A stretch of 64,000 nt of DNA from an uncultured Gemmatimonadales bacterium (GTDB taxonomy: Bacteria; Gemmatimonadota; Gemmatimonadetes; Gemmatimonadales; GWC2-71-9), in contig CAWHFW010000005.1 in NCBI GenBank assembly GCA_963828735.1, positions 992,001-1,056,000 of the forward strand. The letters are read 5' to 3'. Positions within the stretch are counted from its first letter, which is position 1. Every line of letters starts with the position of its first letter. Positions 1-64,000 of this stretch are shown here, piece after piece. Made by a program: the position numbers and the translations under genes. The notes under the pieces are model-generated. The model did not search any database. It saw only the letters and a list, made by a program, of their open reading frames with translations, and was not told the DNA's origin.

Positions 1-176
1 GCCGTTGGTGCGCTTGGTGTTAACAGCGAACGTCGAATCCTGCAGTGGCCGGCGAGGCGCCGACGGCGGGGAATTGGGCAACCCCCATGCCCGCCACCCG
101 ACTCGCACGGAGCGCGACCGGTTCGGCATGTTTGGAGTGTTCGGCTGACGGATACTCTGCCAACCACGGTGAAGGA

Positions 177-404
177 ATGATCGGGGTCATCATGGAGGGT
201 GCGCTGTTCGTCGCGCTGATCGCGACGGTGGCCGCCCTCCTTTTCTATGCCCTGGTGCGATGGACGCTGCTCGGCCTGCGACCAGGGGCTTCGCAGCTGG
301 CGCGGGACACTCTGTCATCCCCGGGCGCGTCACAGACCGCGCCCGTCGCGGGCTCCATCATGGCAAGGTGCTGTTCCCGCTTTCGCGAAGGAGTTCAGCC
401 ATGA
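177..404 (+). CDS. small membrane protein, hypothetical
   Basis: GAAGGA before ATG; hydrophobic N-terminus MIGVIMEGALFVALIATVAALLFYALV; stop overlaps next start (ATGA). Confidence 0.4.
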   Translation: MIGVIMEGALFVALIATVAALLFYALVRWTLLGLRPGASQLARDTLSSPGASQTAPVAGSIMARCCSRFREGVQP

Positions 405-1171
405 TCCGCCCCGCGTCTCTCATCGCTACCGCCCTGATCCTCACTCTCCAGGCGTGCGACGCTCGCGCCCCCACGGGCCCCACGACTTCCCTGCCCGGGG
501 CCACGCCGGTCGATCCCTCCGCCGCGACGGCCGACGTCCGGACGAGCATCAACCCACCGTTCGATCCGTCGAACTTCGTGGCCGCGATCACCAATCCCTA
601 CCTGCCGATGACTCCGGGCACGCTGTTCCACTACCGGAGCGAGACGCCCGACGGCGTGGAGATCAACCTGGTCCGCGTCACCCGCCAGACGAAGCAGATC
701 CTCGGCGTGACGGTGACGGTCATCCACGACCAGGTGTTCCTCGACGGGGACCTGACCGAGGACACCTTCGACTGGGAGGCGCAGGATCGGCAGGGGAACG
801 TCTGGTACTTCGGTGAAGACTCGAAGGAGCTCGAGAACGGCCAGGTGGTGAGCACCGAGGGATCGTGGGAGGCGGGCAAGCAGGGGGCGCATGCGGGTGT
901 CATCATGTTCGCGCACCCGCAGCTGGGCAAAGCCTACGTGCAGGAGGACGCTCCCGACGTCGCGGAGGACCGGGCCAAGGCCCTGAGCCTCAAGGCCAAG
1001 GTGGACGTCCCGTTCGGCCACTTCCAGAACTGCCTGCACACCCAGGAGTGGACGCTCCTGGAGCACGACCGCGAGCACAAGTTCTATTGTCCGGGCGTCG
1101 GGCTGGTGGAGGAGAGGCATCCGGCCGGCGGGAACATCACCAACGAGCTTGTGGCGATCACGCACTTCTGA
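401..1171 (+). CDS. hypothetical lipoprotein
   Basis: AAGGAG RBS; signal peptide ending LTLQAC; strong GC3 codon bias. Confidence 0.8.
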   Translation: MIRPASLIATALILTLQACDARAPTGPTTSLPGATPVDPSAATADVRTSINPPFDPSNFVAAITNPYLPMTPGTLFHYRSETPDGVEINLVRVTRQTKQILGVTVTVIHDQVFLDGDLTEDTFDWEAQDRQGNVWYFGEDSKELENGQVVSTEGSWEAGKQGAHAGVIMFAHPQLGKAYVQEDAPDVAEDRAKALSLKAKVDVPFGHFQNCLHTQEWTLLEHDREHKFYCPGVGLVEERHPAGGNITNELVAITHF

Positions 1172-1192
1172 GCGCGGCACATGGTGGCGCTC

Positions 1193-1290
1193 TCACCCCG
1201 AAAGAAGCGAGGGGTCCTGCTTGCTGGTCCGGAACCGTTCCGTCGTTCCGATGCCTGCCGGCAAGATCCCTCGCTTCGCCCGGGATGACA
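1193..1290. repeat. REP-like imperfect inverted repeat between convergent genes
   Basis: tcaccccgaaagaagcgaggggtc ... gatccctcgcttcgcccgggatgaca; related element at 38555-38587. Confidence 0.6.
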
Positions 1291-1297
1291 CGACAGC

Positions 1298-2976
1298 TCA
1301 CCCCTCTCCCTTCGGCTCGACCGGAAGCCCAGCCTCCTTCCACGCCACCCATCCCCCGATCAACGCTCTCGCCTTCTTCCATCCCGCTCGACGAAGCTCT
1401 CGCGCCACCCGGGCGCTTGTGGCCTCGTCCTTTCACATGCAGTAGAGGACGAGGGTGGCGTTGGGGTCGAGTCGTCGTTCTCGCGCCAGGCGAACCGCGT
1501 CGTCCGGTGGAAAGCGGAGCGCCCCGACGCCGATGCCCGGCTCGTCGCGGTAGCTCCGCTCGGTGCGGACGTCGAGCACGACGATCGGCTCACCCGAACG
1601 GTGGAGGTCGCGGAACTCCTGGATCGAGATCTTCTCCGGCACCGGCGCGGCGTCGGCCGGGCGCGTGGGCGCCGGTGCCGGGCGCGAGGGCGTCACATGC
1701 GTCTGCGTGTCCGCGAGCGACGGGCGCGTGGCCACCGTGGCCGGGACCTCGGACTCACCCCCGGACGGTGGCGCACCCGTCCCCGCGCCCCCGTGGCGCA
1801 GGAGATAGAGCGCGATCCCGCCGCCGTGGATGACGACCGAGAAGAGCACCACCAGGCAGGTGATGGTGAAGAGCTGCTCGGCCCCGGGCACGCCCGCGAA
1901 CACGGGCAACAGCACCAGCAGCAGCGAGCTCAGCCCGCGCGGCCCGAACGTGGCGATGAGGCGGCGGCTCCGGTCGTCTACACCCGACCGGCGAAGCACC
2001 GGGAGGAGCACCAGGGTACGCATCGAGAGGGCCACTGCCGCGAACACGAGCATGCGCCAGTCGCCCGCGAGGGAGAGGCCAGTCCAGATGAGCCCGGTTC
2101 CAAAGGCGACGAACGCGAACAGCAGGAACATCTCCGCTGACGCCTCGCCGTAGTCGGTGAAGCAGTCGCACAGCTCGACGTCGATCGCCGCGATGACGAG
2201 CCCCGCCGCGAACGCCGCCAGGAACCCGCTGCCGCCCACCGCCTCGGCGGCCGCGTACGCCGTGAACGCGACGCCCAGCGCGTAAAGCGATTCGTAGTCC
2301 CGCCGCACGCCCACCTTCTTGCGGACGGTGTCGAGCAGCGTGATGGCCACCCAGCCGGAGAACACGCCGAGCATCGGGCCGAGGAGGAAGAGGCCGACCG
2401 CGTGCCTTCCGATCTCCCACGCGGGCGCCGCGATCCCGGCCCGAAGCAAGAGCATGCACAGCACCACGATCGGGAGCAGGATCGACGTCGTTCATCCCGC
2501 TCTCGAGCCGGAGCGCGAGCTTGGCCGAGGGCAGCACCGCGGGGTGGCGCATGAGGGTCCGCAGCAGGACCGGATCGGTCGAGGCGAGCGCCGCGCCGAG
2601 GAGGGCCGCGGCGGGCCAGCTCAGGTCGAGCAGCAGCCGCGCGAGCGAGCGTGATGAGCGCCGCGGGGAGGAGGGTTCCGGGCCCGAGGATGAGCGCCGC
2701 GAGTTTCCGCTGTTGGCGCACCTGGCCGATGTCCACGCCGATGGCGTCGGTGAACAGCACCAGCACCAGCGCCAGCGTCGCGATGACCTGGAGCATCGGG
2801 GAATCGAGCGTCAGCTCGACCACGCCGAAGCCGGCCGGGCCGAGCGCCGCGCCGACAAGCAGGAAGATCGCGACGAGCGGCAGCCCGGTCCGCTCCACGG
2901 CGCCCGAGAGCAGGGACGAGATGATGATGACGATCCCGACCAGGGCCAGGAGCGCGGTGAAGCCCTCGTGAGTCAT
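1298..2976 (-). CDS. CPA1/NhaP-type cation:proton antiporter with C-terminal rhodanese domain; in-frame TGA at 1433-1435 (candidate selenocysteine); two +1 frameshifts (~2644, ~2483)
   Basis: Motifs LFTDA, ALASTDPV, LESGMND, GSGFLAAF, FGPRG across three frames. Rhodanese VLDVR...VLYCM-TGA-KDEATSARVARELRRAGWKKARALIGGWVAWKEAGLPVE continues to a TGA at 1298-1300. Confidence 0.8.
1402..1416 (-). promoter_or_regulatory. candidate bacterial SECIS hairpin
   Basis: GCGCC-CGGGU-GGCGC stem-loop with G-containing loop starting about 21 nt after the UGA. Confidence 0.5.
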
Positions 2977-3132
2977 GGGGACAAGTATACCAGGCGGAGG
3001 TTAGCTCGTGTCCTCAGAGAGGCCCTCGTTCACGAAGATGGGCCCAATTCTACTTTGCAGAATTGCGGCTTCTTTCTCCATGAACGCGCTGCCGCGAAGG
3101 AGGTACGCGGAGCCCGATGAGCTCCGGATGCG

Positions 3133-4035
3133 TCAGGGCAGTCCGATGACGCTGCCCACGCCGGCGTAGGTGTACTGTTCCTTCCAGGTCTTCTTGAATC
3201 TGTAGAACGCCGGCTCCCCAGTGCAGTGGCCCGGTGCTACGCGGTCCACCTTGTAGGTGTCGTGGAGGGCGGTCGCGATGCGCGCGATAACCTCGTCCGG
3301 AGCCGCCGGCAGATGGAATCCGCCAACTACCATGTGCACGTGCCGGTCAATGGCGGTTGACGCCTCCACGATCTTCTCGATTCCCGGATGCGAGCACCCA
3401 ACCACCACGACCATCCCTTGTGGCGTCTCCAGGGCCAGTGACAGTTCGCGCAATTCCTTGGTACCAACCGCGTCGGAGACGAGCGAGATGATGTGCACGC
3501 CAGGGGCCACTTCGAGCGTCGAATCGACCGTCACGAATGTACCCTTGGGCCAGGCCGTACCGAATGCGAGAGTGTCCGCGGGATGGCCGTCGTAATATCG
3601 CATCTCCTCGGGCAGCGAGTCTTGTTTCCGGTAGAACGTGCTTGGCAGCGCGCTGCCGAACACGCCGAATGCCTCCTTGGGCGCGTAGATTTTTACCGTC
3701 GGGTTGACGCTCAACAAATAGGTGAGACCCGCCGTGTGGTCGAGGTGGCGATGCGAGATGACGACGAAGTCCAGCTGCTTGAGGTCAACGCCTGCGGCCT
3801 TGACGTTCTGGGCAAAGATCGACGGGTTGTTGCCGGTGTCGAACAGGATGCGCTTCCCGCCGTGCTCGATGAGGGCGGAATACCCCCAGTCCTTTTTCAT
3901 TGTCGGAGACTTCCCAAACGCGTCGTACAGAATGGTGACGCGATTCACCGGGTCCGCCAGGCGCTCGTGCAAGGTGTACCCGCTAAGCAGCAGCACGAGC
4001 GCAAGCGCTGCCATGGAGCCGTGCCGGTAAGACAT
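3133..4035 (-). CDS. MBL-fold metallo-hydrolase (DHPS-like subgroup), exported
   Basis: LFDTG, SHRHLDH, GCSHPG, GGFHL, GHCTG motifs; signal peptide. Confidence 0.85.
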   Translation of the reverse strand: MSYRHGSMAALALVLLLSGYTLHERLADPVNRVTILYDAFGKSPTMKKDWGYSALIEHGGKRILFDTGNNPSIFAQNVKAAGVDLKQLDFVVISHRHLDHTAGLTYLLSVNPTVKIYAPKEAFGVFGSALPSTFYRKQDSLPEEMRYYDGHPADTLAFGTAWPKGTFVTVDSTLEVAPGVHIISLVSDAVGTKELRELSLALETPQGMVVVVGCSHPGIEKIVEASTAIDRHVHMVVGGFHLPAAPDEVIARIATALHDTYKVDRVAPGHCTGEPAFYRFKKTWKEQYTYAGVGSVIGLP

Positions 4036-4152
4036 TTTCGCCTCCCGTAGCCGATCTCACACACGCCGGATCCGGGAGGCGGTTGCCCCCTCCCGGGTCC
4101 ACCCGTAGGTTTTGTTTCTACACCTGGCAGCGCCTAGGCGCAGCGAGGCAAC

Positions 4153-4413
4153 ATGGACCCACTGTTTTTTCCCACCGCCGTCGTCACCATCCTCATCGCC
4201 GCCATGGGGATATGGGGCGCAGTCAAGATCGCGAAGATTATAGCCCACAGCCGCGTCGGCGGGGACCCTGACACCGCTGCCCATCTCCAAGCGTTGGATC
4301 AGGAGGTGGGGACACTCCGGCAGGAGATGGTCGAGACGCAGGAGCGGCTAGACTTTGCCGAACGGCTGCTGGGGGAGGGACCGAAAACGCGCCGAGTGGA
4401 ACCGCAGCGCTAG
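4153..4413 (+). CDS. small membrane protein with coiled coil
   Basis: GAGG RBS; TM helix then QERLDFAERLL. Confidence 0.7.
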   Translation: MDPLFFPTAVVTILIAAMGIWGAVKIAKIIAHSRVGGDPDTAAHLQALDQEVGTLRQEMVETQERLDFAERLLGEGPKTRRVEPQR

Positions 4414-4610
4414 AATTGCGCGCACCAAAATCCCCACTTTCCAACCTGGATGCTGGTCACGCTTTGGAAGGCCATAGAGGCCCTCCGGCGTAGGTCCAGA
4501 ATCTCAATCCGAACCCCGTGAATCGATTTGGCGTAGCATGTTGAGCCGGTAGGAGATACGGGCTTTCCGAAGGTAACGCGCGGTCAGCTTGGGACAAGTA
4601 TACTAGACCC

Positions 4611-6092
4611 ATGTCCACGAGCGAGCCGTTCGGCACCGCCCTGCTGCTGGCCACCGCCGGCGCCTTGATGACCGCGAGCGTCCTGTTCAGCCGGGCGTCA
4701 CAGCGGATCGGGGTGCCGATCGCACTGCTGTTCCTCGTGATCGGCATGCTGGCCGGGTCCGAGGGCATCGGCGGGATCGACTTCGACGATTACCGGTTCG
4801 CCTACCGGCTCGGCTCGGTGGCCCTGGCCCTGATCCTGTTCGACGGCGGCCTCAACACCCCGCTCGCGGCGCTCCGCCGCACTTGGGCGCCGGCCTCGGT
4901 GCTGGCGACGGTGGGCGTCGTGCTCACGGCACTGGCGATCGCGGTGCCGGCCCACGCCTGGGGTCTGGCGTGGCCGCAGGCGCTCGTGCTCGGCGGGGTC
5001 GTGTCCTCCACCGACGCCGCGTCGGTGTTCGCCGTGCTGCGCGGGAGCGGACTCCAGCTCAAGCGGCGGGTGGGCACCACCCTCGAGCTCGAGTCGGGAC
5101 TCAACGATCCGGTCGCCGTCATCCTCACGGTCACCCTCACCGCGAACCTGCTCCATCCCGTCGCGGCCGAGCCGGCGCGCGTCGCGGTCGAGGTCGTGCT
5201 GCAGCTCGTGGTGGGTGCGGCGCTCGGGATGGCGATCGGGCGCGGCGGGCGCGAGCTGCTGCGCCGGAATCCGCTCCCGAGCGGCGGACTCTACCCCGCG
5301 CTCACGCTCGCGCTCGCGCTCCTGGCCTATGGGGTCACGACGCTGCTCCACGGCAGCGGCTTCCTGGCGGTCTACCTCGCCGGCATGATCCTGGGCAACG
5401 CGCCCCTTCCCTATCACGCCGGGCTGCTGCGGGTGCACGATGCGCTCGCGTGGCTGGCGCAGATCGGCATGTTCCTCGTGCTCGGCCTGCTCGTGTTTCC
5501 GAGCGGGCTGCTCGAGGTGGCGGGTACCGGGCTGGGCCTGGCGCTGGTGCTCGCGATCGTGGTGCGGCCCGCGATCGTGGCCCTGTGCCTGGCGCCGTTC
5601 CGCTACCCATGGCGGGAGACGGTGTACATCGGCTGGGTCGGGCTGCGCGGCGCGGTGCCGATCGTGCTCGCCACCTATCCGGTGCTGGTCGGGGCCCCGG
5701 GCGCGGATCGGATCTTCCACGTCGTGTTCTTCATCGTCGTGGTGAACGCCCTGGTGCCGGGCGGCACGGTAGCGTGGGCGACGCGGAGGCTCGGCCTCCA
5801 GACCTCCCAGCCGCCGGCCGCGCAGGCGGTGCTGGCGATCGAGTCGCGCCTGCCGCTCGAGGGCGAGCTCCTGTCGTTCTACATCGACGAAGCGCTGGTG
5901 GTGGCGGGGATCCCGCTCGAGGAGCTGGACTTTCCGGATGGATCCTCGGTCATGCTGATCGTGCGCGGGAATCGGCTGGTGCCGCCCAAGGGCTCGACGA
6001 CGCTCGAGCCGGGGGACCACGTCTACCTGGTCACGCAGCCGGAGGACAAGCCGCTCATGCAGCTCATGTTCGGCCGGCCGGAGGAGGAGTAG
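4611..6092 (+). CDS. potassium/proton antiporter (CvrA/NhaP2-like) with TrkA-C domain
   Basis: LFDGGL, SSTDAASVF, ELESGLNDP, WVGLRGAVPIVLA; C-terminal RCK-C. Confidence 0.9.
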   Translation: MSTSEPFGTALLLATAGALMTASVLFSRASQRIGVPIALLFLVIGMLAGSEGIGGIDFDDYRFAYRLGSVALALILFDGGLNTPLAALRRTWAPASVLATVGVVLTALAIAVPAHAWGLAWPQALVLGGVVSSTDAASVFAVLRGSGLQLKRRVGTTLELESGLNDPVAVILTVTLTANLLHPVAAEPARVAVEVVLQLVVGAALGMAIGRGGRELLRRNPLPSGGLYPALTLALALLAYGVTTLLHGSGFLAVYLAGMILGNAPLPYHAGLLRVHDALAWLAQIGMFLVLGLLVFPSGLLEVAGTGLGLALVLAIVVRPAIVALCLAPFRYPWRETVYIGWVGLRGAVPIVLATYPVLVGAPGADRIFHVVFFIVVVNALVPGGTVAWATRRLGLQTSQPPAAQAVLAIESRLPLEGELLSFYIDEALVVAGIPLEELDFPDGSSVMLIVRGNRLVPPKGSTTLEPGDHVYLVTQPEDKPLMQLMFGRPEEE

Positions 6093-6214
6093 CGGGCTGG
6101 ACCGGAGCGAGGCCTGTGCCTCCCGTCACGGCCCGACGACCGTCCCTCGCGCTATTGCAGTGACGTCCCCCGGCCGGCGTCCGCCGCGCCGGGGGCATCA
6201 CGGGCGAGGTACCC

Positions 6215-6742
6215 ATGTCCATCGACTGGCACGAGCTGCTGGTCCCGTCCGTCAGCCTTGCGGAGCTCGTGCTCCGCGGCTCGGCGATGTACCTCTTCAT
6301 CCTCGCCGCGATGCGGCTGTTCCGCCGCGAGGCCGGCGCGCTCGGCACGGCCGATCTCCTCGTCATCGTGCTCGTGGCGGACGCCGCACAGAACGCGATG
6401 GCCGCCGAGTACCACTCGCTCACCGAGGGCGTGGTGCTGGTGGCAACGATCTACGGGTGGAACTACCTGCTCGACTGGCTGGCGTTCCGCTCGCCCGCGG
6501 TCTACCGGCTGCTCAACCAGGCGCCGCTGCCGCTCGTCCGGGACGGGCGGGTCCTCCGGAAGAACATGCGCTCGGAGATGCTCACGCTCGAGGACCTGAT
6601 GGAGCAGCTCCGCGAGCAGGGCGTGGAGCGGGTGGCCGACGTGAAGCGCTGCTTTCTCGAGTCCGACGGGCGGCTGAGCATCATCCGGCGGAAGGACGAC
6701 GACGGCGACCGGCCGCCCGACCGGGAGCGCGCCACCACCTGA
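6215..6742 (+). CDS. DUF421 (YetF) family membrane protein
   Basis: 3 TM helices then LVRDG...EQLREQG...LESDGRLSII. Confidence 0.85.
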   Translation: MSIDWHELLVPSVSLAELVLRGSAMYLFILAAMRLFRREAGALGTADLLVIVLVADAAQNAMAAEYHSLTEGVVLVATIYGWNYLLDWLAFRSPAVYRLLNQAPLPLVRDGRVLRKNMRSEMLTLEDLMEQLREQGVERVADVKRCFLESDGRLSIIRRKDDDGDRPPDRERATT

Positions 6743-6836
6743 GCGGCGCTTGCGGGGCCTCCGGCCCGCCCGCCGGACTGGTTCAGACGCCCGGACGATG
6801 CTAAAGTTTCTACTCCCTCCACCTCCTCATTCGGGT

Positions 6837-8825
6837 ATGCTCGTGGGCATGCTGCGATCCGACCGCTCAAGCGGACTCGCTCGACGCTTCCTCGCGACCG
6901 CGGCACTTTCGCCCGGCCGCGCGGCGCTCGGCCTTGTCCTGGCCACGCTCCTCGCGTGCGGTGGCGACAGCCTGACCGTGCCCGACCAGGGCACGCCCTC
7001 GGCGATCGCCATGGTGCGGGGCGACCGGCAGGACGGCGCGGCCGGCGAGCCGCTGGGCGATTCACTCGTGGTGCGGGTGACGGACCGCTTCGGCGACCCG
7101 GTCGGCGGCGTCGAGGTGGCCTGGACCCCGCAGTCGGGCGGGAGCGTGAGCCCGGCCACGAGCGCCACCTCCGCCGACGGCCGCGCCGCCACCCAGCGCA
7201 TGCTCGGCGAGGCGCTCGGCCCCTACGTCACTACCGCCGCCCTGCCCGCCTCCCAGAGCACGCCCCAGCCGGTGGTGTTCACCGCCACGGGCGTGGACAC
7301 GCGCCTCGTGCTCGCCGTGCCGCTGCCGGCGGTCGTGGCGGCCGGGGTCGTGCTCGACCCCCAGCCGGTGATCCAGCTCCGGGACCTCGAGGGCCACGAC
7401 GTGGCGCAGCAGGGGGTGACGGTCACCGCTCGGCTCGCCGACGGCGGCACGGTGTCCGGCGGTGCCACCGCCGCGAGCGACGCGACGGGCCGGGCGACGT
7501 TCGCCGACCTCGCGATCACCGGCTCGAACGGGAGCCACACCCTCATCTTCACCGCCGACGGCTTCGCCTCGGCCACGGCGACGGTGGCCCTCGGCATCGC
7601 GGCGCCGGGCTCGATGGAGGCCGCCGCGGGCGGCGACCAGTCGACGACGGTGGCGACGGCCGTGGCCGTGGCGCCCGCGGTGCTGGTGCGCGACCAGCAG
7701 GGCAATCCGCTCGCGGGCATTCCGGTGACGTTCGCGGTGACCGGCGGCGGCGGGTCGGTGAGCAAGGCCGTGCCGGTGACGGGCGCCGACGGCGTCGCGA
7801 CCCTGGGCGGGTGGACGCTCGGCCCGCAGGCCGGCGCCAACACGGTCGCGGCGACGATCTCGGGGCTCGAGGTGAGCGGCAGCCCGGTGACGTTCCAGGC
7901 CACCGGCATGCCGGCGGCGGTGGACGCCGCGAAGAGCAGCGTCAGTGCGGCGCCAACGGCCGTCTCCGCGTCGGGCGGGTCGAGCCCGAGCACGATCACG
8001 GTGACCGCGCGCGACGCGCTCGACAACCCGATCCCGGGGCTCGCGGTCACGCTCGCCGCGACCGGCGACGGCGCCGCGCTGACGCAGCCGGACGCGCCCA
8101 CCGGAAGCGACGGCACCGCCACCGGCGCCTTCAGCGCGACCACGCCGGGCGAGCATGTCGTCTCGGCGACGATCGCGGGCGTGCCGGTGACCCAGACCGC
8201 CACGGTGATGGTGTCCGCCGGCGCGCCGAGCGCGGGGCGGAGCCGCGCCACGGTGCCGGCGGGTACCGCGGGCGAGGGCACGACGATCGAGGTCCGGCTC
8301 AAGGACGGGCAGGGCAACGACGTGGCGGGGCAGGCCGGGGCGATCGCGGTGACGGTCTCGGGTGCCAACCCGGCGGGCGCGCTGGACGTGGCGGAGGACG
8401 GCGGCGGCCGCTACACGGCCACGTACACCCCGACCGTGACCGGGACCGACCATGTGGACGTGAAGGTGGCGGGCACCGCGGTCCAGGGCTCGCCGTTCTT
8501 GAGCGCGGTGGAGGCGGGGGCGGCGAACGCGGGCACGTCCATAGCGGTGGTGCCGGCCTGCGTCGAGCAGTTCCGGCTCCCCGCGCGGATCACCATCACG
8601 GCGTTCGACGCGTTCGGCAACCGGCTCAAGCGGGGCGGCGATGCATACCGGATCCAGGTGAACCAGGGTCCCCTGACCACGCCGGAGGACCAGAAGGACG
8701 GCACCTACACGGCGGCGCTCAACCTGCCGATTGGGGTGTTCCGGGTGGACATCACGCTCCAGGGCGCGGCGATCCAGGGGAATCCGTTCCAGATCATCGT
8801 GCCGTACCCGTTCTTCAACTGCTAG
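6837..8825 (+). CDS. Ig-like (Big_1/filamin) repeat lipoprotein
   Basis: Lipobox LLAC; repeated GDxQ...VxVxDxxGNP...VTF and filamin-like DGTYTA...GSPF; start uncertain (6837 or 6849). Confidence 0.85.
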   Translation: MLVGMLRSDRSSGLARRFLATAALSPGRAALGLVLATLLACGGDSLTVPDQGTPSAIAMVRGDRQDGAAGEPLGDSLVVRVTDRFGDPVGGVEVAWTPQSGGSVSPATSATSADGRAATQRMLGEALGPYVTTAALPASQSTPQPVVFTATGVDTRLVLAVPLPAVVAAGVVLDPQPVIQLRDLEGHDVAQQGVTVTARLADGGTVSGGATAASDATGRATFADLAITGSNGSHTLIFTADGFASATATVALGIAAPGSMEAAAGGDQSTTVATAVAVAPAVLVRDQQGNPLAGIPVTFAVTGGGGSVSKAVPVTGADGVATLGGWTLGPQAGANTVAATISGLEVSGSPVTFQATGMPAAVDAAKSSVSAAPTAVSASGGSSPSTITVTARDALDNPIPGLAVTLAATGDGAALTQPDAPTGSDGTATGAFSATTPGEHVVSATIAGVPVTQTATVMVSAGAPSAGRSRATVPAGTAGEGTTIEVRLKDGQGNDVAGQAGAIAVTVSGANPAGALDVAEDGGGRYTATYTPTVTGTDHVDVKVAGTAVQGSPFLSAVEAGAANAGTSIAVVPACVEQFRLPARITITAFDAFGNRLKRGGDAYRIQVNQGPLTTPEDQKDGTYTAALNLPIGVFRVDITLQGAAIQGNPFQIIVPYPFFNC

Positions 8826-8869
8826 ATCTCGATTCTTCACCCCGACATCCGCCGGCGCCTCCGACCCGC
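8694..8869 (+). repeat. direct repeat copy 1 (3' end of Ig-like gene plus downstream)
   Basis: Near-identical to 10687-10865. Confidence 0.95.
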
Positions 8870-8917
8870 AACGTCGCGGTGGCAGGCTCGATCCCCGGCG
8901 CGCGCGCAGCGTTCGCG

Positions 8918-9013
8918 GCTGCACGGCTTTAGGAGTGTGCTGCAGAGGTACGAGCCTGCCTGCCGGGTGTGGTTTATGCTGCCGGAGATGCGGTCTAATA
9001 CCAGTTAGCCGGA
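8918..9013 (+). mobile_element. attI-like site copy 1
   Basis: tggtttatgct...gcggtctaataccaGTTAGCC, similar to 13858-13949; ends in a GTTRRRY-like core just before an ORF. Confidence 0.5.
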
Positions 9014-9049
9014 CGCACCGACATCCCCTTCCACCAGGGAAGAGGCCCG

Positions 9050-9304
9050 ATGCCATTCGATGAGAAGTTGGCGGCACGCATTCGAGCACACCTGAGCAGG
9101 CGTAGAGGGGTAGCTGAACGGAAGATGTTTGGCGGGATCACCTTCATGCTGCAAGGCAACATGTGCTGCGGCGTGCATCGCGATGCTCTGATTGCTCGCC
9201 TCGGCCCTGAGGAGGCCGGTCAAGCCCTCACGGAACCGCACACGCGGGGGTTCGATCTGACCGGGCGTCCGATGAAGGCCTGGGTGCTGGCTGGCTATGA
9301 GTAG
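9050..9304 (+). pseudogene. TfoX/Sxy N-terminal family protein, probably C-terminally truncated
   Basis: ERKMFGGITFMLQGNMCCGV...FDLTGRPMKAWVL then early stop. Confidence 0.75.
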
Positions 9305-9357
9305 GCGACGCGTCGCAAAGAACAAGATCAGCGTACGGAAAACGAGTGAGAGGATCA

Positions 9358-10671
9358 ATGAAAGCTGTGGTTCGCGTCGGTTTAGCAACTCTCGCGCTCC
9401 TCGTTCTATGGGCCGTCGTCGTGTTCGTTGGGACCTCGGAAGGCTGGTGGAAGCACACACTCGCTCCTCGCGGCGACACCGCCGGGTTCATGGACGCCGC
9501 TGCCAAGCTCGTCGATTCCAGCAACACAGGCAACGCTGTGTTCGTCGTAATCGACGATGGCGCTGTCCACGGCGTCCATGCCGTCTCCGTTGGCGAAGCG
9601 GTGGACGTGAATACCGTGTTCCAAACCGCTTCCCTCAGCAAGTGGATCACTGCTTGGGGTGTTATGGCGCTCGTCCAAGAGGGAAAGCTCGATCTGGACG
9701 CACCTGTTAGCACCTACCTGACCCGGTGGGCGCTCCCCAAAAGCAAGTTCGACAACAACAAGGTGACGGTGCGGCGGCTGCTGAGCCACACCGCCGGGCT
9801 CACCGACGGACTCGGCTACGCCGGCTTCGCGCCCAACGCGGCCGTCCAGTCACTGGAAGAATCCCTCAAGCGACCGGCGGATGCGTCTCCCGGGGCCAGC
9901 GGCACTATAGAGGTCGGATACGAGCCCGGGTCCGAGTGGCGGTACTCGGGAGGTGGCTATGCAATCCTTCAGCTCCTGATTGAAGAAGTGACCGGCGAAT
10001 CGTTCGAGGGCTTCATGCAACGCGTCATCTTCCGACCCTTGGGTATGGTTCGGTCGTCATACAGTTGGACACCTGCAGCGGGATCGACACTCGCGACGTT
10101 CTACGATGTTGACTCGAAACCGGCGACTCACTACCGATTTGCGGCCGTTGCGGCCACGTCGCTGTACACGTCGGCGTCCGACCTCACGCGTTTCGTTCAG
10201 GCCCACCTACCGGGAAAGAACGGCGAGCCGATTGGGCGCGGCGTGCTTGGGCCAGCGATCATCAACGAGATGTGGCGGCCGCACGCATCCAAGTTTTCGG
10301 AAGACATCTGGGGCCTTGGAACTATCCTGTACGCCAGCAATAACAAAGGTGGCTTCGTCGTCGGTCATGACGGGGACAACGAGCCTGCGATAAATACCGC
10401 CGCACGTCTCAACCCGGCCACCGGCAACGGCATCGTGATTCTCGAGACCGGTACGCCCCTCCTCGCTACGAGGCTGGCCGGCGAGTGGGTCTTCTGGGAA
10501 ACGGGCAACGTGGACTTCCTCGCGTTCACGATCGCGATCCCGGGGATGCTTCGCCTGATCGGTCTCGGCAGCCTCGTGATCGTGGTGGCTCTGCCAACAA
10601 TCGCTTGGTCGCTTCGACGCAAGCGGAGGGGTCGATCTTTCAATGCCAGCGCTTCTAGGCCTGGCACATAG
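9358..10671 (+). CDS. serine hydrolase (beta-lactamase/PBP class C-like family)
   Basis: FQTASLSK (SxxK), LLSHTAG, WRYSGGGY, GHDG; N- and C-terminal TM segments. Confidence 0.9.
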   Translation: MKAVVRVGLATLALLVLWAVVVFVGTSEGWWKHTLAPRGDTAGFMDAAAKLVDSSNTGNAVFVVIDDGAVHGVHAVSVGEAVDVNTVFQTASLSKWITAWGVMALVQEGKLDLDAPVSTYLTRWALPKSKFDNNKVTVRRLLSHTAGLTDGLGYAGFAPNAAVQSLEESLKRPADASPGASGTIEVGYEPGSEWRYSGGGYAILQLLIEEVTGESFEGFMQRVIFRPLGMVRSSYSWTPAAGSTLATFYDVDSKPATHYRFAAVAATSLYTSASDLTRFVQAHLPGKNGEPIGRGVLGPAIINEMWRPHASKFSEDIWGLGTILYASNNKGGFVVGHDGDNEPAINTAARLNPATGNGIVILETGTPLLATRLAGEWVFWETGNVDFLAFTIAIPGMLRLIGLGSLVIVVALPTIAWSLRRKRRGRSFNASASRPGT

Positions 10672-10686
10672 GCAGGCATTCAACCT

Positions 10687-10865
10687 AAGGACGGCACCTA
10701 CACGGCGGCGCTCAACCTGCCGATCGGGGTGTTCCGAGTGGACATCACGCTCCAGGGCGCGGCGATCCAGGGGAATCCGTTCCAGATCATCGTGCCGTAC
10801 CCATTCTTCAACTGCGAGGTTTCGATTCTTCACCCCCAACACATCCGCCGGCACCCCCGACCCGC
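10687..10865 (+). repeat. direct repeat copy 2 (orphan 3' end of Ig-like gene)
   Basis: Matches 8694-8869; stop TAG changed to GAG. Confidence 0.95.
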
Positions 10866-11385
10866 TCACGCGGGTCGGTCCTCGTCAGCGGAGCGGGGTA
10901 ATCTGAGCGACATGGACCCTAGGTCTGACGCACCTCATTTCCGGTTGCCCTACCACCCCGCTATTCTCGACGCCGACTTGCCGCAGGCGCTATCGGGAGA
11001 GCCAAGTGGCCGAGATTGGCCGAGCGGGCGCGGGGTCAGTTACCTGACTGCCGGAGTGGCGGTCGGCTATCTATTGGGTAGAGTAGTTTTCCGGCTCGCC
11101 TTGGCCGGGGCGTCTATTGTTTGCGGTCTGGCGTTGGCTATCCTGAGCGCTGCGTTCGGCAGCGTTATTTCGACACGCCGGTGAACAGGCCCGCGCGGCT
11201 GACACGCGCGGCATGTAGATGGGTACGCAACAACCCTCTGCCGACTAGACCGGGCTAGGATCAGGAAGGAGAATCAAGGCGGGCCCGGGGACTAGCTAGC
11301 CGGAGGCTACGGGCTCGGGACCCGACTCTGCAGTTTTCAAGTCCCGAAGCTCGCGCCCTCCGGGCCTGCTCAAGGGAGGCGAGGC

Positions 11386-13791
11386 ATGGATACGGTACTC
11401 CAAGACCTCCGCCACGCTGTTCGGAGCCTTCGCCGCACTCCAGGGTTCGTCGCTATCGCGATCGTCACACTCGCCCTGGGGATCGGTCTGGCGACCGCGG
11501 TCTTCACGGTGGCTGAGACACTACTCCTGCGTCCGCTCCCCGTTCAGGACCAGGATCGCCTTGTCGTGCTGTGGGGTGAAGCGCGCGACCAGGCTTCCAA
11601 TTATCCCCTTGACCTCGATGACGCCAGTGAGTTCGCCCGGCGAACCCGATCGCTCGAGGGGATCGCGTTCTTCTCCTACTATGGCGCTACGCCCAAGCCA
11701 ATCCGCGACGGCGGCCAGATCTCGCGCCTCTCCCGCGCCCTCGTGTCCGGCACATTCTTCGAGGTGCTTGGCGCGCGGCCCTTGCTCGGCCGAGCGCTGC
11801 AACCGACGGACGACGTCAGCGGCGCAGCGCCGGTGCTGGTGCTGAGCTACCGTGCCTGGCAGCAGCGGTTCGGCGGTGACGCCCACGTCCTCGGGCGACG
11901 GGTCCTGACATACGATGACGGGGTAGCCTATACGATCGTCGGCGTGATGCCTCAGGGACTGGACTTTCCAAAAGGCACCGATTTCTGGGCACCGGTCGTC
12001 CCCTCGACGGCTCCCAAAGAGCTGTACCTCATCGGGCGGCTCGCGCCGGGCGCGACTGCCACCAGCGCCCTGGACGAGTTGACCAGGTTCTTCGGCCGCG
12101 CCGAGGCCTCAGCGTGGCAGCGAGAGTTGCGCGGCGCCGTCGACTCTCTCCCAAGGCTCATTCTGGGCGATACCAGGCCGGCGCTGATCGTCTTCGCCGC
12201 CGCAGCCGGGCTCCTCCTGCTGATCACGTGCATCAACGTCGCCAACCTGCTGCTGGTGCGAGGCCTCGGACGGGTGCGGGAGATCGCCGTACGATCGGCC
12301 CTCGGTGCGGACCGTCCGCGGGTGATCAGCCAACTGTTGACCGAGAACGCGCTCCTCGCCATCGGGGGCGGCGGGCTCGGCCTCGCCGTGGCGTACATGG
12401 CGGTCCGGCTCTTCGTTGCGGTCGCGCCGGCCGGCGTACCCCGCCTCGACGAGATTACCGTGAACGCCGCCGCCCTGGCCGGCGCGGTGGGAATCACCGG
12501 CATCGCGATGCTCGTGTTCGGCCTTGCGCCAGCGGTCATCGCGTCGCGCGTCGAGATAGACCAGGCGCTCCGGTCGGAGGCGCGACAGAGCGCCAGCCGG
12601 CGTTCCCGGCTGGGGACGGAGGCCCTTGTGGCGGGGCAGGTCGCGCTCGCCCTCATCGTCCTTTCGGCGGCGGGACTGATCGCCCGAAGCCTCATCAAGC
12701 TCGAGCGGGCCGAGCTCTCGTTCGAGTCGTCGCAACTCCTCATTGGCGATTTGACACTTCGCTACGAGCAGTACGACGACCCGACGAAGCAGCGAGCGAT
12801 GCTCGAGAGGTTGTTGCCGCGCCTGGAGGCGATCCCGGGTGTGCGTGCTGTCTCACCCGTCGTGGCGGTCCCCTTCTCGGGCGCCGGCGGATGGGACGGC
12901 CACCCCGCGGCCGAAGGACAGTCCGCAGAGGAGGCGGCCGCGAACCCGATGCTCAACATGGAAGTCGTGACGCCGGCTTACTTCGAGACGTTCAGCATAG
13001 CGGTGATCCGCGGGAGGCGCTTCACGGACCAGGATCGCGAGGGTGGTCCCGCTGTCGTGATGGTCAGTCAATCCGCCGCGCGGCACTACTGGCCGGGCGA
13101 GGATCCCATCGGGAAACGCCTGAGCATGGGAGCAGAGTCGGAGTGGACGGGCACCGTGGTCGGGGTTGTCCCGGACACGCGCTACCGCGATCTGCGAAAC
13201 GCCCGCCCGAGCATCTACTTCCCGCTCCGTCAGTCGTTCTTCCCCTACGTGCCCATGACACTGGCCGTCCGCACCAATAGCCCTCCGGCTGAGCTGGTCG
13301 CGCCGATTCGGCGCGTGATCAGCGAGAGCGAGCCTGGGGTCGCGCTGGCGAGCGCCGCACCGTTCGAGACGTTCCTGGCGGGGCCTCTGGCGCAGCCGCG
13401 CCTGAACGCGCTGCTCATCGCCCTGTTCGCGGCTGCCGCGGTCACGCTGGCGGCCGTCGGCCTGTTCGGTGCCGCGGCCGCCATGGTGCGACTGCGTGCA
13501 CGCGAGCTCGGCGTGCGGATGGCACTCGGTGCGAGCACAGGAGATCTACGGTGGATGGTGATGCGGCGCGGTCTCACGATCGCGGTGCTGGGATCGGCGC
13601 TGGGATTACTCGGCGCACTGCTGGCGAATCGTCTGCTGTCGGCCATGCTCTACGAGGTGACTCCGACTGACGTGGCGACGTTCGCAGCGGTCACCGGGTT
13701 CCTCCTGGGTGTCACGACACTCGCGATCCTCATCCCGGCTCAAGCAACTACGCGCATCGATCCCGTCATCGTGCTGCGGGCGGAAGGATAG
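11386..13791 (+). CDS. ABC transporter permease, duplicated MacB/FtsX (ADOP-type)
   Basis: MDTVLQDLRHAVRSLRRTPGF, CINVANLLL, REIAVRSALGA, ELGVRMALGA, IDPVIVLRAE. Confidence 0.92.
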   Translation: MDTVLQDLRHAVRSLRRTPGFVAIAIVTLALGIGLATAVFTVAETLLLRPLPVQDQDRLVVLWGEARDQASNYPLDLDDASEFARRTRSLEGIAFFSYYGATPKPIRDGGQISRLSRALVSGTFFEVLGARPLLGRALQPTDDVSGAAPVLVLSYRAWQQRFGGDAHVLGRRVLTYDDGVAYTIVGVMPQGLDFPKGTDFWAPVVPSTAPKELYLIGRLAPGATATSALDELTRFFGRAEASAWQRELRGAVDSLPRLILGDTRPALIVFAAAAGLLLLITCINVANLLLVRGLGRVREIAVRSALGADRPRVISQLLTENALLAIGGGGLGLAVAYMAVRLFVAVAPAGVPRLDEITVNAAALAGAVGITGIAMLVFGLAPAVIASRVEIDQALRSEARQSASRRSRLGTEALVAGQVALALIVLSAAGLIARSLIKLERAELSFESSQLLIGDLTLRYEQYDDPTKQRAMLERLLPRLEAIPGVRAVSPVVAVPFSGAGGWDGHPAAEGQSAEEAAANPMLNMEVVTPAYFETFSIAVIRGRRFTDQDREGGPAVVMVSQSAARHYWPGEDPIGKRLSMGAESEWTGTVVGVVPDTRYRDLRNARPSIYFPLRQSFFPYVPMTLAVRTNSPPAELVAPIRRVISESEPGVALASAAPFETFLAGPLAQPRLNALLIALFAAAAVTLAAVGLFGAAAAMVRLRARELGVRMALGASTGDLRWMVMRRGLTIAVLGSALGLLGALLANRLLSAMLYEVTPTDVATFAAVTGFLLGVTTLAILIPAQATTRIDPVIVLRAEG

Positions 13792-13857
13792 GCGTTGGGA
13801 TCATGATGGACAGCACTCGCCGTACTGGTACCAGGGACACATGGAGGATAGGGAGGT

Positions 13858-13949
13858 GCTGCACCGTCTTAGGAGCGCTGAGGAGAGAAGCGCTGCCTGC
13901 CAGGCGTGGTTTATGCTCGGAGACGCGGTCTAATACCAGATAGGCGGAC
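13858..13949 (+). mobile_element. attI-like site copy 2
   Basis: tggtttatgct...gcggtctaataccagATAGGCGG; similarity to copy 1 drops after the core site. Confidence 0.5.
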
Positions 13950-13994
13950 CGCGCCACCAACACGGTGTGGGGAAAGAACGGAGGGGCAACAGTC

Positions 13995-14381
13995 ATGCCG
14001 CATACCCAGGGACCGGCCCTTACGTCGGATCAGTGGGAAGCACGAGACTACCGCCAACCGGCGCGCGACCTGGATAGCTGGGCGAAATCTCGCTCGGGCG
14101 CACGTGAGGATGACGCGAGTGAGTACGTGGCCAAGCTGGGTCTCAACGAGACGGGCTCGGTCGTTGTCATGAACCGGGCCCACGACCGCGTCCTGGTCCC
14201 GCCACCCGCCCGCGCCCCATTAGCGGCGTTCGCGCTCGCCGAGCAGCCGTTCGGCTTCACGCTCGCGGACGCCGCGTTAGTGGAGGCCGCCGCGACTCAG
14301 AGTCAGCATCAGGAGGCCGCGGCGGCCTTGCGGGATCTTGGCCAACGGATCCGCGACCTTCTGTCGCCGGCGGCCGCCTAA
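13995..14381 (+). CDS. hypothetical protein (gene-cassette-like)
   Basis: GGAGG RBS; stop lies inside GCCTAAT; flanks TAGGCGG and CCGCCTA are complementary. Confidence 0.65.
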   Translation: MPHTQGPALTSDQWEARDYRQPARDLDSWAKSRSGAREDDASEYVAKLGLNETGSVVVMNRAHDRVLVPPPARAPLAAFALAEQPFGFTLADAALVEAAATQSQHQEAAAALRDLGQRIRDLLSPAAA

Positions 14382-14430
14382 TCCGCAAATGCAGCCGACA
14401 GGCCGTGGCTGGCCGGCGCCCCGCGCGGGA
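14376..14430 (+). mobile_element. attC left half (R''/L'')
   Basis: GCCTAATccgcaaATGCAGCCGAC. Confidence 0.55.
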
Positions 14431-14454
14431 ATCCGACGACCATGGGGCGAGCCT

Positions 14455-14826
14455 ATGCACTCTTCAGGTCTAGCGGCAGTGGGACGGTGCTTGCTGCTCG
14501 TCACGGCCCTCGGCGCCTGTACCGAGTGGCACGTAGAGGCGGCAAGCCCCAGCGACCTCGTGACCACCGCCCATCCGACGCGCCTTCGCGTCACGCAGAC
14601 GGATAGCACTCGTACCGTGGTCGAGGCCCCTGTCATCGTGGGGGATTCCCTCCGAGGCCAGGTGCAGGGAAGTGCCTGGGCGATCGCCCTTCCGGACATT
14701 GCCGCCGTGGCGGTGCGACGTCCGAGCGATGAGCGCAGCGCAATCCTGGTAGGAGGCGTCCTCGTGGCCGCCGGGACGATCGCGTTCAGCACGGGTAGCG
14801 ACGGCCCGAGCACGCTTCGGAAATGA
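14455..14826 (+). CDS. small lipoprotein with C-terminal TM (CTxW family)
   Basis: LGAC lipobox; similar to 15149 and 21793 ORFs. Confidence 0.7.
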   Translation: MHSSGLAAVGRCLLLVTALGACTEWHVEAASPSDLVTTAHPTRLRVTQTDSTRTVVEAPVIVGDSLRGQVQGSAWAIALPDIAAVAVRRPSDERSAILVGGVLVAAGTIAFSTGSDGPSTLRK

Positions 14827-14850
14827 CCGACCGGGTGCCTATTGCTTGGC

Positions 14851-14875
14851 GCCTAACCCGCGCATGCAGCTGAAT
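14851..14875 (+). mobile_element. attC left half (R''/L'')
   Basis: GCCTAACccgcgcATGCAGCTGA. Confidence 0.6.
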
Positions 14876-15148
14876 CGCAGCCGGGCCCCGGCGGAGCGTG
14901 CCTCCTCAGTCTGAAGCGGCTAACCCCTTTCCGCCACCAGCGCTGCCCGCCCGTCCGAACTGCCGATCCCTCCTGACGTACTCCACCATCGAGGCTGCGA
15001 CCGCCTGGATGCCTCCTCTCCCGGCTTGACTGGCGCTTGAGCGCCCTCCCAGAGCTTCCGGTCACAAGCTCGATGGACACCTCAGGCCGATGATCCATAC
15101 GCCCGGGCGGGAACCGATCCTTCATTCCGAGGCAGACGGGAGCTACCC

Positions 15149-15538
15149 ATGATCAAGTCCGAGACGATGGTGCTCTTGCTGGCTGTGGGCTGGCTGAGTG
15201 CCTGCACGAGCTGGACGATCCAGTCGGCTTCGCCCCAGCAGGTCCTGGCCGAGCACCAGCCCGAGAAAGTTCGGGTTACCCGCGCCGACAGTACGACCGT
15301 CGTCCTGAACCAGCCCGAGATCGCGGGCGACACGCTCTACGGGATCGGGCAATCGCAGGCCTCCGGAGGGCACGCAGACCGAAGCGGCGTGGCTCTGGCG
15401 GACGTGAAGTACGTCGCTATCCGGAAAGGGGATGCGACGAAGACCGTCCTCCTCGGGGTGGGGTCGGCGGCCGTAGGGGTTGGCACCCTGTACTTGATCG
15501 CCGCCCTTGCCTATGCGAATTCGAGTTCTGTATGGTGA
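15149..15538 (+). CDS. small lipoprotein with C-terminal TM (CTxW family)
   Basis: GGAG RBS; LSAC lipobox; paralog of 14455 and 21793. Confidence 0.75.
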   Translation: MIKSETMVLLLAVGWLSACTSWTIQSASPQQVLAEHQPEKVRVTRADSTTVVLNQPEIAGDTLYGIGQSQASGGHADRSGVALADVKYVAIRKGDATKTVLLGVGSAAVGVGTLYLIAALAYANSSSVW

Positions 15539-15624
15539 GTCGTCGCACCTGGTCGGATTCATGCAGAGGTTCCTCGGGAGGTCTGTGCGAGGCGAACAGC
15601 TCGAGGATGTTGAACGGGGTGACG

Positions 15625-15752
15625 TGCAGGAGCCGACGGCCCGATCATTCCCGAGCTTCTTTCGGACACCGATCGCCGATGATGATCAGCGGTCCGTAAG
15701 TTGGCGCGGTCGCGAGGACGATGGCCTGCAGCTGACTTGCATTCCGTTAGGC
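15625..15752 (+). mobile_element. attC with eroded left end and intact L'/R'
   Basis: gcagCTGActtgcattccGTTAGGC. Confidence 0.6.
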
Positions 15753-15775
15753 CGCGAGGCTATGTGTCGCTGAAG

Positions 15776-16138
15776 ATGAAGTTAGACCACACGCTGCTCG
15801 CTCTGGCGGTTCTCATGCTCTTTGCCCTGGCGTGTGTGGGGATTAAGGGCGGGATCGATCAGTGGCCGGCATTGCAATCCCTTAGCCAGAAGGTCCAGAG
15901 CGGTGCCCAGCTCGGCTACGGGGTTTTCTCTATACTTGCGGTAGCATCAGGGGCCACCCATGCACGTCGAGCTCGGGTCATTCAGGGGTGTTGGCTCGCG
16001 TGCCTCACGACCGCAGGCGGCTTAGCGCCTAAGGTATGGGGCGGGTTGGGTTGGGGATCTGTACCGGTTGCGGCGGTCGTCACCCTCGCCATCGGCTTCA
16101 GCATACTGTGGTTGTTGCGCCGTGGACTTGCGGCCTAA
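15776..16138 (+). CDS. 4-TM hypothetical protein (integron cassette ORF)
   Basis: Bounded by GTTAGGCCGCGAG and CTTGCGGCCTAAC; stop codon lies in R''. Confidence 0.7.
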   Translation: MKLDHTLLALAVLMLFALACVGIKGGIDQWPALQSLSQKVQSGAQLGYGVFSILAVASGATHARRARVIQGCWLACLTTAGGLAPKVWGGLGWGSVPVAAVVTLAIGFSILWLLRRGLAA

Positions 16139-16195
16139 CAGCGCACGGGAGGCCTGGCGCGGCGCATCTCGTCCCTGGCGCGGCGGGTCTGGCCT

Positions 16196-16228
16196 GATTC
16201 GCGCCACGCGGATCCGGCGGCGCGAATC
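16196..16228. terminator. 10-bp stem hairpin between convergent genes
   Basis: gattcgcgcc...ggcgcgaatc. Confidence 0.5.
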
Positions 16229-16257
16229 GCGACCGTGGGGCTGGGACCAAGTCGCGG

Positions 16258-16761
16258 CTAGGCGAACGGGTTCTCGTCCGCACTCGGTCCATAGATGGAG
16301 GGGATCGGAACGCCCAGTTCTCGCAGGTACACCGTCAGCTGCCCGCGATGATGGTACCAGTGGTTGAGCATGACCGACCGCAGCATCGCTGCCCGCGTCG
16401 TGGCGAAGAGCTCCCGTTCGCCGTTCGTCAGTCGCCACGTCGCCGTCAGCGCTCCGTCGTCCATACCGCCGAGCACCTGCTTCGCCGTCGCGATGCTCTG
16501 GTCGAGCGCGGGCATGAGCTCCAAGCTGCTCGCCGGGCTGGGGTCTTGCCCAACCTGGGGCGCTCGAGCCGGCGATGCCGAGGCAACGAGCTGGGCGACT
16601 CCGCCGGGCACGATCGCGACATGCAGTGCAAGCTCGCCCAGCGTCCTCGCCTTTTCGTGTGGCCGCCACTCCAGCCGGTCGTCCGGGACTCGTTCGAGGA
16701 CTCGGCGCGTCGTCACCGCTTCATCCTCCAGCTCCCGCAGCATGCCGTCGATCAGTGCCAT
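16258..16761 (-). CDS. DinB family protein
   Basis: WRPHEKARTLGELALH, NHWYHHRGQLTVYLRELGVPIPSIYGPSADE. Confidence 0.9.
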   Translation of the reverse strand: MALIDGMLRELEDEAVTTRRVLERVPDDRLEWRPHEKARTLGELALHVAIVPGGVAQLVASASPARAPQVGQDPSPASSLELMPALDQSIATAKQVLGGMDDGALTATWRLTNGERELFATTRAAMLRSVMLNHWYHHRGQLTVYLRELGVPIPSIYGPSADENPFA

Positions 16762-16793
16762 TCAGCTACCCTCCGTCCTCAGTGCACATCGGG

Positions 16794-17243
16794 TTACGGC
16801 TTCTCCACCCGGCGCCGAATCCGGTCGACCAGGAGCGGCCAGCCCTGCGACAGCGCCTCACGATAGCCGTCGGGAAACAGGCCCAGCGCCGTGTGACGGA
16901 GCGCGATCCAAGTCCCGCCGTCGGTCTCCTTGAGCCGGTACTGCAGATTCGACGACACGGCGAACGACATCATCAGCGGTCCCGTGATCTCGAGCAGCGT
17001 GGGTCGCTTGATCGCCTGCACGTGACCCCACAAGTGCCCATTGCCGTCACCGAGGTCGCGGAACCAACGGCCGCCGGGCCAGGGCTCGAGCGTCATCGGC
17101 ATGGGTGTGCCGTTGTGTCCTTCGTTCGAGGGGCCCATCTCCTCGAGCAGCGCCGCAAAGGTCGCGGCGAGGGGCGCGCGAACGTGGGTCTCCTCCGCAA
17201 TGCTGAGCGAGAGGTTATCGATTCCTGGGGCGATCGCGGTCAT
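16794..17243 (-). CDS. SRPBCC domain protein
   Basis: LEPWPGGRWFRDLG, HLWGHVQAIKRP; ATGA overlap with ArsR gene. Confidence 0.85.
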   Translation of the reverse strand: MTAIAPGIDNLSLSIAEETHVRAPLAATFAALLEEMGPSNEGHNGTPMPMTLEPWPGGRWFRDLGDGNGHLWGHVQAIKRPTLLEITGPLMMSFAVSSNLQYRLKETDGGTWIALRHTALGLFPDGYREALSQGWPLLVDRIRRRVEKP

Positions 17244-17602
17244 GGTTGTCTCCTCTGAGTGCCGTCCCCGTCACTCCGCTTCGATTGCTGCTCGGCGCGT
17301 TCCTTGACTCGGGTGAGCTGCTGGCGCCAGTAGCGCTCGAATCGGCTGGTCCATTCGTGGACCGGTTTGATTGCCTCTGCGTTGGTACGATAGAACGCCT
17401 GGCGGCCGTCGCGCCGCACCTCTACCAGGCCGACCTCCAGAAGCACCCGGAGGTGCTTGGAGACCGACGGTTGCGCCAGCCCCAGCGCCACGACGATGTC
17501 GCCGACGGGGCGCTCGGCGGGCGCGAGGAAGTCCAGGATGTCTCGCCGGCGGGGTTCGGCGACGGCGTTGAAGCTGTCGGAGGTCGTGGCGGCACGAGAC
17601 AT
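17240..17602 (-). CDS. ArsR/SmtB family transcriptional regulator
   Basis: FNAVAEPRRRDIL, QPSVSKHLRVL. Confidence 0.9.
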   Translation of the reverse strand: MSRAATTSDSFNAVAEPRRRDILDFLAPAERPVGDIVVALGLAQPSVSKHLRVLLEVGLVEVRRDGRQAFYRTNAEAIKPVHEWTSRFERYWRQQLTRVKERAEQQSKRSDGDGTQRRQP

Positions 17603-17841
17603 GGGTCGAATTATATGTCGATATGGGAATATGTCAATGGGCCAACTCGGGGCGAGGCCTCGTGGTGAAGCGAAGTAACCACTTCACGCCGAGTGGGCGG
17701 GTCGGTTACTGGACTCAGCGAGGGAGATGGGATCGCGCCGGCCTGGCAATAGACGCACGACGCTAGGTATTGGAAGCTGCGGGGCGGCCGAGCCAGCTGC
17801 CCGTGATCATCCCCGGGAACTCCCGGGGAGCGGCGCCAAGC

Positions 17842-18714
17842 TCAACACGAAGGATCGCCGTACTTGAGCTTCAGCGGCTGCCCCAGCTTCTCAGTCAATG
17901 CCTCGAGATCGGGCCTCCCCTCGGGAACCTTCTCGTGCCCCACGCCGCCGGGCTCGATCACCGCCCGCGCGGTCTTGGAGATTCCGAGAAGGATCTTCAC
18001 TCGCCCGCGCATCACCTGCCACTGGTCGGGCGAAACGGCCATCAGGTTCCGCTTGAGGTCCGGCTTGCCCACCACCGCGAAGATCGCCGACAGGAAGCCG
18101 AGCGGCTTGACCGAGATGCCGTCGATCTCGTCGTACAGCACCATGTCCGGGTACTCCACCAGCTTGAAGTGGATCACCCGGCTGTTGTGCACCTCCACGT
18201 GCGGCGCCGAGAGGGTGTCCTGGTAGGTGAACGAGGACGGCGCGTCGCCGGAGTCCGGCCAGGCGATGGTCACGTCGAGCGCGAGCAGCGGCGCGGGCCC
18301 CTCCACGACCTGCCGGAGCACGCCCGGCCCGTAGTCCAGGCTCACGTTCTGGTGGTGCTCGAAGCCCGATCTCGCCGCCTCCGACATCCCCGCATAGGTG
18401 ACACCCGCGGTCTCCATGTGGGCCGTGAACCAGTCAGACTGATCGATGAACAGCCGGGTGACCCCCGGCGCCTCCTGCATGCGCCGGTGCACCAGCTTGA
18501 GCAGCGCCTCTGTCCCGAACCGCATGGACGTGGTCGTGGCCGTGAGGTTGTAGTCGCCGTGGGTGGCCATGGCGTGGAGCATCTCGTCGCGCGTCGCCCG
18601 GTAGGGCTGGGCGCAGGCGGTGGATGCGCTCGCCGGCCGACGGAGGGAAGTGCCCGGCGCCGTGAGCAACGGTACGAGGATCGCCAGCAGGGCGAGTCGG
18701 CGGCGGCCTCGCAT
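17842..18714 (-). CDS. secreted hypothetical protein
   Basis: Signal peptide MRGRRRLALLAILVPLL; TGATG overlap with kinase stop. Confidence 0.75.
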   Translation of the reverse strand: MRGRRRLALLAILVPLLTAPGTSLRRPASASTACAQPYRATRDEMLHAMATHGDYNLTATTTSMRFGTEALLKLVHRRMQEAPGVTRLFIDQSDWFTAHMETAGVTYAGMSEAARSGFEHHQNVSLDYGPGVLRQVVEGPAPLLALDVTIAWPDSGDAPSSFTYQDTLSAPHVEVHNSRVIHFKLVEYPDMVLYDEIDGISVKPLGFLSAIFAVVGKPDLKRNLMAVSPDQWQVMRGRVKILLGISKTARAVIEPGGVGHEKVPEGRPDLEALTEKLGQPLKLKYGDPSC

Positions 18715-20351
18715 CAGCGCGGCTCCGGAGCGCCGAGCGCGACCTCGACGCGCGTGGGCCACGAGGTCGGGAAATCGCTGGACGGAGGCGGCCGGGTGGA
18801 ACCCAGGTTGGCCTCCCACCACGCCCGCGCGTCGGCCTGCGTCCAGGGCGACACATCCGCCTCCGCCAGCCGCCGGGACAGCTCTCCGGCGTCGGGTGGC
18901 CGGTCGCCCGGTTCCTTGGCCAGGCACGCGAGGATCACGTCCTCGAGCCGCGGCGGAATCGGGCTGCCCGAGCGGATCGAGGGCGGAATCGGCTCGGCCT
19001 TGAGGTGCCGGGCGATCATCACGACGGCGCTCTCCGCCTCGAACACCCTCACCCCGGTGAGCAGGAAGTAGCCCACGCAGCCGAGCGCGTAGAGATCGAG
19101 CCGGCCGTCCAACGAATCGCCGGTGAGCATTTCCGGCGCCATGTAGGCCGGCGTGCCCGGGGTGAGGCCGGGCGCGCTCAGAAAGGTCTGGGTGTGGCCC
19201 GTGCTCTCGTCGTGCTTGACCAACCCGAAGTCCAGCACCTTGACGAAGTCGTGCTCGAGGCCGAGCCGGCACAGGTGGATGTTGGCGGGCTTGATGTCGC
19301 GATGGACCAGCCCGTGGACGTGCGCCTCCTCGAGCGAGTCACAGGCCTGCCGCAGCAGGTGCACCACCCGGCCGGGAGTCTGCGGGCCGTAGCGGCGCAC
19401 CAGGGTCTCGAGGTCGATCCCGTCGAGCAGCTCCATGACCAGGTAGAACCGTCCGTCGGCGGTCACGCCGAAGTCGTAGAGCTGGATCGTGTGGGGCGAC
19501 CGCAGGCTCGCCGCCGCCTCGGCCTCGCGCCGGAAGCGCTGCACGGCGAGCCGCGACATGCTCGCGCCGTCGTCCAGGGCGCCCTCCGGCCGGATTAGCT
19601 TGATGGCCGCCGGCCGCGCCAGCAGTCGATGATGCGCATGATACACCTCTCCCATGCCGCCCTGGCCGATCAGGTCGCCCAGCCGGTAGCTCCCCATCTC
19701 CCGTGCGCGACGAACCTGACGGCTCATCCTGGCGAGCACCTGAGACGGCACCACGGCGAGCACCGCGCACACGTAGTTGGCGAGGTAGGCCCACACCATC
19801 GCCCCCATCGGCGGAAGCGCCACGCCCCGAAGCCATGCGATGCCGAGGCCCACCGGGTCCATGCTCGCCGCCAGCAGCGAGCCGATCAGGATCTTTCTCG
19901 GGGGCCCCGGTACGATCGACGGATGCAGCAGGACCAGGGCACAGATCCAGGAGAGGCGCCCCCCGAGGATCTGGGTGGGCTGCCACTGGTTGATGACGCC
20001 GAGGGCAAACGCCAGCACCAGCTCGTAACCAAGGCTGAGGTCGACCAGCGTGCCCGGCTGCCTGCAGGAGGGTGCGAACTGGTACACCAGGAGGGAGACC
20101 AGGATGCAGGCCACCGCCAGCGCATCGGCGACCCGCGTCCAGGGCACTACCTGCGTCTCGCTCACGTGGAGTAAGGGGAGAATGAGGTGGTTGACGAGGA
20201 TCGCAGTGAGCCAGAGGGCAACCCACACGATACACGCCACCCGCAACCGGCGGACGCTGTCGTCCAGCAGATCGCCTGAAACCGGGCTGACGAGTGGTGT
20301 CGCCATCGCGCCCGAGGTCTGCAACTCGGGCTGGACCAGCGGAGTGGTCAT
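18714..20351 (-). CDS. Ser/Thr protein kinase with N-terminal multi-TM domain
   Basis: GQGGMGEVY, AAIKLI, HRDIKPAN, DFG, GTPAYMAPE. Confidence 0.92.
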   Translation of the reverse strand: MTTPLVQPELQTSGAMATPLVSPVSGDLLDDSVRRLRVACIVWVALWLTAILVNHLILPLLHVSETQVVPWTRVADALAVACILVSLLVYQFAPSCRQPGTLVDLSLGYELVLAFALGVINQWQPTQILGGRLSWICALVLLHPSIVPGPPRKILIGSLLAASMDPVGLGIAWLRGVALPPMGAMVWAYLANYVCAVLAVVPSQVLARMSRQVRRAREMGSYRLGDLIGQGGMGEVYHAHHRLLARPAAIKLIRPEGALDDGASMSRLAVQRFRREAEAAASLRSPHTIQLYDFGVTADGRFYLVMELLDGIDLETLVRRYGPQTPGRVVHLLRQACDSLEEAHVHGLVHRDIKPANIHLCRLGLEHDFVKVLDFGLVKHDESTGHTQTFLSAPGLTPGTPAYMAPEMLTGDSLDGRLDLYALGCVGYFLLTGVRVFEAESAVVMIARHLKAEPIPPSIRSGSPIPPRLEDVILACLAKEPGDRPPDAGELSRRLAEADVSPWTQADARAWWEANLGSTRPPPSSDFPTSWPTRVEVALGAPEPR

Positions 20352-20535
20352 GGCAAACGACCTGTTGGGGGGGCAAGACGAATCTGCCTCGCGGTCCACT
20401 CGTTGCCAAGCCCTGAGGTTGCGAGGTGAGTGCCCTATCCAGCCACGGACGTTGGAGACGAGATGTGAGTGTCTGAGCATGGCTGTGTCCTTCAGCGATC
20501 TAATTACCGGCCACTGAGACCCAGCCAGGCTTTAC

Positions 20536-21187
20536 TCACCGGTAGGTGACGCCGAGCAGGAGAGCAAGAAAGCCGGCTCCTCCCAGCGTATCGCCAGTCG
20601 GTCTCCCCGCCAGGTGAAAACGGGCGCCAGCAGAGAGGCCGAGTGGTCCCTCGCCGGGGTGAAACTCGACTCCAGTGCCCAGGTTGAGGCCTGGGGCCAC
20701 GAAATCCTCATTGTCCTGGCGTAACGCATATACCCCTAGCCCGGCAAGGCCGTAGGGACGGAGCGATCCGTTAGGCGACCTTAGTCGCAGCATGGCTGCG
20801 AGGTGCCAAGCCGACTGGTCATAGTCAAATGTGCCGAGACCCTTCACCACCTCGCTCGAGTTCCGGGTGATCGTAGGGCGGCCTACCCCTGCTGGAGCTC
20901 TCGTGGTGATCGTACCCGACTTCCGCGCCAAATCCGAGCTTCCCTCCGCCACCACGGAAGACACTGAGCGCCAGGGCGACTGAGCCGTGGCTAAAGTCAC
21001 TATTATCGACTCCGGTGGCGTAGCCGCCGGAGAGGGCACTGGACCACGAGCTCTGTGCCGGGACCGATTCAGAGAACGTTGCCGCTTGGTGCCCGGGGCC
21101 TGCGGCTGGTGTCGAAGCCTGCGCGCCAGCGCCTCCCGCTGTTGCTGCTAGAACCAGGATGAGCGTGGCCACGGAGCTGAAGCGCAT
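20536..21187 (-). CDS. outer-membrane beta-barrel protein, frameshifted near 20890
   Basis: Signal peptide in one frame; RPYGLAGLGVY and terminal LGVTYR in another. Confidence 0.7.
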
Positions 21188-21424
21188 GGGACTCTCCTCA
21201 ACCGATGGGGACCACTTCGGGGGCACATTGCGGGTGTTGTCGCTCGCCATCGCTTCCTGGTGGGGGCTCAAGTTCGACCGCCGGCGGCCCGGCGAACTCG
21301 TGCTCGTGAAGCCGCGCGTGGCCCGCGAGCCGAGGACACCCTAGGCGTCGCCGCCGCAATCGCCGGGCGTTTGACAACCACGGTTGTCACGCACTCACAC
21401 CGAGCTACGAGCGGTTACAGTTGT

Positions 21425-21793
21425 TCAATCGGGGTTGTAGCCGTTGATGTAGACGAGAGCGGCGATTCCCGCCATCCCAATCACTGCGCCGGACACCAGC
21501 AAAACGGTATTCGTGGTCTTGGGCTGCTTGGTAGCGACCTCTTTTACATCTGTCAGGGCAAAGATGGCTGGCGCATCGCCCTGGCGGCCACTCACGCTGT
21601 CGCCTGTCACCGTTGGATGGGTCAAGTAGACGTGCCCCTGCTGCTCGGTCGTGAGCCGAACGGTCTTCGTGGCGTGTGGGGGATCGGCGAGGGTTTGCGC
21701 TGGCGTGGCCGACTGCACCTGCCAGCCGGTGCACGCCCCAACGTATGCCACGAGAACGAGCAGCGACGCTGCGCGGAAGGCGGGATGACGCAT
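21425..21793 (-). CDS. small lipoprotein with C-terminal TM (CTxW family)
   Basis: GGAG RBS; VGACTGWQVQSATP. Confidence 0.75.
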   Translation of the reverse strand: MRHPAFRAASLLVLVAYVGACTGWQVQSATPAQTLADPPHATKTVRLTTEQQGHVYLTHPTVTGDSVSGRQGDAPAIFALTDVKEVATKQPKTTNTVLLVSGAVIGMAGIAALVYINGYNPD

Positions 21794-21844
21794 GGCTCCT
21801 CCAATCGAGGGTAACACGAAGCAGGGAGCGGGCGCTCCGCCGTG

Positions 21845-22537
21845 TTAGCGAGTCCGCTCCACAATGAGCTGCCCGCTCCTGGCGCGAACGACTTGCGCAA
21901 AGTCTGATTCATTGGGCGTGAGGTTCTCACCCTCGACGACCACCGTGCCCGTCGCCGCCGCCTCGCGGAAAGCACCCTTGAACCAGGTGGTCTCCATCTG
22001 ACCGGGCACCCTGAACCGTTCGCGCTGCGACGTGGAAAAGAGCTCACCCGACCCTGTCCAGGTGAGCTCCACCTCTACTAGCACCTCCGCGTTGCGGATG
22101 AAGTCGACCGTCGGGATCATTGCCCGCACGCGAGCCTCGTTGAGGCTGTTGTCGGCATCGAAGGCCGCATCGTCGGTCTGGCCGAAGGCGCTCCGCAAGG
22201 TCTCGAACGTGCAATAGTTGAACTGGAACAACGAGACCTCGGCCAGCGGTCCGTCGACCGGCTTGCCGGGGCCCTGTTTCACTGCCTGCTCGGCACTGAA
22301 GACGTGCACGTCGGTCTCCACGCACCCCGACGGATCGATGGCGAAGAAGCCGGCTTCCGCGCTCATCCCCCTGTACTGGACGCGGCTCCGCGTCGGGGAG
22401 GCGGTCCTCGCCAGTACAGGGCGAGCGGCCTCCAACGGGGCCACGGCGCTCGGCGCGCCAGGAGGGGCGGTGTCATCGCTGCAGCCGAGCGTACCCAATA
22501 GCAGCGCGCTCGCGGTGGAGAGTGATCGTGCGTACAT
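21845..22537 (-). CDS. hypothetical lipoprotein
   Basis: GGAG RBS; LGC lipobox; beta-rich mature region. Confidence 0.75.
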   Translation of the reverse strand: MYARSLSTASALLLGTLGCSDDTAPPGAPSAVAPLEAARPVLARTASPTRSRVQYRGMSAEAGFFAIDPSGCVETDVHVFSAEQAVKQGPGKPVDGPLAEVSLFQFNYCTFETLRSAFGQTDDAAFDADNSLNEARVRAMIPTVDFIRNAEVLVEVELTWTGSGELFSTSQRERFRVPGQMETTWFKGAFREAAATGTVVVEGENLTPNESDFAQVVRARSGQLIVERTR

Positions 22538-22974
22538 AGAGCACTCCGTTCGGTGGACTACGAGTGGTGACGGTGTAAGGAGGGTGCGTCCGCCGCCGAC
22601 TGGACCGTCCAGCCCCTGCACGTGCTCAGCCTGCCCACAGCGAGCACGAGCACTATCGTCTCAGACTTGATCATGGGGTAGCTCCCGTCCGTCTCGGAGA
22701 AAGGATCGGGATCCCACCCGGGCATATGGATCATCGGAGCCAGGCGTTACCTAGCCGTCCCCTGGCCATTGCGCTGGCGAGACGCCACTGCGCGGGCAGG
22801 CACGCCCGGAAGCTCGGCCACCAGTGTCGCCGCGGTTGGGCAATCGGCCGACAGCCCACGGCGCTGGTACGTCTCCCAATGCCTCGCGCCGCGCTCCCTG
22901 CTGCTCCTAGCGCTCGGCCGCTAGAGCGAGGCGCCAAGCCTTGCCAAACCGACCTCCATAGGCAGATTGCCCGG

Positions 22975-25503
22975 ATGTTCCCCGAAGAACCGACGGCGAT
23001 ATCCGGCGCCCCGGCCCAGCCGGCCTCGCCGTCCGCGCCCGCGCGCTCCCCGCACCCCGACCGCATCGGTCCCTACCGCATCGTCCGCGTCCTCGGCCAA
23101 GGCGGCATGGGCACCGTCTACGAGGCCGAGCAGCTCGAGCCCCTCCGCCGCACCGTCGCCCTCAAGGTGATCCGCCGCGGGATGGACACCGTGGAGGTGC
23201 TCGCGCGGTTCGAGAGCGAGCGGCAGGCGCTCGCGGTGATGGACCATCCCAACATCGCCCGCGCGCTCGAGGCCGGCACCACCGACGAGAGGCTGCCCTA
23301 CTTCGTCATGGAGCTCGTCGCCGGCGAGCCGATCACCGACTACTGCGACCGGCACGGCCTCGATCTCCGCCGGCGGCTCCAGCTCTTCCTCGGCGTCTGC
23401 CGGGGCGTGCAGCACGCGCACCAGAAGGGCGTGATCCACCGGGATCTCAAGCCGAGCAACATCCTGGTCCGGGTGGTCGACGGGCAGCCGGTGCCGACCA
23501 TCATCGACTTCGGCATCGCGAAGGCGGTCGAGCGGACGGCCGACGACGCGGCCTTCACCACCGAGCTGGGCGTGATGGTCGGGACGCCGGCCTACATGAG
23601 CCCGGAGCAGGCGGCGGCGAGCGGCCTCGACATCGACACCCGGGCCGACATCTATAGCCTCGGCATGGTGCTCTACGAGCTGATGACCGGGGTGCTGCCG
23701 TTCGACCACCGCGGCCTCCTGCCCGCGCCGTTCATCGCGCAGTATGTCCTCGGGGCCGCCGACACGCCCACGCCGAGCAACCGGGTCGCGGGCCTCGCGG
23801 CCGACCGGGCGACTCCCGTCGCGGAGCAGCGGGGCACCACGCCCGTCGGCCTCCGCCGGGAGCTTCGGGGCGACCTCGACTGGATCGTGGTGAAAGCGAT
23901 CGAGCGGGACCGGGCCCGCCGCTACGAGACCGCGAACGCCCTGGCGCTCGACCTGGAGCGCCACCTCGAGCACAAGCCGGTCACCGCGCGGCCGCCGACG
24001 CTCGGCTATACCACCGCCAAGTTCGTCCGCCGCCACCGGCTCAGCGTGTCAGTGCTGGCGACGGCTGCTGTCGCTCTCGTGGTGGGCGTCACCGGCATCA
24101 TGCGGGAGCGGGACCGGTCCGCGCAGGAGGCGGCCAAGGCGCGGGGGATCAGCAACTTCCTCGTGGACCTGCTCAAGTCCGCCGACCCATGGCAGGGCGG
24201 CGCGCGTCAGACGACGGTGGTGGACGCGCTCGCGGAAGGGGTCAAGCAGGTGAATGCCGGCAGGATCGCCGATCCGGTCGTCGCGGCCTCGGTCCGGCGC
24301 ACGATCGCGACCGCCTACCAGGGCCTCGGCCGGCTCGCCGAGGCCGAGACGCTCTACCGGGAGACCCTGCGGGAGCGCCTCGCCCGGGCCGGCCCCGCGA
24401 GCGAGGAGACCGCCGAGAGCTGGAACGACCTGGGGATCATGCTCACCTCCCAGGGGAAGCTCGACTCGGCCGAAGTCGCCCTCGGGCGGGCGCTGGAGAT
24501 CCGCCGCGGGCACGGAGGGGCGGACACCGTCATGGCCGGGACCCTGCTCGATCTCTCCGACCTGGCCAACACGAAGGGCGAGGCCGCCCGGGGCGACTCG
24601 CTCGCTCACGAGGCGCTCGCGATCATCCGGCGGGTCGCCGGGGAGCGCGACCTCGCCGTGGCGACGGCCATGGCCCGGGTCCAGTCCACCCAGCTCGGCG
24701 CCGGCGAGCTGGCGAAGGCCGAGTCCACCGGCCGTGCGGCGGCCGCGATGCTGCGCGAGCTCGGCCTCGAACGGCACCCGCAGATGGTGCCGATCCTCAG
24801 CGATCTCAGCATCACCCTGGCCAACCGAGGCGAGCTGACCGAGGCCCTCGCGGTGGCGCACCAGACGGTGGCGCTCGACTCCGCCCTGTTCGGCACCGCG
24901 CACCCCTACCTCGCCACCCATCTCGAGAACCTGGGCTACGTCTACGACCATGCCGGCTTCGGGGACAGCGCGAAGATGATGGTCGAGCAGGTTCTCGCGA
25001 TGCGGCGGGCGCTGCTCCGGGACGACAACCCCGCCATCGGCCGGACCCTCTTCAACCTCGCGTCGCTGGAGCACGACATGGGGTCGTACGCCGCGGCCGA
25101 GCCGCTGTACGAGGAGGCGCTGCTCCGGATGCGGCGGGCCTACGGGCCGGAGCACCCCGACGTGGTCTTCGCGACCGGGTGGCTGGGACGGAACCAGTTC
25201 TACGTCGGCCGCAGGGCCGACTCGGAGCGAAATATTCGGTGGGTCCTGACGGTGACCGATCCGCACGGCGCGGCCTCGCCGATGGATACGGTGCGCTTCG
25301 GCCGGTTTTTGGTGACGATGCTGGTGGACCAGCAGCGGTGGAAGGAGGCCGAGCCGCTCGCGCTCAGGGTCTTCGCGATCCAGGACAGCCTGAAGGACAC
25401 GCTGGCCCGGGTGACGGCGGGCCATCTCGCGACGATCTACGGCGCGACCGGCCAGTCCGAGCAGGCGGCCCGGTACCGCGGGCTGGCGGATGCGCCGCCC
25501 TGA
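22975..25503 (+). CDS. Ser/Thr protein kinase with TM and TPR repeats
   Basis: GQGGMGTVY, HRDLKPSN, IDFG, LRGDLDWIV; C-terminal TPR helices. Confidence 0.92.
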   Translation: MFPEEPTAISGAPAQPASPSAPARSPHPDRIGPYRIVRVLGQGGMGTVYEAEQLEPLRRTVALKVIRRGMDTVEVLARFESERQALAVMDHPNIARALEAGTTDERLPYFVMELVAGEPITDYCDRHGLDLRRRLQLFLGVCRGVQHAHQKGVIHRDLKPSNILVRVVDGQPVPTIIDFGIAKAVERTADDAAFTTELGVMVGTPAYMSPEQAAASGLDIDTRADIYSLGMVLYELMTGVLPFDHRGLLPAPFIAQYVLGAADTPTPSNRVAGLAADRATPVAEQRGTTPVGLRRELRGDLDWIVVKAIERDRARRYETANALALDLERHLEHKPVTARPPTLGYTTAKFVRRHRLSVSVLATAAVALVVGVTGIMRERDRSAQEAAKARGISNFLVDLLKSADPWQGGARQTTVVDALAEGVKQVNAGRIADPVVAASVRRTIATAYQGLGRLAEAETLYRETLRERLARAGPASEETAESWNDLGIMLTSQGKLDSAEVALGRALEIRRGHGGADTVMAGTLLDLSDLANTKGEAARGDSLAHEALAIIRRVAGERDLAVATAMARVQSTQLGAGELAKAESTGRAAAAMLRELGLERHPQMVPILSDLSITLANRGELTEALAVAHQTVALDSALFGTAHPYLATHLENLGYVYDHAGFGDSAKMMVEQVLAMRRALLRDDNPAIGRTLFNLASLEHDMGSYAAAEPLYEEALLRMRRAYGPEHPDVVFATGWLGRNQFYVGRRADSERNIRWVLTVTDPHGAASPMDTVRFGRFLVTMLVDQQRWKEAEPLALRVFAIQDSLKDTLARVTAGHLATIYGATGQSEQAARYRGLADAPP

Positions 25504-25510
25504 CCCGGGA

Positions 25511-26677
25511 ATGCCATCAGACCAGGTGAGCCTCGCACACGTCGCGACGCCCGCGCTGATCCTCGACATCGAGCGCGTCGAGCGCAATTGCGAGCGAATG
25601 ATCCGCCGCGCTGCCCAGCTCGGCGTCCAGCTCCGGCCCCACATGAAGACCGCCAAGTCCGCCGACGTCGCGCGGCTGGCCACCCGTGAGCGTTCGGTCG
25701 GCATCACCGTGTCCACGGTGGCCGAGATCGAGTACTTCGCCCGCGAAGGCTTCGGCGACATCACGTACGCCGTCGGGATCGCCGCCCACAAGCTCCCTGC
25801 CCTCGCCCGCCTCCAGCGGGAGCATGGCACCCGCATCAGGCTGGTCGCCGACAGCGTGGCATCCGTGACCGAGGTCGCCCGACAGGCGGCTGCGCTCGGT
25901 GAGCGGTTCTCGCTTTTCATCGAGATCGACTGTGGCGGGAAACGCGGCGGCGTTCTCGCCGATGGGCCGGAGCTGCTGCCCATCGCGCAGGTGGTGCAGG
26001 CCTCGCCGATGCTTTCGCTCTCGGGTGTGCTCACCCACGCCGGCCAGAGCTATGATGCGACGAGCGTCGGCGAGGTGCGGGAGATTGCCGAACAGGAGCG
26101 CGCCGCCGTCGTTCAGGCCGCCGATCGACTGCGGGCCGCGGGCATCGAGGTCCCGGATGTGAGCGTAGGCTCCTCGCCCACAGCCATGCACGCGAGCTCG
26201 CTGGCCGGCGTGACCGACATGCGCCCCGGTGTCTACACCCTCTTCGATCTCGCGCAGACCTCGCTCGGCAGTTGTACGGTCGACGACATCGCGGTGTCGG
26301 TCCTGACGACCGTCATCGGTCATAACCCGCGCTCGCGGCGGATGCTGATCGATGCCGGCGCGCTGGCCCTTTCCAAGGACGTGAGCGCCAACCGGCAGGG
26401 CAAGCACATCGGCTTCGGCCTGGTCTGTCCGATGAACGGCGGCCCGCCGCTCGCCGACATGCACGTGGCGGAGGTGAACCAGGAACACGGTCTCATCGGT
26501 GCGGCGGAGTCCTATGAGGTCATGGTCGAGCGTTTTCCGGTGGGAACGCGCCTGAGGGTCGTGCCGAACCACGCCTGCCTCACCGCGGCTCCCTACGACC
26601 GCTACCACCTCGTTCGAGGAGGCAGCACGGAGGTCGTCAGCGTCTGGACCAAGTGCACCGGCTGGGCGTCGTCATGA
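25511..26677 (+). CDS. fold-type III PLP enzyme (D-serine dehydratase/D-threonine aldolase-like)
   Basis: TPALILD, RPHMKTAK, RPGVY, DAGALALSKD, NQEHG, PNHAC. Confidence 0.88.
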   Translation: MPSDQVSLAHVATPALILDIERVERNCERMIRRAAQLGVQLRPHMKTAKSADVARLATRERSVGITVSTVAEIEYFAREGFGDITYAVGIAAHKLPALARLQREHGTRIRLVADSVASVTEVARQAAALGERFSLFIEIDCGGKRGGVLADGPELLPIAQVVQASPMLSLSGVLTHAGQSYDATSVGEVREIAEQERAAVVQAADRLRAAGIEVPDVSVGSSPTAMHASSLAGVTDMRPGVYTLFDLAQTSLGSCTVDDIAVSVLTTVIGHNPRSRRMLIDAGALALSKDVSANRQGKHIGFGLVCPMNGGPPLADMHVAEVNQEHGLIGAAESYEVMVERFPVGTRLRVVPNHACLTAAPYDRYHLVRGGSTEVVSVWTKCTGWASS

Positions 26678-26704
26678 GCTCCGCTGAAGGGAGACGCCGA
26701 CTCT

Positions 26705-27448
26705 TTATCCGATGGGCAAGCGCCGCCCTCGATGGACCGTGACGGCGGAGCCTTCAGCCAGAAAAGCCGACCGGGGCCTGGGCCCCAGACATTCCGCAAA
26801 GCCTGCCCCATACACCGCCGCCACATCGCAGTCGAGCTCCGCCGCCTCCGCATCCCAGACCCGCCACGCCGGGTGCTCCACCCGGTACTCCTTCGACCCG
26901 CCGTCGCGCTGGACCGTGTAGCCCCAGTAATGCTCGGCGGTGAACGCGGCTTCCGAGCCGGGATCCGGCAGCGCCGGCCGGCCCCGCGTTCTCGCCTCGA
27001 GGCGATGCCAGCCGCCCGCGACGCGCCAGGCGTAGGCCGCCCGGCCCGGCTGCCCGTCCTCGGCGCCGGCCATGTGGAGCTCGTGGCGCATGGGCACGGC
27101 CGCATACGGCTCGTTGTAGCACCAGCGTGCCACGAGGGCGATCGCCCGCCGGGGCACTAGCTCGCGCACGAAGACGACCGCGCGCCGCCACTGGTTGTCC
27201 TCGCCGCGCCGGCGGACATAGAAGCGGAGGTTCACCTCATCGAAGTCCCGGTGGCCGGGAATCGGGATCCCGAGCACCCGCGTGTCCAGGAACCGGAAGC
27301 CGACCACGCTGGCCAGCGTCGCACCGTTCCAGGTGTCGAGCTCCGTGCCAGCCGGGACGAGGGGCGCGAGCAGCGCGGACGGGACCTCGTAGTTGAGCAT
27401 GACGAGGTACCGCCACTCGGCGGTCAGAAACGGATGCGACTCCCCCAT
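26705..27448 (-). CDS. DUF2071 (YqjF-like) protein
   Basis: FLTAEWRYLVMLNYEV, FDEVNLRFYV, EHYWGY. Confidence 0.85.
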   Translation of the reverse strand: MGESHPFLTAEWRYLVMLNYEVPSALLAPLVPAGTELDTWNGATLASVVGFRFLDTRVLGIPIPGHRDFDEVNLRFYVRRRGEDNQWRRAVVFVRELVPRRAIALVARWCYNEPYAAVPMRHELHMAGAEDGQPGRAAYAWRVAGGWHRLEARTRGRPALPDPGSEAAFTAEHYWGYTVQRDGGSKEYRVEHPAWRVWDAEAAELDCDVAAVYGAGFAECLGPRPRSAFLAEGSAVTVHRGRRLPIG

Positions 27449-27457
27449 GTCAGGCAA

Positions 27458-27520
27458 TCAGAGCCTCGCCCCTGCCTCCTTCAGCAACGCGACGACCTCG
27501 TCCTTCCTCGCCAGCGCGTC
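27458..27520 (-). pseudogene. possible ankyrin-repeat C-terminal remnant
   Basis: ALARKDEVVALLKEAGARL-stop directly upstream of DUF2071 gene. Confidence 0.35.
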
Positions 27521-27668
27521 CCCTTCATGGAATGCGACTGCCAGGTGCATGCCCTTCGGTGGCTCGGCCTGGTCCAACCTTGACGGACGTAACGACAGTA
27601 CACGATATAGTCACGGCGCGCCGTTCGCGCTCAGGACCAGATTCGACCCCGGTACCCTGGAGGAAACA

Positions 27669-28241
27669 ATGACGACCGCAACTGCCGGACGGGTCGCGGT
27701 ACCCACCTGGCAACTCGACCCCGCGCACTCGAGCATCGAGTTCGCGGTGAAGCACATGATGATGACCACCGTGCGCGGCCGCTTCAAGGACGTGCAGGCG
27801 ACGCTGACGGGAGACCGCGATCACCCGGAGCAGGCGGGGGTCGACGTGATCATCACCGTCGCGAGCATCGATACCGGCGTCGGCGACCGGGACGCGCACC
27901 TGCGTGGCCCCGATTTCTTCCACGCCGAGCACTTCCCTCAGATCACCTTCCACAGCACGCGTATCGACGGGAACCCGCCGAAGCAGGAAGGCGACCGTTT
28001 CGCGCTGGTCGGCGACCTGGTGATCCACGGCATCTCGATGGAGGTGGTGCTCGACTGTGAGTACGAGGGTCGGGGGACCGACCCCTGGGGGAAGACGCGC
28101 GCGGGGTTCAGCTTCAAGACCGAGCTCGACCGCCGGGAGTGGGGGCTCAAGTGGAACCAGACGATCGAGACCGGCGGCGTGCTGGTCGCGAACAAGGTCC
28201 GCGTCGAAGGTGAGGTGCAGTTCGTCAGACAGGAGGAATGA
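27669..28241 (+). CDS. yceI: YceI family protein
   Basis: WQLDPAHSSIEFAVKHMM, RDAHLRGPDFF, DPWGKTRAGF. Confidence 0.9.
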   Translation: MTTATAGRVAVPTWQLDPAHSSIEFAVKHMMMTTVRGRFKDVQATLTGDRDHPEQAGVDVIITVASIDTGVGDRDAHLRGPDFFHAEHFPQITFHSTRIDGNPPKQEGDRFALVGDLVIHGISMEVVLDCEYEGRGTDPWGKTRAGFSFKTELDRREWGLKWNQTIETGGVLVANKVRVEGEVQFVRQEE

Positions 28242-28364
28242 AGCCGAGTCGGCGGCCGATGTGCCGACCCGCCTCCGGCGTGAGGCCGGGGGCGGCGGGC
28301 GTGTAATGGGGGATGCAATCGTTCCTCGAGGGCTACCGATCGCTGTGGAGCGATGCGTTGCGTG

Positions 28365-28695
28365 GTGATTTGCTATGTGGTTGCGGGGTTCGCCGGGGCG
28401 TGCCTAGCTGGCGGGGCGACCTTCCTGCCCGCGTATCTCTTCACCGTGATCCCCGCGCCCTACTTCCACCGCTATGGGAAGCGACCCTGGCTCGCATCGA
28501 CGGTCGCCGGCATCACGGCAGGAGCAACCGGAGCGATCGCCGAGGCCGTGATCGTTCTGGCACGGCAGTCCCTGGTCGACGTCACGACGGTTCTCATCCG
28601 CCGCTGCCTTCGGGCTCACCTGGCTGAAATGGAAGGTCCCTGAGCCGTTCATCGTGGTCGCCGCCGCGTTGATCGGCCTGGCGGCCCGCGGCTGA
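28365..28695 (+). pseudogene. chromate transporter (CHR) C-terminal fragment
   Basis: FLPAYLFTVIPAPYF...GITAGATGAI, then KVPEPFIVVAAALIGL in another frame; no N-terminus. Confidence 0.7.
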
Positions 28696-28744
28696 TCGGG
28701 CTACGCTGGGCTTGTTGACGCCGCGATGCTTGCCCCTCACACCC

Positions 28745-31004
28745 ATGCCACCGACCGGAAACGTCGTGCGTCGTGCGTTCGTCGCCAGCTCGACCGTCGT
28801 GGTCCTGTGCCTCGCAGGGCCCGGCCGCGTGTCAGGCCAGCAGAGCGTTGGAGGAGCGCGGGCGGACTCGCTGCAAATCCAGGCGATTCGGGTTGTGGAT
28901 CCGGTGCAGCTCGATGGCCATCTGAGCGAGCCCTTCTGGGTGATGGCGGACTCCATCACGGAGTTCCGCCAGCAGGAGCCGGACGAGGGGGTGCTGTCCA
29001 CCGAGCGAACGGTGGTGAAACTCGTACGAGACCGAGACGCACTCTACGTGGGCGTCCGCGCCTATGACTCCGACGTCCGCGGGCTACGGGCGACGCAGCT
29101 CCGCCGGGATGCCGATCTCGAGGTGGACGATTACGTCATGCTGCTTATCGACAGCTTTCACGATCGGCGCAGCGGCTTCGTCTTCCGCACCAACCCGAAC
29201 GGCGCCATGTGGGATGCCCAGTTCAACGGGCTCGATGACGCCAACGAGAACTGGAATGGCATCTGGGACGTCGCCGTCACGCGGGATTCGACCGGATGGA
29301 CCGCAGAGTTCCGCATTCCCTTCCGGACACTGCGATTCCGGGCGGTAAGGGGGGAACTCCTTCGGATTCAACGCACAGCGTTTCATCCGCCGAAAGAACG
29401 AGGTGGCTCTCTGGCGAGGTTGGCGCAGGACCGAGGGCATCTACCGCCTCATCTACGAAGGAGAGGTGACCGGATTTGAGGATCTCCGCCGTGGCAGGGA
29501 TCTCGAGGTCAAGCCCTACGTACTCGGCCGCGCCACGGCCGCTGATCACGACGCGCTCGGGAACGCCCTGCAGAGCGGCGGAGCGGACGGTAAGGCGGGG
29601 GTCGATGCCAAACTTGCCGTCTCGCCCACCGTGACGGCAGATCTCACCGTCAACACCGACTTCGCCCAGGTCGAAGTGGACGAGCAGGTCATCAACCTCA
29701 CTCGATTCCCTACTTTCTTCCCCGAAAAGCGCGATTTCTTCCTCGAGTCCAGCAGTGTCTTCGACTTCGCGACACCCACCCGGGTGCAGCCCTTCTATTC
29801 CCGGCGGATCGGCCTCGGCGACAGTGGGCAGGTCGTGTCCATTCTCGCCGGCGGACGGGTGTACGGGAAGGTTGGTCCGTGGACCCTCGGGCTGCTCGAT
29901 GCTCAGACTGGAGAAGGCGACAGGGCGAACGACCTGGTGGTGAGAGTGAAGCACGATGTGCTGGACCGCTCGTACATCGGTGGGATTGCGACGCAGCGGA
30001 TCACCGCCGGCGGTGACGGTGCGGAACGAGTGGCGGGGCTGGACGTGGACCTGCCGCTGGTAGTCGGCGGACTCAATCTCGAGCCGTCGTTCTGGATCAT
30101 GGGGAGCCAAACACCGGGCACCAAGGGATTCCCAATGGCCTGGCGCTATGGAACGGACTTTCCGAACGACCTCATCGACGCGTTCATCTCGCTGTATCGC
30201 ATCGACGCCGGCTTCAACCCGACACTCGGGTTTGTCCAGCGGACCGGCATCTGGGAGACGACCTCGCATCTCGATATCATGCCCCGCCCTCATCTGCTCG
30301 GCATTCGGCAGCTCGATCTTCTGTTCCCGATCCCCAGCTGGGATATCATCGCGAATGAAGCAGGGTCCATCTTCCGGAGCAGTGACTGGCAGACCGCCAC
30401 ATTTGAATGGCGTCCCCTGGGCGGCGACTTCCAGTCAGGGGCACACTTCGAGATCAACATCCAACGGTTCCTCGATGCACCGGCCGACACCTTCGAGGTC
30501 TTCTCCGGGGCCACGGTCCCGCCCGGTCGGTATTGGTGGACCCGGGGAGAGCTGCAGTACCAGACCTCCCCGAGCCATCCGTTCAGCGTTGGGGCCCTCG
30601 TCAGTTGGGGCGGCTTCTACGATGGCACTGACACTGAGGTCGATGTGCAGGCCGATTGGCGCGGTGGTGGTCACGTCATCCTGGGGACAACACTGTCGCA
30701 GAGCCGAGTGACGTTGCCTTCTGGGCGGTTTACGGCCACGCTGGTGACCGGCCGCACAGAGTACGCCTTCAACACCCGTACGACCTTCCTGGCCTTCGTT
30801 CAATACAACAACGAGGACCAGCGCGTGGATTTCAATCTCCGGTTTCATTGGATACCCAAGATCGGCGATGATCTCTTTGTTGTCTGGAATTCGGGCTACA
30901 CCACCGATCCGGCCGCCCCTCACCGATTCCCCAGCGTTCATACCCTGGGGCGACCACTCAACGGGGCCATCGTGGTGAAGGCCGCTCATCGGTTCGCTCT
31001 GTGA
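28745..31004 (+). CDS. CBM9-like plus DUF5916 outer-membrane protein, frameshifted near G-run ~29350
   Basis: LDGHLSEPFW, WTAEFRIPF, TVNTDFAQVEVDEQVINLTRF, FPEKRDFFLE, FYSRRIG. Confidence 0.85.
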
Positions 31005-31088
31005 CGAAAGGTTGGCAGGGATGAAAATGCTCACGACTCTCGTCTTCGGCGCTCTCGGAGTAGCCGGAATGGCGGGCCGCAAGTCCCG

Positions 31089-31688
31089 GTGAGGCGACGG
31101 CTCAGCCTATGGCGTGCCCTGGCTGGGCTCGAGGCCCGGAGACACGTTGACCCCGTCCGGCTTGTCCTCAGCCAGTGGGGGACCTACTGGATGCTGGACG
31201 ATTCGCTCAAGGCTGTGGCCCGCACTCTTTCAGCGCGCGCGTATGCAGAGGACCAGGCTCAAGCGTGGTCGCTCTACGCTTACACGCATTGGCTCCTGCA
31301 GGATGATTCCGTGGCTCACGCAGCGGCGGATACCGCCCGAGTTCTGCTACAACAACATCTCGCACGGCGGCCGAATGATATGTTCAATGGGGTGATGCTG
31401 GCCCATGCTCTCGCGATCCTCGGGCACCGAGCGGAGGCACTCAGGGAGCTTTCCGTCTTCCGCGACGTGACCAAGCCGGTTCCGGGAACTGCAAGCTGGG
31501 CCGATTGGCTGAACGAGCTAGCTACGGTGGAACAGCTTTCGGGAAATGCTGCCGGCGCGATCGCGTATCTCGATTCGGTTGTTCATCTGCCGGGGTCCGT
31601 CACTCGTGCTTCGCTCCGGATTGATCCGGAGATGGACTGCCTCCGAGATCGGCCCGACTTTCAGCGGCTGGTCTCAAGCAATCACTGA
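31089..31688 (+). pseudogene. orphan C-terminal TPR fragment (kinase/TPR-type protein tail)
   Basis: Ends LRIDPEMDCLRDRPDFQRLV; no clear start. Confidence 0.55.
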
Positions 31689-31814
31689 GACTCACGACTG
31701 CTGACGGCGGGATCCTAAGGTCGAGCCCCGCAGCCGGAGTGACTGCTCGGGGTGCCTTGCGCAGCGACGGAATGGAACGCAGTTATGAGGATCGCCAGCA
31801 GGAGAAAGGGCATC

Positions 31815-32936
31815 GTGGTACGCATACTGATGGGACACTCCCTCGCGTGGGCCTTGCTGTTTGCCGGGCCGATTCCGGCCCGAGCTCAGGATTCCACCAA
31901 TCATGCTCCCGACCATGCCGTGCATCAGGTTTTCAATCTACCGCGCTTCACCTTCGAGAGCGGAGCCACCGTCCCTAACGTGCGGGTCACCTATGGGACG
32001 TATGGCCGGCTCGACGCCGCGCGCGACAACGCGATTCTCCTGCCCTCGCATTACATGGCGGATCACCATGGATACGATTGGCTGATCGGTCCGGGGCTGG
32101 CGCTGGATACCACCCGCTACTTCCTCATCGCCACGGAGCTGTTCGGCAACGGACATTCGTCGTCCCCCAGCAACACTCCCGCGCCGTTCCACGGACCGAA
32201 GTTCCCGATCGCCACGATTCGCGACAACGTGGAAGCGGTGCACCGGCTCCTGGTCGAGCACCTAGGCATCACCCACGTTCAGGCAATCATCGGCTTCTCG
32301 ATGGGCGCGGAGCAGGCGTTTCAGTGGGCGGTGAGCTATCCCGACTTCAGCCCTCGGATCGTCGCGACGGCGGGGACCGCCCGATGCTGGCCGCACGGCG
32401 TGGTGCGATTGGAAAGCCAGATCGGGGCGATTCAGCTCGATCCCGAGTTCAAGAATGGGAACTACACCGCCAACCCGAAGCGCGGGGTAGAGCTGTTCGG
32501 ACTGGTTTGGGCTCCCTGGCTCTTCTCGCAGGAGTGGTGGCGACAGGAGTTGTGGCGTCGCGACATACCGAAGGCGAAAAGCCTGAACGAGTATCTCAAA
32601 TTATTCCAGGAGGGATGGAGCCAGCTCGACGCCAACGACCTGATCCTCCAGGCCCGCACTTGGCAGCGACACGATGTTGGAACCACGAAGGGCTTCGGCG
32701 GCAACACCGAGAAGGCACTCCGATCCATCACCGCGAGCGTGCTCTACATGCCCTCGGCGACCGACCTCTACTTCCCGGTGAGCGACGCCGAGCACGAGGC
32801 GCGCTTCATTCCCCATGTAACGTTGACGCCGATCCCGTCCCTCTGGGGCCATCCCGCCGGTGCCGGCGCCGACTCGGCCGACGCGCGATTCCTGAATCAG
32901 CACATCGCTGCATTTCTGGCTGCCGCTCCGAAGTGA
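31815..32936 (+). CDS. alpha/beta hydrolase, homoserine O-acetyltransferase-like, exported
   Basis: GFSMG nucleophile elbow, DANDL, WGH; AGGAG RBS before GTG; signal peptide. Confidence 0.85.
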   Translation: MVRILMGHSLAWALLFAGPIPARAQDSTNHAPDHAVHQVFNLPRFTFESGATVPNVRVTYGTYGRLDAARDNAILLPSHYMADHHGYDWLIGPGLALDTTRYFLIATELFGNGHSSSPSNTPAPFHGPKFPIATIRDNVEAVHRLLVEHLGITHVQAIIGFSMGAEQAFQWAVSYPDFSPRIVATAGTARCWPHGVVRLESQIGAIQLDPEFKNGNYTANPKRGVELFGLVWAPWLFSQEWWRQELWRRDIPKAKSLNEYLKLFQEGWSQLDANDLILQARTWQRHDVGTTKGFGGNTEKALRSITASVLYMPSATDLYFPVSDAEHEARFIPHVTLTPIPSLWGHPAGAGADSADARFLNQHIAAFLAAAPK

Positions 32937-33239
32937 CTAACAGAGGCACAAATAGGAGCGGTGCCACCGCGTATCGAGTGGCAAGGTGGACGCCGAGCTC
33001 CTCGTCCTGCGCATTCGAGAGTTTCCAAACAAATGAAGGATGGTTGAAAGGGGTGAACCGCGCCGCTGGCCTCTGCTCTTAACCCCTCAAAGGTCTGAGG
33101 TTACCGGGGTGACGGCACCTTCACAGGAATGTGGCAGACCAATACGAACATCACGAAGGGATAACCCACTCGATCCCTGAGACGGCGCCGTTGATCTAAC
33201 AGCGCCGACGGGTTCGGCAAGCCTTGGAGAACTTCCCGG

Positions 33240-33409
33240 TCTCCCACCACCAGGTGTTCGACGATCCCACCACGAACCAGTGGACATCAAAGGCTTCAAT
33301 GCCCACCGGGCAATCAAGCGGAGCGAGCGCGGTCGCAAAGGGCAAGCTGTTCGTGATCGGTGGATCAACTGGAAGCCTCGCCAGAAAGGTTCAAGTCTAT
33401 ACCCCATAG
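33240..33409 (+). pseudogene. Kelch-repeat C-terminal remnant
   Basis: DPTTNQWTSKASMPT...GKLFVIGG...VQVYTP-stop. Confidence 0.65.
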
Positions 33410-33694
33410 CCACCGCACAGGCCGGGTGTCGCGCTACTAAGGAGAAACCGCGTCGCTACCCGGCCTGAGCAAGGACTTGCTGGTACTACGACGAGGTCGG
33501 CTGGCCCACCGGGCGGAAGGATCTCTCCTTCCGCCCAGCAGCCTATCCCTTCTCCGCACCCGGGCCATCAACTCCACAAACTCGTCCGGATCAGGAAGTG
33601 CCACCTTCCGCACCTTCGCGGCCCGACGAATCCGGATCTTGATGGTTCGCACTTCCTCGTCGCTGTACTTGCCGGCGTCGAGAAACGGGTTCCG

Positions 33695-34216
33695 TCACCC
33701 TCGGCACTCTCCACGGTCGAAGTCGGTTGTAACGATGAACGACCCGTCGGGCAGGACGGTAATGTGGAAGATCAGGAGCGCGACAAAATTGGTCTCTCCG
33801 CCCTTGCTCACTACCTCAGCACCCTCCCGATGAGTGAACGAGACCTGTGTTGCCTCGGGGCTCGGCGAGGCGAACGTGTAGTGGTTAAGGTCGTTGAACA
33901 CATACTGGGTACCGCTTTGACCCACGGCCGTGCCTGAGATCTTGAAGAAGTCCGTGTAGTTTGTGAAGTTGCCCGACGCGGCACCTGGACCAACGCCATT
34001 GAAGACATGGAGTACCTCGCCAGTAAGCGTCAGCGTTTCCCCGATACAGGGAACTTCGATGACATCCGAGATCGCTTCACGGACGACTTCTCCCACGTGC
34101 GCCTTGATCAAATCGGGCTGGGACGCATTGAAGCCGACTGACCCGGGTTGAGTGGGCGAGTCGCACCCGGCTAGCAGGACAGCCAGGGCCAGGTACGTAG
34201 TAATGTGGTGCATCAT
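33695..34216 (-). CDS. hypothetical lipoprotein
   Basis: LAGC lipobox; similar to 56375-56912. Confidence 0.75.
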   Translation of the reverse strand: MMHHITTYLALAVLLAGCDSPTQPGSVGFNASQPDLIKAHVGEVVREAISDVIEVPCIGETLTLTGEVLHVFNGVGPGAASGNFTNYTDFFKISGTAVGQSGTQYVFNDLNHYTFASPSPEATQVSFTHREGAEVVSKGGETNFVALLIFHITVLPDGSFIVTTDFDRGECRG

Positions 34217-34397
34217 GTGCCTCGGGGTTGAAGGAAAGATTGAGTTGGCGAGCGGCGTCAAGCGCAAGGCTGCCCCTCTATGACCACGGGTCGGGGAACT
34301 AGCAGGGTCACACGTCATCTCGCTGCGGGCGCAACCGTAGAGCCGTGCCGGCGAGGAGGGCCCTGCCAGGACAGCCGCTCCGGTCAGGCCCAGGGAC

Positions 34398-34430
34398 TCG
34401 CATTGTCAGCGCCAGAGATCGCATTGTCAG
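34398..34430. promoter_or_regulatory. 12-bp direct repeat with 21-bp period (candidate operator)
   Basis: tcgcattgtcag x2 between divergent genes. Confidence 0.45.
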
Positions 34431-34610
34431 GGCCTCGTCGTGCACCTGCTCGTACCTGCACTCGCGTCCTTTCTGGCCAAATAGCGACATTCGCCCGCCG
34501 ACTTGCCCGGACGAAGCTTTGCAGAGTTGCCGCCCGGGTCCCTGGCCTGCATCTTGAAGTCAGGCATGGGGCTCCCCAGCAAACTCCGCAACTCGTCAGG
34601 ATCCCTTCCC

Positions 34611-35192
34611 ATGGGTCAGCCCGCGCCGCCCGTAAGCGGCGACACCCGGCAGATCACCGACCTCCTCCTCCAACTGCGTGACGGCGGCACCGAGACCACG
34701 GATCGGCTCTTCTCGCTGGTGTACGAGGAGCTCCGTCGGATCGCACACCGCCAGCTCCAGTTGGAGCGGCCTGGACACACCCTCGGCACGACCGGCCTGG
34801 TTCACGAGACCTACGTGCGAATGGTGGATCAGACGCGGGTCGAGTGGCGCGACCGGGCTCAGTTCTTCGGGGCCGCCGCGTGGGCGATGCGGCGCATATT
34901 GGTGGACTACGCCCGTCGGAACCGCGCCGCACGACGCGGCGGCGGGGCGCCCCGTCTCACGTTTGACGACGACGTGCCGGCCGCCGAGCGGAGCGAACTG
35001 GTGCTCGCCCTGGATGAAGCACTGGAGCGGCTCGCGGGATTCGACTGGCGGCTGAGCCAAGTGGTGGAATGTCGCTACTTCGGCGGACTCACCGAGGAGG
35101 AGACCGCCGATGTGCTGGGGGTGACCCGCCGGACGGTCCAGCGGGATTGGCTCAAGGCGCGGGCCTGGCTCCTCTTGGAAATGAACGGCTGA
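34611..35192 (+). CDS. ECF sigma factor (TIGR02999/ECF43-like)
   Basis: LVYEELRRIAH, HTLGTTGLVHETY, MRRILVDYAR, RYFGGLTEEETA, RDWLKARAWL. Confidence 0.9.
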   Translation: MGQPAPPVSGDTRQITDLLLQLRDGGTETTDRLFSLVYEELRRIAHRQLQLERPGHTLGTTGLVHETYVRMVDQTRVEWRDRAQFFGAAAWAMRRILVDYARRNRAARRGGGAPRLTFDDDVPAAERSELVLALDEALERLAGFDWRLSQVVECRYFGGLTEEETADVLGVTRRTVQRDWLKARAWLLLEMNG

Positions 35193-35220
35193 GGCCCGTA
35201 GTGCCGATCGGTGGCCGCCG

Positions 35221-38108
35221 ATGAATGCCGACATGATGGCGCGATGGGATGAGGTCGTACGGGTCGTGGACCAGGTGCTCGACAGTGACCCTTCCGAGCG
35301 TCCGGCGGTCGTCGAGCGGCTGTGCTCCGGCGATCCCGTCTTGCGCGGTGAGGTCGAGCGACTGCTCGATGCGTCGGCTCGCGCCGCCGAGTTCCTCTCC
35401 CAGCCCGCCGCGGCCGACGCCGCGCCGCTGGTCTCGTGGGTCGCCCGTCAGGAGGCTCAGGGATTGGCGGCGGGGACACGCTTCGGCGCGTACGAGGTGA
35501 TGGGCCTGCTGGGTCGGGGCGGGATGGCCACGGTCTACCTGGCCCAGGACCACAAGCACCACCGCCGCGTCGCGGTCAAGGTCCTTCACGCCGAAGTCGC
35601 CGCCGCGGTCCGTCGGGAGTGGTTTCTCCGCGAGATCGACACCGCCGCTGGGCTGCACCATCCGCACATCCTTACGCTGCACGACTCGGGCGACGTCGAT
35701 GGACAGCTCTACTACGTGATGCCGCACGTCGAGGGCGAGTCCTTGCGCCAGCGGCTGTCCCGCGAAGGCCGGATCCCGCTGGCGAGCGCGCGGCGCATCG
35801 CCCAAGAGGTGGCCGGAGCGTTGGACTACGCCCATCGCCAGGGCGTGGTGCATCGCGACATCAAACCGGAGAACATCCTGCTGCAGGACGGTCAGGCGGT
35901 CGTCGCCGACTTCGGCATCGCCCGAGCCATCGCCACGGGCGCCGCCAACGCCGGCACGGCAGGCACCCATCCCTGCCATGGGCACGCCGGCCTACATGAG
36001 CCCGGAGCAGGCTTCCTCCTTAGACACCGTGATCGACGGACGGACGGACATCTACGCCCTGGGATGCGTCTTGTATGAGATGCTGACTGGGCAGCCGCCC
36101 TTCACCGGCAAGTCAACGCAGGAGATTCTGGCGCGCCACGCCCGCGAGCCCGTGCTATCACTCCCTACGACGGGAGGAGCCGTAGCTCCCGCGGTTGAGA
36201 GAGCCGTCGTTCGGGCTCTAGCCAAGCTGCCCACAGATCGGTTCTCGAGTGCAGCCGAGTTTGGAAGTGCCCTCACCAGACACCGAAGAATCTGCGGGGG
36301 AAGGCTCGAGGTGGAGGCGCGCGCGCCGCTGGATTTTCGGCGCTGGAGTGCTCTCAGCGGCCCTTGCCGGACTTATCGCCCTCGGAGCTCACCGACAGGT
36401 CGAGGTTCGCCTGGGACACCGTAGTCCTCTGACCCTCTACCCCGGACTCGAAATCGACGCCGCGATCTCGCCAGACGGCCGCTTCCTCGCGTATGCGGCT
36501 GGATCCATGCCGCAACTCGTCATCTACGTGCGGCCGAATGCTGGCGGGACACCGGTGCCTCTGGCTCCCGCGCTCCCGCATCCCCAACGCTTCCCCACCT
36601 GGTCCCCCGATGGCCGGCGGATCCTGTTTCGCTCTCCTCGTGGTATCGAGGTGATCTCGGCGCTAGGCGGAGACGCGACGCTCTTGATTCGCGATCCGAG
36701 TGTGTCACAGCCTAAACGGCGCAAGCTCTGGGAGCGCAGCGCCGCGCTGATGCCGGGCGCGTGGTCACCGGACGGCCGACGATTCATCTATGTGCGTTCG
36801 GATTCTCTCTACATCGTAGGCATTGACGGCGGACCGTCACGGCTGGTCGCGCAAGGTGGCGAGCCTCATTTGCCTGTGTGGTCTCCGGACGGCCACTGGA
36901 TCGCCTTTGTCAGGGGGAACCGGCAGTCGCTGGAGCCGGGCTTCTATCTTGGCAACGTGGGGAAGAGCGCCGTCTGGCTGGTGCGAACCTCTGGGGGAGA
37001 GCCGATCCCCGTCACGGACGATCGATCGTCGAGTACCAGCCCCGCGTGGCTGCCCGACGGCCGAGCCCTTCTCTTCGTCTCAGATCGTGATGGTGGCCGC
37101 GACATCCATCTCACTAGGCTGAGTAGGAGCGGAAGGCCTGCTTCCACCTCTACCCGGCTCACGACGGGTCTCAATCCATGGGCTATCAGCCTCTCCGCCG
37201 ATGGCCGGCACCTGGTGTATTCGCTTTTCAGCGAGAGCTCGAACATCTGGACGTTGCCCATCCCGTCCCGGTCACCGGTCTCCGTATCGGAGGCACAGCC
37301 CGTGACAGCGGGCAACCAAGTGATCGAAGGCTTTGACGTGTCTCCCGATGGGCGGTGGCTTGCATTCGATACGGATCGGAGCGGGAATCCCGACATCTAC
37401 CGGGTCCCGGTTGAGGGCGGAGACCCGGAGCAGCTCACTACCGATCCGGGTGACGACTTCGGACCCTTGTGGTCCCCGGACGGCCGGGAGATTGCCTTTC
37501 ATGCGGTTCGTCTGGGACTGCGTCATGTCTTCGTGATGTCAGCTTCCGGGGAACAGCGGGTCCAAGTGACCCGGGGTAGTGAGGATGAGCGCAGCCCGGT
37601 TTGGCTCCACGGTGGGCACGGAATCCTCTTCATTCGTAATTTCGGCCGCGCCGACAAGGAGTTGCGAGTCGTGTTCAGGGATGCCGACGGTCGGTGGGGC
37701 ATCCCTCGAACGATTCTGCGTGGGGATATCCTCCAGGTGGCGGTGTCACCCGAGGGCGGCCAATTGGCGTTCTCGTCCAACCGCGGACTGAACCTCGGCA
37801 CCGCTACCGGAGACTCGCCTCGGATCTTGGTACCCGTCAACGACGCTGCCACCCAACTGCGACCCAGCTACCTGGGTTGGTCCGCGGATAGTCGCGAGAT
37901 CTACTACCTGGCCTTAGACCCAGCCGACCACGCCACAATCTGGTCGGTGCCCCGGGGGGGCGGCATCCCTCGTTTGCTCGTTCGGTTCGATGACCCATCG
38001 AAGACCTGGCATCGATACGGGTTCCGCGTGAGGGGCGGACGATTCTACCTCACTCTTGGGGACCGACAGAGCGACATCTGGGAGATGGAGGTGATACCTG
38101 GGCGCTAA
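35221..38108 (+). CDS. Ser/Thr kinase with TM and TolB/PD40 beta-propeller; two frameshifts (~35970, ~36275)
   Basis: GRGGMATVY, HRDIKPEN, DFG; GTPAYMSPE in next frame; multiple WSPDG repeats. Confidence 0.85.
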
Positions 38109-38554
38109 CCTGTCTTGGAGAAGAGCGCGAGACCCTCGCGGCTGACGGCGTGCACCGTGTGAACCGACGTGCAGGGCGACGCGCACGGCATCTCACTAGG
38201 GAGGTGTGTGGTGCACTGATCGGGGGAATGGAACAGCTCCCGTCTACCCTCCATCTCCGCGTAGGCTCCGGCGTGGCGGACGGCAGCAAGGACGACAACC
38301 TGATCCTGGACACGGACGGGCACTTGGAAGGGTTCGAGTCGCCGGCCAACGTCGCTGAGAATGGCGCGTCATTCGCCTGAGCCACGCCGGCGAGCGATAG
38401 AACGGGACGCGGAGCAGCCGCTCGAGCAGGTCCAGCGCCTTCTCCGCTCAAGTCTTGTTCGACATGTCGCTGCTGGCGCGAGCTCCCTAACGCGCTCCGA
38501 ACCCGCTCGCCCTGCGTCAGGTCCGGGCGCGGCTGGCGTGACATCACGAAGGCA

Positions 38555-38587
38555 AGCGAGAGATCTTGCCGGACAAGATCCCTCGCT
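38555..38587. repeat. REP-like inverted repeat
   Basis: agcgagagatcttg...caagatccctcgct; related to 1193-1290. Confidence 0.5.
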
Positions 38588-38624
38588 GCGCCCCAGAATC
38601 ACTGGGCGATGATGCCGCGCGAGC

Positions 38625-39257
38625 TCATTTCGGTCCGGCGCCTCCCATCGGGTTTGCGTCCGGCCGCAGGGCACGCAGTTGGCGATTCAGCGAGTCGAGC
38701 GACGCGCGCACATTGCCCTGTACCTCGTCCCAGTTGGCGGCGGTAGCGCTGGGCAGCCGGTCGACGTCGCGCCCCACAGCCTTCCGAGTCTTCTCGGCCG
38801 CCGCGACCGCGTTGGTATACGTCTTCGCGGCATCTTCGTTGACCCCCTGCCGCAGCTGGGCGAGCTCCTTATCCATCGCGGCGAGCTGCTTGTCCACGTC
38901 CTCGCGGAACGCGTCGCGGCGCTCGTACGAGTAAGAGGAGATCCCAAGCTCGTCGGCAGCTTTCTCGACGGTGCCGGCGGCATCGTCGACGGCAGTGTCG
39001 GCCTTGTCACCCGCATCCTTCGCGGCATCGCCGACCTTGTCGGCCGCGTCCTTCGTGGCATCGCCGACCTTGTGGGCCGCGTCCTCCGCGGTGTCCTCGG
39101 TCTTGACGGCCCCCTCGCGAACCGCTCCACTCGTCTGATCGCCTGTGGCCTCGACGCGGTCGGCTGAGTCCCTGTCGGTATCCCGGCGGCCTCTGTCCGC
39201 GCAAGCTGTTGTGAAGGCGACCGCGAGCGCGGCCGCTACCCAGGCAATTGTCCTCAT
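38625..39257 (-). CDS. lipoprotein with 11-mer LEA-like repeats
   Basis: GGAGG RBS; TTAC lipobox; DAAxKVGDAxK repeats. Confidence 0.8.
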   Translation of the reverse strand: MRTIAWVAAALAVAFTTACADRGRRDTDRDSADRVEATGDQTSGAVREGAVKTEDTAEDAAHKVGDATKDAADKVGDAAKDAGDKADTAVDDAAGTVEKAADELGISSYSYERRDAFREDVDKQLAAMDKELAQLRQGVNEDAAKTYTNAVAAAEKTRKAVGRDVDRLPSATAANWDEVQGNVRASLDSLNRQLRALRPDANPMGGAGPK

Positions 39258-39698
39258 ATGAAAGGCCTCCCTCGCTCGGTGAGTGGTTGGTTGCTTGTGC
39301 GCCCACTATAAGTGAATCGGGCTCGCAAGGGGGTGACGGTGCTCACGGGCGACCGCTAGCGGTCTGATGCGGGTGGGACGGTCACTGCTCATCTTCTCGG
39401 AACTCAAGCACGTGGGCGGCGACCGCCGGCACCTTCGCTCACCACGAGCTGCACGGGGGGCCGGTGACCGGAGGCCTCGCCTCACCGTCCGCATCGCCTG
39501 TCCGAAGGTGCACTATCAGCCGGCCGCGCCAGTTCCTAGCGTGCTCCCTGGCTCGCCTGTGAATCCTCACCAGTCGGGCAGGCGGGGGGCCGGCCAACGC
39601 GGGACGTATCCCAGGACGCTGAATGAAATCATCCGGCGCCGACCTGTGCCAGGCGCGCGCGGAGAGAGCGAGTGCCCTAACCCGAACGAGGATCGACG

Positions 39699-41678
39699 AT
39701 GAGGATCAACCACCGACTCACTTCTCCCGTTCCCCTCGCCACGCCGGCCTCCCGCATCATCGTCGCCGCAACGACGCTGATCCTCGCCGCGATCGGGGCA
39801 ACGATCCCTGCAGCCTACGCCCAAGATACCGGCAACCTCGACTCGGCCTCGGCGGCGAAAGCCTTCCCGGCGAAGCCTCCGTACTCGCCCTACGTGGGCC
39901 GCAACTACCCCACGCGGCCCCTATTCGGAGACACGCATCTCCACACCTCGTTCTCGATGGACGCCGGTGCGTTCGGTGCCCGGCTCGCTCCGCGTGACGC
40001 CTACCGATTCGCGCGCGGTGAAGAGGTTATGGCGTCCAGTGGCCAGCCGGCGAAACTCTCGCGACCGCTGGACTTTCTGGTCGTGGCGGACCACTCGGAC
40101 GGCATGGGGTTCTTTCCGCTGCTCCTCGCGGGAGGTCCCGAGATACAGGCCGATTCGCAGGGTCGCAAATGGAACGAGCAGATTCACGCTGGCAAGGGGG
40201 AGGAGGCGGCGCTCGATATCATCGTCAGCTTCGGCAGGGGTGCGATCTCGAAGGCCATCCTTCCTGTGCCCGGGACGGCCGCCTACCGCGACGCGTGGCA
40301 GGAAACCATCGCCGCCGCCGAAGCTTACAACGACCCGGGTCGGTTCACGGCGTTTATCGGTTTCGAGTGGACCTCCAACACCGGCGGAAACAATCTTCAC
40401 CGCAACGTCATCTTCCGCGACAACGCCGCCAAGGCCAGCCAAATCGAACCGTTTACCACCCAAAAACCGCTCGGCAGCGACAACCCCGTGGACCTCTGGA
40501 AGTGGATGGACGCGTACGAACAGAAGACCGGTGGCAGCGTGCTCGCCCTCGCACACAACGGCAATCTGAGCAACGGCCAGATGTTTCCGGTGGTCGAGGC
40601 GTTCGGGAAAGCCATCGACCGCGGGTATGCAGAGACCCGCGCAAAATGGGAGCGCCTCTATGAGGTCACGCAGACCAAGGGCGATGGCGAGACGCATCCG
40701 TTCCTCTCACCCACGGATGAGTTTGCCGACTTCGAGCGATGGGACAAGGGCAATCTCGACGGCACCGTGGCCAAGACAAAGGACATGCTCCAGTTCGAGT
40801 ACGCCCGCTCCGGTCTGCAGCTGGGCCTCAAGCTGGGCCAGAAGCTGGGCGTGAATCCCTACAAGTTCGGCATGGTCGGCAGCAGCGATGCCCACACCGG
40901 TCTGGCCGCCATGGAGGAGGAGAACTTCTTCGGCAAGACCACGCCACAGGAACCCAGTCCGGAACGGCTGACCGCCACCTTCATGAACAATCCGAAGACC
41001 GGCATAAAGATCATGGACTGGGAGGTCAGCGCCTCCGGGTACGCTGCGGTCTGGGCGAACGAGAACACGCGTGCGTCCATCTTTGACGCCATGGAGCGCA
41101 AGGAAACTTACGCCACCACCGGCTCGCGCATGATCGTTCGATTCTTTGGCGGCTGGGACTTCGAAAAGGCGGACGCCGAGACGCGCAGCCCCGCGGCAGT
41201 CGGCTATGCCAAGGGGGTGCCGATGGGCGGCGACCTTCGTGCCGCGCCGGCGGGCAAGACGCCGACCTTCCTTGTCGCCGCGCTCCGCGATCCCATCGGA
41301 GCGAACCTCGACCGGATTCAAATCGTGAAGGGGTGGATCGACGCGAAGGGCGTGATGAGCGAGAAGGTCTATGACGTCGTCTGGGGAGGGAGCCGGAAGC
41401 CCGATGCCAAGGGCAAGCTCCCGAGCGTGGGGAGCACGGTAGACGTCGCGAACGCGACCTGGAAGAACACTATTGGCGCGCCCGAATTGATCACTGTCTG
41501 GAAAGACCCGGACTTCGACGGGAAACAATCGGCCTTCTACTACGCGCGCGTGATCGAGATTCCCACGCCCCGGTGGACCGCCTACGACGCGAGGCGTTTC
41601 GGGGTGAAGCCGCTGCCTGGCACGAAGATGACCATCACCGAGCGCGCCTATACCTCGCCGATCTGGTACACCCCATGA
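39699..41678 (+). CDS. DUF3604 domain protein (PHP-like), exported
   Basis: FGDTHLHTSFSMDA, LDFLVVADH, GNNLHRNVIF, ERAYTSPIWY. Confidence 0.9.
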   Translation: MRINHRLTSPVPLATPASRIIVAATTLILAAIGATIPAAYAQDTGNLDSASAAKAFPAKPPYSPYVGRNYPTRPLFGDTHLHTSFSMDAGAFGARLAPRDAYRFARGEEVMASSGQPAKLSRPLDFLVVADHSDGMGFFPLLLAGGPEIQADSQGRKWNEQIHAGKGEEAALDIIVSFGRGAISKAILPVPGTAAYRDAWQETIAAAEAYNDPGRFTAFIGFEWTSNTGGNNLHRNVIFRDNAAKASQIEPFTTQKPLGSDNPVDLWKWMDAYEQKTGGSVLALAHNGNLSNGQMFPVVEAFGKAIDRGYAETRAKWERLYEVTQTKGDGETHPFLSPTDEFADFERWDKGNLDGTVAKTKDMLQFEYARSGLQLGLKLGQKLGVNPYKFGMVGSSDAHTGLAAMEEENFFGKTTPQEPSPERLTATFMNNPKTGIKIMDWEVSASGYAAVWANENTRASIFDAMERKETYATTGSRMIVRFFGGWDFEKADAETRSPAAVGYAKGVPMGGDLRAAPAGKTPTFLVAALRDPIGANLDRIQIVKGWIDAKGVMSEKVYDVVWGGSRKPDAKGKLPSVGSTVDVANATWKNTIGAPELITVWKDPDFDGKQSAFYYARVIEIPTPRWTAYDARRFGVKPLPGTKMTITERAYTSPIWYTP

Positions 41679-42523
41679 AAATGCTGCGAGAACCGCTGCT
41701 CCATTTCCTGCTGCTCGGCGCGGCGATCTTCGGCGCATACCGCCTGCTGTCCGATGCGCGCGCGACGCAGCCCGGGAACATTGTCATCACGCAGGGCCGG
41801 ATCGAGGCGCTCGTCGCGGCGTTCACGCGTTCCTGGCAGCGGCCGCCCACCGCGAGCGAACGCGAGGGACTGATCCGAGACTACATTCGCGAGGAGGTCT
41901 ACGTCCGCGAGGCGATCGCCCTCGGCTTGGATCAGGACGATATGGTCATCCGCCGCCGCCTTCGGCAGAAGCTGGAGTTCGTCTCCGAGGACCTGACAGC
42001 AGCGGCCGAGCCGACGGATGGCCAGCTGAGCGTGTACCTGACGGCGCATCCGGACGCATTCCGCGTTGAGCCTCGCTACACCTTCCGCCAGGTCTTTCTC
42101 GACCCGCGCCGCCGAGGTGACCAGCTCTCCCACGACGCCGCCCAGCTGCTCGGGCGGTTGCGACAGGGCGGCACCGACCCCGACACCTTGGGCGATACTT
42201 CGCTGTTGGATCGCAGGTTCGAGGCGCTCCCTGCCAGCCTGGCGGCGGAGCAGTTCGGCGATCAGTTCGCGGCGGCGCTCGGCGAGCTGCCGATCGGCCA
42301 ATGGCGTGGCCCCGTGGCCTCCCCCTATGGCGCGCATCTGGTCCTGGTCGACGACCGCACGGATGGCCGCGTGCCGGCCCTGGAGGAGGTGCGTGATGTC
42401 GTCCGCCGGGACTGGACCAATGCCCAGCGGACGGAGGCGAGCGAGAAGTACTATCACGCGCTGCTCCGGCGGTACACGATAACCGTCGAGCGCCCGCAGC
42501 CCGTGGTGGCGACGGCCCCATGA
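41675..42523 (+). CDS. PpiC-type peptidylprolyl isomerase-like protein
   Basis: REPLLHFLLLG, LDQDDMVIRRRLRQKLEF, GPVASPYGAHLV; ATGA overlap. Confidence 0.85.
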   Translation: MKMLREPLLHFLLLGAAIFGAYRLLSDARATQPGNIVITQGRIEALVAAFTRSWQRPPTASEREGLIRDYIREEVYVREAIALGLDQDDMVIRRRLRQKLEFVSEDLTAAAEPTDGQLSVYLTAHPDAFRVEPRYTFRQVFLDPRRRGDQLSHDAAQLLGRLRQGGTDPDTLGDTSLLDRRFEALPASLAAEQFGDQFAAALGELPIGQWRGPVASPYGAHLVLVDDRTDGRVPALEEVRDVVRRDWTNAQRTEASEKYYHALLRRYTITVERPQPVVATAP

Positions 42524-43532
42524 GACCTTGGCTCTTCGTTGTCGCGATGCTGCTCTGCCCCCTTGTCGCCTCGGCGCACGAAGTGCGCCCGGCTTACCTG
42601 CAGATACGTCAGACCGGACCAGACACCTACGATGTGCTCTGGAAGGTGCCGGGTCGCGGCGATGGCATGCGGCTGAGTCTCTACGTGGAGCTGCCGAAAG
42701 ACTGCGTCCAGCTGGGCGCGCCGCGGTCGACATTCGTGAACAACGCGTACACCGAACGCTGGAGCCTGAACCGTGCCGGTGGCTTGACGGGTGCTCCTAT
42801 CCGCATCGCCGGTCTCGCCGCCACGATGACGGACGTGCTCGTGCGCCTCGAGCGACTCGACGGCACGACGCAGGTGACGCGGCTCACGCCCTCGAGGCCT
42901 TCATTCGTCGTGGAGGCCGCGCCGACGAGGATCGAGGTCGCCGGCACGTACACGCGACTTGGGGTCGAGCACATTCTCACCGGCGTGGATCATCTGTCGT
43001 ACGTCCTCGCGATGCTGTTGCTCGTCAGCGGGTGGAAGCGCGTCGTGGCGACCATGACTGCCTTCACGGCGACCCATAGTCTGACGCTGACGGCAGCCAC
43101 GCTCGGTTGGGTGCATGTGCCGCAACCACCGGTCGAGGCGTGCATTGCCCTCAGCATCGTCTTCGTCGCCCGGGAGATCGCGCGGTCCCGGGAGGGCGCG
43201 TCGGGCCTGACCGAGCGGTGGCCGTGGGTGATCTCATTCACGTTCGGATTGCTGCACGGATTCGGGTTCGCCGGCGCGTTGAGCGAAGTCGGCCTCCCGC
43301 AGGCGGCGATTCCGGTCGCGCTGCTCTTCTTCAACGTCGGTGTCGAGATCGGTCAGCTGCTCTTCGTCGCCGCCGTGGTTGCCTCGCTCGTGTTCGGCCG
43401 CAGGGCATTGCGCCGACTTCGCCCCCCACCTTCGCCTACCTACCCTCCTCGACATTAGCGCGACTCGTCCCCCCGTACGCGATCGGCGGCGTAGCGATGT
43501 TCTGGGTCATCCAGCGGATCGCCGGGTTCTAA
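42520..43532 (+). CDS. HupE/UreJ family protein, frameshift near 43430
   Basis: LGVEHILTGVDHL, AFTATHSLTL, FGLLHGFGFA, FNVGVEIGQL; final TM in another frame. Confidence 0.85.
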
Positions 43533-44018
43533 GCGAGCTCGCGCCTCGCTCGGCTCCGTAGGTCGGTTACCGGGGCGTGCGGCCTGCTCGCGATTGGGCT
43601 CCAGCGGGAATGAGCTCTTCGAGAACGGTGTCGTCTTTGATTCGCGCGTGCTGTGATACGACAGACTCACGGATACAAGCGCCGCACTAGGCCCGGGGAT
43701 GTGCGATGATGAGCACCCCGGGGAGTGAAGCGGTTTTCGGGGGTCCCTATGTACCCCTCAAAGGTTCTAGGGGATAGGAAATAAGGAAGGCGATTTGTCA
43801 GTGGGCGCCCCAACGATCACCTGTTGCACTCGTCCATCACCGGCTGCACTCATCTGCAGCTCGCGCCCCGCCGCGGGAGCCAACCGAGTTGCGTGGTCGC
43901 CCCGCTTGCCATAGCATGAAACAGCGGCACTATCCGCTCCGCATCACCCCGCCGGCCGCGTGCGCGACGGTCGCTCGCTGTGGCTCCCGGCGCCGAGTCT
44001 TTGCCCCTGGAGGCCGTG

Positions 44019-45473
44019 ATGAACTCCCGCTCCCTTACACTCGCAGCAGGCTGCCTCGTACTGCTCGCCGCCTGCAGCGATGAGACCACCGAACCCGCCG
44101 TTCCTTCCTCACCATCGTTCGCATCCGCCACATCCTCAGGCCAAGTCGGCATCAACGTCGTCCTCAAAGGCAAGGCGACGAGTGGCCAGCTCGCGCAGCT
44201 CAACGCGATCGGCCAGGTGAAGAAGCAGTTCCCGGAGATCAACGGCCTCACCATGGTGGCCAAGGCCGAGCAGCTCGCCGCGGTGAAGGCCCTGCCCTTC
44301 GTCAAGGGCGCGGCACTCGACGCCGAGATCGATTTCCCGCCCAACACCCCCCTGGTGCCCGTCTCGGATTTCACCGGTGGCTTGAGCACCTGGGATCAGG
44401 ACGCGATCAACGCGACCGTCTCGCCGCTGAGCGCGACGCGCGGCGTCGCGCAGACGGGCGCCGGCGTCTGGGTCGGCATCCTGGACACCGGATTGCTCAA
44501 CACCTGGCCGCAATACTTCCCCACCGACCGCATCGCCACCCAGTACGCCACCTCCTTCACCGGCGGCGGGGCGGCTGGCGCGGGCAACGTCACCCAGCAG
44601 GCCGGCGACGCCTGGCAGCACGACGTCTGTGCCCACGGCACGCACGTGACCAGCACGGTGCTGGGCTATCAGGTCGCAGGCACCGTGCGGTTTCAGGGCA
44701 CCGCGCCACAGGCGACGGTCATCCCGGTCAAGCTCAGCACCCATGGGAGCCCGACGTCCCAGAACCCTAGCCCTTGCAGCTTTTTCAGCTCGCTCGCGGC
44801 CGCGGGCCTGCTCTACTTCGCGGCGCTCAAGCAGGGACCGCTCGCGGGGCAGCCGCTGGTGGTGAACAACAGCTGGGGCAGCAGGGGGAACGACCCCCTG
44901 GTCGAGGCCGCCGTCAACTTCGCCCTCCAACAGGGCGTGCTGCTGGTCTTCTCCGCCGGCAACGGGGGCGAGGATGGCATGCATTACCCCGGCGCGCTGC
45001 CGCAGGTCATCTCCGCGGCCGCGAGTGGCTGGACCCACGAGTGGGTGCCGGATGGCAACTGGTGGTTCACGCAGGACGTGGCCGACCCGACCAGCGCCAG
45101 CGACTTCTACATCACCGACTTCTCGAGCCGGCAGCTCGACGGGCAGGATCTCGACATCGCCGCCCCGGGCTCCTGGGTCGTTGGGCCGTATCAGGTCCAG
45201 CGCGGCCAGACCGACTTCTTCTTCCTCGGCGGCACCTCGCAGGCGGCGCCACACGTCACTGGCACCATCGCGCTGATGCTGCAGAAGAACCCCACCCTGA
45301 CCGAGGCGCAGGCCGAGTCGATCATCGAGAGCTCGGCGGTGCCGCTGGGCGCGGGGTGTCGGCAGGTCATTCTGGTGCCGCTCACTCCGCCGCCGGAAGA
45401 GATCTGCTGGGGCGCCGACGCAACGGGCGCGGGACTGCTCGACGCGGCCGCGGCGGTCGCGGCTACGCCGTAA
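44019..45473 (+). CDS. S8 (subtilisin-like) serine peptidase, lipoprotein
   Basis: ILDTG, HGTHV, SAGN, GTSQAAPHV; LAAC lipobox. Confidence 0.92.
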   Translation: MNSRSLTLAAGCLVLLAACSDETTEPAVPSSPSFASATSSGQVGINVVLKGKATSGQLAQLNAIGQVKKQFPEINGLTMVAKAEQLAAVKALPFVKGAALDAEIDFPPNTPLVPVSDFTGGLSTWDQDAINATVSPLSATRGVAQTGAGVWVGILDTGLLNTWPQYFPTDRIATQYATSFTGGGAAGAGNVTQQAGDAWQHDVCAHGTHVTSTVLGYQVAGTVRFQGTAPQATVIPVKLSTHGSPTSQNPSPCSFFSSLAAAGLLYFAALKQGPLAGQPLVVNNSWGSRGNDPLVEAAVNFALQQGVLLVFSAGNGGEDGMHYPGALPQVISAAASGWTHEWVPDGNWWFTQDVADPTSASDFYITDFSSRQLDGQDLDIAAPGSWVVGPYQVQRGQTDFFFLGGTSQAAPHVTGTIALMLQKNPTLTEAQAESIIESSAVPLGAGCRQVILVPLTPPPEEICWGADATGAGLLDAAAAVAATP

Positions 45474-45520
45474 GAGCGCGCCGACACCGAGACGCGGGCA
45501 AGGCCAAGTCCTGGGCCTCT

Positions 45521-46843
45521 CTACCTGTTATAAGGAAACTCGTTGATCCAGTGAAATCCCCGATTCATGAGCGGGAAATCGGACAGCGGGATCTTCCGCA
45601 TGTGCACCTGGATCGAGTCGGACCTGAGGGTGCCGCGAAGGACGAGGTGGGCCGGGTCGACCCAATAGTAGGAAAGGGGATATCGGACGTCGCCGGTATC
45701 GGGCCAGATCGTGAGGAGCCTGCTCACCGAATCCCGCTCGAGCTGGAACCGTAGCATGGAATCGTCCATCATGCGCACCACGAGCCGCCCGTACGTGGAG
45801 ATTCCGACCTTCCGCCACCGATGCGAGTTGGTCGTGACCGGCGGCAGCTCCACGTGGTTGGCTGTGAATTGCTCGACCTCGTAGGCGCCGTCCAGTGGAT
45901 CTCGCGGGGCTCCATCGCCGTAGGTCTTCCAGGTGGTGTAGCCCTCGCGAATCGAGGAGTAGACGAGGAATCCGATGAAGGCCAGCTTCGCCGCGACTCG
46001 CATTCTCGCGGCGGGCGCCCGACCCGTGGGCGCGAGCACGAGGGCCTCTGTGGGGCGATTGAGAATGAAGACGTCCGCGAGTCGCCGCGCGTCCGGAAGG
46101 AGGACGAATGCGGCCATCAGCCAGAGGTGCACCGAGTAGAGTTTGACAGGGACGTCGTAGCTGAAGTTGAGCATCACGACGTTCGCCATCACCGCGAGGA
46201 CGACAAGCGCCCCCAGCGCCAGGGTACGGCGAGAGAAGAGAAGGACACCCCCGATCGACTCGGCCAGCCCCGCGAACACTGTATACGGAGTCGAGAAGCC
46301 CATAAAGGTCCAGAGGAGCGCCATGGGCGAGGAGTCGCCATAGGGCTCGAGCAGCCTGAAGGCCGAGGGGATCGGGAATTGAGACTTAAACACCTTCGCC
46401 ATACCGTAACCAAGCATGGCGGTCGCGAGCACGTAGCGGACATAGACGCGGAGCCAGTGGTCCAGGGTCCGGTATTCTGTTCGTCGGGCGAAGAGGCTCC
46501 AGAGGATGGTGCCCAACAAGGCGAGAAGGGCGAGGCACGCGAGCTGGACGTAGTTGAACGTGGTGTCGCCGCTTCCGGTCGTGTTCACGTGGATCTCGCG
46601 CGCGATCCCGAAGATGTGGTTGCCGGCCCACGGCACGACCCGGTTCCAGAGCGAGTCGTAGGCGCCCGAGATCCGGTCGGTCCAGGGAAGCACGCCGATC
46701 GGAAAGGGGAAGCTGAAGAGGCCGAAGTAAAGGAAGACGAAGCGAAACGCGATCCGCCGTGGAAGGCTCCACTCGATCCGATCGGCGCCCGCAGGCAGGT
46801 CCGTACGCTCGGTCCGACCGACACCGATCGATTCCTGACCCAT
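45521..46843 (-). CDS. DoxX-like membrane protein
   Basis: TGSGDTTFNY, YGMAKVFKSQF, SPMALLWTFMG, YDVPVK, RGFHWINEFPYNR. Confidence 0.75.
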   Translation of the reverse strand: MGQESIGVGRTERTDLPAGADRIEWSLPRRIAFRFVFLYFGLFSFPFPIGVLPWTDRISGAYDSLWNRVVPWAGNHIFGIAREIHVNTTGSGDTTFNYVQLACLALLALLGTILWSLFARRTEYRTLDHWLRVYVRYVLATAMLGYGMAKVFKSQFPIPSAFRLLEPYGDSSPMALLWTFMGFSTPYTVFAGLAESIGGVLLFSRRTLALGALVVLAVMANVVMLNFSYDVPVKLYSVHLWLMAAFVLLPDARRLADVFILNRPTEALVLAPTGRAPAARMRVAAKLAFIGFLVYSSIREGYTTWKTYGDGAPRDPLDGAYEVEQFTANHVELPPVTTNSHRWRKVGISTYGRLVVRMMDDSMLRFQLERDSVSRLLTIWPDTGDVRYPLSYYWVDPAHLVLRGTLRSDSIQVHMRKIPLSDFPLMNRGFHWINEFPYNR

Positions 46844-47072
46844 GGCTCACATCCTCCTGTCGCCGTGGACCCGCTGTGTTGCTGGTGGGCTTACTCCCCC
46901 TAACTCCACTGCAGCGACGATCGTCGCAACCCAGCGTCCATGAGCAGCAGCACGGCGGCAGTGCATGGCGCCTCCGAGCTGGTGACCGAGATCGGTGCGT
47001 CGGTCGCCCAGGGCGGTCGACGGCCCGCGCCTTCTGCAGCGAATTGTCAGGCGGTTCTTGTCAGTGAGGGTC

Positions 47073-47573
47073 TCATCCGACGTACGAGAGAACAGCGTGT
47101 TCAATTCCACCGAAAACAAAGCGAGCCACCTCGCGCATGCCCATCCTTGTGTGCGCGCGCAGCGATGCCGGATTGTCACGCCGGATGAAGAGAATGCCTT
47201 CACGCCCCAGCTCCAGGCGCCGTAACTCCGTGAACATGGCCTGAGCGAGCCCTTTGCCACGTTCCTCTTCCTTCACGCATATGGGGCCATACACATACGC
47301 GTCGGCCGTCCCCGGATACGCATCGAGCATCGCGCGAATGATGGGGACATCGTCGTTCATCTCCCGCGTACTCGTCAGGAGGAAGGCGACAACGCGGTCA
47401 CTCCGGCGCGCAACGATGAGTGGCCTCCCAACCATCATCTCCGCGACACGGGACCGTGACAGGTTTGCGGACAGCATGCCTCCGCGCTCGGGCTGGTTTG
47501 CCGCTTGCAGTTCCATGATGCCGTCCAGGTCTGCTTCAGTTGCCCTGCCAACGCTCACTCCAGAGATTGCCAC
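47073..47573 (-). CDS. GNAT family N-acetyltransferase
   Basis: ICVKEEERGKGLA, NPASLRAHTRMG. Confidence 0.85.
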   Translation of the reverse strand: MAISGVSVGRATEADLDGIMELQAANQPERGGMLSANLSRSRVAEMMVGRPLIVARRSDRVVAFLLTSTREMNDDVPIIRAMLDAYPGTADAYVYGPICVKEEERGKGLAQAMFTELRRLELGREGILFIRRDNPASLRAHTRMGMREVARFVFGGIEHAVLSYVG

Positions 47574-47693
47574 GACCCTTACCTCCGGCGCCCAACGACT
47601 CGAGCATCGGCTGCGGACCATCGTGCCTGCGCCCGCACGAAGCCACGCGTCCTAGAGCGTTCGCGGAAAACGTCTGACAGATAGAGACTCAAA

Positions 47694-48305
47694 ATGAGAA
47701 AGATCAAGATCATCGAACAGATCTCGCTGGACGGCGTGATCCAGGCGCCCGGCGGACGGAACGAAGACGGCGACTACGCGCATGGCGGATGGGCGATGCT
47801 GTTTTTCGATACGGCCATATTGGAGGCCATCGTCGCGGCGCAGGGCAAGAGCTTCGACCTGCTGCTTGGCCGCCGCACCTACGATATCTGGGCCGGCTAC
47901 TGGCCCAAGGCCGAGAAGGGCCCGATCGCGGACGGCCTGAACGCCGCGACGAAATACGTCGCGACCCACAGGCCGGACAGCCTCAGCTGGGGCCCGGCCG
48001 AGGGCCTGGGCGCGGACATCGTGCAGGGTGTCCGCGGCGTCAAGTCAAAGGACGGCCCTGACCTGATCGTCTGGGGAAGCTCGACGCTAACGTCCGTGCT
48101 GCTCGAGCAGGGACTGGTCGAGGAGGTTCTGCTGCTCGTCTGCCCGGTCTTGCTGGGCCGGGGCAAACGCTTCTTTTCGGACAGTGCTGACCCGCGCGAA
48201 CTCGCTCTCGTCAGCACGAAGGCCGCGTCCTCGGGCGTGCTCATGAACACGTATCGACACGTTGGATCGCTGCGGACCGAAGCGGCCGCCGACGCGAGCG
48301 GCTGA
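47694..48305 (+). CDS. dihydrofolate reductase-like (RibD C-terminal) protein
   Basis: ISLDGVIQAPGG, LLLGRRTY, PVLLGRGKRFF. Confidence 0.88.
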   Translation: MRKIKIIEQISLDGVIQAPGGRNEDGDYAHGGWAMLFFDTAILEAIVAAQGKSFDLLLGRRTYDIWAGYWPKAEKGPIADGLNAATKYVATHRPDSLSWGPAEGLGADIVQGVRGVKSKDGPDLIVWGSSTLTSVLLEQGLVEEVLLLVCPVLLGRGKRFFSDSADPRELALVSTKAASSGVLMNTYRHVGSLRTEAAADASG

Positions 48306-48346
48306 GCGGGCGACCGAAGTACGACCCGGGCCAACGAGCTCAATGG

Positions 48347-48895
<549 letters not shown>

Positions 48896-48961
48896 TGCTC
48901 AATCAGTACCGCCGATGGGGTAGACGAGCAAGGTTAGTCCGCTTCCTGGCCAGGGCACCGC

Positions 48962-49035
48962 CTACTTCGGCACGGCTTCCACGATTGCGATCCCCCCGGC
49001 CGTGTCGAGCAGCCGCTCGAGCCGAAAGCCGGAGG
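48962..49035 (-). repeat. duplicate of the 3' end of the methyltransferase gene (49993-50066)
   Basis: 74 nt with 4 differences by manual comparison. Confidence 0.95.
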
Positions 49036-49046
49036 GATCGACGACT

Positions 49047-49562
49047 TCATGACCGTCCCACGCTCGCGCCCAGGGTGACGAGAAGCTCGTCCAGTTGCTC
49101 GAACGTCTCTCCCATCGCATCCGCCGCCCCGGTGCCGGCGGCGTCGAGAGCTTCCTTCGAGGGATAAAGCTCGTGCATGACCAGCAACGTCTTGCCGCCT
49201 TTTTCCGCGAAGGTCACCGTCGTGACGGAACCCTCGTCACTTTCCTCATTGGTCCAGACGAGGCGCGAGTGCGGTGTTACTTCCTTGTACGTGCCGAAGA
49301 ACGCCGCCTGTGAGTCCCCGTGTGCAAACTCCAAACGGTACCTGCCCCCGACACGAACATCCATTTCGCAGGAAAGCAGGGACATTCCCATCGACTTCGG
49401 CACCCACCACTGCCTGAACAGATCGGGCTTGGTCCACGCCTCGAACACGAGGCGCGCCGGGCCGTTGAAAGTTCGCGTGACGACGAGCTCACGCTCGGAC
49501 TTCCGCTCCACGGTCGTACGGTTCTTCATGGGGGCAACCTCACTCTCTCGTCTTGCGTTCAT
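49047..49562 (-). CDS. SRPBCC/AHSA1 family protein
   Basis: ELVVTRTFNGPARLVFEAWTKP, EMDVRVGGRYR. Confidence 0.9.
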   Translation of the reverse strand: MNARRESEVAPMKNRTTVERKSERELVVTRTFNGPARLVFEAWTKPDLFRQWWVPKSMGMSLLSCEMDVRVGGRYRLEFAHGDSQAAFFGTYKEVTPHSRLVWTNEESDEGSVTTVTFAEKGGKTLLVMHELYPSKEALDAAGTGAADAMGETFEQLDELLVTLGASVGRS

Positions 49563-49905
49563 CGACCTTCTCCTTTCGTTTCAATTCCTCGACAACTTCG
49601 TCCAGCTCGTCGAAGCGTGCGTCCCAGAGCTGGCGGTATCTCTCGATCCATGCAGCTTCCTCCTCCAGTCGGCGCGGGCCGAGCTTGCAGGTCCGCACGC
49701 GCCCGACCTTCTCCGTCGTGACTAGCCCCGCCTGCTCCAAGACGCCGACATGCTTCTTCATGCCCGTGAGGGTCATGGGGAATTTCTCGGCGAGGTCCGT
49801 GATCGAAGCGTCTGCACGCCCGAGCTGCTCCAGAACGCCACGTCGGGTGGCGTCGGAGAGCGCGGCGAACGAGGCATCGAAGCGGGTCTGGGTATAGTGA
49901 ACCAT
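49540..49905 (-). CDS. ArsR family transcriptional regulator
   Basis: FAALSDATRRGVL, MTLTGMKKHVGVLE. Confidence 0.9.
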   Translation of the reverse strand: MVHYTQTRFDASFAALSDATRRGVLEQLGRADASITDLAEKFPMTLTGMKKHVGVLEQAGLVTTEKVGRVRTCKLGPRRLEEEAAWIERYRQLWDARFDELDEVVEELKRKEKVDERKTRE

Positions 49906-49918
49906 ATGGTTCAGTATA
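49893..49918. promoter_or_regulatory. palindromic operator overlapping ArsR start codon
   Basis: tatagTGAACCATATGGTTCAgtata (16-bp perfect palindrome). Confidence 0.75.
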
Positions 49919-49992
49919 TAGCACGGAGAGGCGGCACGCAAGGGGAGGCCGAGCTCGCGCTGCCTTGAACAGCTCACAGGAGATCGCGCGGC

Positions 49993-50982
49993 TTACTTCG
50001 GCACGGCTTCCACGATGGCGATCCCGCCGGCCGTGTCGAGCAGCCGGTCGAGCCGAAAGCCGGAGGTGGCGAGCAGCGCCTCGTACTCCTGCCCCGTCCG
50101 CTGGAGCCCGCCGGCGACGGCCAGCATCAACACGTCCAGCGTCTTGGCCCAGTGCGGGCCCGGCTCGTCAGGCACGAGTTGCTCGATCACGAGCAGCTTG
50201 GCGTGGGCCGGTGCCGCGGCGCGCACCGCCTTGAGGATGGCGGTCGCCTCCTCGTCGCCCCAGTCGTGGATGACTTCCATGAGCAGGTAGGCGTCGCAGG
50301 CCGGCAGCGGATCGCTGAAAAAGTCCCCGGGCTGTAGCACGAGCCGCTCCGACGCCAGGTCAGCGACCTCGCGGAGCACATTCGGCAGGTCGAAGAGCAC
50401 GCCCCTGGCCGCGGGTGCGCGCTCCAGCACGGCCCGCAGCAGGTGGCCGTGCCCGCCGCCGATGTCGCCGATGACGTGGAAGCCGGAGAAGTCGTAGGCG
50501 CCGAGGATGCTGGCCACGTGGCCGTGGGCCTTGGCCGTCATGGCCTCGCCGAAGATGCGGGCCTCCTCCGGGCGGTCGGCGAGGTATTTGAACACCCCGT
50601 CGGGCGCCACCTTCTCGACCGCCGGTCGGCCGGTGCGCAGCGAGTGCTCGAGGAACCCATAGGCCCCTCGGTTGAACGGCAGGCCGAACATCCGTACGAG
50701 CGGACGCAACGACCGGGGATGATCGGCGCGTAACAGCTGCGAGCCCGGCGTGTGCGAGACCATGCCGTCGCGGGTCGCGAACACGCCGTGGGCCGAGAGC
50801 AGGCGGAGCGTGCGCTCGAGTGCCTGCGGGTGCGCTCCGGTTTCCTGCGCCAAGGCGGCGGCTGTCTGGGGCGTCTCGCCGAGCACGTCGGCCACCCCGA
50901 GGTCGGCCACCACGTGCAGGCTACGGGAGAGGAGCCAGGCCGCGCTCATCTGCATTACCACGTCATGCGGCGTCGGTGTCAT
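49993..50982 (-). CDS. O-methyltransferase (class II, dimerisation domain)
   Basis: DIGGGHG, LFDLP, GDFF, VIHDWGD. Confidence 0.9.
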   Translation of the reverse strand: MTPTPHDVVMQMSAAWLLSRSLHVVADLGVADVLGETPQTAAALAQETGAHPQALERTLRLLSAHGVFATRDGMVSHTPGSQLLRADHPRSLRPLVRMFGLPFNRGAYGFLEHSLRTGRPAVEKVAPDGVFKYLADRPEEARIFGEAMTAKAHGHVASILGAYDFSGFHVIGDIGGGHGHLLRAVLERAPAARGVLFDLPNVLREVADLASERLVLQPGDFFSDPLPACDAYLLMEVIHDWGDEEATAILKAVRAAAPAHAKLLVIEQLVPDEPGPHWAKTLDVLMLAVAGGLQRTGQEYEALLATSGFRLDRLLDTAGGIAIVEAVPK

Positions 50983-51075
50983 GCTACTTCCCCTCGGCTT
51001 CAGGTGAGTTCGGTACCATCTCGAACGAGCGCAGCCCACAGTCCGGGCCGTACCCATGGGCAAAGCTACGCGGGC

Positions 51076-54000
51076 TCATGGCGCACTCATCGCCCCGATC
51101 CCGACGATCGAGGGAATCTCCGGCGGAGGGCCCCCCGCGCCGGCACTCGCCTGTTCCAGCTGCTGCGCCTGGAACCGCGCGAGGGAGAACTGCTCCTCGA
51201 GCTGCCAGACGCGCTTGATGGCGTCGATCTTCCGCCGGAGGAGCGCCGCGAACTCGCTCGTCTGCGGCGGCACCCCTTCTCCCCGCTTCACGGCCGCCGC
51301 CTCGTCCTCGAGCATCTTGTTGGTCGCGGCGTCCATCTCCTTCATGAGCGCGTCGCGCTCGACCCGGGCGGCCTCGAGGGCGCGCTCGGCCTCGGCCACC
51401 TGGCGCTGGGCGTCGAGCGCGGGACTCGGCGGCGGCGACCCCGGCGGCGGTGACGCCTGCGACGGCGTGAGTGGAGGTGGCGAGCCCGGAGGCGGCGAAC
51501 CGGGCGGCGGACTGGCGCCGCTACACTGCGGGCTCCCGCCTCCGCCGCCCGGCGGAACCGGCCGCTCCGGCATCGGGAGCGTGCCACCGCCGGACTGACC
51601 GGGTGAGGGAGGACGGGGCGCCACCTTGCCCAGCTCCCGGACCGCGGCGGCATACTCCTTCAGCGCCTGCTGGTACTGGTTGTACAGCGCTTTCCATCGC
51701 GCGTAGTCCCGGCCCTGGAAGTCGGCCTTCCCGCTGCGGACGAGCTCCTCGAATCGCTCGCTGGCCTCGCGCACCTCCGTGCGAGCCTGGATCAGCTCTG
51801 CATTCAAGGCCTCGAGGCGGCGATACTGCTCCACCAGCGCGCGAATCCGGGCGAGCGCGGCCTCGGCACGGGCCACGGCCTGCCGGGCCCGCTCGGCCAT
51901 GGTGATGTCCATCTTCGCGTCGAGGAGCCGCTGTCGGGCGTCCCAGTCGGTCTCGCCGGGCGGGTTGGCCTCCGCCGCCGCGATCTCCTTCTTGGCCTCC
52001 TCGGCCTTCTGCGCGGCAGCGCGCGCGGCCGCCTCCTCCTCCCCGAGGAACCGCTCCGCGTCCGGTGCCCGCCCGGCCCACCCCTCCGACTGTTTGGCGT
52101 ACGTGCCGGGCGCGGCGGGAGCCAGGTCGCCCCACGCCTCGTCGAAGGGGACCCGCTCGCTCGGGGGGGCCGGCTCGGAAGACTTGTTCGGTGCCAGGGG
52201 GTCGGCCGGACGCTCGCCCGGATTCTCGGCGGGCTGCGTGCGCCCGAGCGGGTCGGCCGGAGCCTCGCCGTTCTCCGCCGCCTGCGTCTTCCCGAGCGGG
52301 TCGGCCGGCGCCTCGCCGTTCTCCGCTGCCTGCGTGCGCCCGAGCGGATCGATGCCCGGTTCCTCACCTGCGCCCGGCTGCGCGGCCGGCGGACCCTCTC
52401 CCGCGGCCCCGCCCGGTGCGCCGCCGCCGGGCGGGCACTCGGGAGGTGCCTTCGGGGCCGGCGCTCCGCCCGGCGCTCCGCCCGGCGACCCGCCGCCCCC
52501 GGACGACCCTGAGGGGATCACCGGCTCGGGCGGAGGAAGCGCGCGGAGCATTCGCCACAGCTTGATCTGCTTCGCCAGGATGCCCCACACCACCGACGCC
52601 TTGTAGAACATCCCCGCGAGCAGGGCGCTCCTCCATGCCTCCCACACGCACGCGCTCTTGGTCTTCTCCGGCTCGTCCGCCCACGCCGGCGTGACCAGCC
52701 AGTCGAGCGGCGACTTGGCGCTCGCCACCTGGCCGCCAGACCCTCCTTCAATGGCCCTGCCGCACCAGAGAAACTCGAACATCCAGGCCTCGACCACCGC
52801 GGAGCCGAGCAGCACGGTGTACTTGAACGCCCGCTCCGCCAGCGTCTGCCCCCAGCCGGTGCCGGAGACGCCGAGCGTCTGCCCGGTCCGCGGATCGGTC
52901 CGCCACCAACCGGCCAGCTCGGCCGGCGTCGCGCCGGTGAGCGATGCCGGCGCGACGAGCACGTACCCCGCCGCCAGATCGTCCACCATCCGCTGACGGA
53001 TGTCCGCCGAGAGGCCCTTCAGCAGCGGGTCGTCGGCCGACGTGATCGCGTGCCAGCGCGCGGCGCGCGCGAACCCGTCGGCCACGGACCCCACGACGGG
53101 CTGCCCCGCGTACAGGAGCGCCTCGGCGTTCGTATCGCGGACGCCCTGCCGGCGGCGCACTGAGGCGGGATCGGACGCGCCCGGCGCGGGGGCCACGTCG
53201 TTCGCCACGATGTCGGTGCCTTCGAGCCGGACGATGCGCCCCCGCCGCAGCCCCAGGAACGCGTGCCGGGAGAAGACGTTCGGCCGGTCGAGGAAGACGT
53301 CGGCATCGGGGTCGGCCGACATCCGGACGGCTGCCAGGGTGTAGAGCTGCGAGGGACCGGGGACGACGCTCGTGGCGAACGTGTCCATGGCCTCCGACAG
53401 CGTGCGGACAGGCGGGGGCCCCGACGACCGGAGGAAGTTCCGGTTCGCCAGTGCCGCCTTTGCCGTCAGATGGAGCAGGTACTCCGGCGCGATGCCGCTG
53501 CCGAGCGGCAGGATCTCGGTCGTGCGGGTGAGGGCGAGGCTGCGCTCGAGGCGCTGCCGCTCGTCCGGCGCGAGCCGGACGGGACGCCCGGCCGCCCTGG
53601 CGGCGGGACCGACCAGGTCGAACAGCTGCCGGCGGACGACCTGATGCGGCCGACCGGGGACGACGATCTCGTATTCGAGCCAGGCCGCGCTCAGCTCGTC
53701 CGCGCCGTCGTCCACCGCCCTGCCGATGCCTTGGCCGAGGCCGCCGAAGGGGTTGCCGGAATTGGCGGCGACGGCGCCGGCGTCGAGCGAGATCTCGGCC
53801 TCCGCCGTCTGGCCTCCGGCCGCCAGCGTGACATGCCACTCCCGTTCCTCGAGCGCCGCCGTCCGGAAGGCGGCCGCGGGATCGGCAGCCAGCGCGATGA
53901 GGTCCGGCTGCCAGCCGGCCGGCATGATCTCGAGCACGACCGGCTGCCCGGTCACGTCGGCGGGCCGGATCTCGCGCTGCAGGAGCGGCCGCGCCCTGAG

Positions 54001-54939
54001 CAGCCCGCCCGAGACGTGCTCCGTGACCAGTCGCACGACGACGCGTTGATAGAGCGCCGAATCCAGCGCCGCGGGAGCCACGGTGGCCTCGGCCGTCAGG
54101 CCCTTCGCCGCGCCCAGCACGTCGAGATCGATCCAGCGCCCGTTCTCCAGCCGCTGCACCCACCAGTGGTCCTGCAGCGCGGCGACGAGGCTGTCCTCCC
54201 CGGCCGCCGGGTCGCCCCGGCGGTCCGATTTCGGGAGCAGCTCGCGCAGTCGAGCGGTCTGCGCGTCGGTGCGGGCGTCGAGCGTATCCAGCATCCGGGT
54301 GGCGCTGTCCAGCCGCGCCTCGATCACCCGCACGAGGCGGACGGAATCCTGGAGATAGGCTTGGGCGGCCAGGCGCAGGTCGGCGTTCCACTCGGGCGTC
54401 GTCCGGGGATTTGGGACCCGCGCCAGGGTGACGCGGGCCCGCCGGAGCGAGGGCAGCAGGGCGCGGGCGCGCGCCGCATCCAGCCGAGCGTGCGCCAGCC
54501 GCACCTCGTGCCCCGCCCGCTCCAGGAGGGCGGCGAGCAGGAGCGCGCGGTCGAGGCTGTTGCCCTGGCGGTCGAGCAGCACGCCGGTGGGCCCGCGCAG
54601 CACCCCGTGATACGGCACCCATGCCGTCCAGGTCCGCACCCAGTCCAGGGAAGCGGCGGGATCCCGACCGAGCAGCTCGGCCAGGTAGGCGGGGTCCCAG
54701 CGATCCCGCGCCGCCGCGCCGTCGCCGTCGGTGATGGCGCTCAGGCTGGCCTCGATGGTCGCCTCGCGCGTCGCGGCGCCAGCCGGAGACGCCCCGGCTG
54801 CCGCGCTCGGGCCCGGGTGCCCGGCGGATACGGCGGCGTCGGTTTTCGCGGCGTGGCGCGCACGCCAGGCGGCGACGCCTCCGGCCCCGCCCAGGAGGAG
54901 CGCCAGCAGGCTGATCCCGAGCAGTCGTCCGCGGCGCAT
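51076..54939 (-). CDS. large secreted/membrane-anchored protein with transglutaminase-like N-terminal domain, Pro-rich repeats and coiled-coil tail
   Basis: GGGAGG RBS; N-terminal TM; YHGVLRGPTGVL..GNSLDRALLL, DHWWVQ..WIDLD. Confidence 0.8.
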   Translation of the reverse strand: MRRGRLLGISLLALLLGGAGGVAAWRARHAAKTDAAVSAGHPGPSAAAGASPAGAATREATIEASLSAITDGDGAAARDRWDPAYLAELLGRDPAASLDWVRTWTAWVPYHGVLRGPTGVLLDRQGNSLDRALLLAALLERAGHEVRLAHARLDAARARALLPSLRRARVTLARVPNPRTTPEWNADLRLAAQAYLQDSVRLVRVIEARLDSATRMLDTLDARTDAQTARLRELLPKSDRRGDPAAGEDSLVAALQDHWWVQRLENGRWIDLDVLGAAKGLTAEATVAPAALDSALYQRVVVRLVTEHVSGGLLRARPLLQREIRPADVTGQPVVLEIMPAGWQPDLIALAADPAAAFRTAALEEREWHVTLAAGGQTAEAEISLDAGAVAANSGNPFGGLGQGIGRAVDDGADELSAAWLEYEIVVPGRPHQVVRRQLFDLVGPAARAAGRPVRLAPDERQRLERSLALTRTTEILPLGSGIAPEYLLHLTAKAALANRNFLRSSGPPPVRTLSEAMDTFATSVVPGPSQLYTLAAVRMSADPDADVFLDRPNVFSRHAFLGLRRGRIVRLEGTDIVANDVAPAPGASDPASVRRRQGVRDTNAEALLYAGQPVVGSVADGFARAARWHAITSADDPLLKGLSADIRQRMVDDLAAGYVLVAPASLTGATPAELAGWWRTDPRTGQTLGVSGTGWGQTLAERAFKYTVLLGSAVVEAWMFEFLWCGRAIEGGSGGQVASAKSPLDWLVTPAWADEPEKTKSACVWEAWRSALLAGMFYKASVVWGILAKQIKLWRMLRALPPPEPVIPSGSSGGGGSPGGAPGGAPAPKAPPECPPGGGAPGGAAGEGPPAAQPGAGEEPGIDPLGRTQAAENGEAPADPLGKTQAAENGEAPADPLGRTQPAENPGERPADPLAPNKSSEPAPPSERVPFDEAWGDLAPAAPGTYAKQSEGWAGRAPDAERFLGEEEAAARAAAQKAEEAKKEIAAAEANPPGETDWDARQRLLDAKMDITMAERARQAVARAEAALARIRALVEQYRRLEALNAELIQARTEVREASERFEELVRSGKADFQGRDYARWKALYNQYQQALKEYAAAVRELGKVAPRPPSPGQSGGGTLPMPERPVPPGGGGGSPQCSGASPPPGSPPPGSPPPLTPSQASPPPGSPPPSPALDAQRQVAEAERALEAARVERDALMKEMDAATNKMLEDEAAAVKRGEGVPPQTSEFAALLRRKIDAIKRVWQLEEQFSLARFQAQQLEQASAGAGGPPPEIPSIVGIGAMSAP
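52195..52352 (-). repeat. intragenic ~48-bp tandem repeat (about 3 copies)
   Basis: DPLG[RK]TQAAENGEAPA repeated. Confidence 0.85.
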
Positions 54940-55740
54940 GGTCCTCCCTTCACAGGGCGTTGGATGCCAAAAACGGCGTGGATCTGGAGCGGCTCTCAGG
55001 AACGCCCGGGAAGCGGGGAAACTCCCTCGGATTCAAGGGGGCGGTTCGCGCTCGGCCTCAGGCATCTCGAGGTGGGCTTCGGTGCCGCAGGGCCGGAATC
55101 GCATGCCGACAATGGCCCAGTTCAGAAAACGTCGGCCGCCCCCTCGGAGCTAGCGGGACTCCGGGGAAGGCGCGGCGCCGTGCGGAACGCCGAAGCAGGG
55201 AAGTGCGCGGTCCCTGGTCCCCGTGGTTGTCCCCCAACAGGAACCATGAGGTTTCTTCGCTCGGGGTTGATACTGCAGGCGGGGACACCCTACTCAATAT
55301 CCGTCACATCCGTCACACGTACCTGTTTGCGGTAGTTAGGGAATGTCTTGGCGCGTGACGGTTCGTGTGACGGCTCGGTTTTGGAACCCCAGGTGTGCCC
55401 GAATGGGAACTTGCAGCAAAGGACGCATTCGCCAGGTTGAACGCTGGGGAACAAGGCCTCCCGAACAAAGTGGTGGACCGCATATTTGGGGTCAGAGCGC
55501 CGGAAGGATCGCTTCTCAAGGTCATGGGTGCGTGGATCGCGCCCGACGGGTCAGTTCATACGGTGCCCTCAAGGCTTCGGCGAGGCAACGACATCAAAAA
55601 CTTTGGCATTTCGTAGCACGCGGTGACGTGCTCAGACCTCGTAGCGATCCAGATCACAGCGTGTCCTCCGCCGTCCCTCTAGCATCCTATACACAGTCCC
55701 GAACTGCTGGGTCCGGCCGTGCAATCAAGCAGGAGGGCTT

Positions 55741-55896
55741 ATGACGCGAGCCAAGAAGTCGTTTCACCTCGAGCTGACCAAGGAGCAACAGGCGCTTATC
55801 CTGCAGAAGACCGGGATGGAAGCCAAGGAGTTGGAGTTGACGGATGCTGAGTTGAGAGTCCAGACGGAGCCTAAGCCGGTAGGCAATCAGCGTTGA
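55741..55896 (+). CDS. 51-aa small protein copy 1 (not in ORF track)
   Basis: AGGAGG RBS; MTRAKKSFHLELTKEQQALILQKTGMEAKELELTDAELRVQTEPKPVGNQR; mostly synonymous differences from copy 2. Confidence 0.75.
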   Translation: MTRAKKSFHLELTKEQQALILQKTGMEAKELELTDAELRVQTEPKPVGNQR

Positions 55897-56165
55897 GAGC
55901 CCGGACCCTTCCGTCGCTCAAGGGGAGGGTTCTCCGCTTGGCGGGGTTGGGATTGAGCTAGTCTCTGCGGCTGGCCAGCTTTCCTCAACCGTCCACCCCA
56001 CCTCGGCCGGTGGGCAGCGGAAGGTGCGAATGTCGAGGACCGGCACCGGGCCGCGTACACCGAGATGGACGGCCGGCGAGACCTCTTTCATCGTCCATGA
56101 ATCGAGGTACATAGAACCAGTGCTACGCTAGCGCACCAACCGTGGTTCTGACGGGCCAACCTGTC

Positions 56166-56194
56166 TTGACGCCTGACGTACCGATCCCTACCGT
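56166..56194 (+). promoter_or_regulatory. sigma70-type promoter
   Basis: TTGACG-17-TACCGT. Confidence 0.6.
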
Positions 56195-56198
56195 AGCA

Positions 56199-56336
56199 CC
56201 ACACCTCGACAAGGCACACCCGGCCAAAGCCGGGGCCGGAAAGCCACGGGTCCTCGCCTCCTCCGCGACGACAGGGGATCAGCCAGACTGACACTGCGCA
56301 GGTCCCACGACGGCCGGCTGGCGTTTACAGGTGTGG
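56199..56336 (+). promoter_or_regulatory. c-di-GMP-I (GEMM)-like riboswitch copy 1, degenerate
   Basis: AAGGCACACCCGGC-CAAA-GCCGGGGCCGGAAAGCCACGGGTCC; ccacacct/aggtgtgg outer stem. Confidence 0.6.
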
Positions 56337-56374
56337 ATACCTGCGCGCTAATCCCCGAAGTGGAGAACCTGACC

Positions 56375-56912
56375 ATGCGATCCCTGAGACTGACCGGAGT
56401 GGCCATGCTGGCGGCCGCGTTTCTGACCGGGTGCGACGCCGACTCGAGCCCCACCGCTCAAACGACCCCCGGCCTCACGGCGGACGTGACCGATCACAAC
56501 GTGGCGGACCACTTCAAGACCGTGGACCACCGTGACGTTCTCGGATGGAGTGAACCCGTGTAACGGCGAGCAAATCACCTTTACGGGAACCGCCGAAAGT
56601 CAGCTGACCGTTATTGGTTCTCGGGAGATGCTGGATGCGGGGAGCTTCCTGCACAGGGAGTACCAGCAGCACGTTCAGGCCACCGGCACCGGGTCGGAAA
56701 CCGGAGCCACCTACACAATCAATGACATCTTCCATGAGAGCTTCGATACGCCGAACGGTTCGCACGGCGCCCTCGGGGACCACGCGACGACGCACGTCAC
56801 CAGCGACCTGCCTGGCCTCAGCTTCATAGCCCACTTCGTTTTCCACCTTGTGGTCCCGTCGGGCAAGGACTTCAAGGTGACCACGGACCTGGACTGGGTG
56901 AAGTGCGGCTAA
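56375..56912 (+). CDS. hypothetical lipoprotein, frameshift near 56530
   Basis: LTGC lipobox; C-terminal part NPCNGEQITFTG...VFHLVV...VKCG similar to 33695 gene. Confidence 0.7.
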
Positions 56913-57078
56913 GGCCCTGCGGCAACGATTGCCATTCCATCGGCGTTCACATGCTGTTTCCGGCGCGTTCATATGACTCGACTTTCGCCACCGCGTTCGT
57001 GAATCGAGGTACGAGGTACATGGAACCAGTGCTGTGTACGCTAGCGCACCAACCTTCGCTGTAACGGGCCAATCTGTC

Positions 57079-57107
57079 TTGACGGCTCGCGTACCACTCC
57101 ATATCGT
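57079..57107 (+). promoter_or_regulatory. sigma70-type promoter
   Basis: TTGACG-17-TATCGT. Confidence 0.65.
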
Positions 57108-57111
57108 AGCG

Positions 57112-57235
57112 CCACACCTCGACAAAGGCACACCCGGCGAAAGCCGGGGCCGCAACGCCACGGGTCCTCGCCTCCTCCGCGACGCCTCCTCCCGACGCCA
57201 CGCAGGACCCACGATCGCCGAGCTGCCGAAGGGTT
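57112..57235 (+). promoter_or_regulatory. c-di-GMP-I (GEMM)-like riboswitch copy 2
   Basis: AAAGGCACACCCGGC-GAAA-GCCGGGGCCGCAACGCCACGGGTCC...ACGATCGCCGAGCTGCCGAAGG. Confidence 0.8.
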
Positions 57236-57278
57236 TAGTGTCCGAACCGTTGGACGACTATCCACCCGGAGCCAGCCT

Positions 57279-57908
57279 ATGCGATCACTTCACGGCGCTG
57301 CACCCATCATTGCGGTCGTCCTGGTCCTTTCGTGCACCGAACGGACTGCTCCATCTGATGCTGCAGCACCTGCTGCACCAGTTGCGTTCGACTTCCTCAA
57401 CGGCCCTGACTCACCAGGGAACTCTGGCATCTTCAGATTTCAAGGCGCGATTCTCGAAATAACGTTCGACTTCAACGCGGGACTCATCAGCGTCCACGGG
57501 CTTACCAACTCGATTGCCGATCTGTGCAATGACCTGGGCGAATTTGATCTCATGGACATTCAGTTAAAGCCGCATTCCAGGGATGAGGTAAACAGTTTGA
57601 TCGTTGACCGCGAATCACCGGTGCAGATCCTGGCCTTCCCGCCCGAGGGGCTTGGGGAGGACTTTTGCTCAGACTTCAGCGGTGCTCCGGTTCTCTACAG
57701 TGGCACGGTCGCCTTTCGTGAAACCGATAACAACGAAACTCCCACAGGTACTGAAGGAGGTCGTGCGAACTCTTTCGGATGGAGGGCGCAAGGAGTGCTT
57801 GACGATCTTGTAAACGGTGGGCAGGTCCACTACAACGAGGAGGTCCGGCTTATTATCAGCCCACGCGATGAGTTCAAAGAGGCGGTGTCGAAGATAACGA
57901 TACACTAG
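57279..57908 (+). CDS. hypothetical lipoprotein
   Basis: GGAG RBS; VLSC lipobox; resembles 59700 gene. Confidence 0.8.
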   Translation: MRSLHGAAPIIAVVLVLSCTERTAPSDAAAPAAPVAFDFLNGPDSPGNSGIFRFQGAILEITFDFNAGLISVHGLTNSIADLCNDLGEFDLMDIQLKPHSRDEVNSLIVDRESPVQILAFPPEGLGEDFCSDFSGAPVLYSGTVAFRETDNNETPTGTEGGRANSFGWRAQGVLDDLVNGGQVHYNEEVRLIISPRDEFKEAVSKITIH

Positions 57909-57940
57909 CAGGTTTCGCTGCGTCATCGGTTCCTCGAGGG

Positions 57941-58211
57941 TCAGGCTGCTAGGCCGCGGCGCCGAAAGACGGGCTGGACAGGGTTAGAGGGCCAGATGGC
58001 TCGCAGGACGGGCTCGCCGTGGAGCTTGACCGCGAGCGCCAGCGCGCAGACACAGTCATCATGCATTCCGGCCGGGGCCGCGTACCGAACCCCGGCCGCT
58101 GTGTACTCGTACTGGAACGCCTCGAGCTCGTGAACCATCGGACCATCGGGGCATCGGACCATCGGGGCAGGTGATGTCCCGACGGTGGATGGCACCAGCC
58201 AGCCCCTCCAC
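57941..58211 (-). pseudogene. phage terminase large subunit C-terminal remnant
   Basis: EGLAGAIHRRDITCPDGPM / VHELEAFQYEYTAAGVRYAAPAGMHDDCVCALALA; frame broken by a 16-bp tandem duplication at 58136-58167. Confidence 0.7.
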
Positions 58212-58249
58212 CTCATCGGCGCGCGGAAAAGCAATCGGGCCAATTTGGC

Positions 58250-58278
58250 TTGACCGCTCGCGTACCAGCCTGTACCGT
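58250..58278 (+). promoter_or_regulatory. sigma70-type promoter
   Basis: TTGACC-17-TACCGT. Confidence 0.6.
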
Positions 58279-58282
58279 AGCA

Positions 58283-58407
58283 CCACACCTCGACAAAGGC
58301 ACACCCGGTGAAAGCCGGGGTCGCAACGCCACGGGTCTTCACCTCCTCCGCGACGCCGGGCTCAAGGACGCCACGAAGGACCCTAAGACCGCCGGGCCGC
58401 TAAGAGG
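58283..58407 (+). promoter_or_regulatory. c-di-GMP-I (GEMM)-like riboswitch copy 3
   Basis: AAAGGCACACCCGGT-GAAA-GCCGGGGTCGCAACGCCACGGGTCT...AAGACCGCCGGGCCGC. Confidence 0.75.
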
Positions 58408-58434
58408 CCGCTCCCCTCACTCCGTGGAGGCTAT

Positions 58435-58875
58435 ATGTGGCGCGCTGTTCTTCTCTGTGCCTTGGGGTTGCTTGCTGCAGCCCCGGCTTACTCCCAGACC
58501 CCAAACGCAAACGAGCAAGCGGTGCTTAAGGCCTATCGCGCTCTCGACACGGCACAGTTCAAGAAGGACCGACCCACCATGGAGCGGTTGATGGCCGACG
58601 ACTATTCGTACACCCACTCCAATGGCACGGTGAACGACAGGGCCGCGGACATCAAGGAGACGATGTCCGACGACATCAAGTGGACCGGCACAAAGAGTGA
58701 TGATCTAAAAGTGCGGATGTATGGCGACGTCGCCGTAGTCACCGGGCAGTTGACGTTGACGGGTTCGGCTAAGAACTACGTCCCCGGGCCGCGCCGGTTT
58801 ACTGAGATCTGGGTTAAACGCGACGGGCATTGGCAGAATATCGGGGGCCAAACGACGCTTGTACCATCGAAATAG
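58435..58875 (+). CDS. NTF2-like (DUF4440) secreted protein
   Basis: Signal peptide; LMADDYSYTHSNG, VRMYGDVAVVTG, FTEIWVKRDGHWQ. Confidence 0.88.
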   Translation: MWRAVLLCALGLLAAAPAYSQTPNANEQAVLKAYRALDTAQFKKDRPTMERLMADDYSYTHSNGTVNDRAADIKETMSDDIKWTGTKSDDLKVRMYGDVAVVTGQLTLTGSAKNYVPGPRRFTEIWVKRDGHWQNIGGQTTLVPSK

Positions 58876-59077
58876 GAGAAATCACCTTCGCCTCGACACA
58901 GCTCAAGAAAGGCACACCGGTCCCTGGTGCCTGTCCCAATGGCGCTGCGCCGCCTGTCTACCCCTCTGCGCTCGTGGACGAGTGGACGGCGCGCGAACGG
59001 GATGGAACTGATGCACTCATACACGAGCGTCTGATCGAACTGCTGGGGCTCGGCCGTGCAATTAGGCAGGAGGGCTT

Positions 59078-59233
59078 ATGACCCGAGCTAAGAAGTCGTT
59101 TCACCTCGAGCTGACCAAGGAGCAACAGGCGCTTGTCCTGGAGAAAACAGGGATGGAAGCCAAAGAGTTGGAGCTGACGGATGCTGCCTTGAGAGTCCAG
59201 ACGGAGCCTAAGCCGGTAGGGAATCAGCGTTGA
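59078..59233 (+). CDS. 51-aa small protein copy 2
   Basis: AGGAGG RBS; MTRAKKSFHLELTKEQQALVLEKTGMEAKELELTDAALRVQTEPKPVGNQR. Confidence 0.75.
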   Translation: MTRAKKSFHLELTKEQQALVLEKTGMEAKELELTDAALRVQTEPKPVGNQR

Positions 59234-59503
59234 GAGCCCGAACCCTTCCCTCGCTCAAGGGGAGGGTTCTCCGCTTGGCGGGGTTGGGATTGAGCTAGTC
59301 TCTGCGGCTGGCGAGCTTTCCTCAACGTCCACCCCGCCTCGCCCGGTGGGCGGCGGAAGGTGCGAATGTCGAGGACCGGCACCAGGCCGCGTACACCGAG
59401 ATGGACGGCCGGCGAGACCTCTTTCGTCCGTGAATCGAGCCGTGCCCGACCGGTTCTGCGTACGCTAGCGCACCAAGCTTGGTTCTGAACGGGCCAATCT
59501 GTC

Positions 59504-59532
59504 TTGACGTCTGGTGTACTGATCCCTAGCGT
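59504..59532 (+). promoter_or_regulatory. sigma70-type promoter
   Basis: TTGACG-17-TAGCGT. Confidence 0.6.
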
Positions 59533-59536
59533 AGCA

Positions 59537-59670
59537 CCACACCTCGACAAAGGCACACCCGGCCAGAGCCGGGGCCGCAAAGCCACGGGTCCTCGCTGCC
59601 CTCCGCGACGCCGCACGGTATCCCGGCCTGACGCCACGAAGGACCCCACGACCGCCGAGCTGCCGAAGGG
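59537..59670 (+). promoter_or_regulatory. c-di-GMP-I (GEMM)-like riboswitch copy 4
   Basis: AAAGGCACACCCGGC-CAGA-GCCGGGGCCGCAAAGCCACGGGTCC...ACGACCGCCGAGCTGCCGAAGG. Confidence 0.75.
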
Positions 59671-59699
59671 AAGGCTGACTACTCCCACCGGAGGCTTCC

Positions 59700-60326
59700 A
59701 TGCGTCATTCCCTTCTGCTCCCCACAGCGGTGCTGGCTGGCGCTCTCGGGATCGGCTGCAGCGACCAGTCCGGCGTCACCAATCCCGATCCCGGCGGCAT
59801 GAGCTCCTATGACGGCACTCTATCTAATGCGACTGAGATCCAACGATTCGAAGACTTCTTGATAATTTCCCAGGCCCAAGCTGACCCGCCTCTCGTGGCC
59901 CTCGTCGGCGTGGGTCTTGAGGAGTTCCCCGATTTCTGCGCTGGGGCTGCGCCCCAAGAGCTGTCCGACTGGCTCGTTATCACCCACCCGACCCGAGAGG
60001 GGGTATCCAGGCACTACCTCATCAAAGACAAAGAGCTAAGCGCGCTCGTCTGGCAGGTAGATGTTGGGACCGGGGCCGATATCTGCCAGTTAGAGCCCCT
60101 CGCGGTCGGCACGGTCAACGTCACGCTCAACGACAACGAGGGTGACTTCTTCGAGACCGCTCCGGGCGCGAACGCCTTTTTCTACCAGTTCGTGGGCAAG
60201 GTGATTGACCAAGAGACCGGGCAAGAGTACCACCTCCAGGGGCGGTTTCAGATCCTCGTCTCACCCGATGGCACGTTCAAGTTCCTTCCGGTGCCCTTCC
60301 TCAGCCTGAGACCGATCGGCGGCTGA
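59700..60326 (+). CDS. hypothetical lipoprotein
   Basis: GGAGG RBS; GIGC lipobox. Confidence 0.8.
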   Translation: MRHSLLLPTAVLAGALGIGCSDQSGVTNPDPGGMSSYDGTLSNATEIQRFEDFLIISQAQADPPLVALVGVGLEEFPDFCAGAAPQELSDWLVITHPTREGVSRHYLIKDKELSALVWQVDVGTGADICQLEPLAVGTVNVTLNDNEGDFFETAPGANAFFYQFVGKVIDQETGQEYHLQGRFQILVSPDGTFKFLPVPFLSLRPIGG

Positions 60327-60345
60327 GGTCAGTTAGCGTCGTACA

Positions 60346-60374
60346 AGGCGGGGGTGGCGCTCCCACCCTCGCCT
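60346..60374 (+). terminator. GC-rich hairpin after lipoprotein gene
   Basis: aggcgggggtgg...ccaccctcgcct. Confidence 0.45.
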
Positions 60375-60617
60375 GGCACTGCTCGATTGCTCCCGGCATC
60401 AGCCTAAACTCGATAGCGCTCCAAGCGATGGCCGTCGAGTCACGCGGCTGCGGCGCCCGGGGCACCTCGGGAAGGTTTGAAACGGGGACCTACACCCAGA
60501 TGGAGGGACGCAGAGACCTGTTCCACCGAACCCTAGCTAGGTACGACCGTCCCTCTGTCGCACCCGCGCTCGGACAGTAGATTCAGTTGTCCCCTCACTC
60601 AAAAAGAGCGTAGCCCG

Positions 60618-61124
60618 ATGGCTGGCCCGTCCCTGCCGTCTCGTCCGCTGGTCGTCGTGGTCGACGACACGCTGCCGGTGCGCCTGCTGGTCTCCCGCGC
60701 TCTTTCTGAGGCAGGGTTCGACGTGCTCAGCGCGCCTGATGGCGCGGCTGCCGCCACGCTCATCCTCGGTCTCAAGTCGCCGCCCGACTTGGTCATCACC
60801 GATATGCGGATGCCGGCCATGGATGGTGAAGAGCTCGGACGCTGGGTCGGGCTGCGCTATCGGCAGGTGCCGCTGATTTTCATCTCCGGCTTCATGCCCG
60901 GGGACACCGGGGAGCTGCCGGGCACCTTTCTTTCCAAGCCCTTCGGGTCACACACGCGGACAAAACCCCCTCACAGGCGAGCCGGTCGGAGAGTCCTGCG
61001 AGGCGTCAGTAGCTGGCTTGGGAGCCGGCGGCGCGGAGGAGGCGAGGATCCGTCGCTTTGCGAAACTTTCCCTCGCACGAAGCGTCATAGTACGCCGTAC
61101 TGCGCCGGGAAAACGTCGGGTTGA
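60618..61124 (+). pseudogene. single-domain response regulator, last helix replaced after KPF (~60945)
   Basis: VVVVDD, LVITDMRMPAMDG, FISG, FLSKPF then unrelated sequence. Confidence 0.7.
60975..61072 (-). repeat. partial inverted copy of riboswitch leader
   Basis: Reverse complement: cgcaaagcgacggatcctcgcctcctccgcg...gacgcctcgcaggac. Confidence 0.6.
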
Positions 61125-61383
61125 TGTTGCCACCCATGTTGCCCAGGAGGTACGCTTACAGGCGTCGCGATCTCCTGAGGCGTAGTATCCCGGCGAACAG
61201 TAGGGCCGCAGCGGCGACGAAGGATAGTGGCTGGCGCGGATCGCTCAGGAGTGCGCCGGCAAGGAACGCGAGAGCTGCAATCACCAGCAGAAAGCCTGCC
61301 TTCCGATTCCGGTCCATACCTCCACCGTACATGTCCGGCCCCGCGATGGGAAGCGCCTGAGACCCACGAGCGCCCGAACTGCG

Positions 61384-61647
61384 CTAGTGCAGCTCGGCCA
61401 ATGCGGACTGGATACGCGTCTCGACTGCTGCCCACGTCGGCCGATCCTTGAGCATTGCGTCCAGGGCGATGCCGTCCAGGGACACCACGGCCGACCGCTC
61501 GCCAATGAACACCCGTACGCCGACCGGGCGCGGCGAATCGTGCTCCCCCGTCACCTGCGTCCGGACCGCCTCGTTCCCCGCGATCGCCGTGGCAGCGCTG
61601 AGCGCCATCCCGCGCACGACGTTGACTGCCTCACAAGGGTCTACCAT
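61384..61647 (-). CDS. hypothetical protein
   Basis: GGGAGG upstream; 87-aa ORF. Confidence 0.45.
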   Translation of the reverse strand: MVDPCEAVNVVRGMALSAATAIAGNEAVRTQVTGEHDSPRPVGVRVFIGERSAVVSLDGIALDAMLKDRPTWAAVETRIQSALAELH

Positions 61648-61791
61648 GACAGCCTCCCGCTCAATGCTCCTGAATTGCCCGGGCGGTGCCCAGCCCGCTT
61701 GGGCCGAAACGCTGGCCCACCCGCCAACATACGCGCCGGGACCGTACCCGGTCAGTCCAAACGTGATGCTCAGCTCATGCAGGCGATCGGT

Positions 61792-62175
61792 CTAGGATGG
61801 GAGAGCCACCACCGCCGCGACAAGGGCCTCCGGGGTGAAGGGCTTCGGGAGGACCGGTCCTCGGTATTCGCCCAGTTGAAAGCCCTGGCCCGTCGTGAGC
61901 AGGATCGGCACGGTGGGCCACCGCTTGGCCATGATCCGCGCCAGTTCGTCGCCCCTCAGGTGCGGCATCACCACGTCGCTGACCACCGCCCGCACCGCGT
62001 TCGCTCCCAGGCGATCCAGCAGACTCACCGCCTTCTCGCCGTCCGGCGCCTCCAACGCAGGAAGACCCGCATCCCTCAGGATGCGGGCCGTCATCCGGCA
62101 CACCGCCGGTTCGTCATCGACCACCAGCACAGCCCGCTCATCGAGCGGTCGGGCAGCGGCAATCATCGGTCGCAC
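61792..62175 (-). CDS. single-domain response regulator (CheY-like)
   Basis: VLVVDDE, VVSDVVMP, LTTG, LPKPF. Confidence 0.85.
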   Translation of the reverse strand: MRPMIAAARPLDERAVLVVDDEPAVCRMTARILRDAGLPALEAPDGEKAVSLLDRLGANAVRAVVSDVVMPHLRGDELARIMAKRWPTVPILLTTGQGFQLGEYRGPVLPKPFTPEALVAAVVALPS

Positions 62176-62285
62176 CTGGAGGGGGCTTGTGCCCCAATCT
62201 TACCGCCCGTTTGCCCTACCCGCTAGACGCCGATCCGACGACGGTGATGTGGCTTCGCATTTGGTGCAGGAATCTTCCCCCCGTC

Positions 62286-62320
62286 GCCGCGCTGCTGTTG
62301 TCTCGTCAGTACGCCAGTGT
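62286..62320. repeat. 35-bp exact direct repeat (other copy 63963-63997)
   Basis: gccgcgctgctgttgtctcgtcagtacgccagtgt. Confidence 0.9.
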
Positions 62321-62420
62321 CCCATCTAAGGTGAACTCACCCTGGCCAGCACCCGTAATCGGGTAGGCTCGATGATCGGCCGGCGGGCCCTCTCCTCGTC
62401 AATCGGTGGGACGAGAGCCG

Positions 62421-63881
62421 CTACTTTGACACCACGGCGAGCGCGTTCACTTGGCCATGGCCGTAGAAGCCGTTGTACCCCGCGCCGCCCTGGCAGGTCG
62501 CAGGGAAAAATCCACCGGGATTGAACGGATTGGGCGGGCAGGCCACCGGATCTGCCGTGCGGGTAATCAGGGCCTGCACCGCACCCGGGGACAACTTGCC
62601 GTGCGCGGAGATCGCCAAGGCCGCAACACCGGCGACGTGCGGCGACGCCATCGACGTTCCCTCGCTGAATGCCCAGCCGCCCGGGACGGTCGACAGGACC
62701 AATCCCTCAACGAAATCCTGGGTTTGGAATGGGAAGTCCCCGCCTGGCGCGACCACCTGGACGACTCCGACCCCGTAGTTCGAGTAGAAGGACTTCTGCA
62801 TCGCGTGGCCGTTGGCCGACACGCCGATCACGCCTGGGATCTCCACCGGGATGACGACGCATGCGTTCGTCACCTCACGTGTCTGCGGCGTGCCGTTGTC
62901 CGGACTAATCTCGTCGATGTTCCGCTTCGAGAGATCCTGGTTCTCGTTAGTCAGTGCCGCGACGACGGTCACGCCCTGCTGCATCGCGTAGCGGATCGCC
63001 CGCTGCTCGGCCTTCCAGATCGCCCGCTGACCCGGGTCATTACGGCAGTTGAAGAGCCAAGGGTCGGCGAAGTAGCTGTTGTTCGTCACGTCCAGGTGGT
63101 GCGAGCCCGCCCACATGAACGCGCAGATCACCGCCTCGGGGAAGATGAATCCGGCGGCGGTGGCGGCCTTGATTGCCGCGATTTTCACGTTGGGCGCGAC
63201 GCCGACGATCCCGATGCCGTTCTTGGCCGCGGCGATAGTGCCAGCCGTATGGGTGCCGTGACCGTTGTCGTCGGCCCAGGCGGCCGGGCTAGGATTCGCG
63301 ACGCCGCCGACGCAGGAGGCGCTGTTCGCGAAGTCCACGTTCGCCGCCAGGTCGGGGTGCGTAAAGTCGAGTCCGCTGTCGATGTCGCCGACGACGACGG
63401 ACGGGCTCCCACCGTTGATCGCGCGGGCCTCGGGGTCATGGATCTGCACCATGTCCCACTGAAGCGGGGACAAGGGGTCGTCCCCGGGAGCTGGTGTGCT
63501 GCCGGGCAACGGCCCGGCGGGGCGCATTTTCTCGGTGAGCCGCGTCGCGAAGCCGGCCGTGGCCGTTGAACCCTCGACCCTCTTGTCCTTCACGATCTTG
63601 TCGGCGAACGACGAGCTCGCTGACCGCGCGATCGCAACACCAATCGCGTCATAGCGCTCGACGAGCGTTCCACCGGCGCCGGCAATTGTCTTGGCGGCAT
63701 CGCGCGGGACTGCCGTTCCGTTGTAGAGGATGACATAGGTGCTCGCCGCGCCAGCGCTCGCGCGGGATGAGGCTACGACGTTTGGCGGGGTTCCAGGATC
63801 GGTGGGGGTGGGATTCTCGCTGCACGCGAGAGCGACGATCCCGAGCGCGACGGCCGGGAGCAGTGGGGAGATGCGTTTCAT
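62421..63881 (-). CDS. S8 serine peptidase, lipoprotein with prodomain
   Basis: DIDSG, HGTHTAG, GTSMASPHV; ALAC lipobox. Confidence 0.92.
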   Translation of the reverse strand: MKRISPLLPAVALGIVALACSENPTPTDPGTPPNVVASSRASAGAASTYVILYNGTAVPRDAAKTIAGAGGTLVERYDAIGVAIARSASSSFADKIVKDKRVEGSTATAGFATRLTEKMRPAGPLPGSTPAPGDDPLSPLQWDMVQIHDPEARAINGGSPSVVVGDIDSGLDFTHPDLAANVDFANSASCVGGVANPSPAAWADDNGHGTHTAGTIAAAKNGIGIVGVAPNVKIAAIKAATAAGFIFPEAVICAFMWAGSHHLDVTNNSYFADPWLFNCRNDPGQRAIWKAEQRAIRYAMQQGVTVVAALTNENQDLSKRNIDEISPDNGTPQTREVTNACVVIPVEIPGVIGVSANGHAMQKSFYSNYGVGVVQVVAPGGDFPFQTQDFVEGLVLSTVPGGWAFSEGTSMASPHVAGVAALAISAHGKLSPGAVQALITRTADPVACPPNPFNPGGFFPATCQGGAGYNGFYGHGQVNALAVVSK

Positions 63882-63926
63882 AGGGACCCTCTCTTGAGCA
63901 GGGACGCCGTCCTGTTGACCGCCCAT

Positions 63927-63960
63927 AGGAGGCGAGGACCCGTGGCTTTGCGGCCCCGGG
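63927..63960 (-). repeat. partial riboswitch-leader copy upstream of S8 peptidase
   Basis: Reverse complement: ccggggccgcaaagccacgggtcctcgcctcct. Confidence 0.7.
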
Positions 63961-64000
63961 GTGCCGCGCTGCTGTTGTCTCGTCAGTACGCCAGTGTTCC

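Follow-up and report, generated by a model that had tools for sequence, protein, structure and literature searches.

A predicted selenocysteine rhodanese domain fused to an NhaP-type cation/proton antiporter in Gemmatimonadales, with a possible role in redox gating of ion exchange

Introduction

Among proteins of solved structure, those most similar in sequence and in fold to the antiporter described here, which is encoded in a 64,000-nucleotide stretch of DNA from an uncultured Gemmatimonadales bacterium (the window), are PaNhaP (4cz8) and MjNhaP1 (4czb). All three have the same ion ligands as well as the motifs TDP, ND and GPRG, at about 20% identity between the fusion antiporter and the solved proteins. 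PaNhaP and MjNhaP1 lack the Cys-x-Cys motif (CxC) that the fusion antiporter has in helix 10, where PaNhaP has His292 and Glu290, and they lack a C-terminal redox domain. The top NCBIfam match of the membrane domain is the CvrA/NhaP2 K+/H+ antiporter (PRK05326), but the fusion antiporters score 133-139 bits, below its cut-off of 355, and are not members of that family; CvrA moreover carries a TrkA-C tail, whereas the fusion antiporter has none and ends in a rhodanese domain instead. A functional analogy for the gating proposed below is found in KefB and KefC, glutathione-gated K+ efflux systems of the CPA superfamily in which a cytoplasmic domain ties transport to thiol status, and KefC is also among the fold matches. 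Both belong to the CPA2 family and use a KTN domain with non-covalent binding of glutathione; to our knowledge they contain neither selenocysteine (Sec) nor a rhodanese domain, and no covalent relay has been proposed for them.

The other partner of the fusion is a rhodanese-like domain with a C-x-U active site, U being Sec. This type is catalogued as “rhodanese form 3” or NF041203 in PMC13188914 and also appears in PMC9312934; in the available passages of both sources the substrate of the known rhodanese selenoproteins is left unassigned. NF041203 (rhodanese_LYCAU, “rhodanese-related (seleno)protein”) shares with the fusion domain the rhodanese fold, the LYCxU motif, a single Sec and the existence of Cys homologues. 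It is the best rhodanese model in every protein tested, yet all scores lie below its cut-off of 115 bits, at 82.6 bits for the window domain, 63-95 bits for other antiporter fusions and 59-101 bits over fused and standalone relatives, and it describes 126 aa without a membrane partner, while the window domain is joined to an antiporter of about 390 aa. Classical thiosulfate sulfurtransferases of the GlpE/YnjE type have a six-residue loop from the catalytic Cys, a pattern on which the fusion loop fails: with the first Cys aligned it is two residues longer than that of YnjE, and the GlpE model gives 15.6 bits on the domain against a cut-off of 102. TsoB (NF045694, a rhodanese/DsbD-like selenoprotein) resembles the fusion in joining a rhodanese to a membrane protein but differs in its motif (UxxxxU) and membrane host, and scores 13-33 bits on the fusion relatives. 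Rhodanese domains also occur on DedA, a host other than the antiporter (e.g. PA1209 of P. aeruginosa), and these fusions are mentioned without selenium in passages of PMC12893004.

The Sec rhodanese type is therefore already catalogued, and the new part is the fusion and its proposed mechanism. Neither the antiporter fusion nor any Sec-gated secondary transporter was found described in the literature searched, and papers or catalogue contents outside it may already list the fusion. A term search for “antiporter” and “exchanger” gave 0 hits in the main texts of PMC13188914, PMC9312934, the deep-Sep paper (PMC12013277) and the BSepDB paper (PMC13326102); “antiporter” occurs 0 times in the available part of the GOS paper (PMC2398784), and the list of Sec-containing transporters in the available text of the review (PMC13188914) names no antiporter. 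NCBIfam holds no model covering the antiporter-rhodanese fusion.

Architecture of the fusion gene

The fusion gene starts at 2976 on the minus strand and, in the assembly, its coding sequence passes across three frames on account of two one-base insertions (Table 1). If intact, its product would have about 558 aa; a near-identical intact database protein (P0003) has 513 aa, with its C-terminal end at the TGA. According to an earlier note on this DNA, the frame that is annotated as stopping at ...VLYCM continues past the TGA and encodes the second half of a rhodanese fold. The frame is indeed open for 44 codons, up to a second TGA at 1298-1300, and read-through yields a Pfam Rhodanese match (cut-off 22.2 bits) where the truncated protein gives none.

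Table 1. Features of the fusion gene in window coordinates
Feature	Position	Strand	Basis
Whole gene: CPA1/NhaP-type cation:H+ antiporter, linker and CxU rhodanese domain	1298..2976	minus	
Antiporter membrane domain PF00999, in three assembly frames	1802..2976	minus	Pfam pieces
Ion-binding motif span	2487..2757	minus	PaNhaP alignment; roles from passages of PMC4381880
Ion-binding motifs LFTD; ASTDP; ESGMND	2757-2746; 2585-2571; 2504-2487	minus	
Cys-Asp-Cys dithiol, cytoplasmic start of helix 10	2162..2170	minus	alignment, homologue model
FGPRG motif, unwound helix 12	1934..1948	minus	alignment
Pro/Ala/Thr-rich linker, length variable, predicted disordered	1622..1801	minus	
Rhodanese-like domain, CxU type	1331..1621	minus	PF00581 36.2 bits; NF041203 82.6 bits (cut-off 115)
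First Cys of C-x-U, classical rhodanese catalytic position	1439..1441	minus	Cys in 60/60 loci
In-frame TGA, predicted to be read as selenocysteine	1433..1435	minus	contig, homologue conservation
SECIS upper stem-loop (predicted), 5 bp stem, loop CGGGU at 1411-1407	1402..1416	minus	pairing, covariation, folds
SECIS lower stem (predicted), forms in window copy	1429-1422 with 1397-1390	minus	
Extra base, frameshift 1, probably assembly error	2646		absent from X1, X5, X6 contigs
Extra base, frameshift 2, probably assembly error	2482		absent from X5, X6 contigs

The membrane domain scores above the PF00999 cut-off and has an NhaP-like fold, as judged from a profile search and from a model of the Cys homologue P0135, whose best fold match is 4cz8; the family profile matches both PaNhaP and MjNhaP1. 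Its ion motifs are equivalent to Glu73, Thr129/Asp130 and Glu154/Ser155/Asn158/Asp159 of PaNhaP, the ion-binding residues being taken from passages of PMC4381880. Equivalents of the ion ligands and of the Glu154/Arg337 pair are present, with Asp at the Glu73 position; the acidic residues of the site are invariant in 20/20 rows, and Ser159 is found in at least 90%. An antiporter with such a full ion-binding site probably exchanges Na+ or K+ for H+, as far as motifs can tell. In three relatives (P0135, P0137 and L073) GPSG replaces GPRG. The disorder assigned to the linker stems from the P0135 model, in which pLDDT falls below 50 at residues 405-442.

Evidence for selenocysteine at the in-frame TGA

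Contigs from 4 of 23 sequencing runs were compared with the locus. The earlier note had allowed for a base-call error at the TGA, and this can be ruled out because a single short-read contig (run X1) spans 1402-1488 with 0 differences, so that the TGA and the hairpin behind it are real sequence. The one RNA run compared (X15) has short pieces only, none of them covering the TGA, and thus speaks neither for nor against expression.

A search of the 151 genomes of the window's family matched 27 genomes, with a TGA in 30 of the 31 matches listed, and scanning genome contigs yielded 49 loci, 45 of which are antiporter fusions; in an acidobacterial class, 19 of 201 genomes matched, and 18 of these have TGA fusions. 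Half of the family-search loci (15 of 30) have an antiporter upstream, the window locus among them, and together with the 45 contig-scan fusions they form a pool of 60 loci drawn from Gemmatimonadales and Acidobacteriota, in all of which the TGA is present (58/58 without L020 and L027, which come from the unpublished genomes G134 and G014). A second sample was drawn without regard to the tail, antiporter motifs alone serving to pick the best 80 of 540 metagenome loci. Of these, 7 ran off the contig; the rhodanese domain is present in all 73 complete loci, where the Sec column holds TGA in 68 and Cys in 5. Tabulating the homologues at this column, as the earlier note had proposed, thus gives TGA or Cys throughout both sets, and full-length Cys-form proteins are also found in the databases. 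The note's placing of the TGA at a Cys position needs a refinement: the TGA does stand at a Cys position, that of the second Cys of CxC, but the classical catalytic Cys is the first one, which aligns with the active-domain Cys of YnjE domain 2. Among single proteins, P0134 has Gly at the Sec site and P0249 has lost the second Cys. As DNA the fusion was seen in Gemmatimonadota and Acidobacteriota; by source names it also occurs in Chloroflexota and Actinomycetota, the names including Thermomicrobiales, Nitriliruptor and Rubrobacter.

The opposing view takes the TGA for a genuine stop, or for an error of sequencing, and regards the 44 codons downstream as untranslated. It can point to the 118 of 120 best database homologues that terminate at YCx, i.e. 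at the TGA, and to a hairpin that is unremarkable in the window alone. Yet the protein sequence past the TGA is conserved among homologues with synonymous variation, and no in-frame stop occurs within 38 codons of the TGA in any of the 60 loci, as compared with 28/60 and 12/60 in the other two frames. Furthermore, the stop at the site is always TGA and never TAA or TAG, Cys orthologues are known, the hairpin covaries and the X1 contig confirms the bases, all of which makes termination or error at this codon highly improbable. The 118 truncated homologues would then mean that public gene calls cut off the Sec domain. Reading of the TGA as Trp or Gly under an alternative code was rejected, as TGA terminates ordinary genes of the window and the homologues have Cys at the site.

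The GCGCC-CGGGU-GGCGC hairpin that the earlier note described is present, its loop starting 21 nt past the UGA. Folding of the window copy alone is unexceptional (z of -1.25, with 24 of 200 shuffles folding equally well), and as single-sequence folding is not significant the evidence for a SECIS element is comparative. All five stem pairs are formed throughout the 60 loci (300/300), with a loop of CGGGT or CGTGT, and codons 6, 7, 9 and 10 past the TGA are fixed, unlike the codons on either side, which vary although their residues are just as conserved. Covariation was tested on 34 of the 60 loci (33 distinct, two unpublished ones omitted): 165/165 cells are paired, three of the five pairs show compensatory changes, a result that 0 of 500 shuffles reach, and slid registers drop to 19-72% paired, although tests of this kind are inflated by the relatedness of the loci. 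Some of the compensatory changes swap two amino acids together (Ala to Thr with Ala to Val), a sign that the RNA itself is under selection. The full stem is found in 57 of 63 distinct TGA metagenome loci but in only one of five Cys loci, where the loop is different; in the other four Cys forms the stem is broken. The same stem and loop, a pattern derived from the family itself, stand behind only 10 of the 100,713 TGA triplets of the genome, the window's included. Passages of PMC13188914 give as limits for bacterial SECIS elements a loop of 3-9 nt, a stem of 4-16 bp, a spacing of 16-37 nt, a G in the first two loop positions and a minimum free energy (MFE) of at most -7.5 kcal/mol. The hairpin lies within these limits, with a loop of 5 nt, a stem of 5 bp, G at loop position 2, a spacing of 21 nt and an MFE of -7.6 kcal/mol in its minimal form, or -21.1 kcal/mol with the lower stem.

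The source genome (4.78 Mb in 7 contigs, 97.5% complete) also has the machinery that the earlier note had suggested looking for: selA, selB, selC and selD were all found above their cut-offs, selA and selB being frameshifted in the assembly and selD being a Cys form. Two intact genes for Sec formate dehydrogenase-like molybdoenzymes (G000:C5:2560955-2564074 and C5:22542-24404) have an in-frame TGA and a SECIS whose loop, GGTCT, differs from the CGGGT of the fusion gene. Among relatives, selA occurs in 14 of the 15 fusion genomes of the family and in all five Acidobacteriota tested. Across the family as a whole, however, 132 of 151 genomes have it, so that Sec use looks near-universal there and co-occurrence with the fusion hardly discriminates; as a discriminating test it was dropped. 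At the other end, the family search matched 0 of the 9 selA-negative genomes that are at least 90% complete, too few to count; a TGA rhodanese is found in three selA-negative drafts, two of which have selB, and in the fusion-bearing genome G134 (81% complete, unpublished) none of selA, selB and selC was found.

Taken from comparative sequence data, these observations allow the prediction, with high confidence, that the UGA is decoded as selenocysteine via SelB and tRNA-Sec under the guidance of the hairpin 21 nt downstream. The protein is almost certainly a real, widespread and mis-annotated selenoprotein, a domain-fusion form of the known Sec rhodanese type.

Frameshifts in the assembly

The assembly does contain the two indels that the earlier note had reported, an additional base at 2646 and another at 2482, and neither is found in P0003. 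Contigs from three runs lack the first and contigs from two runs the second, which lies outside the coverage of X1. Between the two insertions the window differs from P0003 in 9 of 53 residues, compared with 5 of 458 elsewhere, as would be expected for a poor or mixed-strain consensus. Frameshifts are also seen in selA (two, G000:C2:304867-306146), selB (one, C2:157206-159039), gyrA (two, G000:C5:1434211-1436554) and topA (one, C5:1110599-1112135).

These shifts raise the question of whether, within a family of true selenoproteins, the window copy has become a pseudogene, in a strain whose use of Sec is being lost. In favour of decay, three of six Sec-related protein genes (the fusion gene, selA and selB) are frameshifted, compared with 14 of 387 background orthologues, the latter counted by a method that misses shifts near gene ends; in addition, the contigs without the extra bases stem from related strains, which are not shown to be the source strain. 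However, gyrA and topA are frameshifted in the same assembly. Intact genes are found for selC, for selD and for the two Sec formate dehydrogenase-like enzymes, which also keep their SECIS hairpins, and the catalytic motifs of the window gene are intact as well. Together with the contigs and P0003, the shifts in gyrA and topA and the uneven divergence favour assembly error: both indels are probably errors of this kind, and a decaying gene is improbable. The Sec result at the level of the family is independent of the indel question.

Possible functions of the Sec domain

The helix-10 CxC holds the sole invariant cysteines of the antiporter, with both Cys in 20/20 rows, and adjoins the position of Glu290/His292 of PaNhaP. 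In PaNhaP, according to passages of PMC4381880, helix 10 lines the cytoplasmic funnel and carries an allosteric dimer-interface switch. The motif lies on the cytoplasmic side, as does the C-terminus of the antiporter, and a flexible linker together with this shared side would tether the Sec domain beside a dithiol at a regulatory site. The CxC column is covered by 124 of 150 representatives; both Cys are present in 27 of 29 rhodanese fusions and in 46 of 47 fragments or others, but in only 8 of 48 full-length unfused antiporters, 14 of which have one Cys and 26 none. This contrast is one of a clade against an outgroup, and as the profile was also built from CDC-bearing rows the counts are not independent. 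One or two Cys are also found at the site in 22 of 48 unfused relatives, and P0206 has lost the helix-10 CxC although it still ends at YCA. A quick tree sets 14 rhodanese fusions, two AhpC fusions, P0312 and one unfused row apart from 47 unfused rows, with an SH-aLRT of 93 for the split, below the starred level.

In the mechanism proposed here, an NhaP-like (CPA1) cation/H+ antiporter would carry a tethered cytoplasmic rhodanese-fold domain with Sec in its active-site loop, and the C-x-U loop would act as a thiol/selenol redox or persulfide relay onto the helix-10 Cys-x-Cys. The change in the state of the dithiol would then turn ion exchange up or down with the redox or sulfane-sulfur state of the cell. 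Contact between the two motifs is something that we infer; a complex prediction with two antiporter domains and one rhodanese domain (Cys form P0135) scored 0.11 against a mark of 0.32, which gives no verdict on it. As the comparisons are among kin, with the fused antiporters on one side of the tree, covalent gating of exchange by the CxU loop via the dithiol is given about an even chance, and it is ranked ahead of the two readings that follow.

Alternatively, the thiols and the selenol could be ligands of a soft metal or metalloid, such as species of Cu, Hg, As, Se or Te, in which case the two CxC motifs at the dimer interface would form the site and the CxU domain would load, sense or remove the ion. 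This would agree with the location of PaNhaP helix 10 at the two-fold axis (passages of PMC4381880), with a 2026 review in which most of the transporters predicted to contain Sec are connected with resistance to heavy metals or metalloids (passages of PMC13188914) and with weak matches to the rhodanese ChrE. It is nevertheless unlikely, given that the Na+/H+ site is intact, that the only conserved neighbour identified is a K+/H+ antiporter gene, and that the other neighbour clusters, read by eye only, hold none resembling a metal-resistance gene.

Rather unlikely, too, is a Sec domain that works as an independent sulfur/selenium transferase or thiol oxidoreductase and is merely anchored at the membrane, with the host Cys pair serving as resolving or electron-relay thiols and ion exchange being unregulated. 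The long disordered linker would suit such an enzyme, the first Cys stands at the classical catalytic position, and the domain also occurs on DedA proteins and, apparently, alone: the same genome family has CxU rhodaneses without a fusion partner (L032-L035, L037, L039, L041 and L042), in which a TGA is followed by a hairpin like that of the fusion gene. Against this stands the active-site loop, longer than that of YnjE, and the presence of the domain on all 73 complete loci that were picked on antiporter motifs, a coupling which is tight for a mere anchor.

Two further comparisons agree with covalent gating, the preferred reading, which may extend to other hosts. The CxU/CxC domain is fused to DedA proteins at four loci (L031:865-1794, L036:1438-2427, L255 and L089), three with TGA and one with Cys. 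These four have, in the DedA domain, a Cx8C pair that is present in 4/4 fused and 0/44 unfused rows, the fused proteins being close mutual relatives and one of the 44 a fragment (48 of 53 loci were aligned, and three more had been omitted beforehand). Two CDC antiporters (P0168/P0304 and P0172) have, in place of the rhodanese, an AhpC/TSA-like tail that ends in F[YF]RGHW, the motif after which a Cys normally comes next. They are known as truncated proteins only, without DNA, and one cluster member is named Anaerolineae. From the shared F[YF]RGHW end, this tail is probably a second Sec fusion. A metagenome scan for the corresponding DNA gave rhodanese fusions or off-contig loci only, a protein search returned P0168 itself, P0312 (a close antiporter without the AhpC tail) and an unrelated redoxin but no further fused member, and a motif search of the genome and the collected loci gave no true example.

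Tentatively, then, the CxU rhodanese may be a portable Sec redox actuator for unrelated hosts, NhaP-type antiporters and DedA proteins, each with a cytoplasmic Cys pair, which could be swapped for a peroxiredoxin-like domain and which in the antiporter would gate covalently. If this were true, the pH and the ion balance of the cytoplasm would be coupled to the state of peroxide or sulfane sulfur, in bacteria that are abundant in soil. The fusion partner in any case provides a candidate target, the dithiol of a regulatory helix, and ion exchange as a read-out, which opens the function of this Sec family to direct tests, with the natural Cys forms in E. coli too.

Gene neighbourhood

A gene for a CvrA/NhaP2 K+/H+ antiporter (4611-6092, plus strand), a true PRK05326 member, lies divergent from the fusion gene. 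Such a neighbour is found in 20 of 26 loci from Gemmatimonadales, in 0 of 19 from Acidobacteriota and in 2 of 80 from metagenomes. In the window, an MBL-fold gene (3133-4035, minus strand) and a small ORF (4153-4413, plus strand) separate the two antiporter genes; as neither was found in 125 related loci, they are probably a local insertion. A DUF421/YetF gene follows at 6215-6742 (plus strand). On the other side, a lipoprotein-like ORF at 401-1171 (plus strand), without a Pfam or NCBIfam match, is convergent with the fusion gene. No conserved operon was found: of the neighbours in the window, the MBL-fold gene, the DUF421 gene, the lipoprotein-like ORF and the small ORF were found in 0 of the 125 related loci. 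Directly past the stop of the fusion gene, a long imperfect hairpin occupies 1181-1300 (-64.6 kcal/mol). Contig depth at 1264-1327 far exceeds that of the fusion gene in three DNA runs, which suggests a multicopy extragenic repeat.
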